Below are positions 1 to 64,000 of a stretch of DNA of 64,000 nt, piece after piece. Numbering within the stretch: the stretch's first letter is position 1; each line of letters begins with the position of its first letter. The stretch is from an uncultured Lachnospiraceae bacterium (lineage in GTDB: Bacteria; Bacillota; Clostridia; UBA1381). Location of the stretch: positions 2,588 through 66,587 of the forward strand of contig CAYNRX010000006.1 of assembly GCA_964399965.1 (NCBI GenBank). The letters run 5' to 3'. Below the pieces are notes generated by a model. The model was not told the DNA's origin, searched no databases, and saw only the letters and a program-made list of their open reading frames with translations. The position numbers and the translations under genes were made by a program.

Positions 1-1464
1 TTCGGCGGTCTGGGCGCTGTAAAAACCGCAGTTGGTGGTCTTTTCGGCGTTTTCGCGGGCAACGTTGGCGCGCTCCTCCATCTCGGCCGGGGAGAGCGTA
101 TTGTCGTCTATCAGATAAGCACCGAAGGACAGGAGGATATAGTAGGGTGTATCGATATTTTTATTGAAAGAATTTATCCTGTCTGTTATATCCTCCGCTC
201 TGGCAAGGATGCTCTCCCGGCTGATTTCCTTGAGCAGCAGATAGAAATGATCCTCGTTAGCGTGTACCGCCAGTTCTCCCGGCGACAGGCAGTCGGAGAT
301 GGTTCTATAGATATATTTTAACGTATCGTCCCCGGATTGTCTGCCGAAGGATTCATTTAACAGGTTAAAGTTCCTGATATTCATCGACAGCATAGCGCGG
401 CTGGAAGAAGCGTCATTCTTAAGGAGGCGTTCGCATTCTAAGATGAAACGGATGTTATTCATGCCGCCGGTCAAGGGATCGGCAAAGGCGAAATACTCCA
501 CGCGCTGCTTGTAAGCGGTGTGTATATAGGCGACAACAGCCAGGATAAGGATGAACGAGGCCGCCACAAATATCTCCAAGGCGATTGTCTGGACAACATA
601 TCTGTCTACCTCGCCGGAAATGAGGTCGGAATTTACAATGGTCACCAGCACCCAATTGTAAGATCTAAGAGCGTTGTAAGAAACAACGAGAGTTTCATCA
701 TCAAACGGCATCAGCACTACTCCGTCTGTGAGATTGGCGGCGTCGTTGCGTATTTTATTTTCCGTTTCATAGGTTTCTTCCACAGCGTGATTTTCGAACA
801 GCTCTATAAGCCTAGCTGTAGCATTGGGGTTGTCGGGAGTCAGCAGCAGATCGCCATCGGTGTTGGTTATCACCGAAACGCCGTTGCCGCTGAAGCTCTG
901 GTTATCCATTAGCTGGCGGACGTATTGGCCGCTCCTTATGCCGGAGCAAATGTATTGACTTCCGTCAGCAAGCTCCACAGGAGTAGTAAATACGATATTT
1001 TGGCCGGAGGTGACCGAAACGCCGCTCTCTCCTTCCAAAGCCGCGTTAAACGCAGGCAGAGAAACGATCTCCCGGGGAGCCTCGCCGCTGGAGGAGACAG
1101 GAGTGCCTTCGGGAGTCCAAAGCGTCAGGTTCAAAAAGTTCCAGGCGTTTGCATCGCGGATAAGTATCTGCTGCATATCCCCGCTTGATGAGGCGGCAAG
1201 ACTCTTAGCAACAAAACCGATGTTGCGGATATTATTGGAAAAATGAAAGTCTATATTACGTGCTATCTGTTGAGAAACATCGCTTACGTAGTTATGCGTC
1301 TGTGTCTGGATATGGGCGCTTAAGGAATGAACGGTATAGGCCATTATAATGACGACCGCGCTCACTATTAAAACAAGTATAGCGGAAATGATCTTGAAAT
1401 CGAGTTTCAAGAACCGGCCGGGGGCTTGAATGGCTGTAGTTTGTTTTTTGGTTCTGTCACGCAT
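1..1464 (-). CDS. Membrane sensor protein with a degenerate GGDEF domain. It has a TM helix, an extracytoplasmic sensor region, a second TM helix and the GGDEF fold. The C-terminus runs off the window.
   Basis: The minus-strand frame is open from ATG 1464-1462 (GGGAG SD upstream) to the window edge, so it is absent from the ORF track. My translation reads MRDRTKKQ...ILVLIVSAVVIIMAY...DPLTGGMNNIRF.... The GGDEF position reads NEDHF. Confidence 0.6.
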   Translation of the reverse strand, partial: MRDRTKKQTTAIQAPGRFLKLDFKIISAILVLIVSAVVIIMAYTVHSLSAHIQTQTHNYVSDVSQQIARNIDFHFSNNIRNIGFVAKSLAASSSGDMQQILIRDANAWNFLNLTLWTPEGTPVSSSGEAPREIVSLPAFNAALEGESGVSVTSGQNIVFTTPVELADGSQYICSGIRSGQYVRQLMDNQSFSGNGVSVITNTDGDLLLTPDNPNATARLIELFENHAVEETYETENKIRNDAANLTDGVVLMPFDDETLVVSYNALRSYNWVLVTIVNSDLISGEVDRYVVQTIALEIFVAASFILILAVVAYIHTAYKQRVEYFAFADPLTGGMNNIRFILECERLLKNDASSSRAMLSMNIRNFNLLNESFGRQSGDDTLKYIYRTISDCLSPGELAVHANEDHFYLLLKEISRESILARAEDITDRINSFNKNIDTPYYILLSFGAYLIDDNTLSPAEMEERANVARENAEKTTNCGFYSAQTAE

Positions 1465-1612
1465 AGGCTTTCATCTCCCGTATCTGCTTTATACACAAAT
1501 TATATCACAGCCGGGAAGAAAAAGCAAGGAGCAAATTTGACGGCGGCTTGGACGGGCAGACGGCATAATTGTTAAATTTTTGATAAATTTTTCCCAAAGC
1601 CTACATATTATA

Positions 1613-1641
1613 TTGACAAGAGGAAATAACTGTGATATAGT
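1613..1641 (+). promoter_or_regulatory. SigA-type promoter of ldh
   Basis: TTGACA at 1613-1618, a 17-nt spacer, then TATAGT at 1636-1641 preceded by TGn. Confidence 0.5.
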
Positions 1642-1694
1642 AAAGTACCGGGTCGGGATGATCCCGGCTCACATTAAAGTGTAGGAGAGTGTCT

Positions 1695-2630
1695 ATGAAG
1701 AAATTCTACAATAAGGTTGCCATCATAGGGTGCGGGGCTGTTGGAGCGTCGATAGCCTATGCGCTGTCTATCCAGGCGACTGTATCGGAAATGGTGCTGA
1801 TAGATATAAATCGTGATAAAGCCGAGGGTGAGGTCATGGATATCAACCATGGTATGCTAAACTTTACGCCGATGGATATATACTGCGGGGATTACAGCGA
1901 CGTTGCCGATTGTGATATCATCATAATAACCTCGGGCGTGGGAAGAAAGCCGGGCGATACCAGACTTGATCTTACAAAGAATAATGTAAACATAATCAAG
2001 TCGGTCGCTGCGAGCATAAAGCCCTATTATACGGACGCTATCATCCTGATGGTGGCAAACCCTGTGGATATCCTTACTTACGTTATGTCCCGGGAACTGG
2101 ATATACCGGAAGAGAGGATAATAGGAACGGGTACAACGCTTGATACGGCCCGGTTCAAGTATTTTTTGAGCCAGGAGCTGGGCATAAGCGTGGGCAATAT
2201 TCACGGTTATGTGATAGGCGAGCACGGAGATACGCAATTCCCGGTCACAAGCTCCATAAACGTTGCCGGGATATCGCTTGAGGACTACTGTACGGCAAAT
2301 AATATATCTGTCGATATCGATGAAATAGCCGAAAGGGTGAAAAATGCCGGGGCAGAGGTCATAAAACGTAAACATGCTACGTATTATGCGATAGCGTCAA
2401 GCGTTTGCCGTATTGTCAATACGATAATCAAAAACGAATATGCCGTATTGACGCTCAGTACGGTAAAATGCGGCACGTATGGGCTTTGTGGGCTGTCAAT
2501 AGGACTGCCGTGCATAGTGAACGCCGAGGGGATAAATAAGGTGGTCACCTTGAGGCTGTCGGAGGAGGAGCAGAAAAAGCTGCAGCATTCAGCCGATACG
2601 CTTAAAGAGATAATAAAAGAAACGGTGTAA
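1695..2630 (+). CDS. ldh: L-lactate dehydrogenase
   Basis: NAD-binding motif VAIIGCGAVGAS and the GEHGD motif. ATG 1695 has an AGGAG SD, whereas the track start GTG 1689 lies inside that SD. Confidence 0.85.
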   Translation: MKKFYNKVAIIGCGAVGASIAYALSIQATVSEMVLIDINRDKAEGEVMDINHGMLNFTPMDIYCGDYSDVADCDIIIITSGVGRKPGDTRLDLTKNNVNIIKSVAASIKPYYTDAIILMVANPVDILTYVMSRELDIPEERIIGTGTTLDTARFKYFLSQELGISVGNIHGYVIGEHGDTQFPVTSSINVAGISLEDYCTANNISVDIDEIAERVKNAGAEVIKRKHATYYAIASSVCRIVNTIIKNEYAVLTLSTVKCGTYGLCGLSIGLPCIVNAEGINKVVTLRLSEEEQKKLQHSADTLKEIIKETV

Positions 2631-2665
2631 AAAGCCGTTATAAAATTAAGATGGAGGACAAAATA

Positions 2666-3838
2666 ATGGATAAGAAAGAATACGCGCTTAAAAAGCATGA
2701 GGAATGGAAGGGTAAGATAGAGGTCGTATCAAGAGCCCCGATAACAACGAGAGAGGAGCTGGCTGTGGCGTATACGCCGGGCGTTGCCGAGCCGTGCGTC
2801 AAGATATCCGAGGACACAGAGCTTTCATACAAGTATACAAGACGCGGAAATCTTGTGGCCGTTATCACCGACGGAAGTGCGGTTTTAGGCCTGGGCGACA
2901 TCGGCCCGGAGGCCGGAATGCCGGTAATGGAGGGCAAGTGCGCTCTGTTTAAGACCTTCGGCGATGTAGACGCTTTTCCGCTGTGCGTACGGTCGCACGA
3001 TGTGGATGAGATAGTGAACACCGTAAAGATGATAGCAGGCAGCTTCGGCGGTATAAATCTGGAGGATATATCGGCTCCGCGCTGCTTTGAGATAGAAAGA
3101 CGTCTCAAGGAGGAGTGCGATATACCGGTATTCCATGACGACCAGCACGGAACGGCAGTGGTAGTGCTTTCGGCTATGCTCAACGCGCTCAAGCTGGTGA
3201 ATAAGGATATCGCCGATATCGAAGCGGTAGTAAACGGCTCCGGTGCGGCCGGTATCGCTATCACTAAGCTGCTGATGTCAATGGGTCTCAAGAACGTTAT
3301 CCTCTGTGACAGAAGCGGAGCGATATATGAGGGACGTGACAATCTTAACGCTGAAAAGGCGGAGATGGCAAAGATATCCAACAGGCAGATGAAGAAGGGC
3401 AGCCTGGCAGAGGTGCTTGCCGGCGCGGATGTATTTATCGGCGTTTCCGCCCCCAATACGCTGACAAAGGAAATGGTGCAGAGCATGGCTAAGGATCCGA
3501 TAGTATTCGCTATGGCCAATCCTGTGCCGGAGATAATGCCTGATGAGGCTATGGAGGCCGGAGTGAAGATAATGGGTACCGGCCGCAGCGACTTCCCCAA
3601 CCAGATAAACAATGTACTGGCGTTCCCGGGGATATTTAAGGGTGCATTGTCCGTACGGGCAAGCGATATAAATGACGAAATGAAGATAGCGGCGGCCAAG
3701 GCGATCGCCGGACTTATCTCCGATGAGGAGCTTAAGCCCGAGTACGTTATCCCCGACGCTTTCGACAAAAGGGTGGCAGAAGCTGTGGCGGCAGCTGTGG
3801 CTAAGGCGGCTGTGGACAGCGGTGTAGCCAGAGTGTAA
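2666..3838 (+). CDS. NAD(P)-dependent malic enzyme (short form)
   Basis: Motifs TPGVAEPC, FHDDQHGTA and GSGAAGIA. ATG 2666 has a GGAGGA SD 7 nt upstream. Confidence 0.85.
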   Translation: MDKKEYALKKHEEWKGKIEVVSRAPITTREELAVAYTPGVAEPCVKISEDTELSYKYTRRGNLVAVITDGSAVLGLGDIGPEAGMPVMEGKCALFKTFGDVDAFPLCVRSHDVDEIVNTVKMIAGSFGGINLEDISAPRCFEIERRLKEECDIPVFHDDQHGTAVVVLSAMLNALKLVNKDIADIEAVVNGSGAAGIAITKLLMSMGLKNVILCDRSGAIYEGRDNLNAEKAEMAKISNRQMKKGSLAEVLAGADVFIGVSAPNTLTKEMVQSMAKDPIVFAMANPVPEIMPDEAMEAGVKIMGTGRSDFPNQINNVLAFPGIFKGALSVRASDINDEMKIAAAKAIAGLISDEELKPEYVIPDAFDKRVAEAVAAAVAKAAVDSGVARV

Positions 3839-3900
3839 ACTCAAGCTTCTAAAAAGAGGTTTAACGGTAGTGGACGGCGTTTTACGCAGGGAGGAAGAAA

Positions 3901-4578
3901 ATGAATTATGAGATCAAAGGTGGAGAATTTCCGGTAGTTATCTGCAATCTCCAGGACAGAGAGAGGATGATAACCGAAAAAGGATCCATGCTGTGGATGA
4001 GCCCCAATGTAAAGATGGAAACGACCGGCGGCGGTATAGGCAAGATGTTTTCAAAAGCTATCTCCGGGGAGAGCATGTTCCAGAATATCTATACAGCCCA
4101 AGGACAGGCGATGATAGCGTTCGGGTCAAGCTTCCCGGGAAAGATAATTCCTCTGAATATTGCCCCCGGGCGCGAGATGATATTGCAGAAGAGCGCGTTT
4201 CTGGCCAGCGAGGCAGGAGTGGAGCTGAGCATCCACTTCAACAAGAGGCTGGGAGCAGGCTTCTTCGGCGGCGAGGGCTTCATCATGCAGAAGGTGTCCG
4301 GTATGGGCACGGCATTTATGGAGATAGACGGCGATCTGATGGAATACGAGTTGGCCGCAGGACAGCAGCTGGTCGTTGATACCGGCAACGTGGCCGGCTT
4401 TGAGCCGACGGTATCGATGGAGATCCGCCAGGTGCCGGGGATAAAGAACAAGCTTCTCGGCGGCGAGGGACTGTTCAATACGGTGCTGACCGGCCCGGGC
4501 AAGGTTTTTTTGCAGACGATGCCCATTTCCGGTATAGCGGCTTCGATATACCGTTATCTGCCTAAAACAAGCGGCTGA
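3901..4578 (+). CDS. AIM24/TIGR00266 (DUF124) family protein
   Basis: A 225-aa ORF with a GGGAGG SD. The N-terminus MNYEIKGGEFPVV and the overall pattern match my memory of this family. Confidence 0.6.
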   Translation: MNYEIKGGEFPVVICNLQDRERMITEKGSMLWMSPNVKMETTGGGIGKMFSKAISGESMFQNIYTAQGQAMIAFGSSFPGKIIPLNIAPGREMILQKSAFLASEAGVELSIHFNKRLGAGFFGGEGFIMQKVSGMGTAFMEIDGDLMEYELAAGQQLVVDTGNVAGFEPTVSMEIRQVPGIKNKLLGGEGLFNTVLTGPGKVFLQTMPISGIAASIYRYLPKTSG

Positions 4579-4596
4579 TGCCTTATATGTGCGAAA

Positions 4597-4635
4597 AGCG
4601 TCCTTGTACCATTTGTGGTATAAGGACGCTTTTTT
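4597..4635 (+). terminator. Intrinsic terminator after the AIM24-family gene
   Basis: Long stem AGCGTCCTTGTACCA / TGGTATAAGGACGCT followed by T6. Confidence 0.7.
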
Positions 4636-4644
4636 GATGCGCAG

Positions 4645-4674
4645 ATATATTTGATGAAAAAGATGCATAAGCAT
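4645..4674 (+). promoter_or_regulatory. Candidate SigE-type sporulation promoter of cwlD
   Basis: ATATATT, a 14-nt spacer, then CATAAGCAT. This resembles the ATATT-14-CATACAnT consensus as I recall it. The match is by eye only. Confidence 0.3.
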
Positions 4675-4696
4675 AGCATACCGGGAGGTGATAGCT

Positions 4697-5398
4697 GTGA
4701 TAGTTATAGGCAGAAAAACGTTCACGGTGTTGGTATGTACGCTGGCCGCAGGAGCGGCAGCCGCTGTGCTCATGTGTTATATGCCCCGGGCAACGTTCGG
4801 GGGGAACCATTTAAAGGTCGTTGTGGACGCCGGGCATGGATCGCCTGACGGCGGGGCGGTCGGAGCGGCAGGGACGCTGGAGAAGGATGTGAACCTGGCG
4901 ATAGCCGATGCTGTGCGCGAGGTGCTTGAGGGCAAGGGGATATCGGTGGTGATGACGAGAGTTTCCGACGACGGACTGTGGGAGACGGATGGGAGCATCC
5001 GCCAGAAAAAACGGGAAGATATGAACAGGAGGCTGGAGATAGTCAGAGACAGCGGAGCTGATCTGTTCCTGTCGATACATATGAACGCCTTTGAGGACGA
5101 TAGTGCAAACGGACTGCACATATTTTATGCCAAGAATCATCCTGAGGGAGAGGAGCTGGCGGCAAAGATACAGGAGGGTATAGCCGCTGTCACAAAAGCC
5201 GAGACCCATGCGGTGAAGGCGGCCGATGAAAGCCTGTTTTTGATGAAATCACCGCCGATGACAGCAGTGCTTGCCGAATGCGGCTTTTTGTCCAATCCGG
5301 AGGAAGAGCAAAAACTTATCGATCCCGATTATCAGAAAAGGATAGCCTGGGCGATAGCCTCCGGTATTGAGGATTATTATAACGATATGCGGACATAG
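4697..5398 (+). CDS. cwlD: Germination-specific N-acetylmuramoyl-L-alanine amidase
   Basis: N-terminal TM helix, VVDAGHGSPDGGAVG and LFLSIHMNAF amidase_3 motifs. GTG 4697 is 6 nt after GGGAGGTG, whereas the track start GTG 4688 lies inside the SD. Confidence 0.75.
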   Translation: MIVIGRKTFTVLVCTLAAGAAAAVLMCYMPRATFGGNHLKVVVDAGHGSPDGGAVGAAGTLEKDVNLAIADAVREVLEGKGISVVMTRVSDDGLWETDGSIRQKKREDMNRRLEIVRDSGADLFLSIHMNAFEDDSANGLHIFYAKNHPEGEELAAKIQEGIAAVTKAETHAVKAADESLFLMKSPPMTAVLAECGFLSNPEEEQKLIDPDYQKRIAWAIASGIEDYYNDMRT

Positions 5399-5483
5399 CA
5401 CGGTTTTTTGCGGGAAATAGCCGTTTTATAAGAGGAATGCGCGGAAAATTAACAAAAAGTTAAAAAAGAATTATAAATTACTA

Positions 5484-5512
5484 TTGACGAATTGAAAAAA
5501 AAGGATTATAAT
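5484..5512 (+). promoter_or_regulatory. SigA-type promoter of serC-serA
   Basis: TTGACG, a 17-nt spacer, then TATAAT. Confidence 0.55.
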
Positions 5513-5580
5513 AAAGAATGAATGTTTACTACAATAATTTCAGAAGGACAAATGAACACAGTACATTGGAGGTTTTTTAA

Positions 5581-6657
5581 ATGAGCAGAGTTTATAATTT
5601 TTCAGCAGGTCCGTCAATGCTTCCGCTGGAGGTGTTGGAAAAGGCTGCGTCGGAAATGACGGAGTACGGCACAAGCGGTATGAGCGTTATGGAAATGAGC
5701 CATCGCTCGAAGGATTTTGACGATATCATAAAAGGAGCTGAAGCTCTGGTAAGAGAGCTTATGAACGTGCCGGATAATTATAAAGTGCTGTTTTTGCAGG
5801 GCGGCGGTTCGTCGCAGTTTGCAATGGTGCCGATGAACCTGGGCAATAAGAACAAAAAGTGCGATATCGTGATCACCGGCCAGTGGGCGAAAAAAGCGGC
5901 GGCCGAGGCTAAGAGATATATCAGTGTAAACGAGGTCGCAAGCTCCGCTGACAAGACCTTCAGCTATATACCCAAGCTCGACAAGAGCACGTTCTCCAAG
6001 GACGCGGATTATTTCTATATATGCTACAACAATACGATATACGGTACTCGCTGGACTAAGCTGCCCGAAACGGACGTTCCGCTGGTGGCCGATATCTCCT
6101 CCTGCATCATGTCGGAGGTCATAGATGTGGAAAAGTTTGGCCTGTTGTTTGCGGGCGCGCAGAAGAACCTCGGCCCGGCCGGCGTTACGCTCGTTATCGT
6201 GCGTGAGGATCTTATTGGCAACGCAATGGATATAACGCCGACAATGTTTGACTACAAGATACATGCTGATAACGATTCGCTCTACAACACACCTCCCACA
6301 TACGGCATCTATATGCTCAAGCTCGTTATGGAGTGGGTAAAGGAGCAGGGAGGAGTGGCAGTGCTTCAGGCTTTGAACGAAAAGAAGGCAGCTATCCTCT
6401 ATGATTACCTTGATTCCTCGAAGATGTTCCGCGGCACGGTCGCTAAAGAGGATCGTTCTTTGATGAATGTTCCCTTTGTGACCGGTGACAAGGAGCTTGA
6501 CGCTAAGTTTATCGCTGAGGCGACAAAGGCAGGGTTTGTGAATCTCAAGGGTCACAGAACGGTAGGCGGCATGAGAGCAAGCATCTACAATGCAATGCCG
6601 ATAGAGGGCGTTGAGGCTCTGGTCGCCTTTATGAAGAAGTTTGAAGAGGAAAACTAA
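5581..6657 (+). CDS. serC: Phosphoserine aminotransferase
   Basis: A 358-aa ORF. The N-terminus YNFSAGPSMLP and the class-V aminotransferase pattern fit, and serA lies adjacent. Confidence 0.9.
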   Translation: MSRVYNFSAGPSMLPLEVLEKAASEMTEYGTSGMSVMEMSHRSKDFDDIIKGAEALVRELMNVPDNYKVLFLQGGGSSQFAMVPMNLGNKNKKCDIVITGQWAKKAAAEAKRYISVNEVASSADKTFSYIPKLDKSTFSKDADYFYICYNNTIYGTRWTKLPETDVPLVADISSCIMSEVIDVEKFGLLFAGAQKNLGPAGVTLVIVREDLIGNAMDITPTMFDYKIHADNDSLYNTPPTYGIYMLKLVMEWVKEQGGVAVLQALNEKKAAILYDYLDSSKMFRGTVAKEDRSLMNVPFVTGDKELDAKFIAEATKAGFVNLKGHRTVGGMRASIYNAMPIEGVEALVAFMKKFEEEN

Positions 6658-6678
6658 GCCACGAAAGGAATATATAAA

Positions 6679-7839
6679 ATGTACAAAATTCTTACATTAA
6701 ATAAAATAGCCAAGTGCGGCCTTGACAGGCTAGATGCGGCGAAATATCAGATAACGAACGATGAAAAGGATCCCGATGGTATAATCCTGAGAAGCTATTC
6801 CATGCACGATATGGAGCTGGGCGAAAACCTTAAGGCAGTAGCAAGAGCCGGTGCAGGAACGAATAATATTCCCATAGACAAGTGCACGGAAAAGGGGATA
6901 GTGGTATTTAACACTCCGGGCGCTAACGCCAACGCAGTTAAGGAGCTGGTGATCGCCGGTATGCTGCTGGCGTCCAGAAAGATCGTACAGGGCATCAATT
7001 GGGCAAACAGTCTGACCGGCGACGATATCGCCAAGCAAGTAGAAAAGTGCAAATCAAATTTTGCCGGTTGCGAGATAAAAGGTAAGACGCTGGGCGTTAT
7101 CGGACTGGGTGCGATCGGCGTGCTGGTGGCAAATGCCGCGGTTGAGCTGGGCATGAGCGTCATCGGGTATGACCCCTATCTTTCGGTAGACGGGGCATGG
7201 AAGATATCGAGCGGAATAAAGCACGCGGCCAACATTGAGGACGTGTTCGCCAATTCCGATTACATCACGATACACGTGCCGTTGACGCCGGATACAAAGG
7301 ATACGGTAAACAAGGACACTATTGCTCTGATGAAGGACGGAGTAAAAATAATGAACTTTGCCAGAGGAGGGCTTGTCAACAGCGCGGATATCAAGGAGGC
7401 GCTGGCTTCCGGTAAGGTATCCTGCTATGTGGTGGACTTCCCGGACGGAGACGTTGTAGGCGTTGAGGGCGTTTTGCCGGTACCGCATCTGGGAGCTTCC
7501 ACAGAGGAGTCGGAGGACAATTGCGCGATGATGGCGGCTGACGAGATATCAGCGTACCTGGAAACCGGCGATATCACCAATTCGGTGAATCTGCCCAACT
7601 GCTCGCTCCCCATGGGCAGCGGCGGCAGAGTGGCTGTTATTCACCACAATAAGCCGAAGATGATAGGCGCGTTCACAACGATGCTGTCGAATGCGGATAT
7701 AAACATCTCCGATATGATAAACAAATCCAAGGGAGAAAATGCATATACGATAATGAACACCGATTCGCCGGTATCTGAAGAGCTTGCCAAGCAGATGGAG
7801 ACCGTGGACGGAGTTGTTAAGGTAAGGGTAATAGCCTGA
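6679..7839 (+). CDS. serA: D-3-phosphoglycerate dehydrogenase
   Basis: A 386-aa ORF with the 2-hydroxyacid dehydrogenase motif GVIGLGAIG and a C-terminal ACT-like region. Confidence 0.85.
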   Translation: MYKILTLNKIAKCGLDRLDAAKYQITNDEKDPDGIILRSYSMHDMELGENLKAVARAGAGTNNIPIDKCTEKGIVVFNTPGANANAVKELVIAGMLLASRKIVQGINWANSLTGDDIAKQVEKCKSNFAGCEIKGKTLGVIGLGAIGVLVANAAVELGMSVIGYDPYLSVDGAWKISSGIKHAANIEDVFANSDYITIHVPLTPDTKDTVNKDTIALMKDGVKIMNFARGGLVNSADIKEALASGKVSCYVVDFPDGDVVGVEGVLPVPHLGASTEESEDNCAMMAADEISAYLETGDITNSVNLPNCSLPMGSGGRVAVIHHNKPKMIGAFTTMLSNADINISDMINKSKGENAYTIMNTDSPVSEELAKQMETVDGVVKVRVIA

Positions 7840-7854
7840 CGGCTTGTACATAGA

Positions 7855-7885
7855 TCAATTGCAAAAAAGGTTTTGTAATTGACTA
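7855..7885 (+). repeat. Solo hairpin copy of the MITE-like element's terminal arms. No target duplication is detectable.
   Basis: TCAATTGCAAAAAAGGTTTTGTAATTGACTA has the same ...AATTGACTA terminus as the long copies. The stem keeps one G-U pair on the + strand. It ends 25 nt before the tig ATG. Confidence 0.6.
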
Positions 7886-7910
7886 ATAAAAAATTTAAAG
7901 GAGAAGAATA

Positions 7911-9197
7911 ATGGCAGTAAAGTCAGAACAGATAGAAAAGAATCTTACAAAATTGACCTTTGAGGTGGAGGCCGAGATATTTGAAAAGGCTATAAACCGC
8001 GCTTACAAAAAGAATGTAAAGAAGATAAGCATACCGGGATTCAGAAAGGGTAAGGCTCCTAAGGCCGTTATCGAAAAATATTACGGCGAGAACGTTTTCT
8101 ATGAGGACGCGATAAACGACGTGCTTCCCGAGGCCTATGACAAGGCTTTGGAGGAGAGCGGTCTGGATGCGGTGGCTCGTCCGGAGATAGACGTTGAGGA
8201 TATTAAAAGAGGCGAAGCAGTAGTATTTACGGCTCTTGTAACGACTAGACCGGAGGTAAAACTTGGCCAGTATAAGGGTATAGAGATCGATAAGATAGAG
8301 CATAATGTAACAGAGGAAGATGTTGACAAGGATATCGATGCTGTGCGCAGACAGAACGCGCGTATGATCACGATAGAAGATCGCCCGGTGGAAAACGGCG
8401 ATATCGCCAACATCAACTTTGAAGGTTTTGTTGACGGTGAAGCGTTTGCCGGCGGCAAGGGCGATGATTTCGATCTGGAGATCGGCTCGGGAACATTTAT
8501 CCCCGGATTTGAGGAGCAGATAATCGGCGCTTCGACAGGCGATGAGCTTGATGTAAATGTTACCTTCCCCGAGGAGTATCATGCCGAGCAGCTGGCCGGA
8601 AAGCCTGCCGTATTCAAGGTAAAGGTGAACGAAATAAAGAAGCGTGAACTTCCGGAGGCGGATGATGATTTCGCAAGCGAGGTATCCGAGTTTGAGACAA
8701 TGGCCGAATATAGGCAGAGCGTAAAGGAAAAGCTGGAAAAGACAGCTGCTGAAAAGGCGGAAACGGAGACAGAGAACGCCGTTATCGATAAGGTGGTTGA
8801 AAACGCAGAGGTAGACATACCGGCAGCGATGATCGATATGCAGGTGGAAAGACAGCTTAACCAGTTTGCGCAGCGTTTGAGCTTCCAGGGACTTAACATG
8901 GACGATTATATGCGTTATACCGGAACGAACATGGATATGCTCAAAGAGCAGTACAGACCGGCTGCCGAAAAGCAGGTAAGAGGCTCTCTTGTATTGGAAG
9001 CGGTAATGAATGCCGAGGGTATTGTGGCCGATCCCGAGGAGGTAGAGACCGATCTTGTGGATATGTCCAAGAAGTACAATATGGAGCTTGATAAGCTCAA
9101 GGAGCTTTTGAGCGATACGGAGATGGAGAATATCAAGAAAGATCTGGCAATAAATAAGACGATAACGATGCTTGTGAACAATGCTGTTGTAAAATAA
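7911..9197 (+). CDS. tig: Trigger factor
   Basis: A 428-aa ORF. It has the GFRKGKAP ribosome-binding signature and an FKBP-type middle domain, and it sits upstream of clpP-clpX. Confidence 0.95.
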   Translation: MAVKSEQIEKNLTKLTFEVEAEIFEKAINRAYKKNVKKISIPGFRKGKAPKAVIEKYYGENVFYEDAINDVLPEAYDKALEESGLDAVARPEIDVEDIKRGEAVVFTALVTTRPEVKLGQYKGIEIDKIEHNVTEEDVDKDIDAVRRQNARMITIEDRPVENGDIANINFEGFVDGEAFAGGKGDDFDLEIGSGTFIPGFEEQIIGASTGDELDVNVTFPEEYHAEQLAGKPAVFKVKVNEIKKRELPEADDDFASEVSEFETMAEYRQSVKEKLEKTAAEKAETETENAVIDKVVENAEVDIPAAMIDMQVERQLNQFAQRLSFQGLNMDDYMRYTGTNMDMLKEQYRPAAEKQVRGSLVLEAVMNAEGIVADPEEVETDLVDMSKKYNMELDKLKELLSDTEMENIKKDLAINKTITMLVNNAVVK

Positions 9198-9250
9198 GCA
9201 ATATTGCCATAGTGTACCATCTCTCGGAAATAGTGAAAGGATGAATAAGT

Positions 9251-9844
9251 ATGAGTTTAGTGCCAATGGTAGTAGAGCAGACAAACAGAGGTGAACGCTC
9301 GTATGATATTTTCTCACGCCTTTTGGAGGATAGGATAATAATCCTCAGCGAGGAAGTAAACGATGCGACCGCCAGTCTCGTTGTTGCTCAAATGCTGTAT
9401 CTGGAAGCGAAGGATCCGGACAAGGATATCCAGCTGTATATAAACAGCCCGGGCGGTTCAGTCACAGCAGGAATGGCGATATATGACACCATGCAGTTCA
9501 TACGCTGCGATGTATCTACTATATGCATAGGCATGGCGGCCAGCATGGGAGCGTTTTTGCTGGCGGCAGGAGCAAAGGGAAAAAGATATGCTCTGCCCAA
9601 CAGTGAGATAATGATCCATCAGCCGTTAGGCGGTATGCAGGGACAGACGACTGATATCAAGATACATGTTGACAGAATGGTCAAGATAAAGGAAAACCTG
9701 AACCGTATACTCAGCGAGAGAACGGGTCAGCCCTATGACCAGGTAGTAGCAGATACCGAGCGCGATAACTTCATGTCGGCGGAAAAGGCCAAGGCTTACG
9801 GCTTGATAGACGATGTTATCACCTCAAAGGTCCAGGAGAAATAA
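9251..9844 (+). CDS. clpP: ATP-dependent Clp protease proteolytic subunit
   Basis: A 197-aa ORF with the typical [12 protein letters not shown]-terminus and the active-site context GMAASMGA. Confidence 0.95.
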
Positions 9845-9851
9845 ATAATAT

Positions 9852-11111
9852 ATGGAAGAAAGAAAGCAGAGAAGATGCAGCTTCTGCGGCAGGGGCGAGC
9901 ATGAGGTGGAAACGCTGATATCGGGCAGCGGTGTGTTTATCTGCGACAGCTGTGTACGCCGCTGCGATGAGATATTGGCCAATACACCGGTTGCCAACAG
10001 GGTCAATACTGCCGAGCTGCCAACGCCTGAGGAAATAAAGAATTTTCTCGATCAGTACGTTATAGGTCAAGAGGCGGCCAAGAAGGTCTTGTCGGTCGCT
10101 GTATATAATCATTACAAGCGTATAGGTCATGCGGACGCTGCCCGAGATGTGGAACTGCAAAAGAGCAATATCCTCATGATCGGCCCCACTGGATCGGGGA
10201 AGACGTTCCTTGTACAGAACCTGGCGCGGCTTTTAAATGTCCCCTTTGCAATAGCGGACGCAACGTCGCTTACCGAGGCCGGTTATGTGGGTGAGGATGT
10301 GGAAAATATCCTCCTAAAGCTGATACAGGCTGCGGATTACGATATTGATGAGGCTGAGCGGGGTATAATCTACATCGATGAGATAGACAAGATAGCGAGA
10401 AAGTCGGAGAACACCTCAATAACCCGTGATGTGAGCGGCGAAGGCGTTCAGCAGGCACTTTTGAAAATACTTGAGGGCACTGTGGCTTCCGTTCCTCCGC
10501 AGGGAGGGAGAAAGCATCCGCAGCAGGAGTGTATCCGTATAGATACGACCAATATCCTGTTCATATGCGGAGGAGCGTTCGATGGGATAGAAAAGATAAT
10601 CCAGAACCGTGTCGGCAAGAGCGGGCTGGGCTTTATGGCTGACGTCAAGAGCAAGCGGGAGATGAATATTTCCGAGCTTTTAGCGGAGCTTACGCCGCAG
10701 GATCTTTTGAAATTCGGCCTGATACCGGAGTTTGTGGGACGTTTGCCGGTGTTCGCCAAGATTGACCAGCTTGACCGCGATACCCTGGTACGGATACTTA
10801 CCGAGCCGAAAAATTCGCTTATAAGCCAGTATACGGCGCTTATTGCTATGGATAATGCTGAGCTGGAATTTGACCGTGACGCGGTGGAAGCGATAGCGGA
10901 AAAGGCAATAGAACGCGGTACCGGAGCCAGAGGTCTAAAAGCGATAATCGAGGAGAGTATCCTTGACGTTATGTACCACATTCCGTCCGATAAGACGGTG
11001 CGCAAAGTCATTATTCATAAAAACTGCGTGACAGAGGGAGCTAATCCGGAAATAATCCGCGAAGAGCCGAAAGAACTGTCGGAGCAGCTAAAATTGGAAG
11101 AAACAGGCTGA
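9852..11111 (+). CDS. clpX: ATP-dependent Clp protease ATP-binding subunit ClpX
   Basis: N-terminal zinc ribbon CSFCG...CDSC, Walker A GPTGSGKT, and IYIDEIDK. Confidence 0.95.
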
Positions 11112-11119
11112 TTTAAACG

Positions 11120-11164
11120 GGCTGCCGCAGTAAAGCACAGGCTTTATTTGCGGCGGCCTTTTTT
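11120..11164 (+). terminator. Intrinsic terminator after clpX
   Basis: GGCTGCCGCA / TGCGGCGGCC stem followed by T6. Confidence 0.65.
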
Positions 11165-11184
11165 AGACGAACAGGAGGAAGATA

Positions 11185-12483
11185 ATGATAGCTGATTGCT
11201 TATCGATAAACGAGAAAAATCATTTGATGATAGGAAAACACGATACGGTGGAATTGGCGGAAAAATTTGGCACGCCGCTCTACGTTATAGACGAGGAGCT
11301 TGTCCGCAAAAACTGCCGCACGTATAAAAATGCTCTTGATAAATATTACGATGGCCGGGGCTTGATACTCTATGCCAGCAAAGCGCTGTGCACGCTGCAT
11401 ATGTGCCGTCTTGCGGCCGAGGAAGGCATGGGGCTGGATGTTGTATCCGGAGGCGAGCTGTATACGGCCCTGAAGGCAGGCTTCCCGATGGAACGAGTGT
11501 ATTTCCACGGCAACAATAAGACCGAGGAGGAGCTTGTGATGGCGGTGGAAAACGGTGTTGGTCATATTGTTGTTGACAACATTTACGAGCTGGAGACTCT
11601 TGACCGCATTGCCGGAGACCGGGGGATAGTGCAGAGGATAATGTTTCGCATCAAGCCCGGCATAGACGCTCATACGCACAGCTTTATTCGTACCGGCCAG
11701 ATCGATTCAAAATTTGGCGTTGCACTTGAAAACGGAGAAGCGTTTGAAATTTATAAAAAGGCGAACGAGATGCAGAATGTAAAGCCGGACGGCGTTCACT
11801 GTCATATCGGATCGCAGATATTTGATATAGAGCCGTTTTGCCGGGCGGCGGAAGTCATGATGAATTTTATAGGCGACCTTAAGGACAAGCTGGGGCTTGA
11901 GGTAGAGCAGCTGAACCTCGGCGGCGGTTTCGGCATACAGTATACAGAGCATGACGATCCGGTGCCTTATGACGAGTATATCCGTCACGTTCACGAGATT
12001 GTAAGGGATACGGCTGAAAAACGCGGCGTTAAGCTGCCGTTTATCGTCATGGAACCGGGACGGTCCATAATTGCTCCCGCAGGGATAACGCTCTATACTG
12101 TGGGCGGCGTCAAAGATATCAAAAATGTGCGCAAGTACGTATCGGTTGACGGCGGCATGGGCGACAATCCGCGATATATTATGTATCAGTCTGAATATAC
12201 GGCCGTAGTGGCAAACCGTGTCACAGGAGAAAAAACGGAAAAGGTGACAGTGGCCGGAAAGTGCTGTGAATCAGGCGATATTCTTTTAAAGGATACCGAG
12301 CTGCCGGAGATACAGGTCGGTGACACACTGGCAGTGCTGGCGACAGGAGCGTATAATTATTCAATGGCCAGCAACTATAACCGCATACCGCGTCCGGCGA
12401 TGGTAGCCGTAGCGGGTGACGATGCGAGGATCGTGGTGAAGCGGGAATCATATGAGGATCTTATAATGAACGATATACTGTAA
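11185..12483 (+). CDS. lysA: Diaminopimelate decarboxylase
   Basis: A 432-aa ORF with the fold-III PLP decarboxylase pattern (YASKA, HIGSQ, GGGFG, CESGD). Confidence 0.9.
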   Translation: MIADCLSINEKNHLMIGKHDTVELAEKFGTPLYVIDEELVRKNCRTYKNALDKYYDGRGLILYASKALCTLHMCRLAAEEGMGLDVVSGGELYTALKAGFPMERVYFHGNNKTEEELVMAVENGVGHIVVDNIYELETLDRIAGDRGIVQRIMFRIKPGIDAHTHSFIRTGQIDSKFGVALENGEAFEIYKKANEMQNVKPDGVHCHIGSQIFDIEPFCRAAEVMMNFIGDLKDKLGLEVEQLNLGGGFGIQYTEHDDPVPYDEYIRHVHEIVRDTAEKRGVKLPFIVMEPGRSIIAPAGITLYTVGGVKDIKNVRKYVSVDGGMGDNPRYIMYQSEYTAVVANRVTGEKTEKVTVAGKCCESGDILLKDTELPEIQVGDTLAVLATGAYNYSMASNYNRIPRPAMVAVAGDDARIVVKRESYEDLIMNDIL

Positions 12484-12575
12484 AAAATCCCCAAAGCAGA
12501 CGAAGAGGATCTTGACCAACGGCGTATCGGCATATCCCTAGGGTGATTTTCATTCGTAGTCAAAGATATAAACAC

Positions 12576-12605
12576 AGGAAATCCGCTAAAAAGGGCGGAT
12601 TTCCT
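12576..12605 (+). terminator. Hairpin after lysA (weak T tract)
   Basis: An 11-bp stem AGGAAATCCGC / GCGGATTTCCT. The downstream sequence is only moderately T-rich. Confidence 0.45.
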
Positions 12606-12742
12606 ACATTTAAAGAGCATTTTAATTTTTTTGGCATATTAAACGCAAGTAAGAGCGATGTATCTATAGCCGTTTTTTTGTATGCGAACTACATGGTTTT
12701 GTCAGCCCTGGAGGATGCCTGTATAAATTTTTCAAAAATATC

Positions 12743-12771
12743 TTGACAAATTCCCCGAAATATGGTATCAT
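12743..12771 (+). promoter_or_regulatory. SigA-type promoter of the DUF3793-flavodoxin pair
   Basis: TTGACA, a 17-nt spacer, then TATCAT. Confidence 0.5.
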
Positions 12772-12851
12772 AATTTCAGTTAGCGATGGGTAATCGCTGT
12801 TTTTTAACACCATGCGTTAGCTATGGCTAACTTATCCGAGGGAGGGATTTT

Positions 12852-13427
12852 ATGCGCATCAAAAGCTATGAGCATCTGCTGCTGTTCCATTGTGCCCCTA
12901 CGCTATATGGAGTCAAATCGGCAAACCTGTTTTCATCAGGCCCTATGGCGCAGGAGGAGCTTGACGCTCTCATAAGGAGCTACTCGTCCATCCTGGCGCC
13001 GCACGGCATCAACATCGACGTGCTTTGCCAATGCGACAGTCATACGCTGTTTTACATATACAACGAACAGCTTTTGATGCGCAAATTATCCGCTCCGGCC
13101 GTGAAACGGTTTTTATCCGGACGCGGCTGGAGTGCGATGCCCGACTGTATTTCCTTATTGTCAGAACTTAAAAGACGCATATGTACAGAGGGCTTTCCTC
13201 ACGAGATAGGACTATTCCTCGACTATCCTCTTGGTGACGTTATCGGCTTTATCGAAAACAGCGGGCAGAATTTTCTCTGTAACGGCTGCTGGAAGGTCTA
13301 CGAAAATAAAGAGGCCGCCCAAGCGCTTTTTCGTTGTTACGACCTTTGCCGCGAGGACGCCTGCCGAAAATACCTGGCCGGGCAATCGCTTGGCGATATC
13401 CTGGAAAGCAAGGGCATTTGTGCGTAA
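12852..13427 (+). CDS. DUF3793 family protein
   Basis: A 191-aa ORF. The N-terminus LLLFHCAPTLYGVKSANLF matches my memory of DUF3793, which commonly precedes a flavodoxin gene. Confidence 0.6.
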   Translation: MRIKSYEHLLLFHCAPTLYGVKSANLFSSGPMAQEELDALIRSYSSILAPHGINIDVLCQCDSHTLFYIYNEQLLMRKLSAPAVKRFLSGRGWSAMPDCISLLSELKRRICTEGFPHEIGLFLDYPLGDVIGFIENSGQNFLCNGCWKVYENKEAAQALFRCYDLCREDACRKYLAGQSLGDILESKGICA

Positions 13428-13480
13428 AAAGCCGCCATACGCGGTTTATATAATAAAAAAGAATGGAGCGTGATCGAAAC

Positions 13481-13891
13481 ATGAAGATCGCAGTTATTTA
13501 TTGGAGCGGCACTGGCAACACCCAGTCAATGGCCGAATACATTGCCGGCGGCATCAAAGAGGCCGGTGCGGAAGCGGAGATATTCGAAGTCTCGGATGCT
13601 CCGATGAGCTTTGAAAATTACGATAAGGTGGCTTTCGGCTGCCCGGCAATGGGTGCCGAGGTCCTGGAGGAGGATGCGTTTGAGCCATATTTTTCCGCCG
13701 TGGAAAGCGGGCTGTCCGGCAAGCCGGTAGCGTTGTTCGGTTCCTACGGCTGGGGAGACGGTGAATGGATGCGTTCCTGGCAGGAACGTACAGCCGCTGA
13801 CGGCGCAGCACTTTTTGAAGAAGGCTTGATCGCCTGCGGCGAAGCGGATGAGAGCGAATGCGCGGACTTCGGGCGGAGATTTGCCTCCTAA
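13481..13891 (+). CDS. Short-chain flavodoxin
   Basis: MKIAVIYWSGTGNT FMN-phosphate loop and GSYGWGDGEWM. ATG 13481 gives the canonical N-terminus. Confidence 0.85.
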   Translation: MKIAVIYWSGTGNTQSMAEYIAGGIKEAGAEAEIFEVSDAPMSFENYDKVAFGCPAMGAEVLEEDAFEPYFSAVESGLSGKPVALFGSYGWGDGEWMRSWQERTAADGAALFEEGLIACGEADESECADFGRRFAS

Positions 13892-13902
13892 ACAGATACA
13901 AT

Positions 13903-14082
13903 TATTTCCTTATTCTGGGGAGCGCAAGGGTGAAACCCTCGAATTCCAATCAATTTTTGACGACATGCGCGTCAAAAATTGCGAAAATAAAAGTTTCAGC
14001 GGTCTTTAGACCGCCAATCAACGGAACTTTTATTTTCTTCCTTAGCCAGAAATCAATTGCGAAAAGGTTTCGCAATTGACTA
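13903..14082 (+). mobile_element. MITE-like element, copy A. It is 180 bp, lacks the 5' hairpin, and lies in the flavodoxin 3' UTR.
   Basis: Flanked by a perfect AGATACAAT repeat at 13894-13902 and 14083-14091. I count about 6 substitutions against copy C over about 173 shared nt. Confidence 0.8.
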
Positions 14083-14135
14083 AGATACAATGATCCATCC
14101 ATAAATGGGCTTTATTGGGCGAAATACATAAAGAG

Positions 14136-14177
14136 CACGGTCGTACTTTGATGCACCACAGTACGACCGTGTTTTTT
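14136..14177 (+). terminator. Intrinsic terminator of the flavodoxin transcript
   Basis: An 11-bp stem CACGGTCGTAC / GTACGACCGTG followed by T6. Confidence 0.75.
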
Positions 14178-14270
14178 CTATGTGTTTCTATCTACGATCC
14201 TCTAATTATATGCTTATTGAAAATATTGTATCCTGCAATGCTGATTTAACTTAAATTTTTTATAAACCCC

Positions 14271-14299
14271 TTGACAATTGCAGCGTTTGGGTATATAAT
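14271..14299 (+). promoter_or_regulatory. SigA-type promoter of the TetR/ABC unit
   Basis: TTGACA, a 17-nt spacer, then TATAAT. Confidence 0.6.
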
Positions 14300-14325
14300 A
14301 TAACAGTGTTATATAACACTGTTAT
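14300..14325 (+). promoter_or_regulatory. Perfect 26-bp palindrome, the probable TetR operator
   Basis: ATAACAGTGTTAT / ATAACACTGTTAT starts immediately after the -10 hexamer and covers the expected transcription start. Confidence 0.6.
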
Positions 14326-14337
14326 ACGGAGGTCGAT

Positions 14338-14955
14338 ATGAGCGAGACTGAACAGACGACATTAAACGCTATCCTTTCGGCGGCGGAAACGGAGTTTCGG
14401 GAAAAAGGCTTTCTGTCGGCGTCGCTTAGGAATATCGTCAAAACGGCAGGCGTTACGACCGGCGCGTTTTACGGCTATTTTAAGAGCAAGGAAGAGCTGT
14501 TCGAGGCGCTTGTGGGAGAACAGTATGAATATTTTCTTAACTGCTTTATCAAGGCGCAGACTGATTTTGCAGACCTCCCATTGGAGGAACAGCCCGAAAT
14601 GCTTGGCAATATTTCGGGTGCATGTATGCATGAAATGCTCCACTACGCCTACGAGCATCTCAGCGCGTTCAAGCTCATACTGTGCAGCTCGGAAGGCACA
14701 AGATTTTCTGGACTTGTTGACAAGATGGTAGAGATCGAGACGGAAGGCACGCACGAATATCTGAAGGTGCTTGAGGCTCTCGGCAGACCCTCCCCGCCTA
14801 TAGACGAACATCTTGAGCATATCCTTATCACCGGAATGTTCAACACCTTTTTTGAGCTTATCATACACGAAATGCCGCTTGAGAGGGCAGAGCATTATCT
14901 GAAAGAAATGCGCGCTTTTTACACCGCCGGATGGATGAAAATTATGGGGCAGTAA
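14338..14955 (+). CDS. TetR/AcrR family transcriptional regulator
   Basis: N-terminal HTH pattern FREKGFLSASLRNIVKTAGVTTGAFYGYFKSKEELF. Confidence 0.9.
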   Translation: MSETEQTTLNAILSAAETEFREKGFLSASLRNIVKTAGVTTGAFYGYFKSKEELFEALVGEQYEYFLNCFIKAQTDFADLPLEEQPEMLGNISGACMHEMLHYAYEHLSAFKLILCSSEGTRFSGLVDKMVEIETEGTHEYLKVLEALGRPSPPIDEHLEHILITGMFNTFFELIIHEMPLERAEHYLKEMRAFYTAGWMKIMGQ

Positions 14956-15066
14956 AGCCCTATAATTTTTGACCTGCGGTTAGCTTTAACTAACCTTTAT
15001 TTAGCTTGGATATTAAACGGATACGTGCCGTTTTTATCATAAAAAATTTACGAGGAGGTTCTTTGG

Positions 15067-16845
15067 ATGAAGAAACGATCTAACTTATCAAGGCTGATGA
15101 GCTATGCCGGCAAGCACAGAGTACTGACATACCTTTCGTGGGTGCTGTCATCCGCAAGCGCGCTGCTTGCACTGGTGCCGTTCTGGTATATATGGCGCAT
15201 CATCCATGACATACTTGAGGCGTCCCCCGATTTTTCAAAAGCCGGGAATGTCGTAAGCTACGGCTGGTCGGCAGTGCTGTTTGCGGTAGTATCAATTATC
15301 GTGTACATAGCGGCACTGATGTGCTCACATCTGAGCGCGTTTAGGATAGCCTCAAATATCAGAAAGACGCTTATGCGCCATATTGCCGCCCTGCCTTTGG
15401 GTATCACAGAAAAGTACGGCAGCGGAAAGCTCAGGAGGATAGTGAACGATTCAAGCTCCGCTGCCGAAACCTATCTGGCGCACAGGCTGCCGGATAAGGC
15501 CGGAGCGATCACAACGCCGATAGGTTTGCTGTTCTTGCTGCTCGTGTTCGATTGGCGGCTCGGGCTTTTAAGCCTTATTCCCGTTATTTTGGGATTTATG
15601 ATAATGACTAAGATGACGGGCGCAAGCATGGAACAGAAGATGAAAGAATATCAAAACTCGCTTTCCGATATGTCCAACGAGGCAGTGGAATATGTCCGCG
15701 GTATACCTGTTGTAAAAACATTCGGCCAGACGGTGTTTTCTTTTAAGCGCTTTAAGGCGTCCATAGACAATTACGAAAAATGGGTCATAGCCTACACAAA
15801 GGCGCTGCGCCTGCCAATGATGTTTTACACCACGGCGATAAACGGAGTATTCGCGTTTTTGATAGCCGGAGCGATCATATTTTCACGCGGCGGCGTAACG
15901 AATGACCTGCTCTTAAATCTTATCTTCTATATCGTCATAACTCCCGTGATCAGTACTACGCTCACAAGGATCATGTTTATGAGTGAGGATGCGATGATCG
16001 TAAACGATGCGCTTGGCAGGATAGATGAAGTGCTCGGCGAAAAGCCGCTTTCAGAAAGCAGCCGCGGCAGAATTCCATCCGATAATTCCGTTTCGCTCGA
16101 GCACGTGAGCTACAGCTACGACGGTGTAAAAAACGCCTTAAACGATGTTTCCCTGTCGATAAAACCCGGAGAGACAACGGCACTTGTGGGCCCTTCGGGC
16201 GGCGGTAAGACGACTCTTGCGAATATCATCACAAGGTTTTTCGACCCGCAAAAGGGACGCGTGCTCATAGGCGGCACGGATATACGTGACATTCCCAAGG
16301 AGAAGCTTATGGACACAGTATCGTTCGTATTCCAGAACAGCCGTCTTATCAAGGCGTCGATACTTGAAAATGTGAGGATGGCAAGGCCGGAGGCTTCAAG
16401 AGAAGAAGTAACGCACGTTTTGGAAACGGCGCAGTGTGCCGATATAATCGCAAAACTGCCGGACGGCATAGACACAGTCGTGGGAGCGAACGGCATATAC
16501 CTTTCGGGCGGTGAACAGCAGAGGGTTGCTATAGCAAGAGCCGTGCTCAAAAATGCGCCTATTCTGATTCTCGATGAGGCAACAGCCTTTGCCGACCCTG
16601 ACAATGAGGTACGCGTACAGCAGGCTATGTCGGCTCTTTCAAAGGGCAAGACGGTCATAATGATAGCCCACAGGCTGTCGTCAGTCACAAACGCGGACCG
16701 CATTTGCGTAATGAGTGAGGGCAGTATAGCCGAAAGCGGCACATTCTCCGAGCTTATGGATAAAGGCGGAATATTTGCTCATATGTGGGGGAATTATTCA
16801 AAATCTGCGGACTGGAAAATAGAAAAGGAGGGAAAACAGTTATGA
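15067..16845 (+). CDS. ABC transporter, fused permease/ATPase (exporter half-transporter)
   Basis: Six-TM region followed by Walker A GPSGGGKTT, signature LSGGEQQR and Walker B ILILDEA. Confidence 0.9.
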   Translation: MKKRSNLSRLMSYAGKHRVLTYLSWVLSSASALLALVPFWYIWRIIHDILEASPDFSKAGNVVSYGWSAVLFAVVSIIVYIAALMCSHLSAFRIASNIRKTLMRHIAALPLGITEKYGSGKLRRIVNDSSSAAETYLAHRLPDKAGAITTPIGLLFLLLVFDWRLGLLSLIPVILGFMIMTKMTGASMEQKMKEYQNSLSDMSNEAVEYVRGIPVVKTFGQTVFSFKRFKASIDNYEKWVIAYTKALRLPMMFYTTAINGVFAFLIAGAIIFSRGGVTNDLLLNLIFYIVITPVISTTLTRIMFMSEDAMIVNDALGRIDEVLGEKPLSESSRGRIPSDNSVSLEHVSYSYDGVKNALNDVSLSIKPGETTALVGPSGGGKTTLANIITRFFDPQKGRVLIGGTDIRDIPKEKLMDTVSFVFQNSRLIKASILENVRMARPEASREEVTHVLETAQCADIIAKLPDGIDTVVGANGIYLSGGEQQRVAIARAVLKNAPILILDEATAFADPDNEVRVQQAMSALSKGKTVIMIAHRLSSVTNADRICVMSEGSIAESGTFSELMDKGGIFAHMWGNYSKSADWKIEKEGKQL

Positions 16846-18572
16846 TAAAAAAGCTTCAAAGACGCTTTGCACTGTCAAGACAAGGCGCTGTTGATCTGAT
16901 AAAGGGCTGCCTTGCCTGCGTTATGCAGGATATATCATTCATGCTGCCCGTCGGACTTTTATATTATCTCGTCATCGACATGATGAACGGCGGCGTGACA
17001 GGCGGCAGGATAGTCTTTTACACTGTCGGCGCGCTTATCTGCCTTACTCTCATATTTGTCGTGACATATTTTCAGTACAACGCCACATATCTTGCTACAT
17101 ATGTGGAAAGCGGCGTGCGGCGCATAACTCTTGCCGAGCAGCTGCGGAAGATACCTCTTTCGTTCTTCGGGAAAAAGGATCTTGCGGATCTTACAAATTC
17201 GATCATGGGCGACTGTGCCACTCTCGAAACAGCATTTTCCCATTACGTTCCGGCCCTTGCAGGCTCGGTCATCTCCACAACACTTATTGCGGTATGCTTA
17301 TTTTTCTATGATTGGCGCATGGCTTTGGCGGCTGTATGGGTGCTGCCGGTCGCTTTTGCGATAACGCTCTTTTCGGCGCGTATTCAAGGGTACTTTAATA
17401 AAAAAGCCTCTGCCGCAAATGTTGCGCTTGAGACCGGGGTTCAGGAGTGTATCGAAAGTTTGCAGGATCTAAAAGCAAACAATGCCGAGAAGCGCTATCT
17501 CAAAGGGCTCGACAAGAAGATAGACTATGCCGAAAAACGGCACATCATAACCGAGCTGGGAACAGCGCTCTTTGTCGTCTCATCAACGCTTATATTAAAA
17601 TTCGGCATTGCCACAGTATCCCTTGTCGGATCGGTTCTGCTTATACGCGGGGAAATAAACATTCCTCTCTTCTTTATGTTCCTGCTCGTTGCCTCAAGGC
17701 TTTATTCACCGCTGGAGGGCGCGCTCCAGAATCTTGCAGCGGTCATCTCCACAAGGACAAATATTGACCGCATGAATGAAATACTCGACCGTCCTGTCCA
17801 GACCGGCTCGAATGTGATAACAAACCACGGCTGCGATATTAAGTTTGAGCATGTTGGCTTTGCGTACAACACAGGCGAGACCGTATTGAAAGATGTGTCG
17901 TTCACCGCAAAGCAGGGTGAGGTCACGGCTCTTGTCGGCCCCTCCGGCGGAGGAAAAACTACGGTATCCCGCCTTGCTGCACGTTTTTGGGATATCGACA
18001 AGGGAAAGATCACGGTTGGCGGTATGGATATATCAAAAATAGAGCCGGAAACACTGCTGTCGCTCTATTCCATCGTGTTTCAGGATGTTACATTATTCAA
18101 CAACACCGTAAAGGAAAATATCAGGATCGGGAAAAAGGACGCAACCGACGAGGAGGTCATAGCTGCAGCACGGCTTGCCAACTGCGAGGAGTTTGTAAAC
18201 AAACTGCCGGACGGCTACAACAGCATGATCGGTGAGAACGGCTGCGAGCTGTCGGGCGGCGAACGCCAGCGTATCTCCATCGCAAGAGCCTTTCTTAAAG
18301 ACGCGCCGATCATCCTGTTGGACGAGGCAACGGCAAGCCTTGACGTTGAAAACGAGACACTGATACAAGCAGCACTTTCAAGGCTCATAAAGGATAAGAC
18401 GGTGCTTGTTATTGCACACCGTATGCGGACGGTGAGCGGCACCGATAAGGTGATCGTGCTTTCAGGCGGCACCGTCGCTGAACAGGGACGTCCCGACGAA
18501 CTAATGAACAACGGAAAAATATATCCGCACATGGTAAAGCTCCAGATGATGAGTCAGGACTGGGGGATATAG
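16842..18572 (+). CDS. ABC transporter, fused permease/ATPase (partner half-transporter)
   Basis: ATG 16842 overlaps the upstream stop (ATGA) and follows a GGAGGG SD. It has GPSGGGKTT, LSGGERQR and ILLDEA. Confidence 0.9.
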   Translation: MIKKLQRRFALSRQGAVDLIKGCLACVMQDISFMLPVGLLYYLVIDMMNGGVTGGRIVFYTVGALICLTLIFVVTYFQYNATYLATYVESGVRRITLAEQLRKIPLSFFGKKDLADLTNSIMGDCATLETAFSHYVPALAGSVISTTLIAVCLFFYDWRMALAAVWVLPVAFAITLFSARIQGYFNKKASAANVALETGVQECIESLQDLKANNAEKRYLKGLDKKIDYAEKRHIITELGTALFVVSSTLILKFGIATVSLVGSVLLIRGEINIPLFFMFLLVASRLYSPLEGALQNLAAVISTRTNIDRMNEILDRPVQTGSNVITNHGCDIKFEHVGFAYNTGETVLKDVSFTAKQGEVTALVGPSGGGKTTVSRLAARFWDIDKGKITVGGMDISKIEPETLLSLYSIVFQDVTLFNNTVKENIRIGKKDATDEEVIAAARLANCEEFVNKLPDGYNSMIGENGCELSGGERQRISIARAFLKDAPIILLDEATASLDVENETLIQAALSRLIKDKTVLVIAHRMRTVSGTDKVIVLSGGTVAEQGRPDELMNNGKIYPHMVKLQMMSQDWGI

Positions 18573-18597
18573 TCTTATATTCCGCTAAACATAGAAG

Positions 18598-18637
18598 AAA
18601 AGGGCATATCGCAAATTCACCGCGATATGCCCTTTCT
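18598..18637. terminator. Bidirectional terminator hairpin between the ABC gene and the nitroreductase gene
   Basis: A 12-bp stem AGGGCATATCGC / GCGATATGCCCT with A/T-rich flanks on both sides. Confidence 0.6.
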
Positions 18638-18675
18638 GCATCCTGTCGTTAAATTTTTACTTTTGCATTTTTGTT

Positions 18676-19206
18676 TTACGCCTTTATTACATATCCGCTC
18701 TTACGCGGCTTTGCTTCGGGGAGTTTGTCCGCCGCATAGCCGAGGATGCAATTTCCTATTCCTTCGCAGCTTTCCGGTACTCCCCATTTTTTCATAAGCT
18801 CACGGCCTTCGGGACTTTCAAAAACCTCTTTGGCTCTGTGTATCCAGCAGGAACCGAGTCCCACGGCATGAGCAGCGTTTAGAAGATTCCCCATAACGAG
18901 AGAACCATCGTAAAGATATGTGCCGCGCGATTTGTCAGCAAAAACAACGATTACAGTCGGAGCACCGTAAAAAGGATCGGAGTCCGTACCCATAACGGCA
19001 GCATTAAGACGTGAAAGCTCTGCCACCTCTGCCTTGTCCTGCACAACAACCATCACCGGCGACATAAGTCCCATGCCTGTAGGCGCGTATTCGCCGGCCT
19101 CTAAGACAGCGTCCAGCTCTTCTGGACGTATTTGCTCCGCCTTGTAGGAACGCACGCTGCGTCTTGATTTTAATGAGTCTAACACTATTTTGCCCTTATC
19201 GTCCAT
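18676..19206 (-). CDS. Nitroreductase family protein
   Basis: A 176-aa ORF with LKSRRSVRSY near the N-terminus, typical of this family. Confidence 0.8.
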   Translation of the reverse strand: MDDKGKIVLDSLKSRRSVRSYKAEQIRPEELDAVLEAGEYAPTGMGLMSPVMVVVQDKAEVAELSRLNAAVMGTDSDPFYGAPTVIVVFADKSRGTYLYDGSLVMGNLLNAAHAVGLGSCWIHRAKEVFESPEGRELMKKWGVPESCEGIGNCILGYAADKLPEAKPRKSGYVIKA

Positions 19207-19233
19207 AATTGTACTCCTTTCGCGGGATTGTGT

Positions 19234-19593
19234 TTATTTTTTCAAGGCTTCCTCCCACTGAGCGGGACGAAAACCGAATAATACAAAATCATCACCGACA
19301 AGTATCGGACGGCGCACCATCATTCCATCGGAAGCCAGCAGATCAAGCTGCTCGTCCTCGCTCATGTCAGCCAGCTTGTCCTTTAGGTGCAGCTGCTTAT
19401 AGAGCATCCCGCTGGTGTTGAAAAACCGCTTCAGAGGGAGCGGGCTTATTTTGTGCCAATGCTCCAGCTCCTCGCGCGTAGGGTTTTCTGCGCGGATATC
19501 CCTGTCCGTGTATTCGATGTTGTTATCCTTGAGCCACTGCACCGCCCTTTTGCAGGTGACGCAATTAGGGTATTGTATACATAATACCTTCAT
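19234..19593 (-). CDS. ArsC/Spx-family (YffB-like) protein
   Basis: MKVLCIQYPNCVTCKRAVQWL thioredoxin-like N-terminus. ATG 19593 gives the family-typical start. Confidence 0.7.
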   Translation of the reverse strand: MKVLCIQYPNCVTCKRAVQWLKDNNIEYTDRDIRAENPTREELEHWHKISPLPLKRFFNTSGMLYKQLHLKDKLADMSEDEQLDLLASDGMMVRRPILVGDDFVLFGFRPAQWEEALKK

Positions 19594-19830
19594 AATAATC
19601 CCATACCTTTCTTCCCACATACATTTAATATACTTCTCTCACTCTAATTGTGGGTCTGCTATACTCTAATTTTTTCCAATTCTATATTCTATTATAAGCG
19701 TACCGGGGAAAAAAATCAAGCCCAATAACGCCGAAGTAACAAACGATTTAAGGAAAAATATTGTGCATAATTCTTTATACATTCGGTTGATTATATAACG
19801 TATCGTATGGCAAATAAAGAGACGATAGGC

Positions 19831-20712
19831 TTACATAACTATATTTTTCAGCGTGCCTATTTTTTCTATGCTGCATTCAACAGTATCGCCCGGCTTTAAA
19901 AACCTCGGCGGATCGAAGCCCATGCCAACGCCCGAGGGTGTTCCCATGGAAATTATCGTCCCTGCCTCTAATGTCATACCGGCGGAAAGCTCGGCTATAA
20001 CGTGCGCTATACCGAATATCAAAAGCGATGTGCGGCTTGACTGGCGCAGTTGGCCGTTGACGCGGCTTTCTATGAGCAGGTCTGGCGGAAATGATATCTC
20101 ATCAGCGGTGACGATACACGGCCCCATGGGTGTGAAGGTATCAAGGCTCTTGCCGAAATACCATTGCTTATGATGTGTCTGGATATTGCGGGCGCTTATA
20201 TCGTTTATTATAGTGTAGCCGAAAATGTATTTCTCTGCATCTTCAGGGCGGACGTTTTTGGCGTCCTTGGCGATAATGACGGCTAGCTCCGCTTCATAGT
20301 CGAGACTGTCTGTAAGGTCGGAATGCGAGAGGATAACGCCTCCGGGAGCGGTAGCTTCATTGGTGCGCTTGGAAAAATATATCGCATATGGGCGTTCGCC
20401 GCCGAAAGCCTCGTTTTCGAACCGTGCGGCTTCCTCGGCGTGAGCCATATAATTTATACCCAGGCAGATGACGTCCTGCTTCGGACGGGGGATAGGCGCA
20501 TGTATAGTAACATTTTCGCTTGATATATATTCTCCTTCGCCTGCTGCGAGTGATGATCGTATAAGCTCGAGCGCGTCTGTCCCGGCATCTATCAATGAGT
20601 TCATATCGGTAACTCCGGGTAAAAACTGATCTACCGGAAAAACCTTGCCGTCTGTAAGTACGGCGGCAAATCTCCCGGGGGTGCTTGCAAGACTGCAAGT
20701 AATAAGTTTCAT
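19831..20712 (-). CDS. Fumarylacetoacetate hydrolase (FAH) family protein
   Basis: The C-terminal FAH fold pattern (DYEAELAVII, GTPSGVG). ATG 20712 is 7 nt after GGAGG. Confidence 0.8.
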   Translation of the reverse strand: MKLITCSLASTPGRFAAVLTDGKVFPVDQFLPGVTDMNSLIDAGTDALELIRSSLAAGEGEYISSENVTIHAPIPRPKQDVICLGINYMAHAEEAARFENEAFGGERPYAIYFSKRTNEATAPGGVILSHSDLTDSLDYEAELAVIIAKDAKNVRPEDAEKYIFGYTIINDISARNIQTHHKQWYFGKSLDTFTPMGPCIVTADEISFPPDLLIESRVNGQLRQSSRTSLLIFGIAHVIAELSAGMTLEAGTIISMGTPSGVGMGFDPPRFLKPGDTVECSIEKIGTLKNIVM

Positions 20713-20739
20713 ATCCATACCTCCTCGTTATTTTCTATT

Positions 20740-20953
20740 TAGTCAATTGCGAAACTTTTTTCGCAATTGATTTCTGGCTAATGAAGAAAATAAAAGTTCC
20801 GTTGATTGGCGGTCTGCGACCGCTGAAACTTTTATTTTCGCAATTTTTGACGCGCATGTCGTCAAAAATTGATTGTAATTCGAGGGTTTCACCCTCGAGC
20901 TCCTCAGAATGAGGAAATAATTGTAAAACGCTGCCGCGTTTTGCAATTATCTG
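20740..20953 (-). mobile_element. MITE-like element, copy B. It is 214 bp and lies in the 5' leader of the FAH-family gene.
   Basis: Flanked by a perfect ATTTTCTATT repeat at 20730-20739 and 20954-20963. It has both terminal hairpins. Confidence 0.85.
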
Positions 20954-20960
20954 ATTTTCT

Positions 20961-20989
20961 ATTATATACCAATTTGGAATTTTTTGCAA
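20961..20989 (-). promoter_or_regulatory. SigA-type promoter of the FAH-family gene, directly abutting copy B
   Basis: On the minus strand: TTGCAA (20989-20984), a 17-nt spacer, then TATAAT (20966-20961). The -10 overlaps the right target duplication by 3 nt. Confidence 0.5.
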
Positions 20990-21043
20990 TTGGTTTTTAC
21001 GGTGTAATTTGTCAAAAAACCGCCGCAAGTTTATGTGACGAAT

Positions 21044-21077
21044 AAAAAAAGCCGCTCCCCGATAGGGAGCAGCCCGG
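21044..21077 (-). terminator. Intrinsic terminator after rplT
   Basis: On the minus strand: GCTGCTCC / GGAGCGGC stem followed by T7. Confidence 0.65.
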
Positions 21078-21084
21078 ACACTCA

Positions 21085-21438
21085 TTATAAAGCGGCCTTT
21101 GCAGCCTCTGTCAGCTTTGTAAAAGCAGCCGGATCGGCGATAGCGATCTCGGACAGAGCCTTTCTGTTGAGCTTGATGCCGGCCTTTGTAAGACCGTTCA
21201 TGAAAGTAGAATAGTTCATGCCGTTCATCTTGGCGGCTGCGCTTATTCTTGTTATCCACAGGCGTCTGAAATCACGCTTTCTGCGCTTTCTGCCGATGTA
21301 GGCGTTCTGCATGGAACGCATTACAGCCTGGTTGGCCGTCTTGTACAGCTTGCTTTCGCCTCCGCGGAAGCCCTTAGCCAGCTTTAAGATCTTGTTGTGC
21401 TTTTTTCTTGTATTTAAAGCGCCTTTAACTCTTGCCAT
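21085..21438 (-). CDS. rplT: 50S ribosomal protein L20
   Basis: A 117-aa ORF starting [26 protein letters not shown]. Confidence 0.97.
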
Positions 21439-21486
21439 AATTCAATTTCCTCACTTTCAAAATCGTCTTTTCCTAAATTTAGGGAA

Positions 21487-21684
21487 TTATTTGTAAGGTA
21501 TCAGCTTCTTGATAACAACAGCGTTCGCCTTTGAGCAGTACGCCTGCTTTCTCAAGTGTCTTTTTCTCTTGGTGGTCTTTTTGTTGAGGATATGTCTTCT
21601 GAAAGACTTATTCATCTTCACCTTGCCGTTTTTTGTAAGGTTGAATCTCTTAGCGGCGCCTCTGTGTGTTTTTATTTTAGGCAT
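21487..21684 (-). CDS. rpmI: 50S ribosomal protein L35
   Basis: [14 protein letters not shown] with an AAGGAG SD. The track ORF is extended upstream. Confidence 0.95.
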
Positions 21685-21706
21685 AATGTCCACTCCTTTT
21701 TCTAAA

Positions 21707-22237
21707 TTACTTCTTATCCGAATTTTGTACCGTGGGCGCAAGATACATTATCATATTTCTGCCCTCGAGTTTGGGCTTTCTTTCCACTGTGCCGAAATCC
21801 TTCGCCGCCTCGGCGAACCGTTCCAAAAGCTTCTGTCCCAACTCGGAATGACTTACCTCGCGTCCGCGGAACCGTACCATGACTTTGACCTTGTCGCCGG
21901 CCTTTAAAAAGCGCATCGCGTGCTTGCACTTGGTATTAAAATCGTTGGTGTCTATAGATGGTGAAAGCTGCACTTCTTTGACGCTGATGGTCTTTTGGTT
22001 TTTGCGGTTCTCTTTCTCACGCTTTGCAAGTTCAAATTTATACTTACCGTAATCCATGATCTTGCATACAGGCGGTTTGGCCTGAGGCGCGATCTTGACC
22101 AGATCCATCCCTTTGTCGGCTGCCATGTTAAGTGCCGTCCTGGCGTCCATTACTCCAAGCTGGCCGCCGGTGCTGTCCACCACGCGGACCTCCCGGTCAC
22201 GGATCTGCTCGTTGATTTGCAATTCATTCCTGGCTAT
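21707..22237 (-). CDS. infC: Translation initiation factor IF-3, probably with an ATA start codon
   Basis: [14 protein letters not shown]...[11 protein letters not shown]. In-frame ATA at 22237-22235 lies 7 nt after GGAGGG and gives (M)[12 protein letters not shown]. The track start is TTG 22222, which has no SD. Confidence 0.85.
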
Positions 22238-22408
22238 GGTAATTCCCTCCTACGCTTCCCTTATAAAGGGTTATTTTGTGCATAAAAAAACGGATGACGC
22301 AAAGTCAGCCGCATACGATACACTTCCGCCGACAGGGGCGGAAAGACCATATTTACCACATTGTCTTTCAAATGCGGTGAGAGCGATGTGACTCTGCTTG
22401 TTTTCGTT
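22238..22408 (-). promoter_or_regulatory. infC-rpmI-rplT leader, probably an L20-responsive attenuator
   Basis: A leader of about 170 nt lies between the promoter and the SD. It contains a terminator-like hairpin plus T7 at 22284-22311. The operon context matches the Firmicute L20 leader. Confidence 0.45.
22284..22311 (-). terminator. Leader (attenuator) terminator upstream of infC
   Basis: On the minus strand: CGGCTGAC / GTCATCCG stem (one mismatch) followed by T7. Confidence 0.5.
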
Positions 22409-22415
22409 CTTTACT

Positions 22416-22444
22416 ATGATACCATATTTGCGCTGCGGTGTCAA
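22416..22444 (-). promoter_or_regulatory. SigA-type promoter of the infC operon
   Basis: On the minus strand: TTGACA, a 17-nt spacer, then TATCAT. Confidence 0.55.
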
Positions 22445-22587
22445 GTATTTTTTTGAGAAATTTTTATGTAAGGGAAAGTTTACGTTATTTTTAGGAAAAA
22501 GCTATAAAAATATTAGATTTTACTATTGTAATTTTGCCGGATATGTGATATTATTATATAAGCAAAATATAAAAAGGGGGAACCACA

Positions 22588-23820
22588 ATGGCAATTCACG
22601 TTATTAACGAAGCAAAGCGCTGTTTAAATTGCAAAAAGCCTATGTGCCGTGAGGGATGTCCGATCCATACGCCGATACCGGATATGATACATACGTTTCT
22701 GGAAGGCGATATAAACGCGGCAGGGAAGATGGTATTTGAGAATAATCCTCTCTCGGTCATCTGTTCGCTTATCTGCAACCACGAAAACCAGTGCGAGGGT
22801 CACTGCGTCCTTAACCGGAAAGGGTCGCCGGTGCATATAAGCAGCATAGAAAACTATATCTCGGAAAATTATTTCGACAAGCTGCGGTTCCCTGAGATCA
22901 AAAAGAACGGTATGCGCGTAGGCATCATCGGTTCAGGCCCTGCGGGGATAACGATAGCGGTGATACTTGCCCGGCGCGGCTATGATGTGACGATATTTGA
23001 GGCAAAAGAGAAGATCGGGGGCGTTTTGCGTTACGGGATACCGGAATTTCGTCTGCCAAAGTCGATACTCGATAAGTACAAGGAAAAGCTTCTCGCCCTG
23101 GGGATAAAGATACGCCCCAATACGTCTATCGGTACCGGCATCGGTGTGGATGATATGTTCCGCGACGGCTACAGCGCGCTGTTTATCGGCACCGGAGTAT
23201 GGCGGCCGAACACGCTGAAAATAAAGGGCGAATCGCTGGGCAATGTGCATTATGCGATAAATTACCTTACCAATCCCGACGTTTACGACTTGGGTAAGTC
23301 GCTGAATATAATCGGCGCCGGCAACTCAGCGATGGACGTGGCCAGAACGGCTCTAAGAAAGGGCTGCGAGAAGGTCACGGTATTTTCAAGAAACGATCAT
23401 CTGGCAGCCAGCCCGCGGGAGGTCGATTACGCAAAGATCGATGGCGTAGAGTTTGTCGTTCATGTGGAGCCGGTAGAGATAGTGGACGAGGGAGTTATCT
23501 TCGTTGATCTTGAATGCGATGGCAGAGGGCATCTGTACCCAATAAAGGGCACGGAGCGGCTGTTCCCGGCGGATTCGACTATTATTGCCATCAGCCAAGG
23601 CCCCAGGGATAGGATCATTTCCACCACCACCGGCCTGGAGGTCAATGAACGCGGGCTGTTGGTAACGAATACATACGGCGAGACAACGCGCGATGGTATC
23701 TTCGCTTCGGGAGACGTTGTGCGCGGGGCCAAGACCGTGGTGGAGGCTGTGGCCTATTCTAAGCAGGTGGCCGACGCTATGGACGAGTATATGCAGTCGC
23801 TCAAAGATAAGAAGGAATAA
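22588..23820 (+). CDS. NAD(P)H-dependent oxidoreductase, glutamate synthase small-subunit (GltD)-like, with an N-terminal Fe-S cluster region
   Basis: Cys-rich N-terminus CLNCKKPMCREGCP and two dinucleotide folds, GIIGSGPAG and IIGAGNSAMD. Confidence 0.75.
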   Translation: MAIHVINEAKRCLNCKKPMCREGCPIHTPIPDMIHTFLEGDINAAGKMVFENNPLSVICSLICNHENQCEGHCVLNRKGSPVHISSIENYISENYFDKLRFPEIKKNGMRVGIIGSGPAGITIAVILARRGYDVTIFEAKEKIGGVLRYGIPEFRLPKSILDKYKEKLLALGIKIRPNTSIGTGIGVDDMFRDGYSALFIGTGVWRPNTLKIKGESLGNVHYAINYLTNPDVYDLGKSLNIIGAGNSAMDVARTALRKGCEKVTVFSRNDHLAASPREVDYAKIDGVEFVVHVEPVEIVDEGVIFVDLECDGRGHLYPIKGTERLFPADSTIIAISQGPRDRIISTTTGLEVNERGLLVTNTYGETTRDGIFASGDVVRGAKTVVEAVAYSKQVADAMDEYMQSLKDKKE

Positions 23821-23850
23821 AAAAATCCTGAGTGTTTTAAAAAATTTGTC

Positions 23851-23879
23851 TTGACAAAAGGGATAAAACGTGATATAAC
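23851..23879 (+). promoter_or_regulatory. SigA-type promoter of the thrS T-box leader
   Basis: TTGACA, a 17-nt spacer, then TATAAC with a TGn extension. Confidence 0.55.
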
Positions 23880-23880
23880 A

Positions 23881-24147
23881 CTATCAAAGGCTGTGAAAAA
23901 GACAGTAGCGACCGAGGACGCCGTACAAGAGAGAGAGCATCGCGGCTGGAAGTGCTCTTTGCGGTATCGGGCGTGAACACCACTTTGGAGCCGCCGGCTG
24001 AAAGGGAGACCGATTAAGCTGCGCCGCTGCGCCCGGCGTTATGGGATAATGAAGCAATAAATCGGGGTGGAACCGCGCGTTCACTAAGAATAGTTCTGCG
24101 CCCCCGGAGAAGATCAGAGTGTTTTCTCCGGGGGCGTATTTTATTTT
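23881..24147 (+). promoter_or_regulatory. T-box leader (threonine specifier)
   Basis: T-box motif AATCGGGGTGGAACCGCG at 24060-24077. Candidate specifier ACC followed by A at 23979-23982. Terminator CCCCCGGAGAA / TTCTCCGGGGG plus a T-run at 24101-24147. Confidence 0.85.
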
Positions 24148-24189
24148 CTCACGGTGGGAATACGGAATGTTTAAAAAGTGTAATATAAT

Positions 24190-24470
24190 TTTAAATAATT
24201 GTAAAACGTGATAGCGTTTTACAATTATTTCCTTGTTCTGAGGAGCTCGAGGGTGAAACCCTCGAATTTCAATCAATTTTTGACGACTATGCACCGCGCA
24301 AGATGGCGCGGCCGGCAGCTTGCTGCCGGTTTTTGCGGAGCAAAAATGCTGAAAATGCGTCAAAAATTGCGAAAATAAAAGTTTCAGCGGTCTTTAGACC
24401 GCCAATCAACGGAACTTTTATTTTCTTCCTTAGCCAGAAACCAATTGCGAAAAGGTTTCGCAATTGACTA
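24190..24470 (+). mobile_element. MITE-like element, copy C. It is 281 bp, the longest copy, and lies between the T-box terminator and the thrS SD.
   Basis: Flanked by a perfect TAATATAAT repeat at 24181-24189 and 24471-24479. It has both terminal hairpins and a 72-nt expanded loop where copies A and B have 7 nt. Confidence 0.85.
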
Positions 24471-24501
24471 TAATATAATATCAGGAAAGAGGTTATCAAA
24501 A

Positions 24502-26250
24502 ATGGAAATGAATGAATTGCAAACGTTAAGACACTCGGCCTCCCATGTGATGGCGCAGGCTGTAAAAAGGCTCTTCCCCGAGGTCAAGCTGGCGATCGGC
24601 CCGGCTATAGACAATGGGTTTTACTACGATTTCGATACCGATCATCCGTTTACAAGAGACGACCTTGACGCTATTGAAAAGGAAATGAAGAAAATAGCCA
24701 AGGAGAATCTTAAAATAGAGCGTTTTGAACTGCCGAGGAACGAGGCACTTGAGCTGATGAAGAATGAGCCGTACAAGACGGAGCTGATAAACGAGCTGCC
24801 GGAGGGAGAGACGATATCGTTTTATAAGCAAGGCGAATTTGTCGACCTGTGCGCAGGCCCGCATGTGAATTACACGGGCAAGATAAAGGCTTATAAGCTC
24901 TTGAGCGCAACCGGCGCATACTGGCGCGGCAACGAGAAGAATAAAATGCTGCAAAGGATATACGGAACGGCTTTCGCCAACAAGACGGAGCTTGAAGAGC
25001 ATCTGACCGCCCTTGAGGAGGCTAAAAAGCGCGACCATAACAAGCTCGGCCGTGAGCTGGAGCTGTTTACGACATCGGAGCTTATCGGCCAGGGTCTGCC
25101 GATACTCCTGCCTAAGGGCGCAAGAGTCATACAGACGCTTCAGCGTTTTGTGGAGGACGAGGAGCAGAGACGCGGCTGGCAGTTGACGAAAACGCCGCTG
25201 ATGGCAAAAAGCGATCTCTACAAGCTCTCCGGCCACTGGGATCACTATAAGGAGGGCATGTTTGTGCTGGGTGACGAGGAAAAGGATAAGGAGGTATTTG
25301 CCCTGCGTCCTATGACCTGCCCGTTCCAGTATCAGGCGTATTTAAACCGCGGACGTTCTTACCGCGATCTGCCGATGCGTCTTGCTGAGACCTCAACGCT
25401 TTTCAGAAACGAGGCCTCCGGCGAAATGCACGGGCTTATACGTGTACGCCAGTTCACGATTTCCGAGGGGCATCTGATGTGTACGCCGGAGCAGCTGGAA
25501 GACGAATTTCGCGGCTGCTTGGAACTTGCGATATATATGCTTAAAACGCTCGGCCTTTACGAGGACGTATCTTACCGCTTCTCCCAGTGGGATCCCAATG
25601 ACAGAGATAAATATATCGGCACCGAGGAGCAGTGGAACGAGGCTCAGGATACGATGCAAAAGATACTCGACCACCTGGAGATACCCTACGTTATAGGGGT
25701 AGGAGAGGCTGCGTTCTACGGGCCGAAGCTCGATATCCAGATAAAGAATGTACACGGTAAGGAGGATACACTGATAACGCTGCAGGTAGACCAGATGCTT
25801 GCTGAAAAGTTCGGTATGGAATATGTCGACAGGGACGGCGTGAAGAAGAATCCGTATATAATCCACAGAACGTCCATAGGCTGCTATGAAAGAACGCTGG
25901 CTCTGCTTATCGAGAAATATGCCGGAGCCTTCCCGACCTGGCTGGCGCCGGTGCAGGTGAAGCTTTTGCCGATAGCCGACAGGCACGCCGACTACATGGC
26001 CGATATAAAGCGCAAGCTGGCCGACAAAGGCATCCTGCGTACAGAGCTTGACGACAGGAGCGAGAAGATAGGCTATAAAATACGTGAAGCGCAGCTTGAG
26101 AAGGTGCCCTATATGCTTATCGCCGGCGATAAGGATATCGAGGCCGGAGTGGTATCTGTGCGCTCAAGAAAAGACGGCGATATAGGCTCTATGACGATAG
26201 ACGAGTTTATAGAAAAGATAACCGAGGAAATAGAAACAAAGGCCAGATGA
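24502..26250 (+). CDS. thrS: Threonine--tRNA ligase (582 aa, apparently without the N-terminal TGS domain)
   Basis: ATG 24502 follows an AGGAAAGAGG SD. It has LRHSASHVMAQAV editing-domain and class-II motifs, and a T-box with a Thr codon lies upstream. The track extension from 24445 lies inside the repeat. Confidence 0.9.
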   Translation: MEMNELQTLRHSASHVMAQAVKRLFPEVKLAIGPAIDNGFYYDFDTDHPFTRDDLDAIEKEMKKIAKENLKIERFELPRNEALELMKNEPYKTELINELPEGETISFYKQGEFVDLCAGPHVNYTGKIKAYKLLSATGAYWRGNEKNKMLQRIYGTAFANKTELEEHLTALEEAKKRDHNKLGRELELFTTSELIGQGLPILLPKGARVIQTLQRFVEDEEQRRGWQLTKTPLMAKSDLYKLSGHWDHYKEGMFVLGDEEKDKEVFALRPMTCPFQYQAYLNRGRSYRDLPMRLAETSTLFRNEASGEMHGLIRVRQFTISEGHLMCTPEQLEDEFRGCLELAIYMLKTLGLYEDVSYRFSQWDPNDRDKYIGTEEQWNEAQDTMQKILDHLEIPYVIGVGEAAFYGPKLDIQIKNVHGKEDTLITLQVDQMLAEKFGMEYVDRDGVKKNPYIIHRTSIGCYERTLALLIEKYAGAFPTWLAPVQVKLLPIADRHADYMADIKRKLADKGILRTELDDRSEKIGYKIREAQLEKVPYMLIAGDKDIEAGVVSVRSRKDGDIGSMTIDEFIEKITEEIETKAR

Positions 26251-26310
26251 TTCACCAAAAAGCCTCCCCGTGCATATGATACGGTATTCCGAGCGGGGAG
26301 GTGGCTGCAA

Positions 26311-30120
<3,810 letters not shown>

Positions 30121-30126
30121 AGAAAA

Positions 30127-30165
30127 ATATCCGCGTACCTTATAAAACGGGCGCGGATATTTTTT
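30127..30165 (+). terminator. Intrinsic terminator after the amidohydrolase gene
   Basis: ATATCCGCG / CGCGGATAT stem followed by T5. Confidence 0.65.
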
Positions 30166-30304
30166 GCCGATTTGCAGAATGGGGAAAATTTGCGAAAGTA
30201 TAGATTTTTGGCTTGAATATTGGACCGGTATGGTGTATAATAAAGGTAAGTCCACGGGCGGCGGCGCGCCGTCCGCAGCTTTTAAAACAGGGAGGTAAAC
30301 TCAA

Positions 30305-31318
30305 ATGAAAATTTTGGTAACAGGCGGAGCCGGATATATCGGAAGCCATACCTGCGTGGAGCTTTTGAATGCCGGTCATGAGATCGTAGTATTCGACAAT
30401 CTGTATAATTCCAGCGAGAAATCTTTGGATGTTGTTCGCCGGATAACAGGCAAGGATTTCCCGTTCTACAAAACGGACATGCTCGACTATGACGGACTTG
30501 AGAAAATATTCCAGGAGAACAAAATAGATTCCGTCATCCATTTCGCCGGTCTCAAGGCGGTGGGCGAATCGACACAGATCCCGCTGACCTATTATCACAA
30601 CAACATTACCGGTACGCTTAATCTCATGCGTCTGATGGAAAAGTACGACGTAAACAATATCGTATTTTCCTCGAGTGCGACCGTTTACGGAATGCCTAAG
30701 ACAGTGCCCATCACCGAGGATTTCCCGCTGTCCACCACCAATCCCTACGGCTCGACAAAGCTCATGATAGAGATGATAATGAAGGACGCCTATGCGGCCA
30801 ATCCCAAGCTCAGCATATCGCTCCTGCGTTATTTCAACCCCATAGGCGCACATAAGTGCGGCGATCTCGGGGAGGATCCTAAGGGGATACCCAACAATCT
30901 GCTGCCGTATATTGCCCAGGTGGCTGTAGGCAAGCTGGAAAAGCTGAGCGTATTCGGCGACCAGTATCCGACCAAGGACGGCACAGGCGTGCGTGATTAT
31001 ATCCACGTTGTCGACCTGGCGATAGGCCATGTAAAGACGGTGGATAAAAAGACTAATGTCCCCGGCGTACATATATACAATCTGGGAACAGGAAACGGGT
31101 ATTCGGTATTGGATGTAGTCCATGCCTTTGAAAAGGCCTGCGGCAAGAAAATACCCTACGTTATAGCGCCAAATCGTCCCGGCGATATAGCTGAATGCTA
31201 CGCCGATCCCACAAAAGCTAAGAATGAGCTGGGTTGGGTCGCCGAGCGCGGCATCGATGAGATGTGCGAGGACAGCTGGAGATGGCAGAGCAAGCATCCC
31301 AACGGCTTTAACGAGTAA
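30305..31318 (+). CDS. galE: UDP-glucose 4-epimerase
   Basis: [15 protein letters not shown], the YGSTK catalytic motif, 337 aa. Confidence 0.92.
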
Positions 31319-31336
31319 AGACATTTTCTTTGTGAA

Positions 31337-31392
31337 TAAAAATACCGCCTGTATACCGCGGGCTTTGAACCGCTGGTATACAGGCGTTTTTA
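31337..31392. terminator. Bidirectional terminator between galE and the convergent gene
   Basis: A 12-bp stem CGCCTGTATACC / GGTATACAGGCG with an inner GCGG/CCGC stem. An A-run lies on the left and T5 on the right. Confidence 0.75.
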
Positions 31393-31394
31393 TT

Positions 31395-31946
31395 CTACAT
31401 TTTAAGAAAATTCCCAATAATCGTTTTTCCGTCGGGCGTAAGCGGTGACATTAGGTCAAAATTGAGTGCGAACACATTATCATACTCCTTCGGCTTAGAC
31501 GCTACGACCTCGCCCTCGGAGGGCTGCTTGAAAGCGCGTATGGCAATGATATCGCCTGCCTCCGACCGCGACATGCAGTCAAGCATGGCCGGGCGGTTTT
31601 CATCGGTAAGCGCATAGGGCTTTCCTCTGGCGACCTTTATGACGCTTTCCAGCTCTACATAGACCGGGCTGGTGGCGTCTATAACCGCCCATTCCTGTGC
31701 GCCCTCGTCGCAGGATATCTCTGCGACCTCTCCCCCGAAAGCAAGCGCGACAGCCTTGTATCCGTCCAGTATGCCCAAGACCGGCTTGCCGGCGGATACG
31801 GCTTTTGATACCGCCTCCGCAGCAGCCTTTGTGCCGGCGGTGACGATCAACTTATCGGCTTCCTCGACAGGGATATCCTCCTTGAGCTGTGCGCCCTGTT
31901 CTTCGATAAAGCTGCGGTATTTCTCGTTTCCCAAAAATAAGATCAT
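31395..31946 (-). CDS. Class-I glutamine amidotransferase-like protein (TrpG/PabA-like) lacking the catalytic triad
   Basis: Collinear by eye with TrpG/PabA. GVCLGHQ is replaced by GILDGYK and FHPES by FDLMS. Confidence 0.5.
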   Translation of the reverse strand: MILFLGNEKYRSFIEEQGAQLKEDIPVEEADKLIVTAGTKAAAEAVSKAVSAGKPVLGILDGYKAVALAFGGEVAEISCDEGAQEWAVIDATSPVYVELESVIKVARGKPYALTDENRPAMLDCMSRSEAGDIIAIRAFKQPSEGEVVASKPKEYDNVFALNFDLMSPLTPDGKTIIGNFLKM

Positions 31947-32127
31947 GAGACCTCTCCTCTCTTCCCCTTTTCGTTTTTATAAAAGCTTAATATTTTGGTG
32001 CTTGTTTTTATTATCATTTTCTGCTATAATAATATTATAGTATAAAACCTAAAGAATATCAATAGAAAATTCAAAATTTTTTGAACATTTTACATAAAAT
32101 TTAAGAAAAGAAAGGATGAAGAGAGCA

Positions 32128-33288
32128 ATGAAAGCTCTGCTTGTTTCAGTGAAAGCTGGTTATGGACATCATTCAGCAGCCAGGGCGGTCATAGAATGCT
32201 TTGAAAAGCACGGCGCTGAATGTTCGATGATAGACCTGTTCCAATGCGTCAGCCCGGTGTTGGAGGACGGAGTGCAGGATGGGTATTTATTTTTGACAAA
32301 ATATATGTCGAGATTATACGGAAAGACATATGACCAGCTGGCGAAAAAGGAAACTCCATATGACAGCCTGTCAGCCATACAGATAGCCAATAAGCTGATT
32401 TCCAAAAAGGTGGAAACGATATTCAAGGGCTGCGGCGCAGACGTCATAATCGCCACCCACAGCTTTGCGGCGATGGTTATGACTATCCTTAAGGAACGGG
32501 GAATTATTGATTGTCCGGTCTACGGTATAGTGACCGATTTCACGGTGCATCCCCTGTGGGAAAGCAGCCGGCTGGACTATTACGTGACGCCCGATAAGCT
32601 CCTTACAAGGCAGATGGAGAAAAAGGGAATCCCGCGTGAAAAGGTGCTGCCGTTGGGGATACCGGTGCGGGGAGTATTCGGCAAGAGGCTGCCGCAGAAG
32701 GAGGCGCGTCTGCGGCTGGGGATCGAGGATAAAAGGACTGTACTTATCATGATGGGGTCGATGGGATTCGGCAACATGGCCGGCTTTTTGGAAAGCGTGG
32801 ACGAGCTGGCGTTGGATTTCCAGGTGCTGTGTGTCTGCGGAAACAATAAGCGTGCCAAAAAGCAGATAGACGCCAAGGAATGGAACAAGACTGTATACAG
32901 CTATGATTTTATCGATTATGTCGATCTGCTGATGGACGCGTCAGACGTGCTGATCACCAAGCCCGGCGGCCTTACAACGTCTGAAGCGTTGGCTAAGGGA
33001 TTGCCGTTGATAATAACCAACCCCATTCCCGGGCAAGAGGGAAGAAATATGGAATTTCTCGTAAACGCGGGAGCGGCCATACAGGTCAGCCGCACATTTG
33101 GCGTGGATGAAGCTCTTTATCAGATATTTTATTCCGACTGGCGGCTTGATACCCTTAAGGACAGCGTCCGCCACATAGGAAAACCCAATGCGGCGGAGGA
33201 TCTATATCAGTTTATTGATAAGCAGCTGTCGGGGATCGAGAGTGATACAGCGGCCATCGAGACCGGGGAAGAGCTTCCCGCATTCTGA
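32128..33288 (+). CDS. MGDG-synthase/UgtP-like diacylglycerol glycosyltransferase (GT28)
   Basis: MKALLVSVKAGYGHHSAARA N-terminus and KPGGLTTSEALAKGLP C-terminal motif. The start is ambiguous (32116 or 32128). Confidence 0.7.
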   Translation: MKALLVSVKAGYGHHSAARAVIECFEKHGAECSMIDLFQCVSPVLEDGVQDGYLFLTKYMSRLYGKTYDQLAKKETPYDSLSAIQIANKLISKKVETIFKGCGADVIIATHSFAAMVMTILKERGIIDCPVYGIVTDFTVHPLWESSRLDYYVTPDKLLTRQMEKKGIPREKVLPLGIPVRGVFGKRLPQKEARLRLGIEDKRTVLIMMGSMGFGNMAGFLESVDELALDFQVLCVCGNNKRAKKQIDAKEWNKTVYSYDFIDYVDLLMDASDVLITKPGGLTTSEALAKGLPLIITNPIPGQEGRNMEFLVNAGAAIQVSRTFGVDEALYQIFYSDWRLDTLKDSVRHIGKPNAAEDLYQFIDKQLSGIESDTAAIETGEELPAF

Positions 33289-34125
33289 AAATATAAGCTT
33301 GTAACAGTAAAGCGTCTGGTGTGAGAGACCGGGCGCTTTTTTTGCGCCGTATTTGACGTCCCCTGACAGCGGATGCCCGATATGCGCAAGCTGAGCGCGT
33401 ATTTGATGCGTCCTCCCGGTAGAAAGCTCTACCTCAACTAGAGAATCTACTCCCAGCTCGCTTATCACCCGGTAGGAGGAAAGGACGTTTTTCGCTCCCG
33501 GTACCGGTTTATCAAATACCTTGACCGACTTGTCTCCGCGCAAAAGCCAGCCGGAAAGCGTCCCCGATTTTTCCCGGAAATGCCCCTCGGCCAGGCAGAG
33601 GTAAAATTTACCTATTCGCCGCTCGCGGATCAATTCGTTTATCCCTCGCAGGGCGGCGGCGTTTTTAGCGGCGATCACCAGGCCGCCGGTATTGCGGTCG
33701 AGACGGTTGGCAAGGGCGGGAGTGAAGCTATTTTCCGATTGCGGGGAATATTCGCCCTTTTTTATCAGATAGGAAAGGACGCGGCCGATCAGCGTATCCT
33801 CGGTACCCATGTCGTCGGCATGAACCACAAGTCCGGGCGGCTTGTCCACTATCAGCAGATCCTGATCCTCATAGACTACCGAAAGTGGCCGGTCGGAGGT
33901 CTTGGGGGCGGCTTTTGAGAAAAATTCATCCTTGAAATACAGCGTAAGCTCGTCACCCTCGCGAAGGATAACAGAGCCGTCCTTGGCGTGACGGCCGTTT
34001 AAGCGCACGCAGTTTTTGCGCAGCCCTTTATATAGCAGGGAACGGGGAAGCGAAGGCATGGATTTGGTGAGGAATTTATCAAGCCTCTGTCCGCTGTCAT
34101 TTTTTTGTATCAGGATCGTTTTCAT
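33202..34125 (-). CDS. RluA-family pseudouridine synthase with an S4 domain
   Basis: S4-like N-terminus QRLDKFL... and catalytic motif NRLDRNTGGLV. Confidence 0.85.
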   Translation of the reverse strand: MKTILIQKNDSGQRLDKFLTKSMPSLPRSLLYKGLRKNCVRLNGRHAKDGSVILREGDELTLYFKDEFFSKAAPKTSDRPLSVVYEDQDLLIVDKPPGLVVHADDMGTEDTLIGRVLSYLIKKGEYSPQSENSFTPALANRLDRNTGGLVIAAKNAAALRGINELIRERRIGKFYLCLAEGHFREKSGTLSGWLLRGDKSVKVFDKPVPGAKNVLSSYRVISELGVDSLVEVELSTGRTHQIRAQLAHIGHPLSGDVKYGAKKAPGLSHQTLYCYKLIFSECGKLFPGLDGRCITLDPRQLLINKLI

Positions 34126-34307
34126 AGGGCGCCAGCCTTTCCTTATTTGTATAGATATATAATACCATATACGGTGGAATTTTGCAATACATATTAATAA
34201 TTGAAAAACGTACTTGAAAAACGTAAAATTTTATTATATAATTAAGGCAGCAGCTATCAAGAGGGATAGAATTGTATCCTTTAAAACAAGTACGGGAGGT
34301 AACAGGT

Positions 34308-35072
34308 ATGGAGTTAAACGTAAAACGAGACGGGCTTACGTTAAGGGGCGATATGCTCAAACCAAGCGATACATATGTTGGGCCGGCGGCAGTGATATTC
34401 CATGGGCTTATGAGCGATCGTGGAAATCCCAGATATAACATGTTTACATATCTGGCGGACAAACTTGTAGAGAGCGGTATCGCCGTGTTAAAATTTGATT
34501 TTAACGGTCACGGCAGCAGTGACGGTGATTTTATCGATATGAATGTATTCAATGAAATACTCGATGCGGCTAAAATAATCGATTATATAAGAGCGCAGGA
34601 TTGGGTGCGGGATATTTATATAGTTGGTCATTCGCAGGGCGCTCTTGTCGGTGGAATGATAGCCGGTTATTACCGTGAATATATAAAAAAACTGGTAATG
34701 CTGGCTCCGGCTGCATCCATTAAGGACGACGCGCTGAATGGCTCGTGCTTTGGAGTGAAATATGACAGCTACAATATACCCGAATATATGCCGATGAAAA
34801 ATGTTGAGAATAAGGAGTTCAAACTGGGCGGCTTGTACTTCCGTATCGCAAAAACACTGCCTATATATGAGACAACTTCCATGTTCAAAGGGGAAACGCT
34901 GATCATCCATGGCAGCGCAGACGAGGCTGTGAGCGTTGAGGGATCAAAACGGTATGCGGAATGTATGGACAATGTGACGCTTAAGATCATAGAGGGAGAG
35001 ACGCACGGGCTGGATACGATATCCCTTGACAGCGTAATTGCCGATGTGGCAGATTTTTTGATAAGTGACTAA
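34308..35072 (+). CDS. Alpha/beta hydrolase
   Basis: GHSQG nucleophile elbow and C-terminal HG. ATG 34308 follows GGGAGG. Confidence 0.75.
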   Translation: MELNVKRDGLTLRGDMLKPSDTYVGPAAVIFHGLMSDRGNPRYNMFTYLADKLVESGIAVLKFDFNGHGSSDGDFIDMNVFNEILDAAKIIDYIRAQDWVRDIYIVGHSQGALVGGMIAGYYREYIKKLVMLAPAASIKDDALNGSCFGVKYDSYNIPEYMPMKNVENKEFKLGGLYFRIAKTLPIYETTSMFKGETLIIHGSADEAVSVEGSKRYAECMDNVTLKIIEGETHGLDTISLDSVIADVADFLISD

Positions 35073-35151
35073 CGACAGGATACAATTTACGTTGGTTGTT
35101 GTAATTATTTTTGTGGGATGATTGAAAAGTATAAGGAAAGGAAGTAATGCA

Positions 35152-36618
35152 ATGGAAACTTACTTAAATGCTATTGACGAAGTTATAAAAAATGGCAAAT
35201 ACAAGGATGATTGGCGTTCCCTTTATCAATACGAGGTTCCGGAATGGTACAAAAAAGCGCGATTCGGGATATTCATACATTGGGGCATATATTCCGTTCC
35301 CGCGTATGACAGCGAGTGGTACGCAAGAAATATGTATATACAAGGGAGCAAAGCATATGAGCATCATGTAAAGGTATACGGTGAACAAAAGGATTTCGGA
35401 TACAAGGATTTTATTCCGCTCTTTAAGGCGGAGAAATTTGATCCGGCCGAGTGGGCGGAGCTGTTTAAAAAAGCGGGAGCGCAGTATGTGATGCCGGTGG
35501 CCGAGCATCATGATGGCTTCCAAATGTATGATAGCGATATATCGGAATGGAACGCAAAGAAAATGGGGCCGTGCCGTGACGTTTTGGGCGAGATATTCGA
35601 GGAATGCCGCGCGCGGGATATTGTATGCTGTGCTTCGAGCCATAGGGTCGAGCATTGGTTTTTCATGGGGCACGGAAAAGAATTTGAATCTGATATAAAG
35701 GAGCCGCTAAAACGCGGGGATCTGTACTGGCCATCGATGCCTGAGCCGGATCATATGGATATAAATTCGGAGCCTGCGCCAACGAAAGAATTTCTTGACG
35801 ACTGGCTTGTGCGCTGCTGCGAGATAGTGGATAAGTACAGACCGAGGAGCATATATTTCGATTGGTGGATAGTACATAGTGCTCTAAAGCCGTATTTGAA
35901 AAAATTTGCCGCTTATTATTATAACAGGGCTGAGGAATGGGGAGAAGGCGTTGTTATAAATTATAAGCTGGACGCGTTTCCTTTCGGGACAGCGGTGCTT
36001 GATATTGAGCGCGGTCAATTTGCGGACGCCAAGCCTTTTATATGGCAGACCGATACGGCTGTCGCTCTGAATTCGTGGGGATACACCGAAAACAATAAAT
36101 ATAAACGGACGTCACAGCTCGTTTGCGATCTTGTTGATATCGTAAGCAAAAACGGCCGGCTTCTGTTGAACATCGGGCCGAAGGCGGACGGAACTATCCC
36201 TGAGGATGACAGGCGGATACTTCTGGAGATCGGAGAATGGCTGAAGATAAACGGCGAAGCGATATATGATTCCCGGCCGTGGAAAATAGCGTCAGAAGGG
36301 CCGGCTGTTATGCGCGACGGTGATTTTGCAGACGCTGAGGAGAAGATATTCACAAGCGAGGATTTCCGTTTTATGGTGAAGGATTCAAGCGTTTACGCCG
36401 TTTGCATGAATATGAAGGATCGCGATGAGGTATTGATAAAGGCGTTTGCCGATAGGACAGGGAAACATGCGGCATTCTTTGCCGACAATATACGTTCGGT
36501 AAAACGTCTTGGCTCTGACACAGCGCCGGAATGGGAGCGTACCGGGAGCGGACTCCGGATAAGGACAGAGGCTGTACGGACGGATATGCCGGTGGTGTTC
36601 AGGATAGACACTGAATGA
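35152..36618 (+). CDS. Alpha-L-fucosidase (GH29)
   Basis: ARFGIFIHWGIYSVPA and HHDGF motifs. ATG 35152 follows AAGGAAAGGAAG. Confidence 0.85.
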   Translation: METYLNAIDEVIKNGKYKDDWRSLYQYEVPEWYKKARFGIFIHWGIYSVPAYDSEWYARNMYIQGSKAYEHHVKVYGEQKDFGYKDFIPLFKAEKFDPAEWAELFKKAGAQYVMPVAEHHDGFQMYDSDISEWNAKKMGPCRDVLGEIFEECRARDIVCCASSHRVEHWFFMGHGKEFESDIKEPLKRGDLYWPSMPEPDHMDINSEPAPTKEFLDDWLVRCCEIVDKYRPRSIYFDWWIVHSALKPYLKKFAAYYYNRAEEWGEGVVINYKLDAFPFGTAVLDIERGQFADAKPFIWQTDTAVALNSWGYTENNKYKRTSQLVCDLVDIVSKNGRLLLNIGPKADGTIPEDDRRILLEIGEWLKINGEAIYDSRPWKIASEGPAVMRDGDFADAEEKIFTSEDFRFMVKDSSVYAVCMNMKDRDEVLIKAFADRTGKHAAFFADNIRSVKRLGSDTAPEWERTGSGLRIRTEAVRTDMPVVFRIDTE

Positions 36619-36710
36619 GAAGGCGGCGCAGAAAACACCGTGGTTTTGCGGAAGGTAAATAGGCCGGGATATATGAATGGTCGGGGAGTAAATGTTTGGT
36701 GAAAAAGAAT

Positions 36711-36754
36711 AGCTGCCGGTTAGCGGTTATGACCGTTGACCGGCAGCTTTTTTT
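36711..36754. terminator. Bidirectional terminator between the fucosidase gene and the hydrogenase operon
   Basis: A 10-bp stem AGCTGCCGGT / ACCGGCAGCT followed by T7, with an A/T-rich left flank. Confidence 0.7.
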
Positions 36755-36783
36755 CAGATCAAATGCTCTGAACCGTTTTTAAC

Positions 36784-38526
36784 TTATTTGTTGTCAAAAA
36801 GCGGCCTTTTTGTATATGTCGTATGCAGAAGCTCGTGCGCCTTGTGAGAACCGGGAGTTTCCAGATAATCTCTGTACAAGAGCTTGATATCGGGATTTTC
36901 GTGGCTCTTTCTGACAGAGGAATTGGCGTCCTCGCTGTAAAGAGCCTTTGCCCGCTCGGCTTTCACGTCAACGTCCATCCAGGTCTTGGCGGAGCATATC
37001 GGCTGTCCGCCGCCGGTAACGCAGCCGCCTGGACAGGCCATTATCTCGATGAAATCATACTCAGCTTCGCCGGAACGTATGGAATTTAACAGCCGTCTGG
37101 CATTGCCCAAGCCGTGAGCGACTGCGGCGCGTACGGTCATATCACCTATCTGTACATTGGCTGTCTTTATGCCGTCAGTACCTCTTACGGCGTGATACTC
37201 AACGTTTTCCAGCGATTGGCCGCTAACTATCTCGGAGACCGTTCTTAACGCCGCCTCCATAACGCCGCCGGTCGCGCCAAAGATAACGCCTGCGCCGGAC
37301 GCTCTTTCAAACGGCTGATCGAAATCCTCGTTGGGCAGCTCGGTGAAGTTAATGCCGTTCTCCTTTATCATGCGCGCCAGCTCGCGGGTGGAGATGACGA
37401 TATCCACATCCCGCAAACCGTTTGAATTAAGCTCCGGCCGCCCGGCCTCGAATTTCTTGGCCACGCAGGGCATTACCGATACGACAACGATACTGTCGGG
37501 ATCTATATCATTTTTCTCAGCGTAATATGATTTCAATATTGCGCCGAACATCTCATGCGGCGATTTGCAGCTTGAGAGGTTGTCGAGAAAATCAGGGAAG
37601 TTGTGCTCGCAGAATTTTATCCAGCCGGGGCTGCAGGAGGTTATCATCGGCAGCTTGCCGCCTTTTTTTATACGCTCCAAAAGCTCCGTGCCCTCTTCCA
37701 TTATCGTAAGGTCTGCGCCGGTATCGGTGTCGAATACCCTGTCGAAGCCCATGCGTCTAAGAGCGGCGGCCATCTTACCGGTGACCGGAGTGCCCATCGG
37801 GTAACCGAACTCTTCGCCGAGGGCGGCTCTTACGGCAGGAGCCGTCTGTACTATCACGTACTTGTGCGGATCGGCTATCGCCTCCCATACCTCGTCGGTG
37901 TTGTCGCGCTCGCGCAGAGCGCCTACGGGACAAGCGGCTATGCATTGGCCGCAGTTTACGCAGGAAGTCTCCGCCAAAGGCTTGTCAAATGCGCAGGCTA
38001 CCTTGGTGGAAAAGCCTCGCTCCATCGTATCGATAGCGCCTACCGTCTGGATGTTTTTGCAGACGTTTACACAGCGGCGGCAGAGTATGCACTTGTTGTC
38101 GTCGCGGATTATCGACGGCGACAGATCGTCTATCTCAAAATGGTTCTGTACTCCCTCGAACGGTATCTCATCGATACCCAGATCCTCGCAAAGTTTTTGC
38201 AGCTCGCAGTTGCGGCTGCGGACGCAGGTGAGACATTTGCGGTCGTGGCTTGAGAGGATAAGCTCCAGCGTAGCTTTCCTGGCGGCCTTTACCTTCGGAG
38301 AATGCGTAAGCACCTCAAGACCCTCGGATACCGGATATATGCAGGCGGCCTGCAAGCTCCTGGCTCCCTTTACCTCCACCACGCACATGCGGCAGGCGCC
38401 GATCTGGCATACATCCTTAAGGTAGCAAAGAGTGGGTATGTCGATGCCGGCCTGTCTGGCTGCTTCCAAAACGGTATATTCTTCGGGAACGGTTATCTCC
38501 CGGTGATTTATTTTCAGCGTTACCAT
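36784..38526 (-). CDS. [FeFe] hydrogenase catalytic subunit (HydA/HndD-type)
   Basis: N-terminal 2Fe-2S and 4Fe-4S Cys motifs. H-cluster signatures TSCSPGW, MPCVAKK and IEIMACPGGCVTGGGQP. Confidence 0.92.
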   Translation of the reverse strand: MVTLKINHREITVPEEYTVLEAARQAGIDIPTLCYLKDVCQIGACRMCVVEVKGARSLQAACIYPVSEGLEVLTHSPKVKAARKATLELILSSHDRKCLTCVRSRNCELQKLCEDLGIDEIPFEGVQNHFEIDDLSPSIIRDDNKCILCRRCVNVCKNIQTVGAIDTMERGFSTKVACAFDKPLAETSCVNCGQCIAACPVGALRERDNTDEVWEAIADPHKYVIVQTAPAVRAALGEEFGYPMGTPVTGKMAAALRRMGFDRVFDTDTGADLTIMEEGTELLERIKKGGKLPMITSCSPGWIKFCEHNFPDFLDNLSSCKSPHEMFGAILKSYYAEKNDIDPDSIVVVSVMPCVAKKFEAGRPELNSNGLRDVDIVISTRELARMIKENGINFTELPNEDFDQPFERASGAGVIFGATGGVMEAALRTVSEIVSGQSLENVEYHAVRGTDGIKTANVQIGDMTVRAAVAHGLGNARRLLNSIRSGEAEYDFIEIMACPGGCVTGGGQPICSAKTWMDVDVKAERAKALYSEDANSSVRKSHENPDIKLLYRDYLETPGSHKAHELLHTTYTKRPLFDNK

Positions 38527-38541
38527 TAAACCTTTCCTCCC

Positions 38542-40335
38542 TTATTTGTGTATTGCCTTAAACGGGCATTTGGTGATACATACGCCGCACTTGATGCACT
38601 TGTCGGGATCGATCGTAAACGGCGACTTTATCTCTCCGCTTATCGCTTCTACCGGGCAGTTCTTTGCACAGATGCTGCATCCCTTACATTTGTTGGGGTC
38701 GATCTCGTAGTGCGAAAGCGCCTTACAGACTCCGGCCGGACATTTCTTGTCTCTAACGTGGGCTATGTATTCATCGCGGAAATAACGCAGCGTGCTGAGG
38801 ACGGGATTGGGCGCGGTCTGTCCCAGTCCGCACAATGCCGAAGCCTTTATGCTGTTGCAAAGCTCCTCTAAACGATCCAGATCCTCCATTGTGCCCTGAC
38901 CTTCGGTTATCTTTGTCAATATTTCCAGCATTCTGCGCGTGCCTATTCGGCAGGGGGCGCATTTTCCGCAGGATTCGTCAACAGTAAATTCGAGGAAAAA
39001 CTTGGCTATATCCACCATACAGTTGTCCTCGTCCATAACGATAAGACCGCCCGAACCCATCATTGAACCGATAGCGGTCAGCGAATCGTAGTCGATGGGC
39101 GTATTTATAAGAGAGGCCGGTATACAGCCGCCGGAAGGTCCGCCGGTCTGAGCAGCCTTGAATTTCTTGCCGCCGGGGATGCCGCCGCCTATGTCCTCTA
39201 CTATCTCGCGGAGCGTGGTGCCCATAGGCACTTCCACGAGACCGGTGTTGTTTATCTTGCCGCCGAGAGCGAACACCTTGGTGCCCTTGGACTTTTCTGT
39301 GCCCAGCTTTGCATACCATGCTCCGCCCTTGGAAAGGATTATCGGTATGTTTGCATAGGTCTCTACGTTATTAAGAAGAGTCGGTTTGCCCCATAGACCC
39401 TTTACGGCCGGGAACGGCGGACGGCAGCGCGGCTCTCCGCGGTGACCCTCGATAGAAGTCATCAGAGCCGTTTCCTCTCCGCAGACGAAAGCTCCCGCAC
39501 CCAGGCGTATCTCCAGATCAAACGAGAAGTCGGTGCCCAGTATATTTTCGCCCAAAAGGCCGTAATCCCTGGCCCGGGCTATCGCTATCTTAAGCCGCTC
39601 CACCGCTATCGGATATTCGGCGCGGATGTAAACGTAGCCCATATCGGCACCTACTGTGTAGGCTGCGATAGACATTGCTTCAATAACGGAATGGGGATCG
39701 CCCTCAAGGATCGAACGATCCATAAATGCGCCGGGGTCACCCTCATCGGCGTTGCAGCAGACATATTTCTGCTCGCCCTCGGCAGCGCGGGTGAAATTCC
39801 ACTTCATCCAGGTAGGGAAACCGCCGCCGCCGCGGCCGCGAAGACCGCTCGTCTTAAGCTCGTTTATAACGTCGTCCGGCGTCATTTCGGTAAGAACCTT
39901 GGTAAGCGCCTTATAGCCGCCTGCAGCTATGTATTCGTCTATATTTTCCGGGTCGATAACGCCGGCGTTGCGAAGAGCGATCCTGCGCTGCTTTTTGTAA
40001 AAGCCGGTGTCGGAAAGGCTCTTTATATCTCCGTTTTCATGCACGGTCTCCTGATACAAAAGCCTTGTTACCATACGTCCCTTTAAGATGTGTTCCTCTA
40101 CTATCTCTTTTATATCCTCCGGTTTTACCATGCTGTAGAAAGCTCCGGCCGGATATACAATCATTATCGGCCCCAGTGCGCACAGGCCAAAGCAGCCCGT
40201 CTTTATTACCTTTATCTCGTCCTGAAGTCCGTGTGCTTCAAGCTGCTTATGAAGCTCGTCTACGATCTTCTGGCAGCCTGAGGAGGTGCAGCCCGTTCCG
40301 CCGCAGCACAATACCTGCCCTGTGATTGTTCCCAT
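38542..40335 (-). CDS. NuoF-like NAD(P)H-binding flavoprotein subunit of the hydrogenase (HydB/HndC-type)
   Basis: GLRGRGGGGFPT FMN site, ESCGKCAPCR, and two C-terminal ferredoxin-type CxxCxxCxxxCP motifs. Confidence 0.9.
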   Translation of the reverse strand: MGTITGQVLCCGGTGCTSSGCQKIVDELHKQLEAHGLQDEIKVIKTGCFGLCALGPIMIVYPAGAFYSMVKPEDIKEIVEEHILKGRMVTRLLYQETVHENGDIKSLSDTGFYKKQRRIALRNAGVIDPENIDEYIAAGGYKALTKVLTEMTPDDVINELKTSGLRGRGGGGFPTWMKWNFTRAAEGEQKYVCCNADEGDPGAFMDRSILEGDPHSVIEAMSIAAYTVGADMGYVYIRAEYPIAVERLKIAIARARDYGLLGENILGTDFSFDLEIRLGAGAFVCGEETALMTSIEGHRGEPRCRPPFPAVKGLWGKPTLLNNVETYANIPIILSKGGAWYAKLGTEKSKGTKVFALGGKINNTGLVEVPMGTTLREIVEDIGGGIPGGKKFKAAQTGGPSGGCIPASLINTPIDYDSLTAIGSMMGSGGLIVMDEDNCMVDIAKFFLEFTVDESCGKCAPCRIGTRRMLEILTKITEGQGTMEDLDRLEELCNSIKASALCGLGQTAPNPVLSTLRYFRDEYIAHVRDKKCPAGVCKALSHYEIDPNKCKGCSICAKNCPVEAISGEIKSPFTIDPDKCIKCGVCITKCPFKAIHK

Positions 40336-40359
40336 AGCTATACTCCCTTCGTGTTGGTC

Positions 40360-40713
40360 TTATATCGCATATTCTTCGACTATCTGTCCGCCGATCAAAT
40401 GCTTTTCCACTATCTCTACCGCTTTTTCCGGTGTAAGATGGACGTAAGTCGTGCTTTCCCCGTCCTTGGTCACAACGGCCACCGGCTCCATGGAGCACAG
40501 CCCCATACAGCCTGACTGTTTTACCATAACATCATCGAGCTTATCAGAATAGACCTCAGATACGAAAGCCTTCAAGACCTCGCGGGCGCCGGATTCGATC
40601 CCGCATTCTCCCATGCTGACCATTACCACCGGCCCTCTGTGCGGCTTGCGCATAGCGATGATATGACGCTGGGATCTTCTTATCTGTTCAAGCTCTTCTA
40701 TAGTTTTCTTCAT
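40360..40713 (-). CDS. Thioredoxin-like [2Fe-2S] ferredoxin subunit (HndB-type)
   Basis: Small ORF within the operon. ATG 40713 follows AAGGAG, whereas the track GTG 40722 lies next to the SD. Confidence 0.65.
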   Translation of the reverse strand: MKKTIEELEQIRRSQRHIIAMRKPHRGPVVMVSMGECGIESGAREVLKAFVSEVYSDKLDDVMVKQSGCMGLCSMEPVAVVTKDGESTTYVHLTPEKAVEIVEKHLIGGQIVEEYAI

Positions 40714-40725
40714 AGCAAACACTCC

Positions 40726-41214
40726 TTACTGATATTTCTTGAGAATGTCCTCGACGTCGTCCGGCGTCAGTCTGCCGTATACATCGTCATTTATGGTAAT
40801 TACCGGCGCCAGGCCGCAGGCTCCGATGCAGCGCGTGGCATCGATGGAAAACCTGCCGTCGGGAGTGCATTCTCCGACGTCTATGCCTAAAAGCTCCTTG
40901 ACCTTCTCCAATATCTCGCCCGATCCCTTAACGTAGCAGGCCGTACCCAGACAGACGCCTATTTTGTATTCGCCCTTCGGATACAGGGAAAACTGCGTGT
41001 AGAACGTAACTATCCCGTAAACCTCCGCCAGCGGTACGCCGAGCTTTTCGGCGATCATCTTCTGCACCTCTTCGGGAAGATAGCCGTATATCTCCTGCGC
41101 CTCGTGCAGCACAGGAATGACCGCCCCGTCCTGATCTTTGTGAGCGTCGATGACTGCCAGAAGCTTTTGTTCCTGCTCCGGAGTTCCGCGGAACGGCACA
41201 GTGTTGTGTTTCAT
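40726..41214 (-). CDS. NuoE-like [2Fe-2S] subunit (HydC/HndA-type)
   Basis: CLGTACYVKG...CIGACGLAP cluster motif. ATG 41214 follows AGGAGG. Confidence 0.88.
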   Translation of the reverse strand: MKHNTVPFRGTPEQEQKLLAVIDAHKDQDGAVIPVLHEAQEIYGYLPEEVQKMIAEKLGVPLAEVYGIVTFYTQFSLYPKGEYKIGVCLGTACYVKGSGEILEKVKELLGIDVGECTPDGRFSIDATRCIGACGLAPVITINDDVYGRLTPDDVEDILKKYQ

Positions 41215-41430
41215 AGCTTGCAAACCTCCTGTTATTTTATGCATGTTATATTCACATCTTTTTTATTATGTCATTTTTTTCGCCGACCGTCTATAGATTT
41301 TCGGCTTTGTTTACATTTCAAATTAGCTAAATTTTTCGGGATTTTTTGTGCAGATTAACCATAGATACTGTTTTGTTTTTCCTGTTTTTGTCGTTTATAT
41401 ATGTCATTTACTCTAAAAGTTGCACTGGGA

Positions 41431-41489
41431 ATATGAAAATACCGCCTATATTGAGGCTGATATCAAACCTTGCTTGATATAGGCGGTAT
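41431..41489 (-). terminator. Hairpin after the L,D-transpeptidase gene
   Basis: A 13-bp stem ATACCGCCTATAT / ATATAGGCGGTAT with a 25-nt loop. The T tract is weak. Confidence 0.4.
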
Positions 41490-41508
41490 CGGGTATTTAG
41501 CTGTTGCT

Positions 41509-42756
41509 TCAGTTAGTTATGTAAATTTTTGTGTACAGTGGCACAGTGTTTATCAGCCAGTCGAGTTTATCCGGGCGCAGCCGCACGCAGCCGTGGGAAA
41601 TGGCCACGCCGACGCGGCCGTCGTAGTCGGTGCCGTCATAGCGCAGGAGCGTGGAATGTATCGCATAACCGCCGTTAAAGCGCATTATCGGCCCGCAATA
41701 GTAGTTGGAATACCGCCAGGCAGTTTCGCGCGAATAGTAGCGGTATTCGCCGGTGCAGGTGGGAGTGGAAGGCTTGCCGATGGCACAGGGGAAGGAATTT
41801 ATCAATACCCATTCGCCTTTGGAGCCCTGGTATACTCTTACCAGGTATTCCGACTTGGATATCCATATCAGATAGTCCGTCTGGCTGGCGATACCGCGCC
41901 GGTTTACGGTATTGGCTGTCTCTCCCTGAGAGGCGATAAGGGCGGCTATCCTGGCGGCCTCCTCGACCTCCCGCGCTATCGGGGAGTAGCTGACGTTGAT
42001 GTCATATGTATCATCATCGGGAGTGTATACGGTTATTTCACAGCCGAAGCCCTCGGCCATATCACGCAGCGGCACGAATATAGCCCCTGCATCAAGGATC
42101 ATCGTGTTCTGGGGCATTGTGTATTCAGTGCCGTTATGTACTATCGCAGGATAGCCGACAGTGAACACTTCCTTATAATCGCCGATGCTTACCTCCACCG
42201 ACTGCGTATCCTCCCAGTAGGTATTGTTGACAACACCTATCGCATCAGCCATGCCTATCACCGGCACCATGGTGGTCCCGTTTATGAGCCGTGCTCCCGG
42301 GTCAAGGGGAACGGGTTCGCCGTCAACAAAGATATTTACTTTTTTTTCGCAATAGGGAACGGCGTCCATCCAGAAATCGTCTATGACCGCTCCGTCAGCC
42401 GTTTCCTCGCTCTGCAGGAAAACAACGTCCCCTACAGGGGCTATGCGCCAGTTGTAGTCGAGATTTTTCAGTCCGCCCGCCAGCCGCAGTTGGAAGCATT
42501 CCCCGGCCTCGTAGCCGGGCGTAGAAAATTCCACAACGGTGTTTTCGGTATAGCGATCCACTGTAAATTCTGCCGTATCGATAAGAGTTGCCCCATCGGA
42601 GGCGTACAGCTCAAGCGTGGCTGTATTGTCGAGAATTATCCCCGTAGGCAGCAGCCTTAGGTATACGGTGACCGTATCGACAGAGGCTGCCGAAGCCGCC
42701 GCGGACAGGATCAGCATCAGTACGAAGGCAAAAGATATCCCAAATAGTTTTTTCAT
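41509..42756 (-). CDS. L,D-transpeptidase (YkuD domain) with signal peptide and a copper-amine-oxidase-N-like domain
   Basis: C-terminal catalytic motif ISHGCVRL and an N-terminal signal peptide. Confidence 0.85.
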   Translation of the reverse strand: MKKLFGISFAFVLMLILSAAASAASVDTVTVYLRLLPTGIILDNTATLELYASDGATLIDTAEFTVDRYTENTVVEFSTPGYEAGECFQLRLAGGLKNLDYNWRIAPVGDVVFLQSEETADGAVIDDFWMDAVPYCEKKVNIFVDGEPVPLDPGARLINGTTMVPVIGMADAIGVVNNTYWEDTQSVEVSIGDYKEVFTVGYPAIVHNGTEYTMPQNTMILDAGAIFVPLRDMAEGFGCEITVYTPDDDTYDINVSYSPIAREVEEAARIAALIASQGETANTVNRRGIASQTDYLIWISKSEYLVRVYQGSKGEWVLINSFPCAIGKPSTPTCTGEYRYYSRETAWRYSNYYCGPIMRFNGGYAIHSTLLRYDGTDYDGRVGVAISHGCVRLRPDKLDWLINTVPLYTKIYITN

Positions 42757-42854
42757 AGGAAAACCCCCTTTGTTATTGCTTATATATTAAATATAGCAGA
42801 ACAAAGAGGGTTTGTCAACTGAATTTTTCGTCGAATTATACAAAAAAACGGTTT

Positions 42855-44210
42855 TTATTCTTCTGTCATAAATACGCTTGCCAGAGCTATCCAAGCTTCA
42901 CGGTTTTTAAGCCATATCAGCTGCAGCTCGTCAAGCGAGACAGGAGCCGCTCCATCGCCTATACGCACGATTATCCCCGGAATGCCCTCGTGGAAGGTGG
43001 ACCAGTTCGTAAAGCTGCCGGCCACTATTTCATCATCCGGTTCGGAGGTCACGTCATAGACCATGAGGTTTGCCAGGGCTATTGCCATCTGCGCCGCATC
43101 GAGCGAGGACGCTATATCCGGGTCATAGCGCAGTACGATATCAGAGCCGGTTGTGTAGTAGCACATGGAGCCGATAAAATTATATTGCTCAAGAAGCTGC
43201 TTTATTGCCGCGGTCTCGGGAGCGTCGCTGTCCCCGGCATAGCCGGTAGAGGAAGGATGGTCGATTATCTCAGATCCTTCTTCACGGCGGTCGAAGTTAT
43301 GATAGAGATCCACCCCGTCAAAATTTGCGCCCCAGGTCTTGAAATAGCTGTTCTCAAGCGCGGAGGTGCGGCCGGAAAGCCGGTCCTGACGGTATATTTC
43401 CCGCAGACGCTCGCTTTCGGCTTCATCATCTATGCCGTCTATGCCGCCCTGGGATATCATTACCCCATCGGGGTTTAGCATTGGCACGATATGGAAAGCA
43501 ATGTTGTCAAAAACATCGCTATAGTTTATGTCGTTGAAAAATCCCGTGTCGTAGTATTCAAGATAATATTCCAGCTGCTTCATCAAAAGCAGCGTGCCCA
43601 TATATTCGGCGCCGCGCACTCCCGACATAAGGAGGATATGGCGGTCGGCGTCCTTGTTCCCGACAATGATGTCATAGACCTTGTTTCCGCCCGGGGTGTC
43701 GGTAAGGGAGGAGTATGACATATGGGAGCCGTATTTCTCCTCTAGCTGCGACAGATCGCCCTCAAATTCAGTGAAGGTGTAATTGGCGCTGTTCGTATCC
43801 ACTATTGTAAGATCGGAAAGTGAATAGGAAAAGGCGGATTTGAGCGTGTAGGCCGGCAGATACCCTTCTATTGTAGAGCCTATCAGGCGTACCTTGAAAT
43901 ATCCATCGGTTATCTCGTTCATAAATTCCACAATGGAGCCGGAGGAGATCTTCGCCAGCTCCGCCCCGTCCGTCTCCGAGGGCTTATCGAGCAGGGAAGC
44001 CTGCCCCTCGGTAATGACTGTGTATTTTTCGTAGACCGGTTCCTCGGTAGCCTGGGGGATCTCCATGTTTTCGTATTTTTCTATAACCCCGTTGAGATAT
44101 TCTTGCTGTTCCCTATTATGGGATAGCCGGGCGATGATGCCGGCTGCTGCTATCACGATGAGTACCGCTGCCGGAATAATGAACAAAAGCAGCTTTTTCT
44201 TCACTGGCAT
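42855..44210 (-). CDS. M14-family zinc carboxypeptidase (gamma-D-glutamyl-meso-DAP peptidase-like) with TM anchor and an SH3-like domain
   Basis: GVRGAEYMG and HIVPMLNPDGV M14 motifs. The start codon abuts the ymdB stop. Confidence 0.75.
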   Translation of the reverse strand: MPVKKKLLLFIIPAAVLIVIAAAGIIARLSHNREQQEYLNGVIEKYENMEIPQATEEPVYEKYTVITEGQASLLDKPSETDGAELAKISSGSIVEFMNEITDGYFKVRLIGSTIEGYLPAYTLKSAFSYSLSDLTIVDTNSANYTFTEFEGDLSQLEEKYGSHMSYSSLTDTPGGNKVYDIIVGNKDADRHILLMSGVRGAEYMGTLLLMKQLEYYLEYYDTGFFNDINYSDVFDNIAFHIVPMLNPDGVMISQGGIDGIDDEAESERLREIYRQDRLSGRTSALENSYFKTWGANFDGVDLYHNFDRREEGSEIIDHPSSTGYAGDSDAPETAAIKQLLEQYNFIGSMCYYTTGSDIVLRYDPDIASSLDAAQMAIALANLMVYDVTSEPDDEIVAGSFTNWSTFHEGIPGIIVRIGDGAAPVSLDELQLIWLKNREAWIALASVFMTEE

Positions 44211-44984
44211 TCACTCCTTTATATAAACACGTTCTGTAGATAAGCATTGTCCGCTGTTTTCGTCTATCTCAAAATAGCAGCCGCAAAGCTGGCCGCGTCC
44301 GTCTGCCACCTCAAACCGCTGAGGTATCCCGGTGATGAAACGGTCAACTATCGTCTGCCTGTCCTGACCGAGCACCGAATATATCGCCCCCGTCATGCCG
44401 AGGTCGGATATAAAACCGGTCCCCTTGGGGAGCACGCAGTCATCGGCCGTCTGCACGTGGGTATGGGTGCCGAATACCGCCGATACCCGTCCGTTCAAGT
44501 GCCAGCCCATGGCTCCCTTTTCGCTTGTGGCTTCAGCGTGAAAGTCCACAATGAGGATATTTGTTTTCTCCTTAAGATCCTTGATCGCGCGATCGGCAGC
44601 GTCGAACGGGGAGTCGGCCGGGTTCATGAAAGTCCTGCCGATAAGGTTTATGACCCCTACTAAAACGCCGTTTTTTGCCTTTACCGTCGTATATCCCTGG
44701 CCGGGCGAGCGGGGAGAGAAATTGGCCGGGCGTATTATCTGCCAGTGATGCTCAAGCAGGGAGAATATGTCCTTGCAGCCCCAGGCATGGTTGCCGAGGG
44801 TGACAACGTCTGCGCCGGCGTCGGTCAGCTCCTCGAAGGAGCTTCGGGTGAGCCCGCGTCCATGGGAGGCGTTCTCGCCGTTTACTATTACCAGCTCTGC
44901 TGTTTTTTTGAGTTCCGGGAGGAATTTGTGGAGCATTTCGCGTCCGGTGCGCCCGACAACGTCGCCTATACATAAAATTCTCAT
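44211..44984 (-). CDS. ymdB: YmdB-type 2',3'-cyclic-nucleotide 2'-phosphodiesterase (TIGR00282 metallophosphoesterase)
   Basis: MRILCIGDVVGRTGR and GENASHGRG motifs, located immediately downstream of rny as in Bacillus. The track ORF is over-extended. Confidence 0.88.
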   Translation of the reverse strand: MRILCIGDVVGRTGREMLHKFLPELKKTAELVIVNGENASHGRGLTRSSFEELTDAGADVVTLGNHAWGCKDIFSLLEHHWQIIRPANFSPRSPGQGYTTVKAKNGVLVGVINLIGRTFMNPADSPFDAADRAIKDLKEKTNILIVDFHAEATSEKGAMGWHLNGRVSAVFGTHTHVQTADDCVLPKGTGFISDLGMTGAIYSVLGQDRQTIVDRFITGIPQRFEVADGRGQLCGCYFEIDENSGQCLSTERVYIKE

Positions 44985-45153
44985 ATTATTTACTCCGTTG
45001 ATAAATAGAAAAAGGGTCGCAGCAGGAAGGGTAGAAGCCGAAGCGCAGTCCCCGGCACATACGTCTTTAGCACGTAAACGCGGGGGAAGTGCGTTTCTCA
45101 ACCTGTTGCAGCCCTTGATTTCTTTTGGTTATTTGGCTATGATGGCATACAGT

Positions 45154-46674
45154 TTACTTTGCATAATCTATAGCGCGTGTCTCCCTTATCAGGCTTACCT
45201 TGATCTGCCCGGGATATTCAAGTTCGCTTTCTATGCGTTTTACGATATCCTTGGCGATAAGGATCATTCCCGCGTCGTTGACAACCTCGGGCTTGACCAT
45301 GATGCGGATCTCGCGTCCGGCCTGGATAGCGTAGGATTTTTCCACGCCGTCAAAGCTGTCGGCGATCTCCTCGAGCTTTTGCAGACGTTTTATATACGTC
45401 TCAAGATTTTCACGCCTTGCACCCGGCCTTGCGGCAGAGATAGCGTCGGCGGCCTGAACGAGCGATGCGATTATCGTTGATGCCTCAACGTCACCGTGAT
45501 GTGCCATGATAGCGTGGATTATCTCCTTGTTCTCATGATACTTCTTGGCGATATCTGCGCCTATCGTGACATGGGATCCCTCGACCTCGTGGTCGACGGC
45601 CTTGCCGATATCATGCAGTAGACCTGCCCGCTTTGTTAAGTTGATGTCAACACCCAGCTCCCCTGCCATAACGCCCGCCAAATGTGCAACCTCGACAGAG
45701 TGCTGCAAAACGTTCTGGCCGTAGCTGGTTCTGAATCTCAATTTTCCAAGCAGTTTTATAAGCTCGGGATGCAGTCCGTGGACTCCGGTCTCAAAAGCGG
45801 CGTTCTCGCCATCCTGCTTTATTGCGGCGTCAACTTCCTTTTTGGCCTTTTCGACGGTCTCCTCAATGCGTGCCGGATGTATGCGTCCGTCCACGATGAG
45901 CTTTTCCAGCGCGACTCTGGCCACCTCGCGGCGGATGGGGTCGAAGCTGGAAACGATTACTGCCTCGGGAGTATCGTCGATTATCAGATCTACGCCGGTA
46001 AGCGTTTCCAGCGTCCTGATATTGCGACCCTCACGGCCGATTATGCGTCCCTTCATTTCATCGCTTGGTAGATTTACCACGGAAACTGTCGTCTCGGCAA
46101 CGTGATCGGCCGCCACCTTCTGGATGGAGGAGGCAACGATGTTCTTTGCCGTGCGTTCAGCGTTTTCCTTGGCCTGCTGCTCTATTTCTTTGACCATTAA
46201 AGCTGCGTCGTGCCTGGCCTGCGATTCGATATCCTTTATGAGGATAGACTTAGCCTCGTCCCTTGTAAGACCTGATATCTCCTCCAGCTTGTCAAGCTGC
46301 TGCTGCTTTATTTCTTCAATTTCTGTTTCCTTTGCTTCTATACCTTTGATCTTCTGATCCATGGTATGATTTTTTTTGTCGAGAGTTTCGTTCTTGCGGT
46401 CGAGATTCTCCTCTTTCTGGTTGAGCCTGCGCTCCTGACGGTTAAGCTCGTTGCGGCGGTCTTTGACCTCCTTGTCGAAATCGTTGCGCAGCTTCTGATT
46501 CTCTTCCTTGGCCTCAAGCATCAGCTCGCGTTTTTTGGCTTCGCCGTCCTTTTCAGCCTGGGCGACGATGGCCTTAGCCTTTTCTTCCGCAGAACCAAAC
46601 TCGGCTTCCGCGATCTTCTTCCTGTATGAAATGCCCATGATGAACGAAAGAGCGTTCAATGCCAGGAATATCAC
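45154..46674 (-). CDS. rny: Ribonuclease Y. The true start is probably upstream at ATA 46710 (see findings).
   Basis: KH domain and HD domain ([12 protein letters not shown]), with a coiled-coil N-terminal region. The GTG 46674 start has no SD and truncates the TM helix. Confidence 0.92.
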
Positions 46675-47126
46675 CGCGATGATCAGTAAAATAATATCTA
46701 ATGTATCTATTGTTAAGCACCCCCTTGAAAATTATTCGCTCCCGCCGCTTTTTTACAGCGGAGGCGTTGTCGGAAATTTTTCCTCAAGACCTGCTTCTTT
46801 CAGGGTGCGTGCTTAAAAAGGCAGCTGTCTGGCCCGAAAGCCCGGCTGCGCCGCAGGCTGGCGCGCGGACGTTTTGTAACCTAAAACCAACGGCCTTCTC
46901 AAGACGGATCCCCTCAAGAGGAATTGATTTTTGATTACATTATGATAATTCTTCGCCTACAGAAATTTTACTGTCTTTAAAGAAATGTTAAGCATACTAT
47001 TACATTTTAGACCAAAAATGCCGTTCTGTCAAGAGGATTTTGTGTAAAACTTTCAAAAATATTAAAAAATAGTTAAAACCTGTCGATTTGCACAAAAAGA
47101 TTTTTAAAATTTCGGCGATTATGGTC

Positions 47127-47155
47127 TTTACTAACAAAATATTTTGTGATATAAT
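47127..47155 (+). promoter_or_regulatory. Extended -10 promoter of the glg operon
   Basis: TTTACT, a 17-nt spacer, then TGaTATAAT. Confidence 0.45.
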
Positions 47156-47242
47156 ATGCTATGGAATTATGTTTTTTAATGACTGTAACAGGCAATGATT
47201 TTGCTTCATTTATGGAAGAGATAGTTGCAGGAAGGAGTATTT

Positions 47243-49195
47243 ATGGATGAGAAAAAGGACATGGTCCATGTAAACTGCGTGGGAATAACCGATTTTCAGA
47301 CCTACCTTTTTAATACCGGCAAAAATTACCAGGCCTATAAAATGCTCGGCGCCAGATTTGTAACGCATGAAGGCGTAAGCGGTTGGCGGTTCGCGGTTTG
47401 GGCCCCCAATGCTAAAAAAGTGTGGGCGGTAGGAGATTTTTCGGGCTGGGACAATCTAAATCACCCGTTGGTGAAGATCGAGGACACAGGTATATGGTAT
47501 GGTTTTTACACCGACGTATCCGAGGGACAGCTTTATAAGTATGCTATCCTCGGATGCGACGGGGAGATGTATTACAAGGCCGACCCTTATGCTATAGAGG
47601 GAGAGCTGCGCCCGGGGACGGCATCGGTGATAAAGAAATTCGATGGCTATAAGTGGAAGGATAAGCACTGGATAAGCCGTCGGCAGAAGATAAATTATTA
47701 CGAAAGCCCTATGAACATATACGAGGTGCACGCAGGCTCCTGGAGGATACACGAGGACGGTTCATTCTACACATATCAGGAGCTGGCAGACGAGCTGATC
47801 CCCTATGTGAACGATATGGGCTATACGCATATCGAGCTGATGCCGCTGATGGAGTACCCGTTTGACGCTTCCTGGGGATACCAGGTGACGGGATATTTTG
47901 CCGCGACTACCAGGTACGGTACGGGCGCGCAACTGAAATATTTTATAGACAAGTGTCATAGTCATAATATAGGGGTGATAATGGACTGGGTGCCGGCGCA
48001 TTTTCCGCGGGACGCTCACGGCCTGCGTATGTTTGATGGCAGCCCCTGCTATGAGTATGGCGATCCTAAAAAGGGCGAGCATAAGGATTGGGGGACGATG
48101 GTGTTCGACTATGGCCGCGATGAGGTCATTTCTTTCCTTATGAGTTCAGCGTATTTCTGGGCGGAGGAGTATCACGTGGACGGCCTGCGGGTGGACGCGG
48201 TATCCTCAATGCTCTATCTTGACTATTCGCGTAAGGACGGTGAATGGGTCGCCAACAAATACGGCGGAAACGGGAATCTGGAGGCGATAGAGTTTATCAA
48301 GAACCTCAACGATATGATGCGCCAGGAATTTCCCAATTTCCTTATGATAGCTGAGGAATCGACCGCTTGGCCGAAGGTGACGGCGCCAACGCAGTATGAC
48401 GGATTGGGATTCTTCATGAAATGGAACATGGGCTGGATGAACGATACGCTGCGTTATATGAGCATGGATTCATATTTCCGCGGCTCCAACCACAGTCTCT
48501 TGACATTCGTCATGATGTATGCCTATTCGGAGATATACGTGCTGCCGCTTTCCCACGATGAGGTCGTGCACGGAAAGAAGTCGCTGATAGATAAGATGTT
48601 CGGCAGTTATGAACAGAAATTTGACCAGTATAAGACGCTTTTGGCGTTTTATATGACAATACCCGGGAAAAAGCTGTTATTTATGGGGGGTGAATTTGGG
48701 CAGTTCCTGGAATGGCGGTTTGACGACCAGCTGGAATGGAACTTATTGGAACAAGACAACCACAAGAAGCTGAAGAGGTACGTCAAGGAATTGAACCATT
48801 TCTATCTGGACAATCCGGAAATGTGGCATGAGGATCATAACATGGCCGGATTCGTGTGGATAAACGGCGGCGATACGAAGAACTCTGTTATCAGCTATAT
48901 GAGATGTACAAAGGAAATGGAAAAGTACATTATCGTGGTAGCCAATTTTGCGCCGATAGATCACGAAAAGTATGTTATCGGCGTACCGGAGGAGGGCGCC
49001 TATGAGGTAGTATTCCACTCCAACGGCACCAAATACGGCGGCACGAGAAGAAAAACCGTAAAAACGTATAAGACAAAGCCGCATCCGGAGAGCGGGTTCC
49101 GCAACAGCATTGAGCTGCAGGTGGACGCTTATTCGGCAATGTACTTGAGGAAAAAGGAACCGGAAAAAGAAGAGAGAACAACGAAAACAAAGTAG
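47243..49195 (+). CDS. glgB: 1,4-alpha-glucan branching enzyme
   Basis: GH13 regions DWVPAHF, GLRVDAV and IAEEST. ATG 47243 follows GGAAGGAG. Confidence 0.93.
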
Positions 49196-49206
49196 GAGAT
49201 GATATC

Positions 49207-50436
49207 ATGAGATCAAAAGATTGTGTAGCGATGATACTTGCGGGAGGCCAGGGAAGCAGGCTGGGAGCATTGACGAAAAATGTGGCAAAGCCGGCAGTTC
49301 CTTTCGGCGGCAAGTACAGGATAATCGATTTTCCGCTGTCGAACTGTGTCCACTCAGGCATAGATACCGTAGGTGTTCTGACGCAGTATCAGCCGTTGGA
49401 GCTTAACACCTATATCGGAAACGGCAACCCCTGGGATCTTGACAGGAGCCACGGCGGAGCTTATGTGCTGCCCCCGTATCAGAGCGCCAAGGCCGGCGAG
49501 TGGTACAAGGGAACAGCTAATGCCATCTATCAGAACATGAGCTTTATGGACGGCTTCAACCCTAAAAATGTGCTGATACTGTCCGGCGACCATATATATA
49601 AGATGCACTACGGCGAGATGCTGAGGGTGCATAAGCAGACGGATGCGGCGATCACGATCGCTGTTATGCCTGTGCCCTGGGAAGAGGCCAGCCGTTTCGG
49701 TATAATGAATGTGGACGATCCCGAGGCGTCGTTTGCTAATATCGTGGAATTTGAGGAAAAGCCCAAGGAGCCCAAGAGCAATCTTGCCTCGATGGGTATA
49801 TACATATTCAAGTATGATGTGCTGAAGCGTTATCTGACAGAGGATGAGAATGATCCTACCTCCTCCAACGACTTCGGCAAGAATATAATCCCCAAGATGC
49901 TTGCCAACGGTGAGAAGATGGTCAGCTGGAGATTTGAGGATTATTGGAAAGACGTGGGAACGATATATTCCCTTTGGGAGGCAAACATGGATCTTATCGA
50001 CACTCCTCCCAAGTTCAACCTGAATGACAGAAAGTGGAGCATTTACTCGAGGAACATGGCGCTTGCCCCGCATTATGTGGGCAGAGAGGCCAAGATCTCC
50101 AATTCGACAGTTACCGAGGGCTGCACGATCTGCGGCGTTGTTGAACATTCGGTGATATTCGGCGGAGTATCCATCGGCGAAGGCAGCCGCGTTGTTGATT
50201 CTGTTGTTATGCCCGGAGCAAAGATCGGGAAGAATGTTACAATAGAGAAGGCAGTTATAGGAAGCGAAGCCGTTATCGGCGACGAAGCGCAGATAGGAAC
50301 CTTTGACGCCGATCCTGCGAACAACGTTTACGCCTCCGATAAGTGCACTCACGGCATAGTGCTGGTTGAGGGCGGCGCAGTTATCGGCGAAAAGATCGGG
50401 ATCGCGCGCGGTTCGATGGTAGAAGCTGCTGAATAA
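49207..50436 (+). CDS. glgC: Glucose-1-phosphate adenylyltransferase
   Basis: [29 protein letters not shown], and a left-handed beta-helix C-terminus. Confidence 0.93.
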
Positions 50437-50455
50437 GAGAAGGGAGACTGAAGCA

Positions 50456-51571
50456 ATGAGAGATACAATGGGAATTATTTTAACAAGTGAAGAAAGGATA
50501 CCGCCTATCACCGATATAAGAGCGGTAGCCGCTCTTCCGATCGCGGGCAGATATAGGATAATCGATTTTGTACTGTCGAACATGGCCAACGCCGGGATCA
50601 CGAATATAGGTGTGGCGACAGAGACGAATTATTCATCACTGATGGATCATATCCGTTCCGGAAAACCGTGGGATCTTGACAGAAAGAACCAGGGTCTCAA
50701 TATCCTGCCGCCGAACCTGGAGAATGTTTCCTACGGCGTTATCAAGGGTAATATAGATATGCTGGCCGGCATATCTGATTATATCCACAGAAGCCATCAG
50801 ACGTACGTTATCCTTTGCATAGGCAACAGCCTCTGCAATATAGATTTCGAGGCTGTGGTGCAGAACCATAAGGATACCCAGGCCGATATTACCGCGATAT
50901 ACAAGGATATGTCGGGCATACCGGAGACCGATCTGTCGCGATTCACGCTTATAGAGACCGATGATGACAACAAGGTCACCGATATCGAAGTGCAGCCCTA
51001 TTATCCCAAGAGCGCGAAGGCCGCCATGGACGTTTACGTTATGGAAAAGGCGCTTCTGGAGAGCATCGTGGACGAGTGCAGCGCCAGAGGAGATCATGAT
51101 TTTATCAAGGACGCCCTTGTAAAGAAAATGGATGGTCTGAGGATATACGGCTACGAATACACAGGCTATATGGATAAAATTGACTCCTTGAAGTCATACT
51201 ATAAAAACAACATGATATTCTTAAACGGCGATATAAGAGCGGAGCTGTTTAATCCGCAGAATCCCATCTATACTAAGACGAAGGATCAGTCGCCGACAAG
51301 ATACGGAGAGGGAGCGGTTGTTGAAAACAGCTTTATCTCCGATGGCTGCAATATAGAGGGCACGGTCGTAAACTGCGTGCTTTCGCGCGGAGTAAAGGTA
51401 AATAAGGGAGCTGTTATAAAGAACTCCATCATCATGCAGGATTCAGTGATCGAGGAGAACGTAGAGCTTGACCATGTAATATTCGATAAGGAAGTTTATA
51501 TTACCAAGGGCAGGAAGCTCATCGGTCAGGAGAGCTATCCGCTGGCAATAGCCAAGGGGACTCGTATATAA
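50456..51571 (+). CDS. glgD: Glucose-1-phosphate adenylyltransferase regulatory subunit GlgD
   Basis: A GlgC paralogue (IAGRYRIIDFVLSNM) lacking the GGxGxRL loop, in the glgC-glgD order typical of Firmicutes. Confidence 0.85.
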   Translation: MRDTMGIILTSEERIPPITDIRAVAALPIAGRYRIIDFVLSNMANAGITNIGVATETNYSSLMDHIRSGKPWDLDRKNQGLNILPPNLENVSYGVIKGNIDMLAGISDYIHRSHQTYVILCIGNSLCNIDFEAVVQNHKDTQADITAIYKDMSGIPETDLSRFTLIETDDDNKVTDIEVQPYYPKSAKAAMDVYVMEKALLESIVDECSARGDHDFIKDALVKKMDGLRIYGYEYTGYMDKIDSLKSYYKNNMIFLNGDIRAELFNPQNPIYTKTKDQSPTRYGEGAVVENSFISDGCNIEGTVVNCVLSRGVKVNKGAVIKNSIIMQDSVIEENVELDHVIFDKEVYITKGRKLIGQESYPLAIAKGTRI

Positions 51572-51591
51572 CATTTTACCGCAAAGAGGTA

Positions 51592-51612
51592 TCCGCGCTT
51601 TTTGGGCGCGGA
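51592..51612 (+). terminator. Weak hairpin after glgD
   Basis: TCCGCGC / GCGCGGA stem with no clear T tract. Confidence 0.3.
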
Positions 51613-51764
51613 CACTTCTGCGGTATGCGGCAAAAATTTTGCTGACCGATAAAGCTGCCTGTTCACAGTTGTCATATTTTTGTGATATACTTGCGACTGG
51701 CTGAGGGCAAATATATATGATTTTTGGTAAAAAGACAGAAATTTGTAAAATCTTGATGAAAAAT

Positions 51765-51793
51765 TTGACAAACGGTCGAATATGATTTAAAAT
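51765..51793 (+). promoter_or_regulatory. Internal SigA-type promoter upstream of glgA
   Basis: TTGACA, a 17-nt spacer, then TAAAAT. Confidence 0.5.
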
Positions 51794-51839
51794 ATATAGG
51801 GTTGACTGTGTTGTCGTTATGTGAAAGGACATGATCCGT

Positions 51840-53723
51840 ATGAAAGTTTTGTTTGCAACCTCAGAGGCGGCGCCGTTTGTTAAAACGGGCGGTCTGGGCG
51901 ATGTTGCCGGTTCGCTTCCGGCCGCACTGCGTGAAAAGGACGTGGACGCCAGGGTAATATTGCCTCTGTACAGGTGCATCCCGCAGCACTTTAAAGAGAA
52001 GATGACATATCTTTTCCACATCTATATCGACATGGCGTGGAGAAAGCAGTATTGCGGCGTATTCCAGATGGAATACAATGGCTGCATATACTATTTCCTT
52101 GATAATGAATTTTACTTCAACGGAGATACTCCGTATAGCTACATCCATCTGGACTGCGAGAAGTTTATATTCTTTTCCAAGGCGCTTTTGTCGGTACTGC
52201 CGTCGCTCAACTTCCGCCCGGACGTTATACACTGCAATGACTGGCAGACAGGTCCGGTGCCGGTATTCCTTGATACGTTCCTTGACAATCCGTTCTACCG
52301 CGGCATAAAAACCGTTATGACGGTACATAACCTTAAGTTCCAGGGAAGATGGGATCTTAAGGGGATAAAGGACGCTATGGGTATAAGCGACTATTATTTC
52401 ACATCCGATAAGCTGGAATACTACCGGGACGCAAACCTTTTAAAGGGCGGCCTTGTATATGCCAACAAAATAACTACGGTAAGCTCCACCTATGCGTGGG
52501 AGATAACCACGCCGGAGTACGGCGAGGGGCTTGACAAGCTGCTTGCCGCCAGGAGAAACGATCTTTCGGGTATTGTAAACGGTATTTCCTACACAGACTG
52601 GAATCCGGAAACAGACGATATGATCTATGCTAAGTATTCTCTTAAAGATGTAAATGAGAAGAAACGCGAGAACAAGATGGCTCTGCAAAGGGATCTCGGT
52701 CTGCCGGAGGATCCGGATACGATGATGATAGGAGTCGTTTCCCGTCTTACCGATCAGAAGGGCTTCGATCTGGTAGCCTACGTTCTGGAACAGCTGTGCC
52801 AGAGCCGCGTTCAGCTCGTGGTACTGGGCACAGGAGATGAAAAGTATGAAAATCTCTTCCGCCACTATGCGTGGAAATATCCCGATAAGGTATCGGCGCA
52901 GATATACTTCTCAAACGAGATGTCGCATAAGATCTATGCCGCCTCGGATGCGTTCCTGATGCCTTCGAGATTCGAACCGTGCGGACTTTCACAGCTTATC
53001 AGCTTCCGCTACGGAACAGTGCCGATCGTAAGAGAGACCGGAGGTCTGAAGGATACGGTATGGTCGTATAACGAATTTACCGGCGAGGGCACGGGATTTT
53101 CATTCAAAAATTACAATGCCGGCGAGATGCTCAACATAATCTGGTACGCTATGCAGGTGTTCTACGATAAAAAAGACGCCTGGAACGGTCTGATAAAGAC
53201 CGGAATGGAATCAGATTTCTCGTGGAATATATCGGCCAATAAGTACATTGAATTGTACAAGGAAATGACCGGTATCTACGAATGGGCTCCGCTGGAGAAA
53301 AAAAAACCTCTGACGGCTGAAAACGGGGCTTCCGCACAGGAAGAACCGGCAAATGAGCCGGAGGAAGATCCGTCCTTTGAGGAAACGATCGCAGCAGCTG
53401 CCGAAAAATCAACGCAGGCGATAGTCGAGGAAGTAAAGGAAAAAGAGGCCAGGAAGGCGGAGACGGCCGCTATTCGTTCCGGTAAGAGCGCCGAAGCGGA
53501 GGAAAAGCCCAAAAAGACCCGCACGACTGCCAAAAAGACTTCCACAGCTAAGAAGACAGCTGCCAAGACACAGACGACAGCCAAGACAAAAGCCGTTTCG
53601 GAAGAAAAAACATCTGAAAAAACGGCCAAAGAGCCGGCCGCAAAACCGGCTGCCAAAAAGCCGGGTCGGCCGAAAAAGAGTGCTTCGGCCGCCGAAAAAG
53701 AGGCGGATAAAGCCGAAAAATAA
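51840..53723 (+). CDS. glgA: Glycogen synthase with a low-complexity C-terminal extension of about 150 aa
   Basis: MKVLFATSEAAPFVKTGGLGDV and the GT5 core. The core ends near ...YIELYKEMTG and is followed by an acidic and then a K/A/T-rich tail. Confidence 0.92.
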   Translation: MKVLFATSEAAPFVKTGGLGDVAGSLPAALREKDVDARVILPLYRCIPQHFKEKMTYLFHIYIDMAWRKQYCGVFQMEYNGCIYYFLDNEFYFNGDTPYSYIHLDCEKFIFFSKALLSVLPSLNFRPDVIHCNDWQTGPVPVFLDTFLDNPFYRGIKTVMTVHNLKFQGRWDLKGIKDAMGISDYYFTSDKLEYYRDANLLKGGLVYANKITTVSSTYAWEITTPEYGEGLDKLLAARRNDLSGIVNGISYTDWNPETDDMIYAKYSLKDVNEKKRENKMALQRDLGLPEDPDTMMIGVVSRLTDQKGFDLVAYVLEQLCQSRVQLVVLGTGDEKYENLFRHYAWKYPDKVSAQIYFSNEMSHKIYAASDAFLMPSRFEPCGLSQLISFRYGTVPIVRETGGLKDTVWSYNEFTGEGTGFSFKNYNAGEMLNIIWYAMQVFYDKKDAWNGLIKTGMESDFSWNISANKYIELYKEMTGIYEWAPLEKKKPLTAENGASAQEEPANEPEEDPSFEETIAAAAEKSTQAIVEEVKEKEARKAETAAIRSGKSAEAEEKPKKTRTTAKKTSTAKKTAAKTQTTAKTKAVSEEKTSEKTAKEPAAKPAAKKPGRPKKSASAAEKEADKAEK

Positions 53724-53762
53724 GCTTCGGCCAAATTTTATTTAAAGAAGGGAATGGATATA

Positions 53763-56249
53763 ATGCCGGAAATCACTAAAACGGTTTCAGCAGCAAAGAA
53801 GCTTACTCCGAAGGAGGAGGCTTTAAGGAAGGAGATCATCGGAAAGGTCAACAGACATTTCGGTAAGGTCATGGAGGAGGCTACTCCGCATATGATCTAT
53901 ACCGCCTGTGCTCTGACAGCCAGAGACAGGATAATGGAAAAATGGGCCGTTTCGCATCAGGAGGTCAAGGAGGAAGGCTCTAAGAAGCTCTATTATCTTT
54001 CGTTTGAGTTCCTAATGGGACGTCTGCTTACGACCAATATCCTGAATCTTATGCAGACAGAGGAGTATGTACACGTATTGGAATCGCTCGGCTACAGCCT
54101 TAACGAGGTAGCGGAGCTGGAGAACGATGCGGGACTGGGTAACGGCGGTCTGGGCAGACTTGCCGCCTGCTTTATCGATTCGCTGACAACGATGGATCTG
54201 CCGGCTTACGGCGGCACTATCCGTTATGAGTACGGTCTGTTCAAGCAAAAAATAGTTGACGGCTATCAGATAGAGCTGCCCGATCCTTGGCTGGAAAACG
54301 GAAATGAGTGGGAGATCGCGCGTCCGGAGGAAACAGTAGAGGTAAAATTTGGCGGACAGGTCTATACCGACTGGCATGAGGGAAGATTCAGCTTCCGTTA
54401 TGAGAACTCGCATACTATCCTGGCTATGCCTTACGATGTTCCGCTGTGCGGATATGATTCTAAGATCGTAAACAAGCTCAGACTGTGGAGTGCGAAGTCT
54501 CCCAACCGTATGAACATGAAGGAATTCAACAGCGGTAACTATGTCAGAGCGGTCGAGGAGAGAGAGCTTGCAGAGGTAATTTCCGGCGTTCTTTATCCCG
54601 AAGACAATCATACAGAAGGTAAGGAGCTGCGTTTGAAGCAGCAGTATTTCCTGGTATCGGCAACATTGCAGTGGATTTTGAAGGACTTCAAGCACAGATA
54701 CGGCAATAAGCTGAACCTGCTGCCGGATAAGATAGTTATCCACATAAATGATACCCATCCGACGCTTGCTATCCCGGAGATGATGCGCCTGCTCATGGAC
54801 GAGGAAGGCATGGGCTGGGATGATGCCTGGGAGATAGTGACCAAGATCTTCGCCTATACAAACCACACGGTAATGGCCGAGGCGCTGGAGAAGTGGCCGG
54901 TTGATATGTTCAACCGCGTGCTGCCGAGAATATACATGATCGTGCAGGAGATAAACAGACGCCTTATGGAAAGGCTGAACATAGTATATCCCAACGATCC
55001 CAAAAAACACGAATATATGGCAGTTATTGCTAACGGCCAGGTGTTCATGGCCAATCTTTGCCTTGCCAGCTGCTTTGCGGTAAACGGTGTTGCCAAGCTG
55101 CACACAGAGATACTCAAAAGAGATATCTTCGCTGACTACTACCGTCTTGATCCTTCAAGATTCCACGCTATAACCAACGGTATAACGTTCCGCCGCTGGA
55201 TATGCAATTGTAATCCTGAGCTTGCCGACCTTATCTCCTCGAAGATAGGTATCGATTGGATCAAAGATTACGATCAGTTGGCCGGTATCCGCAAATATGC
55301 CAAAGATAAGGAATTTCAGAAGAAGTTCGATGAGATAAAGCGGAACAATAAGGTTCGTCTTGCCGCATATATAAAAGAACACAACCATATAGACGTTAAT
55401 CCGGATTCGATATTTGATGTACAGTGTAAGCGACTGCATGAGTATAAGCGTCAGCTGATGAATATCCTTCATGTTATGGCTGAGTACAATAAGCTTGTAT
55501 CCGACCGGAAGTATTTTGAGGAATATTATCCCAAGACATATATATTTGCCGCTAAGGCTGCCCCGGGCTATGCAAGAGCGAAGCTCATCATCAAGCTGAT
55601 AAATACAGTGGCAGACAAAGTGAACAATGATCCGCGTGTAGCCGGAAAATTGCAGGTAGTGTTCCTGGAAAACTATTCTGTATCGATTGCTGAGAAGCTG
55701 ATAATCGCCGCCGATATCTCCGAGCAGATATCGACTGCCGGAAAAGAGGCCTCCGGTACCGGTAACATGAAATTCATGCTCAACGGCGCTGTTACAATAG
55801 GTACGCTTGACGGTGCCAATGTGGAGATGCTTGAGCAGGTAGGCGAGGATAATATCTATATCTTCGGTCTTAAGGAAGAGGAAGTAGCCGCAAGAGTGCA
55901 GTATCCGGGTACCGACGAGGTAAAGGATATATATGCGGAGAACGGTTCCTTGAGACAGGTGCTTGATCAGCTGATAGATGGATCGCTGATAGAAGGGAAT
56001 CACCAAATGTTCCGCGATCTGTATCAGACGCTGCTGTTCGGCGATTACGGTCATCCGGATACTTATATGGTGCTGCGTGATTTCGAGGATTACACAAGCA
56101 CGCAGGAGAGAATATCTAAGGATTACCAGAACAGGGAAAAGTGGCTGGAGATGGCGATAATGAATACCGCGTCAGCAGGATTTTTCTCCAGTGACAGAAC
56201 TATCGGCGAATACAATGATAAGATCTGGCATTTAGAACCGATCAAATAA
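53763..56249 (+). CDS. glgP: Glycogen/maltodextrin phosphorylase
   Basis: The EASGTGNMKFMLNGA pyridoxal-phosphate site, about 828 aa. Confidence 0.93.
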   Translation: MPEITKTVSAAKKLTPKEEALRKEIIGKVNRHFGKVMEEATPHMIYTACALTARDRIMEKWAVSHQEVKEEGSKKLYYLSFEFLMGRLLTTNILNLMQTEEYVHVLESLGYSLNEVAELENDAGLGNGGLGRLAACFIDSLTTMDLPAYGGTIRYEYGLFKQKIVDGYQIELPDPWLENGNEWEIARPEETVEVKFGGQVYTDWHEGRFSFRYENSHTILAMPYDVPLCGYDSKIVNKLRLWSAKSPNRMNMKEFNSGNYVRAVEERELAEVISGVLYPEDNHTEGKELRLKQQYFLVSATLQWILKDFKHRYGNKLNLLPDKIVIHINDTHPTLAIPEMMRLLMDEEGMGWDDAWEIVTKIFAYTNHTVMAEALEKWPVDMFNRVLPRIYMIVQEINRRLMERLNIVYPNDPKKHEYMAVIANGQVFMANLCLASCFAVNGVAKLHTEILKRDIFADYYRLDPSRFHAITNGITFRRWICNCNPELADLISSKIGIDWIKDYDQLAGIRKYAKDKEFQKKFDEIKRNNKVRLAAYIKEHNHIDVNPDSIFDVQCKRLHEYKRQLMNILHVMAEYNKLVSDRKYFEEYYPKTYIFAAKAAPGYARAKLIIKLINTVADKVNNDPRVAGKLQVVFLENYSVSIAEKLIIAADISEQISTAGKEASGTGNMKFMLNGAVTIGTLDGANVEMLEQVGEDNIYIFGLKEEEVAARVQYPGTDEVKDIYAENGSLRQVLDQLIDGSLIEGNHQMFRDLYQTLLFGDYGHPDTYMVLRDFEDYTSTQERISKDYQNREKWLEMAIMNTASAGFFSSDRTIGEYNDKIWHLEPIK

Positions 56250-56325
56250 GTAAAAATTATCCATCGGAACGTCTGCCGGTGCGGCAGACGTTCCCTTTTT
56301 CAATTTAGACGGGGGAATGCAGAAT

Positions 56326-58314
56326 ATGATGACAACGATAGATTTGGAGCACAATTCCAGGGAGCGGTTCTACCGTAAACCATTCGGCGCCGTCACCTGC
56401 GGCACGTCGATACGGCTGCGTCTGGCGGTAAGCGGCTTCGGCATACCGGCGGCGGTGCGGCTGGTATATACCGTAGACGGTAAAGAACCGGTAAAGAAGA
56501 ATATGCCTTATCTATTCACATTGGGAAGAAATAATGTTTATAATATACGTATTTCGGTGCCGGAGGAGCCGTGTCTGATATGGTATTACTTTGAGGTGGT
56601 TACCGATGCGGGCGTTGTATACTACGGCAACAACCGTAAAAATTGGGGCGGAGTCGGGGAAATGAGCTTCCATATGCCCGATCACGCTTTTCAGATAACG
56701 GTCTATAAAGAGGGCTACAAGACCCCGGAATGGTTCCAGCAGAGCGTTGTATATCAGATATTCCCCGACCGTTTTTATAACGGCAATGAAGACGGCTCGT
56801 TTTTAGGCGATAGGGAGGATATAATAAAACGACAATGGGGCGAGATGCCGTATTACAAGGCGGAGCAGTTCGGCGGAGAGTATCTGTCCAACGATTTCTT
56901 TGGCGGCAATCTCAAGGGGATAATGAAAAAGCTGCCCTACTTAAAAGATCTGGGTATCTCCGTTATATACCTAAACCCGATTTTCCGCGCCTATTCCAAC
57001 CACCGTTACGATACCGGCAGTTATGAGGAAATAGACCCCATGCTTGGTACCGAGGAGGATTTTAAAAGGCTGTGCAGCACGGCCGAGGAAATGGGGATAC
57101 GCGTGATCCTTGACGGCGTGTTCAATCATACCGGAAGCGATAGTATGTATTTCAACAAAAAGGGCACCTATGATTCCGTGGGTGCTTATCAATCGAAGGA
57201 TTCGCCCTATTACAGCTGGTATCGCTTTTTTGAGTATCCCGAAAAGTATGAATCCTGGTGGGGTATGACGACGCTGCCGCAGGTGGAGGAGAAGGATGAG
57301 GAATACCGGGATTATATTCTCCACCGCCATGACGCTATCGTAAAGAGATGGCTGCGGGCCGGGGCTTCCGGCTGGCGACTGGATGTTGTCGATGAGCTGC
57401 CGGACTTTTTCGTCAAAGAGCTTAGGGGCGAGGTAAAGCAGGAAAAGGAAGATGCAGTAATAATCGGTGAGGTCTGGGAGGACGCGTCCAATAAGATGGC
57501 CCACGGTGAGCGCAGGCAGTATTTCATGGGCGATGAGCTTGATTCGGTTATGAATTATCCTATGAGGACGGCGATAGTAAGCGCAGTGTTGGGACATATC
57601 GATGCCAAGGAATTGAGCGAGACGCTGTATTCGCTGAAAGAAAATTATCCGCGTCCGGCATATTATTCGCTTCTGAATATGATATCGAGCCACGATGTGG
57701 AGAGGATATTGACGCTAATGGGCGATGTGCCGGAGCGTCACAGTGTCGACAAGGATTTCCAGGCTGCATTCCACCTGGACGGTTATGCGCTGCAGGTGGC
57801 GCGGGAGCGCGCTTGTCTGGCGATGGGGCTGCAAATGACGCTGCCGGGCGTGCCCTGCATATATTACGGGGATGAGATCGGTATGCAGGGGTATGGCGAT
57901 CCTTTCAGCCGCCAGACCTTCGATTGGGAGAATCGCGACGAGTATATATTCACGCTTTATAAGCGGATGATAAAACTGAGAAATTCTTCGCCGGCCTTTA
58001 CGAAGGGCGAATTTGAGAGCGTGTACACGATAGGCAGGGTCTACGGATTTGTCAGATACTATATCGATGAGGAAGAAGATATCTGTGAAAAATACGTGAT
58101 GGTGGCCAATATCGGCACCAATGCAGAACGGATACGGCTTGACGTAGCCAAATTCGGTATTTATCGTATGCGCGAAGTGAGTACGCTTGAGGATGTTGTC
58201 GTTGACAGTGAGGATGGCATATACTTTATCGATGTGCCGCAGCGGTTCATAAAAATATTCCGTGCCGAGATCAGGACGCCCGAAGAGGAGACGGTGGAGG
58301 ACGAAACTGAATAA
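56326..58314 (+). CDS. GH13 alpha-glycosidase (neopullulanase/cyclomaltodextrinase-like)
   Basis: GH13 regions VILDGVFNHTG, GWRLDVVDEL, IIGEVWED and SHDVER. The start is ambiguous (56317, 56326 or 56329). Confidence 0.8.
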   Translation: MMTTIDLEHNSRERFYRKPFGAVTCGTSIRLRLAVSGFGIPAAVRLVYTVDGKEPVKKNMPYLFTLGRNNVYNIRISVPEEPCLIWYYFEVVTDAGVVYYGNNRKNWGGVGEMSFHMPDHAFQITVYKEGYKTPEWFQQSVVYQIFPDRFYNGNEDGSFLGDREDIIKRQWGEMPYYKAEQFGGEYLSNDFFGGNLKGIMKKLPYLKDLGISVIYLNPIFRAYSNHRYDTGSYEEIDPMLGTEEDFKRLCSTAEEMGIRVILDGVFNHTGSDSMYFNKKGTYDSVGAYQSKDSPYYSWYRFFEYPEKYESWWGMTTLPQVEEKDEEYRDYILHRHDAIVKRWLRAGASGWRLDVVDELPDFFVKELRGEVKQEKEDAVIIGEVWEDASNKMAHGERRQYFMGDELDSVMNYPMRTAIVSAVLGHIDAKELSETLYSLKENYPRPAYYSLLNMISSHDVERILTLMGDVPERHSVDKDFQAAFHLDGYALQVARERACLAMGLQMTLPGVPCIYYGDEIGMQGYGDPFSRQTFDWENRDEYIFTLYKRMIKLRNSSPAFTKGEFESVYTIGRVYGFVRYYIDEEEDICEKYVMVANIGTNAERIRLDVAKFGIYRMREVSTLEDVVVDSEDGIYFIDVPQRFIKIFRAEIRTPEEETVEDETE

Positions 58315-58348
58315 AGCGTTAATTTTTCGTTAAGTTTGGGAAAAACAG

Positions 58349-58377
58349 TTGCAATTTTTCTGTGCATATGATATAAT
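58349..58377 (+). promoter_or_regulatory. SigA-type promoter of the RpiB-like gene
   Basis: TTGCAA, a 17-nt spacer, then TATAAT with a TGn extension. Confidence 0.55.
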
Positions 58378-58413
58378 GACAGTGTAAAATCTATAGAAAG
58401 AAGGATGCCATAC

Positions 58414-59049
58414 ATGAAGATAGCATTGATAAACGAAAACAGCCAGGCTGCTAAGAACAGCATCATTTTTGACACTCTGAAAAAGGTTGCAGAACCTCTC
58501 GGACAAGAGGTGTTTAACTACGGAATGTACACAGCTGAGGACGAGGCTCAGCTTACATACGTACAGATAGGTATACTGGCCGCTATATTGTTAAATTCCG
58601 GCGCCGCCGATCTGGTTATCACCGGCTGCGGAACAGGCGAGGGAGCCTGCCTTGCGTGCAACGCGTTCCCGGGCGTGCTCTGCGGACACGTTGTAGACCC
58701 GACAGATGCTTACCAGTTCACACAGGTAAACAACGGCAACGCTATAGCTCTTCCGTTTGCTAAGGGCTGGGGCTGGGGCGCAGAGCTTAACCTCCAGTAC
58801 GTATTCGAGAAGCTGTTCGTTGAGGAATGGGGCGGCGGATATCCCAAGGAGAGAGCTGTTCCCGAGCAGAGAAACGCTAAGATATTGAACGAGGTTAAGA
58901 AGGTTACACACAGAGACCTTCTCGATATCCTTCCCAACCTTGACCAGGATCTGGTAAAGGGCGCTGTTGCAGGCGAGAAGTTCAGCGAGCTGTTCTTTGC
59001 AAACTGCAAGTGCGATAAGATCGCAGAATATGTAAAATCCATTCTGTAA
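58414..59049 (+). CDS. RpiB/LacA/LacB-family sugar-phosphate isomerase (long form)
   Basis: MKIALINENSQ... and GCGTGEGACLACN pattern. ATG 58414 is 9 nt after GAAGGA. Confidence 0.6.
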   Translation: MKIALINENSQAAKNSIIFDTLKKVAEPLGQEVFNYGMYTAEDEAQLTYVQIGILAAILLNSGAADLVITGCGTGEGACLACNAFPGVLCGHVVDPTDAYQFTQVNNGNAIALPFAKGWGWGAELNLQYVFEKLFVEEWGGGYPKERAVPEQRNAKILNEVKKVTHRDLLDILPNLDQDLVKGAVAGEKFSELFFANCKCDKIAEYVKSIL

Positions 59050-59060
59050 TTGATTTTGAA

Positions 59061-59101
59061 AGGACGCTGCGCGGTAATTTTCGCGGCAGCGTCCTTTTTT
59101 G
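59061..59101. terminator. Bidirectional terminator between the RpiB-like gene and the sigma-factor gene
   Basis: AGGACGCTGC / GCAGCGTCCT stem followed by T7. Confidence 0.7.
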
Positions 59102-59102
59102 T

Positions 59103-60620
59103 TTATACCGTTACGCCGATGATACCCTTTGTCCCGCTGCATTCCAAACGCCCGGAGAGCGGCATATACAGGCTGCTGAGATACGGCCCGATCATTCCGG
59201 CATAGGCGTATGATGAAGCAAGCGCGCGTATGCGCTGGGGCGCGGTCTTTGCTGCCAGGTCGAAGGCGATTTTGGCCGCGCGGTGAAGGTAACTTTCCAA
59301 TAAATCTCCAAGGCTTCCGAGCTGATTTTCAAATCCCTTAAGCTCCGTTTCGGTGAATACCGGAAAGCAGGGCAGCAGTTTACCTTTTTCAGCTTTAATA
59401 ATGCCCTTTTCAATAAGGGTAATGGCAGCTTTTTGATCCGCCTGTATGCATTCGCCGAGGATCGCCTGATGCAGAATATCCGCTTCGTCCATGCTTAATG
59501 AGGAGATAATGCAAAACTCATCTTCTCCGCAGGCAAAAGTTGAAAAATATGCAATGCGCTCAAGATTATAGTTGACGCCGTTAAATGACACCTTTTCCGG
59601 ATATTCTGTACTTATCCCTAAAAGCACTCCGCGTGCGCCGTGGTTTAAAAGCGGTACGCCGCCCATACGTTTCCAGGCGATTCCCTCAAAAGCGTTGCGC
59701 GCTTTTCTCAAGGCGATGAAAAGTGCATGATAGGAAGAGATAGCTTTGTCCTTGACGGGCGCGCTTTTGTAAAGCTCCTCCATGACGTGTTTCGTCTCCT
59801 CTTCTAAAAATCCGCTGATAGATTCTTTAAGCTCCCTAAGATATTCGTTATCGAAAATAGGGATAGCTGTACAATATTTTCCGCCCCTCTCTGTAATTAA
59901 GCCGTCCTTTTCCAAAAGCTGCAGCTCGTCCTCGATATACGGGGCGGAAATTCCCAGCTCCATCGCCAATTCTGTTTCTGTCCGCGGCTGTTCATAAGCG
60001 GCGATCATGATATTTCCCGGCAGTTTCCGGTGTGCAAAATGTTTGTTCCAATCGTAATCGCTGTATTCAAAAAAACCGGTTAAATAAAACGGCCGTGGCA
60101 GATAGCTCTGTTCTCCGTAGATTCTTTCCATTTCCATTCCCTCCTTGATGGCTTTTCTTGTCATATGCAGGGTATAGCGCACGAGTGATTCTGAAATGCT
60201 CAATTTTTCGGCAATACTGCGGCAGGAGAGTCCCTCCAGATAAAAGGCTGAGGCAACAGAACGCTGCCTTTTTGACAGGAGCCCCAGTTCACGCCGCAAA
60301 AGCATCAGCTCCTCTGTCTTTATAAGGCGGCTGTCAACGCTGCCCACGCACAGCGGTATTACGGAATCCTCAAGCGGATACGTCCTGCGCCTTTTCCGGC
60401 GCAGATACCGCTTGTAAAGATTGTTCGCCACAGCCCACATGAACGCGTAGAATGCGTCCTCGCTATGGATATTCTCCGCCGAGGAGGCGACCTCGCTTAT
60501 AATATCCCCGGCTAAGTCCTCCGCGTCCTGGGCGGATGAGCAGCGGGCATAGGCGAAGCCGTAGAGCGCGTCCATACTGCCCTTGAGCTTTTCAAAAACA
60601 AGCTGCCTGTCCAACCTCAT
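59103..60620 (-). CDS. ECF-like sigma-70 family sigma factor fused to a C-terminal extension of about 320 aa containing a winged-helix-like segment
   Basis: Sigma region 2 (DAEDLAGDIISEV) and region 4 (LSCRSIAEKLSISESLVRYTLHMTRKAIKE), then a long soluble tail. ATG 60620 follows GGGAGG. The track ORF is over-extended into cbiK. Confidence 0.7.
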   Translation of the reverse strand: MRLDRQLVFEKLKGSMDALYGFAYARCSSAQDAEDLAGDIISEVASSAENIHSEDAFYAFMWAVANNLYKRYLRRKRRRTYPLEDSVIPLCVGSVDSRLIKTEELMLLRRELGLLSKRQRSVASAFYLEGLSCRSIAEKLSISESLVRYTLHMTRKAIKEGMEMERIYGEQSYLPRPFYLTGFFEYSDYDWNKHFAHRKLPGNIMIAAYEQPRTETELAMELGISAPYIEDELQLLEKDGLITERGGKYCTAIPIFDNEYLRELKESISGFLEEETKHVMEELYKSAPVKDKAISSYHALFIALRKARNAFEGIAWKRMGGVPLLNHGARGVLLGISTEYPEKVSFNGVNYNLERIAYFSTFACGEDEFCIISSLSMDEADILHQAILGECIQADQKAAITLIEKGIIKAEKGKLLPCFPVFTETELKGFENQLGSLGDLLESYLHRAAKIAFDLAAKTAPQRIRALASSYAYAGMIGPYLSSLYMPLSGRLECSGTKGIIGVTV

Positions 60621-60694
60621 GCACCTCCCTGAAGTTCTGTAAAACGTTTTACATATATATAGTGACAGGTCGGCGGGAATTGTTAGAAAGAAAT

Positions 60695-61471
60695 TTATTC
60701 GCAGGCTCTTGCACGTTTTACAAATATTTTTCGCACCGCAGCCTTTTCCCCCAGCCCCTGCATTACGCATTCGACAGAGAAACCGCATCTTTCCAGAACA
60801 GATTTCCAGGAATCGGGCGCGTCCCCTGCCATATCCTCGGCGGCGTGAACGCCTGCGGTAAGCGTGAGCGGATAAAGGAACACACGGTTTATGTTTGCTG
60901 ATGTAAGCTCTGTACAGATGCTTTCTATACCGTGTTCACCCTCGACGGTGCCGATAAAGCAGTTTTCAAAACCGCAGCATCTTGCTGCCTGCTCAAGTTT
61001 GGAATATAGGCCGTCGGCTTTATGCTCTGTGCCGTGTCCCATGAAAACATAGGCGGTGCTGTCTTCGGGGACAATATCCGCCATGACCGCAGCGGCTAAG
61101 GAGCAAAAATCCGCCTCTTCATAAAGCAGTGCATGGGCACAGCGCAAGCGGCGGAAGCACTGTGAATATTTTTCGGCCGCTTTTATCATTTCATCGTATT
61201 CTATTCCTTCTATTATATATGTCGGCAGCAGCGTTACAGATTGGAATCCGTCTGCTAAAAGTCTCTCCAGTGCGCTGTTCAGATCGTCCGCTTCCATACC
61301 GCGTCCCTTTAATATGCGCGCTATGGTAGGACTGGTAAAGGCTCTGCGGATCTCGCGGCCGGGAAAGCTTTCGGCAAGCTCACATTCCACTGCTTCTATT
61401 GCTTTCATCCCGTCAGGACGGCTAGTGCCGAAGCTGACCGCAAGGATTGCCTTTTTTTCGTTTATGCTCAT
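60695..61471 (-). CDS. cbiK: Sirohydrochlorin cobaltochelatase (CbiK-type)
   Basis: A 258-aa ORF with AILAVSFGTS..., LLPTYIIEGIEYDE and FMGHGTEH motifs. Confidence 0.75.
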   Translation of the reverse strand: MSINEKKAILAVSFGTSRPDGMKAIEAVECELAESFPGREIRRAFTSPTIARILKGRGMEADDLNSALERLLADGFQSVTLLPTYIIEGIEYDEMIKAAEKYSQCFRRLRCAHALLYEEADFCSLAAAVMADIVPEDSTAYVFMGHGTEHKADGLYSKLEQAARCCGFENCFIGTVEGEHGIESICTELTSANINRVFLYPLTLTAGVHAAEDMAGDAPDSWKSVLERCGFSVECVMQGLGEKAAVRKIFVKRARACE

Positions 61472-61499
61472 TATTTTTCACCTCGCATAATAATATATC

Positions 61500-61533
61500 G
61501 CTAGTCAATTGCGAAACCTTTTCACAATTATTT
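61500..61533 (-). mobile_element. MITE-like element, copy D. It is a 34-bp minimal copy made of just the two terminal arms.
   Basis: The minus strand reads AAATAATTGTGAAAAGGTTTCGCAATTGACTAGC. It is flanked by a perfect 10-bp repeat (plus strand ATAATATATC) at 61490-61499 and 61534-61543. Confidence 0.75.
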
Positions 61534-61535
61534 AT

Positions 61536-61565
61536 AATATATCACAATTAAGGGAACGCTGTCAA
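61536..61565 (-). promoter_or_regulatory. Candidate promoter of cbiK, with its -10 inside the duplicated target
   Basis: On the minus strand: TTGACA (61565-61560), an 18-nt spacer, then TATATT (61541-61536). Confidence 0.45.
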
Positions 61566-61591
61566 TAAATTTAAAACAGGACGGATTGTGG

Positions 61592-61620
61592 TTGACCACA
61601 TTGCTTCGTTATGGTATAAT
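61592..61620 (+). promoter_or_regulatory. SigA-type promoter of the ZIP transporter gene
   Basis: TTGACC, a 17-nt spacer, then TATAAT. Confidence 0.55.
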
Positions 61621-61653
61621 ACAAATGGATGTAACGGAAAAGGAGTGATATTC

Positions 61654-62430
61654 GTGGGAATATTTTTGTGCTTGATCCTGCCGTTTATCGGCACCTCTGC
61701 CGGGGCGGCCTGCGCGTTTTTTCTGAAAAATGAGCTGAAGCCGTTCGTGCAGAAGAGTTTTCTCGGTTTTGCCTCGGGAGTAATGGTTGCAGCTTCCGTA
61801 TGGTCGCTTTTGATCCCGGCCATGGATATGTCGGAGCATATGGGCAAGCTGGCCTTTATGCCGGCGGCGATAGGTTTTATACTGGGGATATTGTTTTTGC
61901 TGGTGATGGATATAGTTGTACCGCATTTGCATCTTGGCGCAACAAAATGCGAGGGACCCCAATGTGGTCTCAGACGCAGCACTATGATGGTGCTTGCAGT
62001 GACGCTGCATAATATCCCCGAGGGGATGTCGGCGGGAGCGGTGCTGGCAGGACTTATCACCAATAACGCCGATATTACCTTTGCCGGAGCGTTGGCGTTG
62101 TCAGTGGGGATCGCATTGCAGAATTTCCCGGAGGGCGCGATAATTTCTATGCCGCTTCGCGGTGAGGGAGAAAGCAGGACAAAGGCATTTTTAATGGGCG
62201 CGATGTCGGGGATAGTGGAACCGGCGGCCGGAGCGTTGACGATATTGATGGCATCCGTGATAACTCCGGTGCTGCCGTATTTGTTATCCTTTGCCGCCGG
62301 AGCGATGATATACGTGGTGATAGAGGAACTCATCCCCGAAGCATCTGCAGGCGAACATAGCAATATTGCCACGATCGCCTTTGCGGTCGGATTCTCGGTG
62401 ATGATGATATTAGACGTCGCACTGGGATAA
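61654..62430 (+). CDS. ZIP-family divalent metal transporter (ZupT-like)
   Basis: Multi-TM protein with HNIPEG and LQNFPEG motifs. GTG 61654 is 8 nt after AAGGAG. Confidence 0.8.
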   Translation: MGIFLCLILPFIGTSAGAACAFFLKNELKPFVQKSFLGFASGVMVAASVWSLLIPAMDMSEHMGKLAFMPAAIGFILGILFLLVMDIVVPHLHLGATKCEGPQCGLRRSTMMVLAVTLHNIPEGMSAGAVLAGLITNNADITFAGALALSVGIALQNFPEGAIISMPLRGEGESRTKAFLMGAMSGIVEPAAGALTILMASVITPVLPYLLSFAAGAMIYVVIEELIPEASAGEHSNIATIAFAVGFSVMMILDVALG

Positions 62431-62474
62431 ATAAAGCCTGTGCGTATTGGAAAAGTAAATAGTAATCAGACGCT

Positions 62475-62515
62475 GCCGTCTCGTGCATTGTGAAAGTGCA
62501 CGAGACGGCTTTTTT
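62475..62515 (+). terminator. Intrinsic terminator after the ZIP gene
   Basis: A 13-bp stem GCCGTCTCGTGCA / TGCACGAGACGGC followed by T6. Confidence 0.8.
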
Positions 62516-62566
62516 ATGATCAGCACGGCGCAATTATTAAGTTTTTATTAAGAGTGTAATATTCTA

Positions 62567-62595
62567 TTGACAAACAATATTATACGTGCTATAAT
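62567..62595 (+). promoter_or_regulatory. SigA-type promoter of the padR operon
   Basis: TTGACA, a 17-nt spacer, then TATAAT. Confidence 0.6.
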
Positions 62596-62636
62596 ATTGT
62601 TAAATCAATAAACGTTTAAAGAGAAGGAGGAGGAAT

Positions 62637-62996
62637 ATGTTGTTTAATATAAACGCCGCTCTTTTGGATGCGCTTGTGCTGGCGGTGGTGAATACCCATG
62701 ATATATACGGCTATGAGATAACGCAGATCCTAAAGGATTCACTTGATGTTTCCGAATCAACGCTCTACCCTGTCCTGCGCAGGCTGCAAAAGGACGATTG
62801 CCTGGAGGCCTATGACAGGGAGTATAATGGCAGAAACCGGCGGTATTACCGCATGACGGAAAAGGGACGGTGCCAGCTGGCTCTTTACTGCCAGGAATGG
62901 AAGCGGTATAAAGAAAAGATAAACGGCATCATGCTTCACGGTACTGACGGATGTGAGGATGGATATCAAAAAGCAAGGGGGAGAGAAAATGACTAA
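62637..62996 (+). CDS. PadR family transcriptional regulator
   Basis: YGYEITQILK...SESTLYPVLRRLQKDDCLE winged-helix pattern. Confidence 0.88.
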   Translation: MLFNINAALLDALVLAVVNTHDIYGYEITQILKDSLDVSESTLYPVLRRLQKDDCLEAYDREYNGRNRRYYRMTEKGRCQLALYCQEWKRYKEKINGIMLHGTDGCEDGYQKARGREND

Positions 62997-63603
62997 ACAG
63001 GAATTTTTGAATGAGCTGCGCCGGGAGCTTTCCTTTTTGCCGGCTGACGAGATAGAGGAAGCGATAGAGTTTTACGATGAGTATTTCAACGACGCCGAGG
63101 GCAGTGAGGAGCAGATAATAGCCGGTCTCGGCTCACCGAAAAAGGTGGCGGAAAACTTTTATAAAGAGTATAACGATAAGAAATACACAGCCGCACAGCC
63201 TGTGCCTGTCGGGGATCAGCAACCGAAAAGGCAGTCTTTGCCCATGTGGCTCAAGGTGATATTGGTCGCTGCGGCGATAGTGATAGGCGTACCGCTGGTA
63301 TTTTCGGCTGCCTGGACGGTATTCGGTATCATTTGCGGCATAGCGGCATTGATAATAGGCGCCCTTGTATTGGGAGCGGCGCTTGTGCTGGGCGGAGCGG
63401 CAGTATTTATCGTGGCCTTTATCAGCTCGTCTTCGCTGGCAGCGTTATTTTTGCAGCTGGGACTGGGACTTCTGATGCTGGGAGTGGGGGTACTGTTGTT
63501 CTGGCTGATGGTGATAGTGATAGTAAAGGCTGTTCCGGCGGTATTTAGGTTCGTTGTAGACTTTTTCGGTTCGCTCGTGCAGAAAAGGAGGAAAAAGGTA
63601 TGA
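62989..63603 (+). CDS. DUF1700 domain membrane protein
   Basis: MTKQEFLNELRRELSFLPADEIEEAIEFYDEYF and C-terminal TM helices. The start overlaps the padR stop. Confidence 0.7.
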   Translation: MTKQEFLNELRRELSFLPADEIEEAIEFYDEYFNDAEGSEEQIIAGLGSPKKVAENFYKEYNDKKYTAAQPVPVGDQQPKRQSLPMWLKVILVAAAIVIGVPLVFSAAWTVFGIICGIAALIIGALVLGAALVLGGAAVFIVAFISSSSLAALFLQLGLGLLMLGVGVLLFWLMVIVIVKAVPAVFRFVVDFFGSLVQKRRKKV

Positions 63604-64000
63604 GGAAAACGACAAAGATAGTATGCATTATCGCGGCTGTAGCCCTGGGATTGGGGATCGTGTGCATGATAGTGGGGCTTATGGGAGGAGCATCCTTCAG
63701 AGGGATGGGCTTTTGGCGGAGAGGCGGCGATGCTCCGGTGGTCACAGAAGAGCAGTTCCCGGCAAGAAACGGCGATGGGCATTCCGGCGAAAAACACAGT
63801 CAGCAAGAGTATCCCGGAGGAGCTGTCCGGGGCAATTCCATCATAGACGGGCTGGATATGGAATTTGACAGCCCTGTAGCGATCAGCATCAGTACGGGCG
63901 ATAAATTCTCGCTTTCGGTGGACGGTTATGACGAATTTGTACAGTATGGCGAGTCGGGCGTATCGACTGATGATTTTAAATCATATATGGAGGGCACGAC
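63600..64000 (+). CDS. Membrane-anchored protein, possibly DUF4097/LiaG-like. The 3' end runs off the window.
   Basis: ATG 63600 overlaps the upstream stop (ATGA) after GGAGGAAAAAGG. The frame is open to the window edge and has an N-terminal TM helix. The family assignment rests only on the usual PadR-DUF1700-DUF4097 gene order. Confidence 0.4.
   Translation, partial: MRKTTKIVCIIAAVALGLGIVCMIVGLMGGASFRGMGFWRRGGDAPVVTEEQFPARNGDGHSGEKHSQQEYPGGAVRGNSIIDGLDMEFDSPVAISISTGDKFSLSVDGYDEFVQYGESGVSTDDFKSYMEGT

Follow-up and report, generated by a model that had tools for sequence, protein, structure and literature searches.

The thrS gene in the 64-kb window (the whole stretch of DNA that was analysed) is preceded on the plus strand by a T-box leader and terminator at 23884-24138, composed of an RF00230 match at 23884-24108 and a strong terminator at 24097-24138. 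The match (70.4 bits, E=2e-14) was obtained in an Rfam search by E-value and is under the gathering score of 93; the T-box escaped a scan at the gathering threshold. Located between the T-box terminator and the SD of thrS is copy C of a repeated element (24190-24470, plus strand), a long variant that enlarges the T-box-to-thrS gap by 281 bp and lies in sense orientation 33 nt upstream of thrS. Copy C is bounded by the direct repeat TAATATAAT, the left at 24181-24189 and the right at 24471-24479, and terminates in the perfect hairpin CCAATTGCGAAA-agg-TTTCGCAATTG (24441-24466, plus strand). With the T-box terminator on one side and the thrS ribosome-binding site on the other, C is in the transcribed leader of an essential gene.

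Five other copies were identified, for a total of six in 64 kb. Copy A (13903-14082, plus strand, 180 bp) starts 12 nt past the stop codon of a flavodoxin gene and is flanked by AGATACAAT at 13894-13902 and 14083-14091, the duplication lying 2 nt past the stop codon. Copy B (20740-20953, minus strand, 214 bp), with the sequence CAGATAATTG...CAATTGACTA, is in the 5' UTR of a gene encoding an FAA hydrolase, in sense and 23 nt upstream of the gene, and its 10-bp duplication at 20730-20739 and 20954-20963 reads ATTTTCTATT on the plus strand and AATAGAAAAT on the minus strand. Hairpins equivalent to the terminal hairpin of C are present at 14053-14078 in A and at about 20744-20770 in B. Copy D (61500-61533, minus strand) is a 34-bp solo hairpin located in sense 32 nt upstream of cbiK and flanked by ATAATATATC at 61490-61499 and 61534-61543. 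Copy E (7851-7885, plus strand), the 35-bp solo hairpin TAGATCAATTGCAAAAAAGGTTTTGTAATTGACTA, is in sense about 25-27 nt upstream of the tig start codon and is without a recognisable duplication. Copy F (20969-20993, minus strand) is the decayed, solo-hairpin-like palindrome CCAATTGCAAAAAATTCCAAATTGG just upstream of B. The distances of B, C, D and E have as end points the start codon and the GAC in the terminal hairpin.

An earlier sequence-only reading of the window had reported copies A to D with perfect flanking repeats of 9-10 bp, all of which were recovered at the same positions; the mini copy E and the decayed mini copy F had been overlooked. It had also placed the three long copies correctly and described them as near-identical; as a correction, A is without the 5' hairpin. 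The position and flanking repeats given for the "mini copy" D were likewise correct, although D is a solo derivative of hybrid structure and not a member of an independent mini family. When the 28-nt 3' end was used as a gapless pattern, 3 matches with three or fewer mismatches were found in the window versus 0.00 expected; the 3' end of B escapes this pattern owing to one additional A in the loop. The core AATTGYRAAA, proposed earlier as the center of imperfect terminal inverted repeats, occurs 18 times in the window versus 0.9 expected. The true repeat, as seen in the main subfamily of the element, is TAGNCRATTGCRAAAG, which is both longer and more distinct.

The earlier proposal that the element is non-coding was sustained: no ORF is conserved among copies, indels between copies break the frames, and the only ORFs found across elements are either short or lie over rplT in a different frame. 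Pfam searches and gene tables agreed that no transposase gene is present within the 64-kb window, also as proposed. Directly upstream of infC-rpmI-rplT, in the expected place, a weak match to the L20 leader (RF00558, 22 bits, E=0.41) was observed at 22276-22405 on the minus strand, which may be a divergent real leader.

A scan with the terminal hairpin of one genome per species yielded 44 loci in 22 assemblies, all of which are rumen or gut Oscillospiraceae/Ruminococcaceae MAGs; pattern matches per MAG reached a maximum of 13 in RUG12129, with 8 in CAMNKQ. A metagenome scan contributed 84 additional loci. After removal of chance matches, 126 hairpin loci remained, comprising 99 long main-type, 4 long window-type and 22 solo or other copies. 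Left out of the counts were L063, L065 and L129, in which the pattern matches fall within coding regions, and L068, L097 and L103, chance matches in three metagenome contigs of an AT-rich organism that is unrelated but has a very similar palindrome. The latter palindrome, CCAATTGTGAAAC-aaccc-GTTTCACAATTGAC (L103, 1074-1102, minus strand), has a conserved 50 nt ahead of it and lies ~80 nt past the end of a 317-aa ORF, with restriction-modification-like genes following. Copies range overall from 34 to 447 bp, far smaller than an insertion sequence, those of the main subfamily being about 190-205 bp and those of the window 34-281 bp; with few exceptions the long copies are complete. Sequence from the interior of the window copies was found in the same species and UBA1381 only, and a profile built from the main subfamily matched them at the termini only. 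Judged from these comparisons, the window copies are a lineage-specific subfamily having the termini alone in common with the remainder. The family is therefore defined by its ends, as expected for a shared transposase.

No copy matched Rfam at the gathering score and Rfam searches by E-value gave chance-level matches only on the element itself, in agreement with the earlier statement that the sequence is not a recognised RNA family. BLAST of plasmid records returned no match to the element, the terminal sequences did not occur in the literature searched, and a literature search on rumen MITEs returned microbiome surveys only. By its absence from Rfam, the plasmid records and the searched literature the family is new, although a MITE is itself a well-known kind of element.

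The ends of the main subfamily are 16-bp inverted repeats, TAGNCRATTGCRAAAG ... CTTTCGCAATTGACTA, conserved in 38 aligned copies. The ends of the window subfamily, ATAATTGYAAAAC ... TTTCGCAATTGACTA, form an imperfect repeat matching at about 9/13 positions. Copies with a verified duplication have the canonical ends 5'-TAG(N)CRATTGCRAAAG and CTTTCGCAATTGACTA-3', that is, TAG...CTA. At the 3' end the repeat is present a second time, facing inward, which creates a perfect hairpin of 11-12 bp. Every copy terminates in such a hairpin, CAATTGCGAAA-loop-TTTCGCAATTG, and then ACTA. This hairpin is invariant among the 38 aligned relatives, and the TA that follows GAC in 68 of the 126 copies is a portion of the element's own end.

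The solo hairpins, 34-36 bp in length, are perfect extragenic palindromes in which the stem is conserved and the loop varies by 3-7 nt. Copy D has the structure AAATAATTGT|GAAAAGGTTTCGCAATTGACTA, in which the 5' end runs directly into the inner hairpin arm of the 3' end (GAAAAGG...) with the duplication retained, and the same hybrid of 5' repeat and inner arm was found in L123 of the main subfamily. Further, the solo hairpin of L016 occupies the same site as a long copy in the orthologue L017. The two hybrids and the shared site indicate that solo hairpins are deletion products of long copies; loss of the DNA that separates the 5' repeat from the inner repeat copy would give solos of 34-36 bp that retain the duplication. 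A symmetric 36-bp solo copy with a 10-bp duplication was observed in L075. Although copy A is without the 5' hairpin its duplication is still perfect, and its left junction fits a secondary deletion that may have occurred between two ACAAT microhomologies, one in the duplication and the other closing the hairpin.

Perfect flanking repeats, all different in sequence, were found in 29 non-redundant copies inclusive of the four from the window, as had been anticipated for copies elsewhere. The length of 9-10 bp given previously is valid for A to D, whereas the family-wide range is 8-15 bp, mostly 10-13 bp. In L009 (~6105-6140) the left flank has two tandem copies of ttgatAATCGTTATCT and the duplicated target is thus present three times in all. 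In L175 and L178 the spacer between rplT and the FAA-hydrolase gene contains a single AATAGAAAAT and no element, with flanks ~99% identical to those of the window, in which the filled site consists of copy B (214 bp) with AATAGAAAAT on either side. Copy C is still present in a strain with the empty B site, and strain L181 also carries C with 2 SNPs. Since near-identical strains have the empty site with one repeat, B is a recent insertion. Reciprocal empty sites were also found between L007 and L018, which represent two other species, with a single ATAACACG at the empty site; the alignment of the L018 element with the empty L007 site was read by eye. Look-ups for A via neighbouring proteins gave no usable orthologous site, and some sequences ended inside the repeat. 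Both comparisons that were obtained agree with the earlier expectation of a single repeat at empty sites.

The element is mobile, and the duplications, the empty sites, the multiple copies and the non-coding sequence all bear out the earlier reading of it as a MITE. It is very probably a non-autonomous DNA transposon without any gene. A transposase encoded elsewhere would bind the ends and join them to target cuts staggered by about one helical turn, and repair of the gaps would produce the target duplications of the lengths found. Insertion in either orientation beside an SD would make the element part of the mRNA leader. The lengths of the repeats and the YA ends suggest that the transposase may be an IS4-family-like DDE enzyme. 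Counted against the MITE reading were the spread of duplication lengths, which exceeds that of most DDE elements, and the inconstant extremities of the copies, of which 0-3 nt differ at the 5' junction and 0-5 nt at the 3' junction.

Movement as single-stranded hairpin DNA by an HUH tyrosine transposase (RAYT or TnpA), in the manner of a REP/BIME-like element or an IS200/IS605-derived PATE, would be in accord with the palindromic solos and their conserved stems and variable loops, with the hairpins located at, or close to, each end of the window subfamily, and with a structure conserved with covariation as described below. Such families are without target duplications or terminal inverted repeats, however, whereas 29 copies of the present element have duplications of 8-15 bp and the empty sites have a single repeat. 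Neither a conserved tetranucleotide target nor a RAYT or TnpA gene was seen, and this mode of movement is considered highly improbable.

The duplications are 74% A+T versus 42% A+T for the loci in which they occur, consistent with the AT-rich targets reported for the window copies. An SD and start codon lie no more than 45 nt from the duplication in 26 of the 29 verified copies, usually at 10-22 nt, versus a background rate of 28% when the same test was applied to AT-rich intergenic 12-mers of these loci (P=6e-12). The insertions show a strong bias for a position beside the SD, in AT-rich DNA located 10-33 nt ahead of a start codon. A strong bias for the sense orientation, seen in the window (4/4 sense) and in a first survey (49/107 sense), is unsupported family-wide, the duplication-verified copies being 16 sense and 12 antisense relative to the adjacent gene. 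The target bias could partly reflect selection after insertion rather than site choice. Room further upstream was left unused at two sites, namely that of C, which follows the T-box terminator, and that of L007, which has its duplication 19 nt beyond the -10. The unused room suggests, but does not prove, site choice rather than selection alone.

Potential transcription signals were identified in and around several window copies. The extra segment of C contains a terminator-like hairpin, CGGCAGCTTGCTG then CCGGTTTTTG, at 24313-24325 (plus strand), and at the 3' end (24445-24474, plus strand) a promoter-like TTGCGA-18-TATAAT is built from the element end and the duplication. The putative terminator and promoter-like site together could uncouple thrS from its T-box. 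Copy F contributes the -35 of the FAA-hydrolase promoter TTGCAA-17-TATAAT (20989-20961), and F was also found in the strains with the empty B site. The native cbiK promoter, TTGACA-18-TG-n-TATATT (61534-61580, minus strand), is upstream of D, and the duplication of D (GATATATTAT) covers its TG-extended -10. The cbiK transcript therefore probably begins at the extreme 5' edge of the solo hairpin, in which case the mRNA would bear a 5'-terminal stem-loop. The element as a supplier of outward promoters fits C and F, but the spacer of the main subfamily is 19 nt and the -10 mostly poor, and this role is not general. Likewise, duplications serving as -10 boxes fit D and B but not C, which the T-box terminator precedes, or L007, given the 19 nt between its -10 and its duplication. 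Insertions in these positions may affect expression of the downstream genes.

The same features bear on a non-mobile interpretation, in which the repeat is a cis-regulatory leader or operator common to a regulon and the palindrome is the site of a transcription factor. B, C, D and E are all in sense 23-33 nt upstream of start codons, the palindrome is similar to dimeric operator sites, and the two promoter-like sequences overlap C and F. This interpretation is scarcely credible in view of the presence/absence polymorphism with exact duplications and a spacer between the arms that varies by 3-7 nt, which is unfit for a double-stranded operator. In addition, 12 of the 29 verified copies are antisense to the adjacent gene, and the downstream genes thrS, tig, cbiK and that encoding the FAA hydrolase are functionally unrelated.

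The interior of the element was investigated with an alignment of 38 main-subfamily copies. The consensus fold has 41 pairs in six helices with 98.5% of the cells paired, and compensatory double changes occur in 17 pairs versus 7.1±1.5 for shuffles and 1-8 for slid partners. Longer variants (343-447 bp) have one hairpin swapped for a larger one and the additional 67 nt of C are placed in the loop of a helix, stem expansions being tolerated in loops only. The internal secondary structure is a real constraint beyond the transposase-binding ends. Since a plain cut-and-paste element does not need covariation, an additional constraint exists at the level of RNA or single-stranded DNA. Evidence on the strand of the fold points both ways. 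In the sense strand G-U outnumbers A-C (22 versus 5 cells, in 9 versus 5 pairs), favoring sense, whereas by folding energy the antisense RNA is the more stable in 37 of the 38 copies.

A conserved, covarying fold is also what would be expected of a SINE-like retroelement, in which a reverse transcriptase recognises the constant 3' hairpin of a structured transcript and initiates target-primed reverse transcription into nicked AT-rich DNA. The variable length of the duplications (8-15 bp), the constant 3' end combined with 0-3 additional nt at 5' junctions, the perfect duplication of A despite absence of the 5' part, and the excess of G-U over A-C in the sense strand are in accord with this mechanism. 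On the other hand, a retroelement does not need the clear 16-bp terminal inverted repeat including TAG/CTA. Few of the long copies are incomplete, a 3' tail is absent, and no reverse transcriptase was seen nearby. The truncation of A is explained by deletion between the ACAAT microhomologies, and the greater stability of the antisense RNA renders the strand evidence ambiguous. A retroelement is thus quite improbable.

The fold is accommodated in another way if the element is a mobile structured leader module that homes to positions just upstream of SDs, with the fold acting on host mRNA or in a strand-specific transposition step; this is unlikely, although deserving of some consideration. The fold would be selected for action in cis on the mRNA it has joined (stability, processing or translation) or, alternatively, would be required for a strand-specific step of transposition using RNA or single-stranded DNA. 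If the former is true, the family would represent a shared post-transcriptional handle spread over unrelated genes, for example thrS, tig and cbiK.

For the MITE reading, a partner encoding the transposase was sought. The window, ~170 fetched loci, viral contigs and plasmids yielded no autonomous partner with matching ends, a point against the reading. Searches for distant terminal-repeat pairs and for repeats common to the loci, and a duplication-anchored search to 4 kb, revealed no transposase; scans of viral contigs with the hairpin and with the 5' end gave chance matches only, and BLAST against plasmids for a partner transposase gave nothing. Inspection of ORFs beside atypical matches produced as the sole find an ISL3-family transposase (L063, 895-2232, minus strand) that is unrelated to the family. 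It lies ~1 kb from the chance hairpin match, which is inside a YhcG nuclease gene.

Overall, the results indicate that the MITE family has a wide distribution among uncultured Oscillospiraceae of the rumen and has been active there at least recently. Nearly every insertion is in an mRNA leader by the ribosome-binding site, including those of the essential genes thrS and tig, and is so placed to alter expression. The insertions differ between near-identical strains and are therefore usable as strain markers. Public contigs of the same species end in or at the edge of copies, namely L001 and L182 (C), L176 (B) and L185 (A). The family thus helps to explain fragmentation of MAGs, since short-read assemblies break at the copies.

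Comparison with known systems places the family apart from each. The solos are similar to REPs in that they are extragenic palindromes of 34-36 bp with a conserved stem sequence. The REP and PATE systems have HUH transposases, no duplications and no terminal inverted repeats, and the present element differs in all three points; it also fails to show the insertion next to a fixed tetra- or pentanucleotide without duplication that is characteristic of REP/BIME-RAYT and IS200/IS605 PATE elements. Correia elements (CREE/NEMIS) of Neisseria are small multicopy MITEs near gene starts that are co-transcribed, form RNA hairpins and sometimes supply promoters; no cognate transposase is known in the host. 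The present element is likewise a small multicopy MITE near gene starts, and the outer bases of the repeats are presumably alike (TAGTGGATT versus TAGTCGATT). There is no sequence homology past these few bases, however, and the host phylum is different. Correia elements duplicate TA only, as do the other IS630/Tc1-mariner-type MITEs such as RUP, in contrast to the 8-15 bp duplicated here. The bcr1 or group-A repeats of the Bacillus cereus group are MITE-like elements of a Firmicute, ~150-200 bp in length, with target duplications and a predicted RNA fold conserved by compensatory changes. They differ in that a short specific target of the TTTAT type is duplicated and in having unrelated ends and sequence, and we know of no report of SD-adjacent targeting by bcr1.

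Non-autonomous derivatives exist in the IS4 family, for example the MIC231 cassettes of IS231 in the Bacillus cereus group; the transposase of the family is of the DDE type and has a YREK motif. The present element resembles the IS4 family in a variable duplication of about one helical turn (mode 10-13 bp), in short terminal inverted repeats with the 5'-NA second base, and in marked target preferences. Duplications in the IS4 family are 7-13 bp by subgroup and variable within one element, the ends are 5'-NA, and the end signatures of the subgroups are CAT, CA, -AATR and CT (PMC2266710, Table 1). The ends here, TAG or CAG (TAGNCRATTGCRAAAG), match none of the subgroup signatures and fit the general 5'-NA rule alone, and the duplications of 14-15 bp exceed the range of the table, that of 15 bp being a single case. 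The element was not assigned to the IS4 family since the end signature fits no subgroup and no transposase was found. A perfect terminal hairpin and an SD-adjacent target are not described for IS4. So tight a target is unusual and could, via the transposase, reveal a new mode of target selection. It is this target, together with the perfect terminal hairpin and its solo derivatives and the covarying core, that sets the family beyond the routine.
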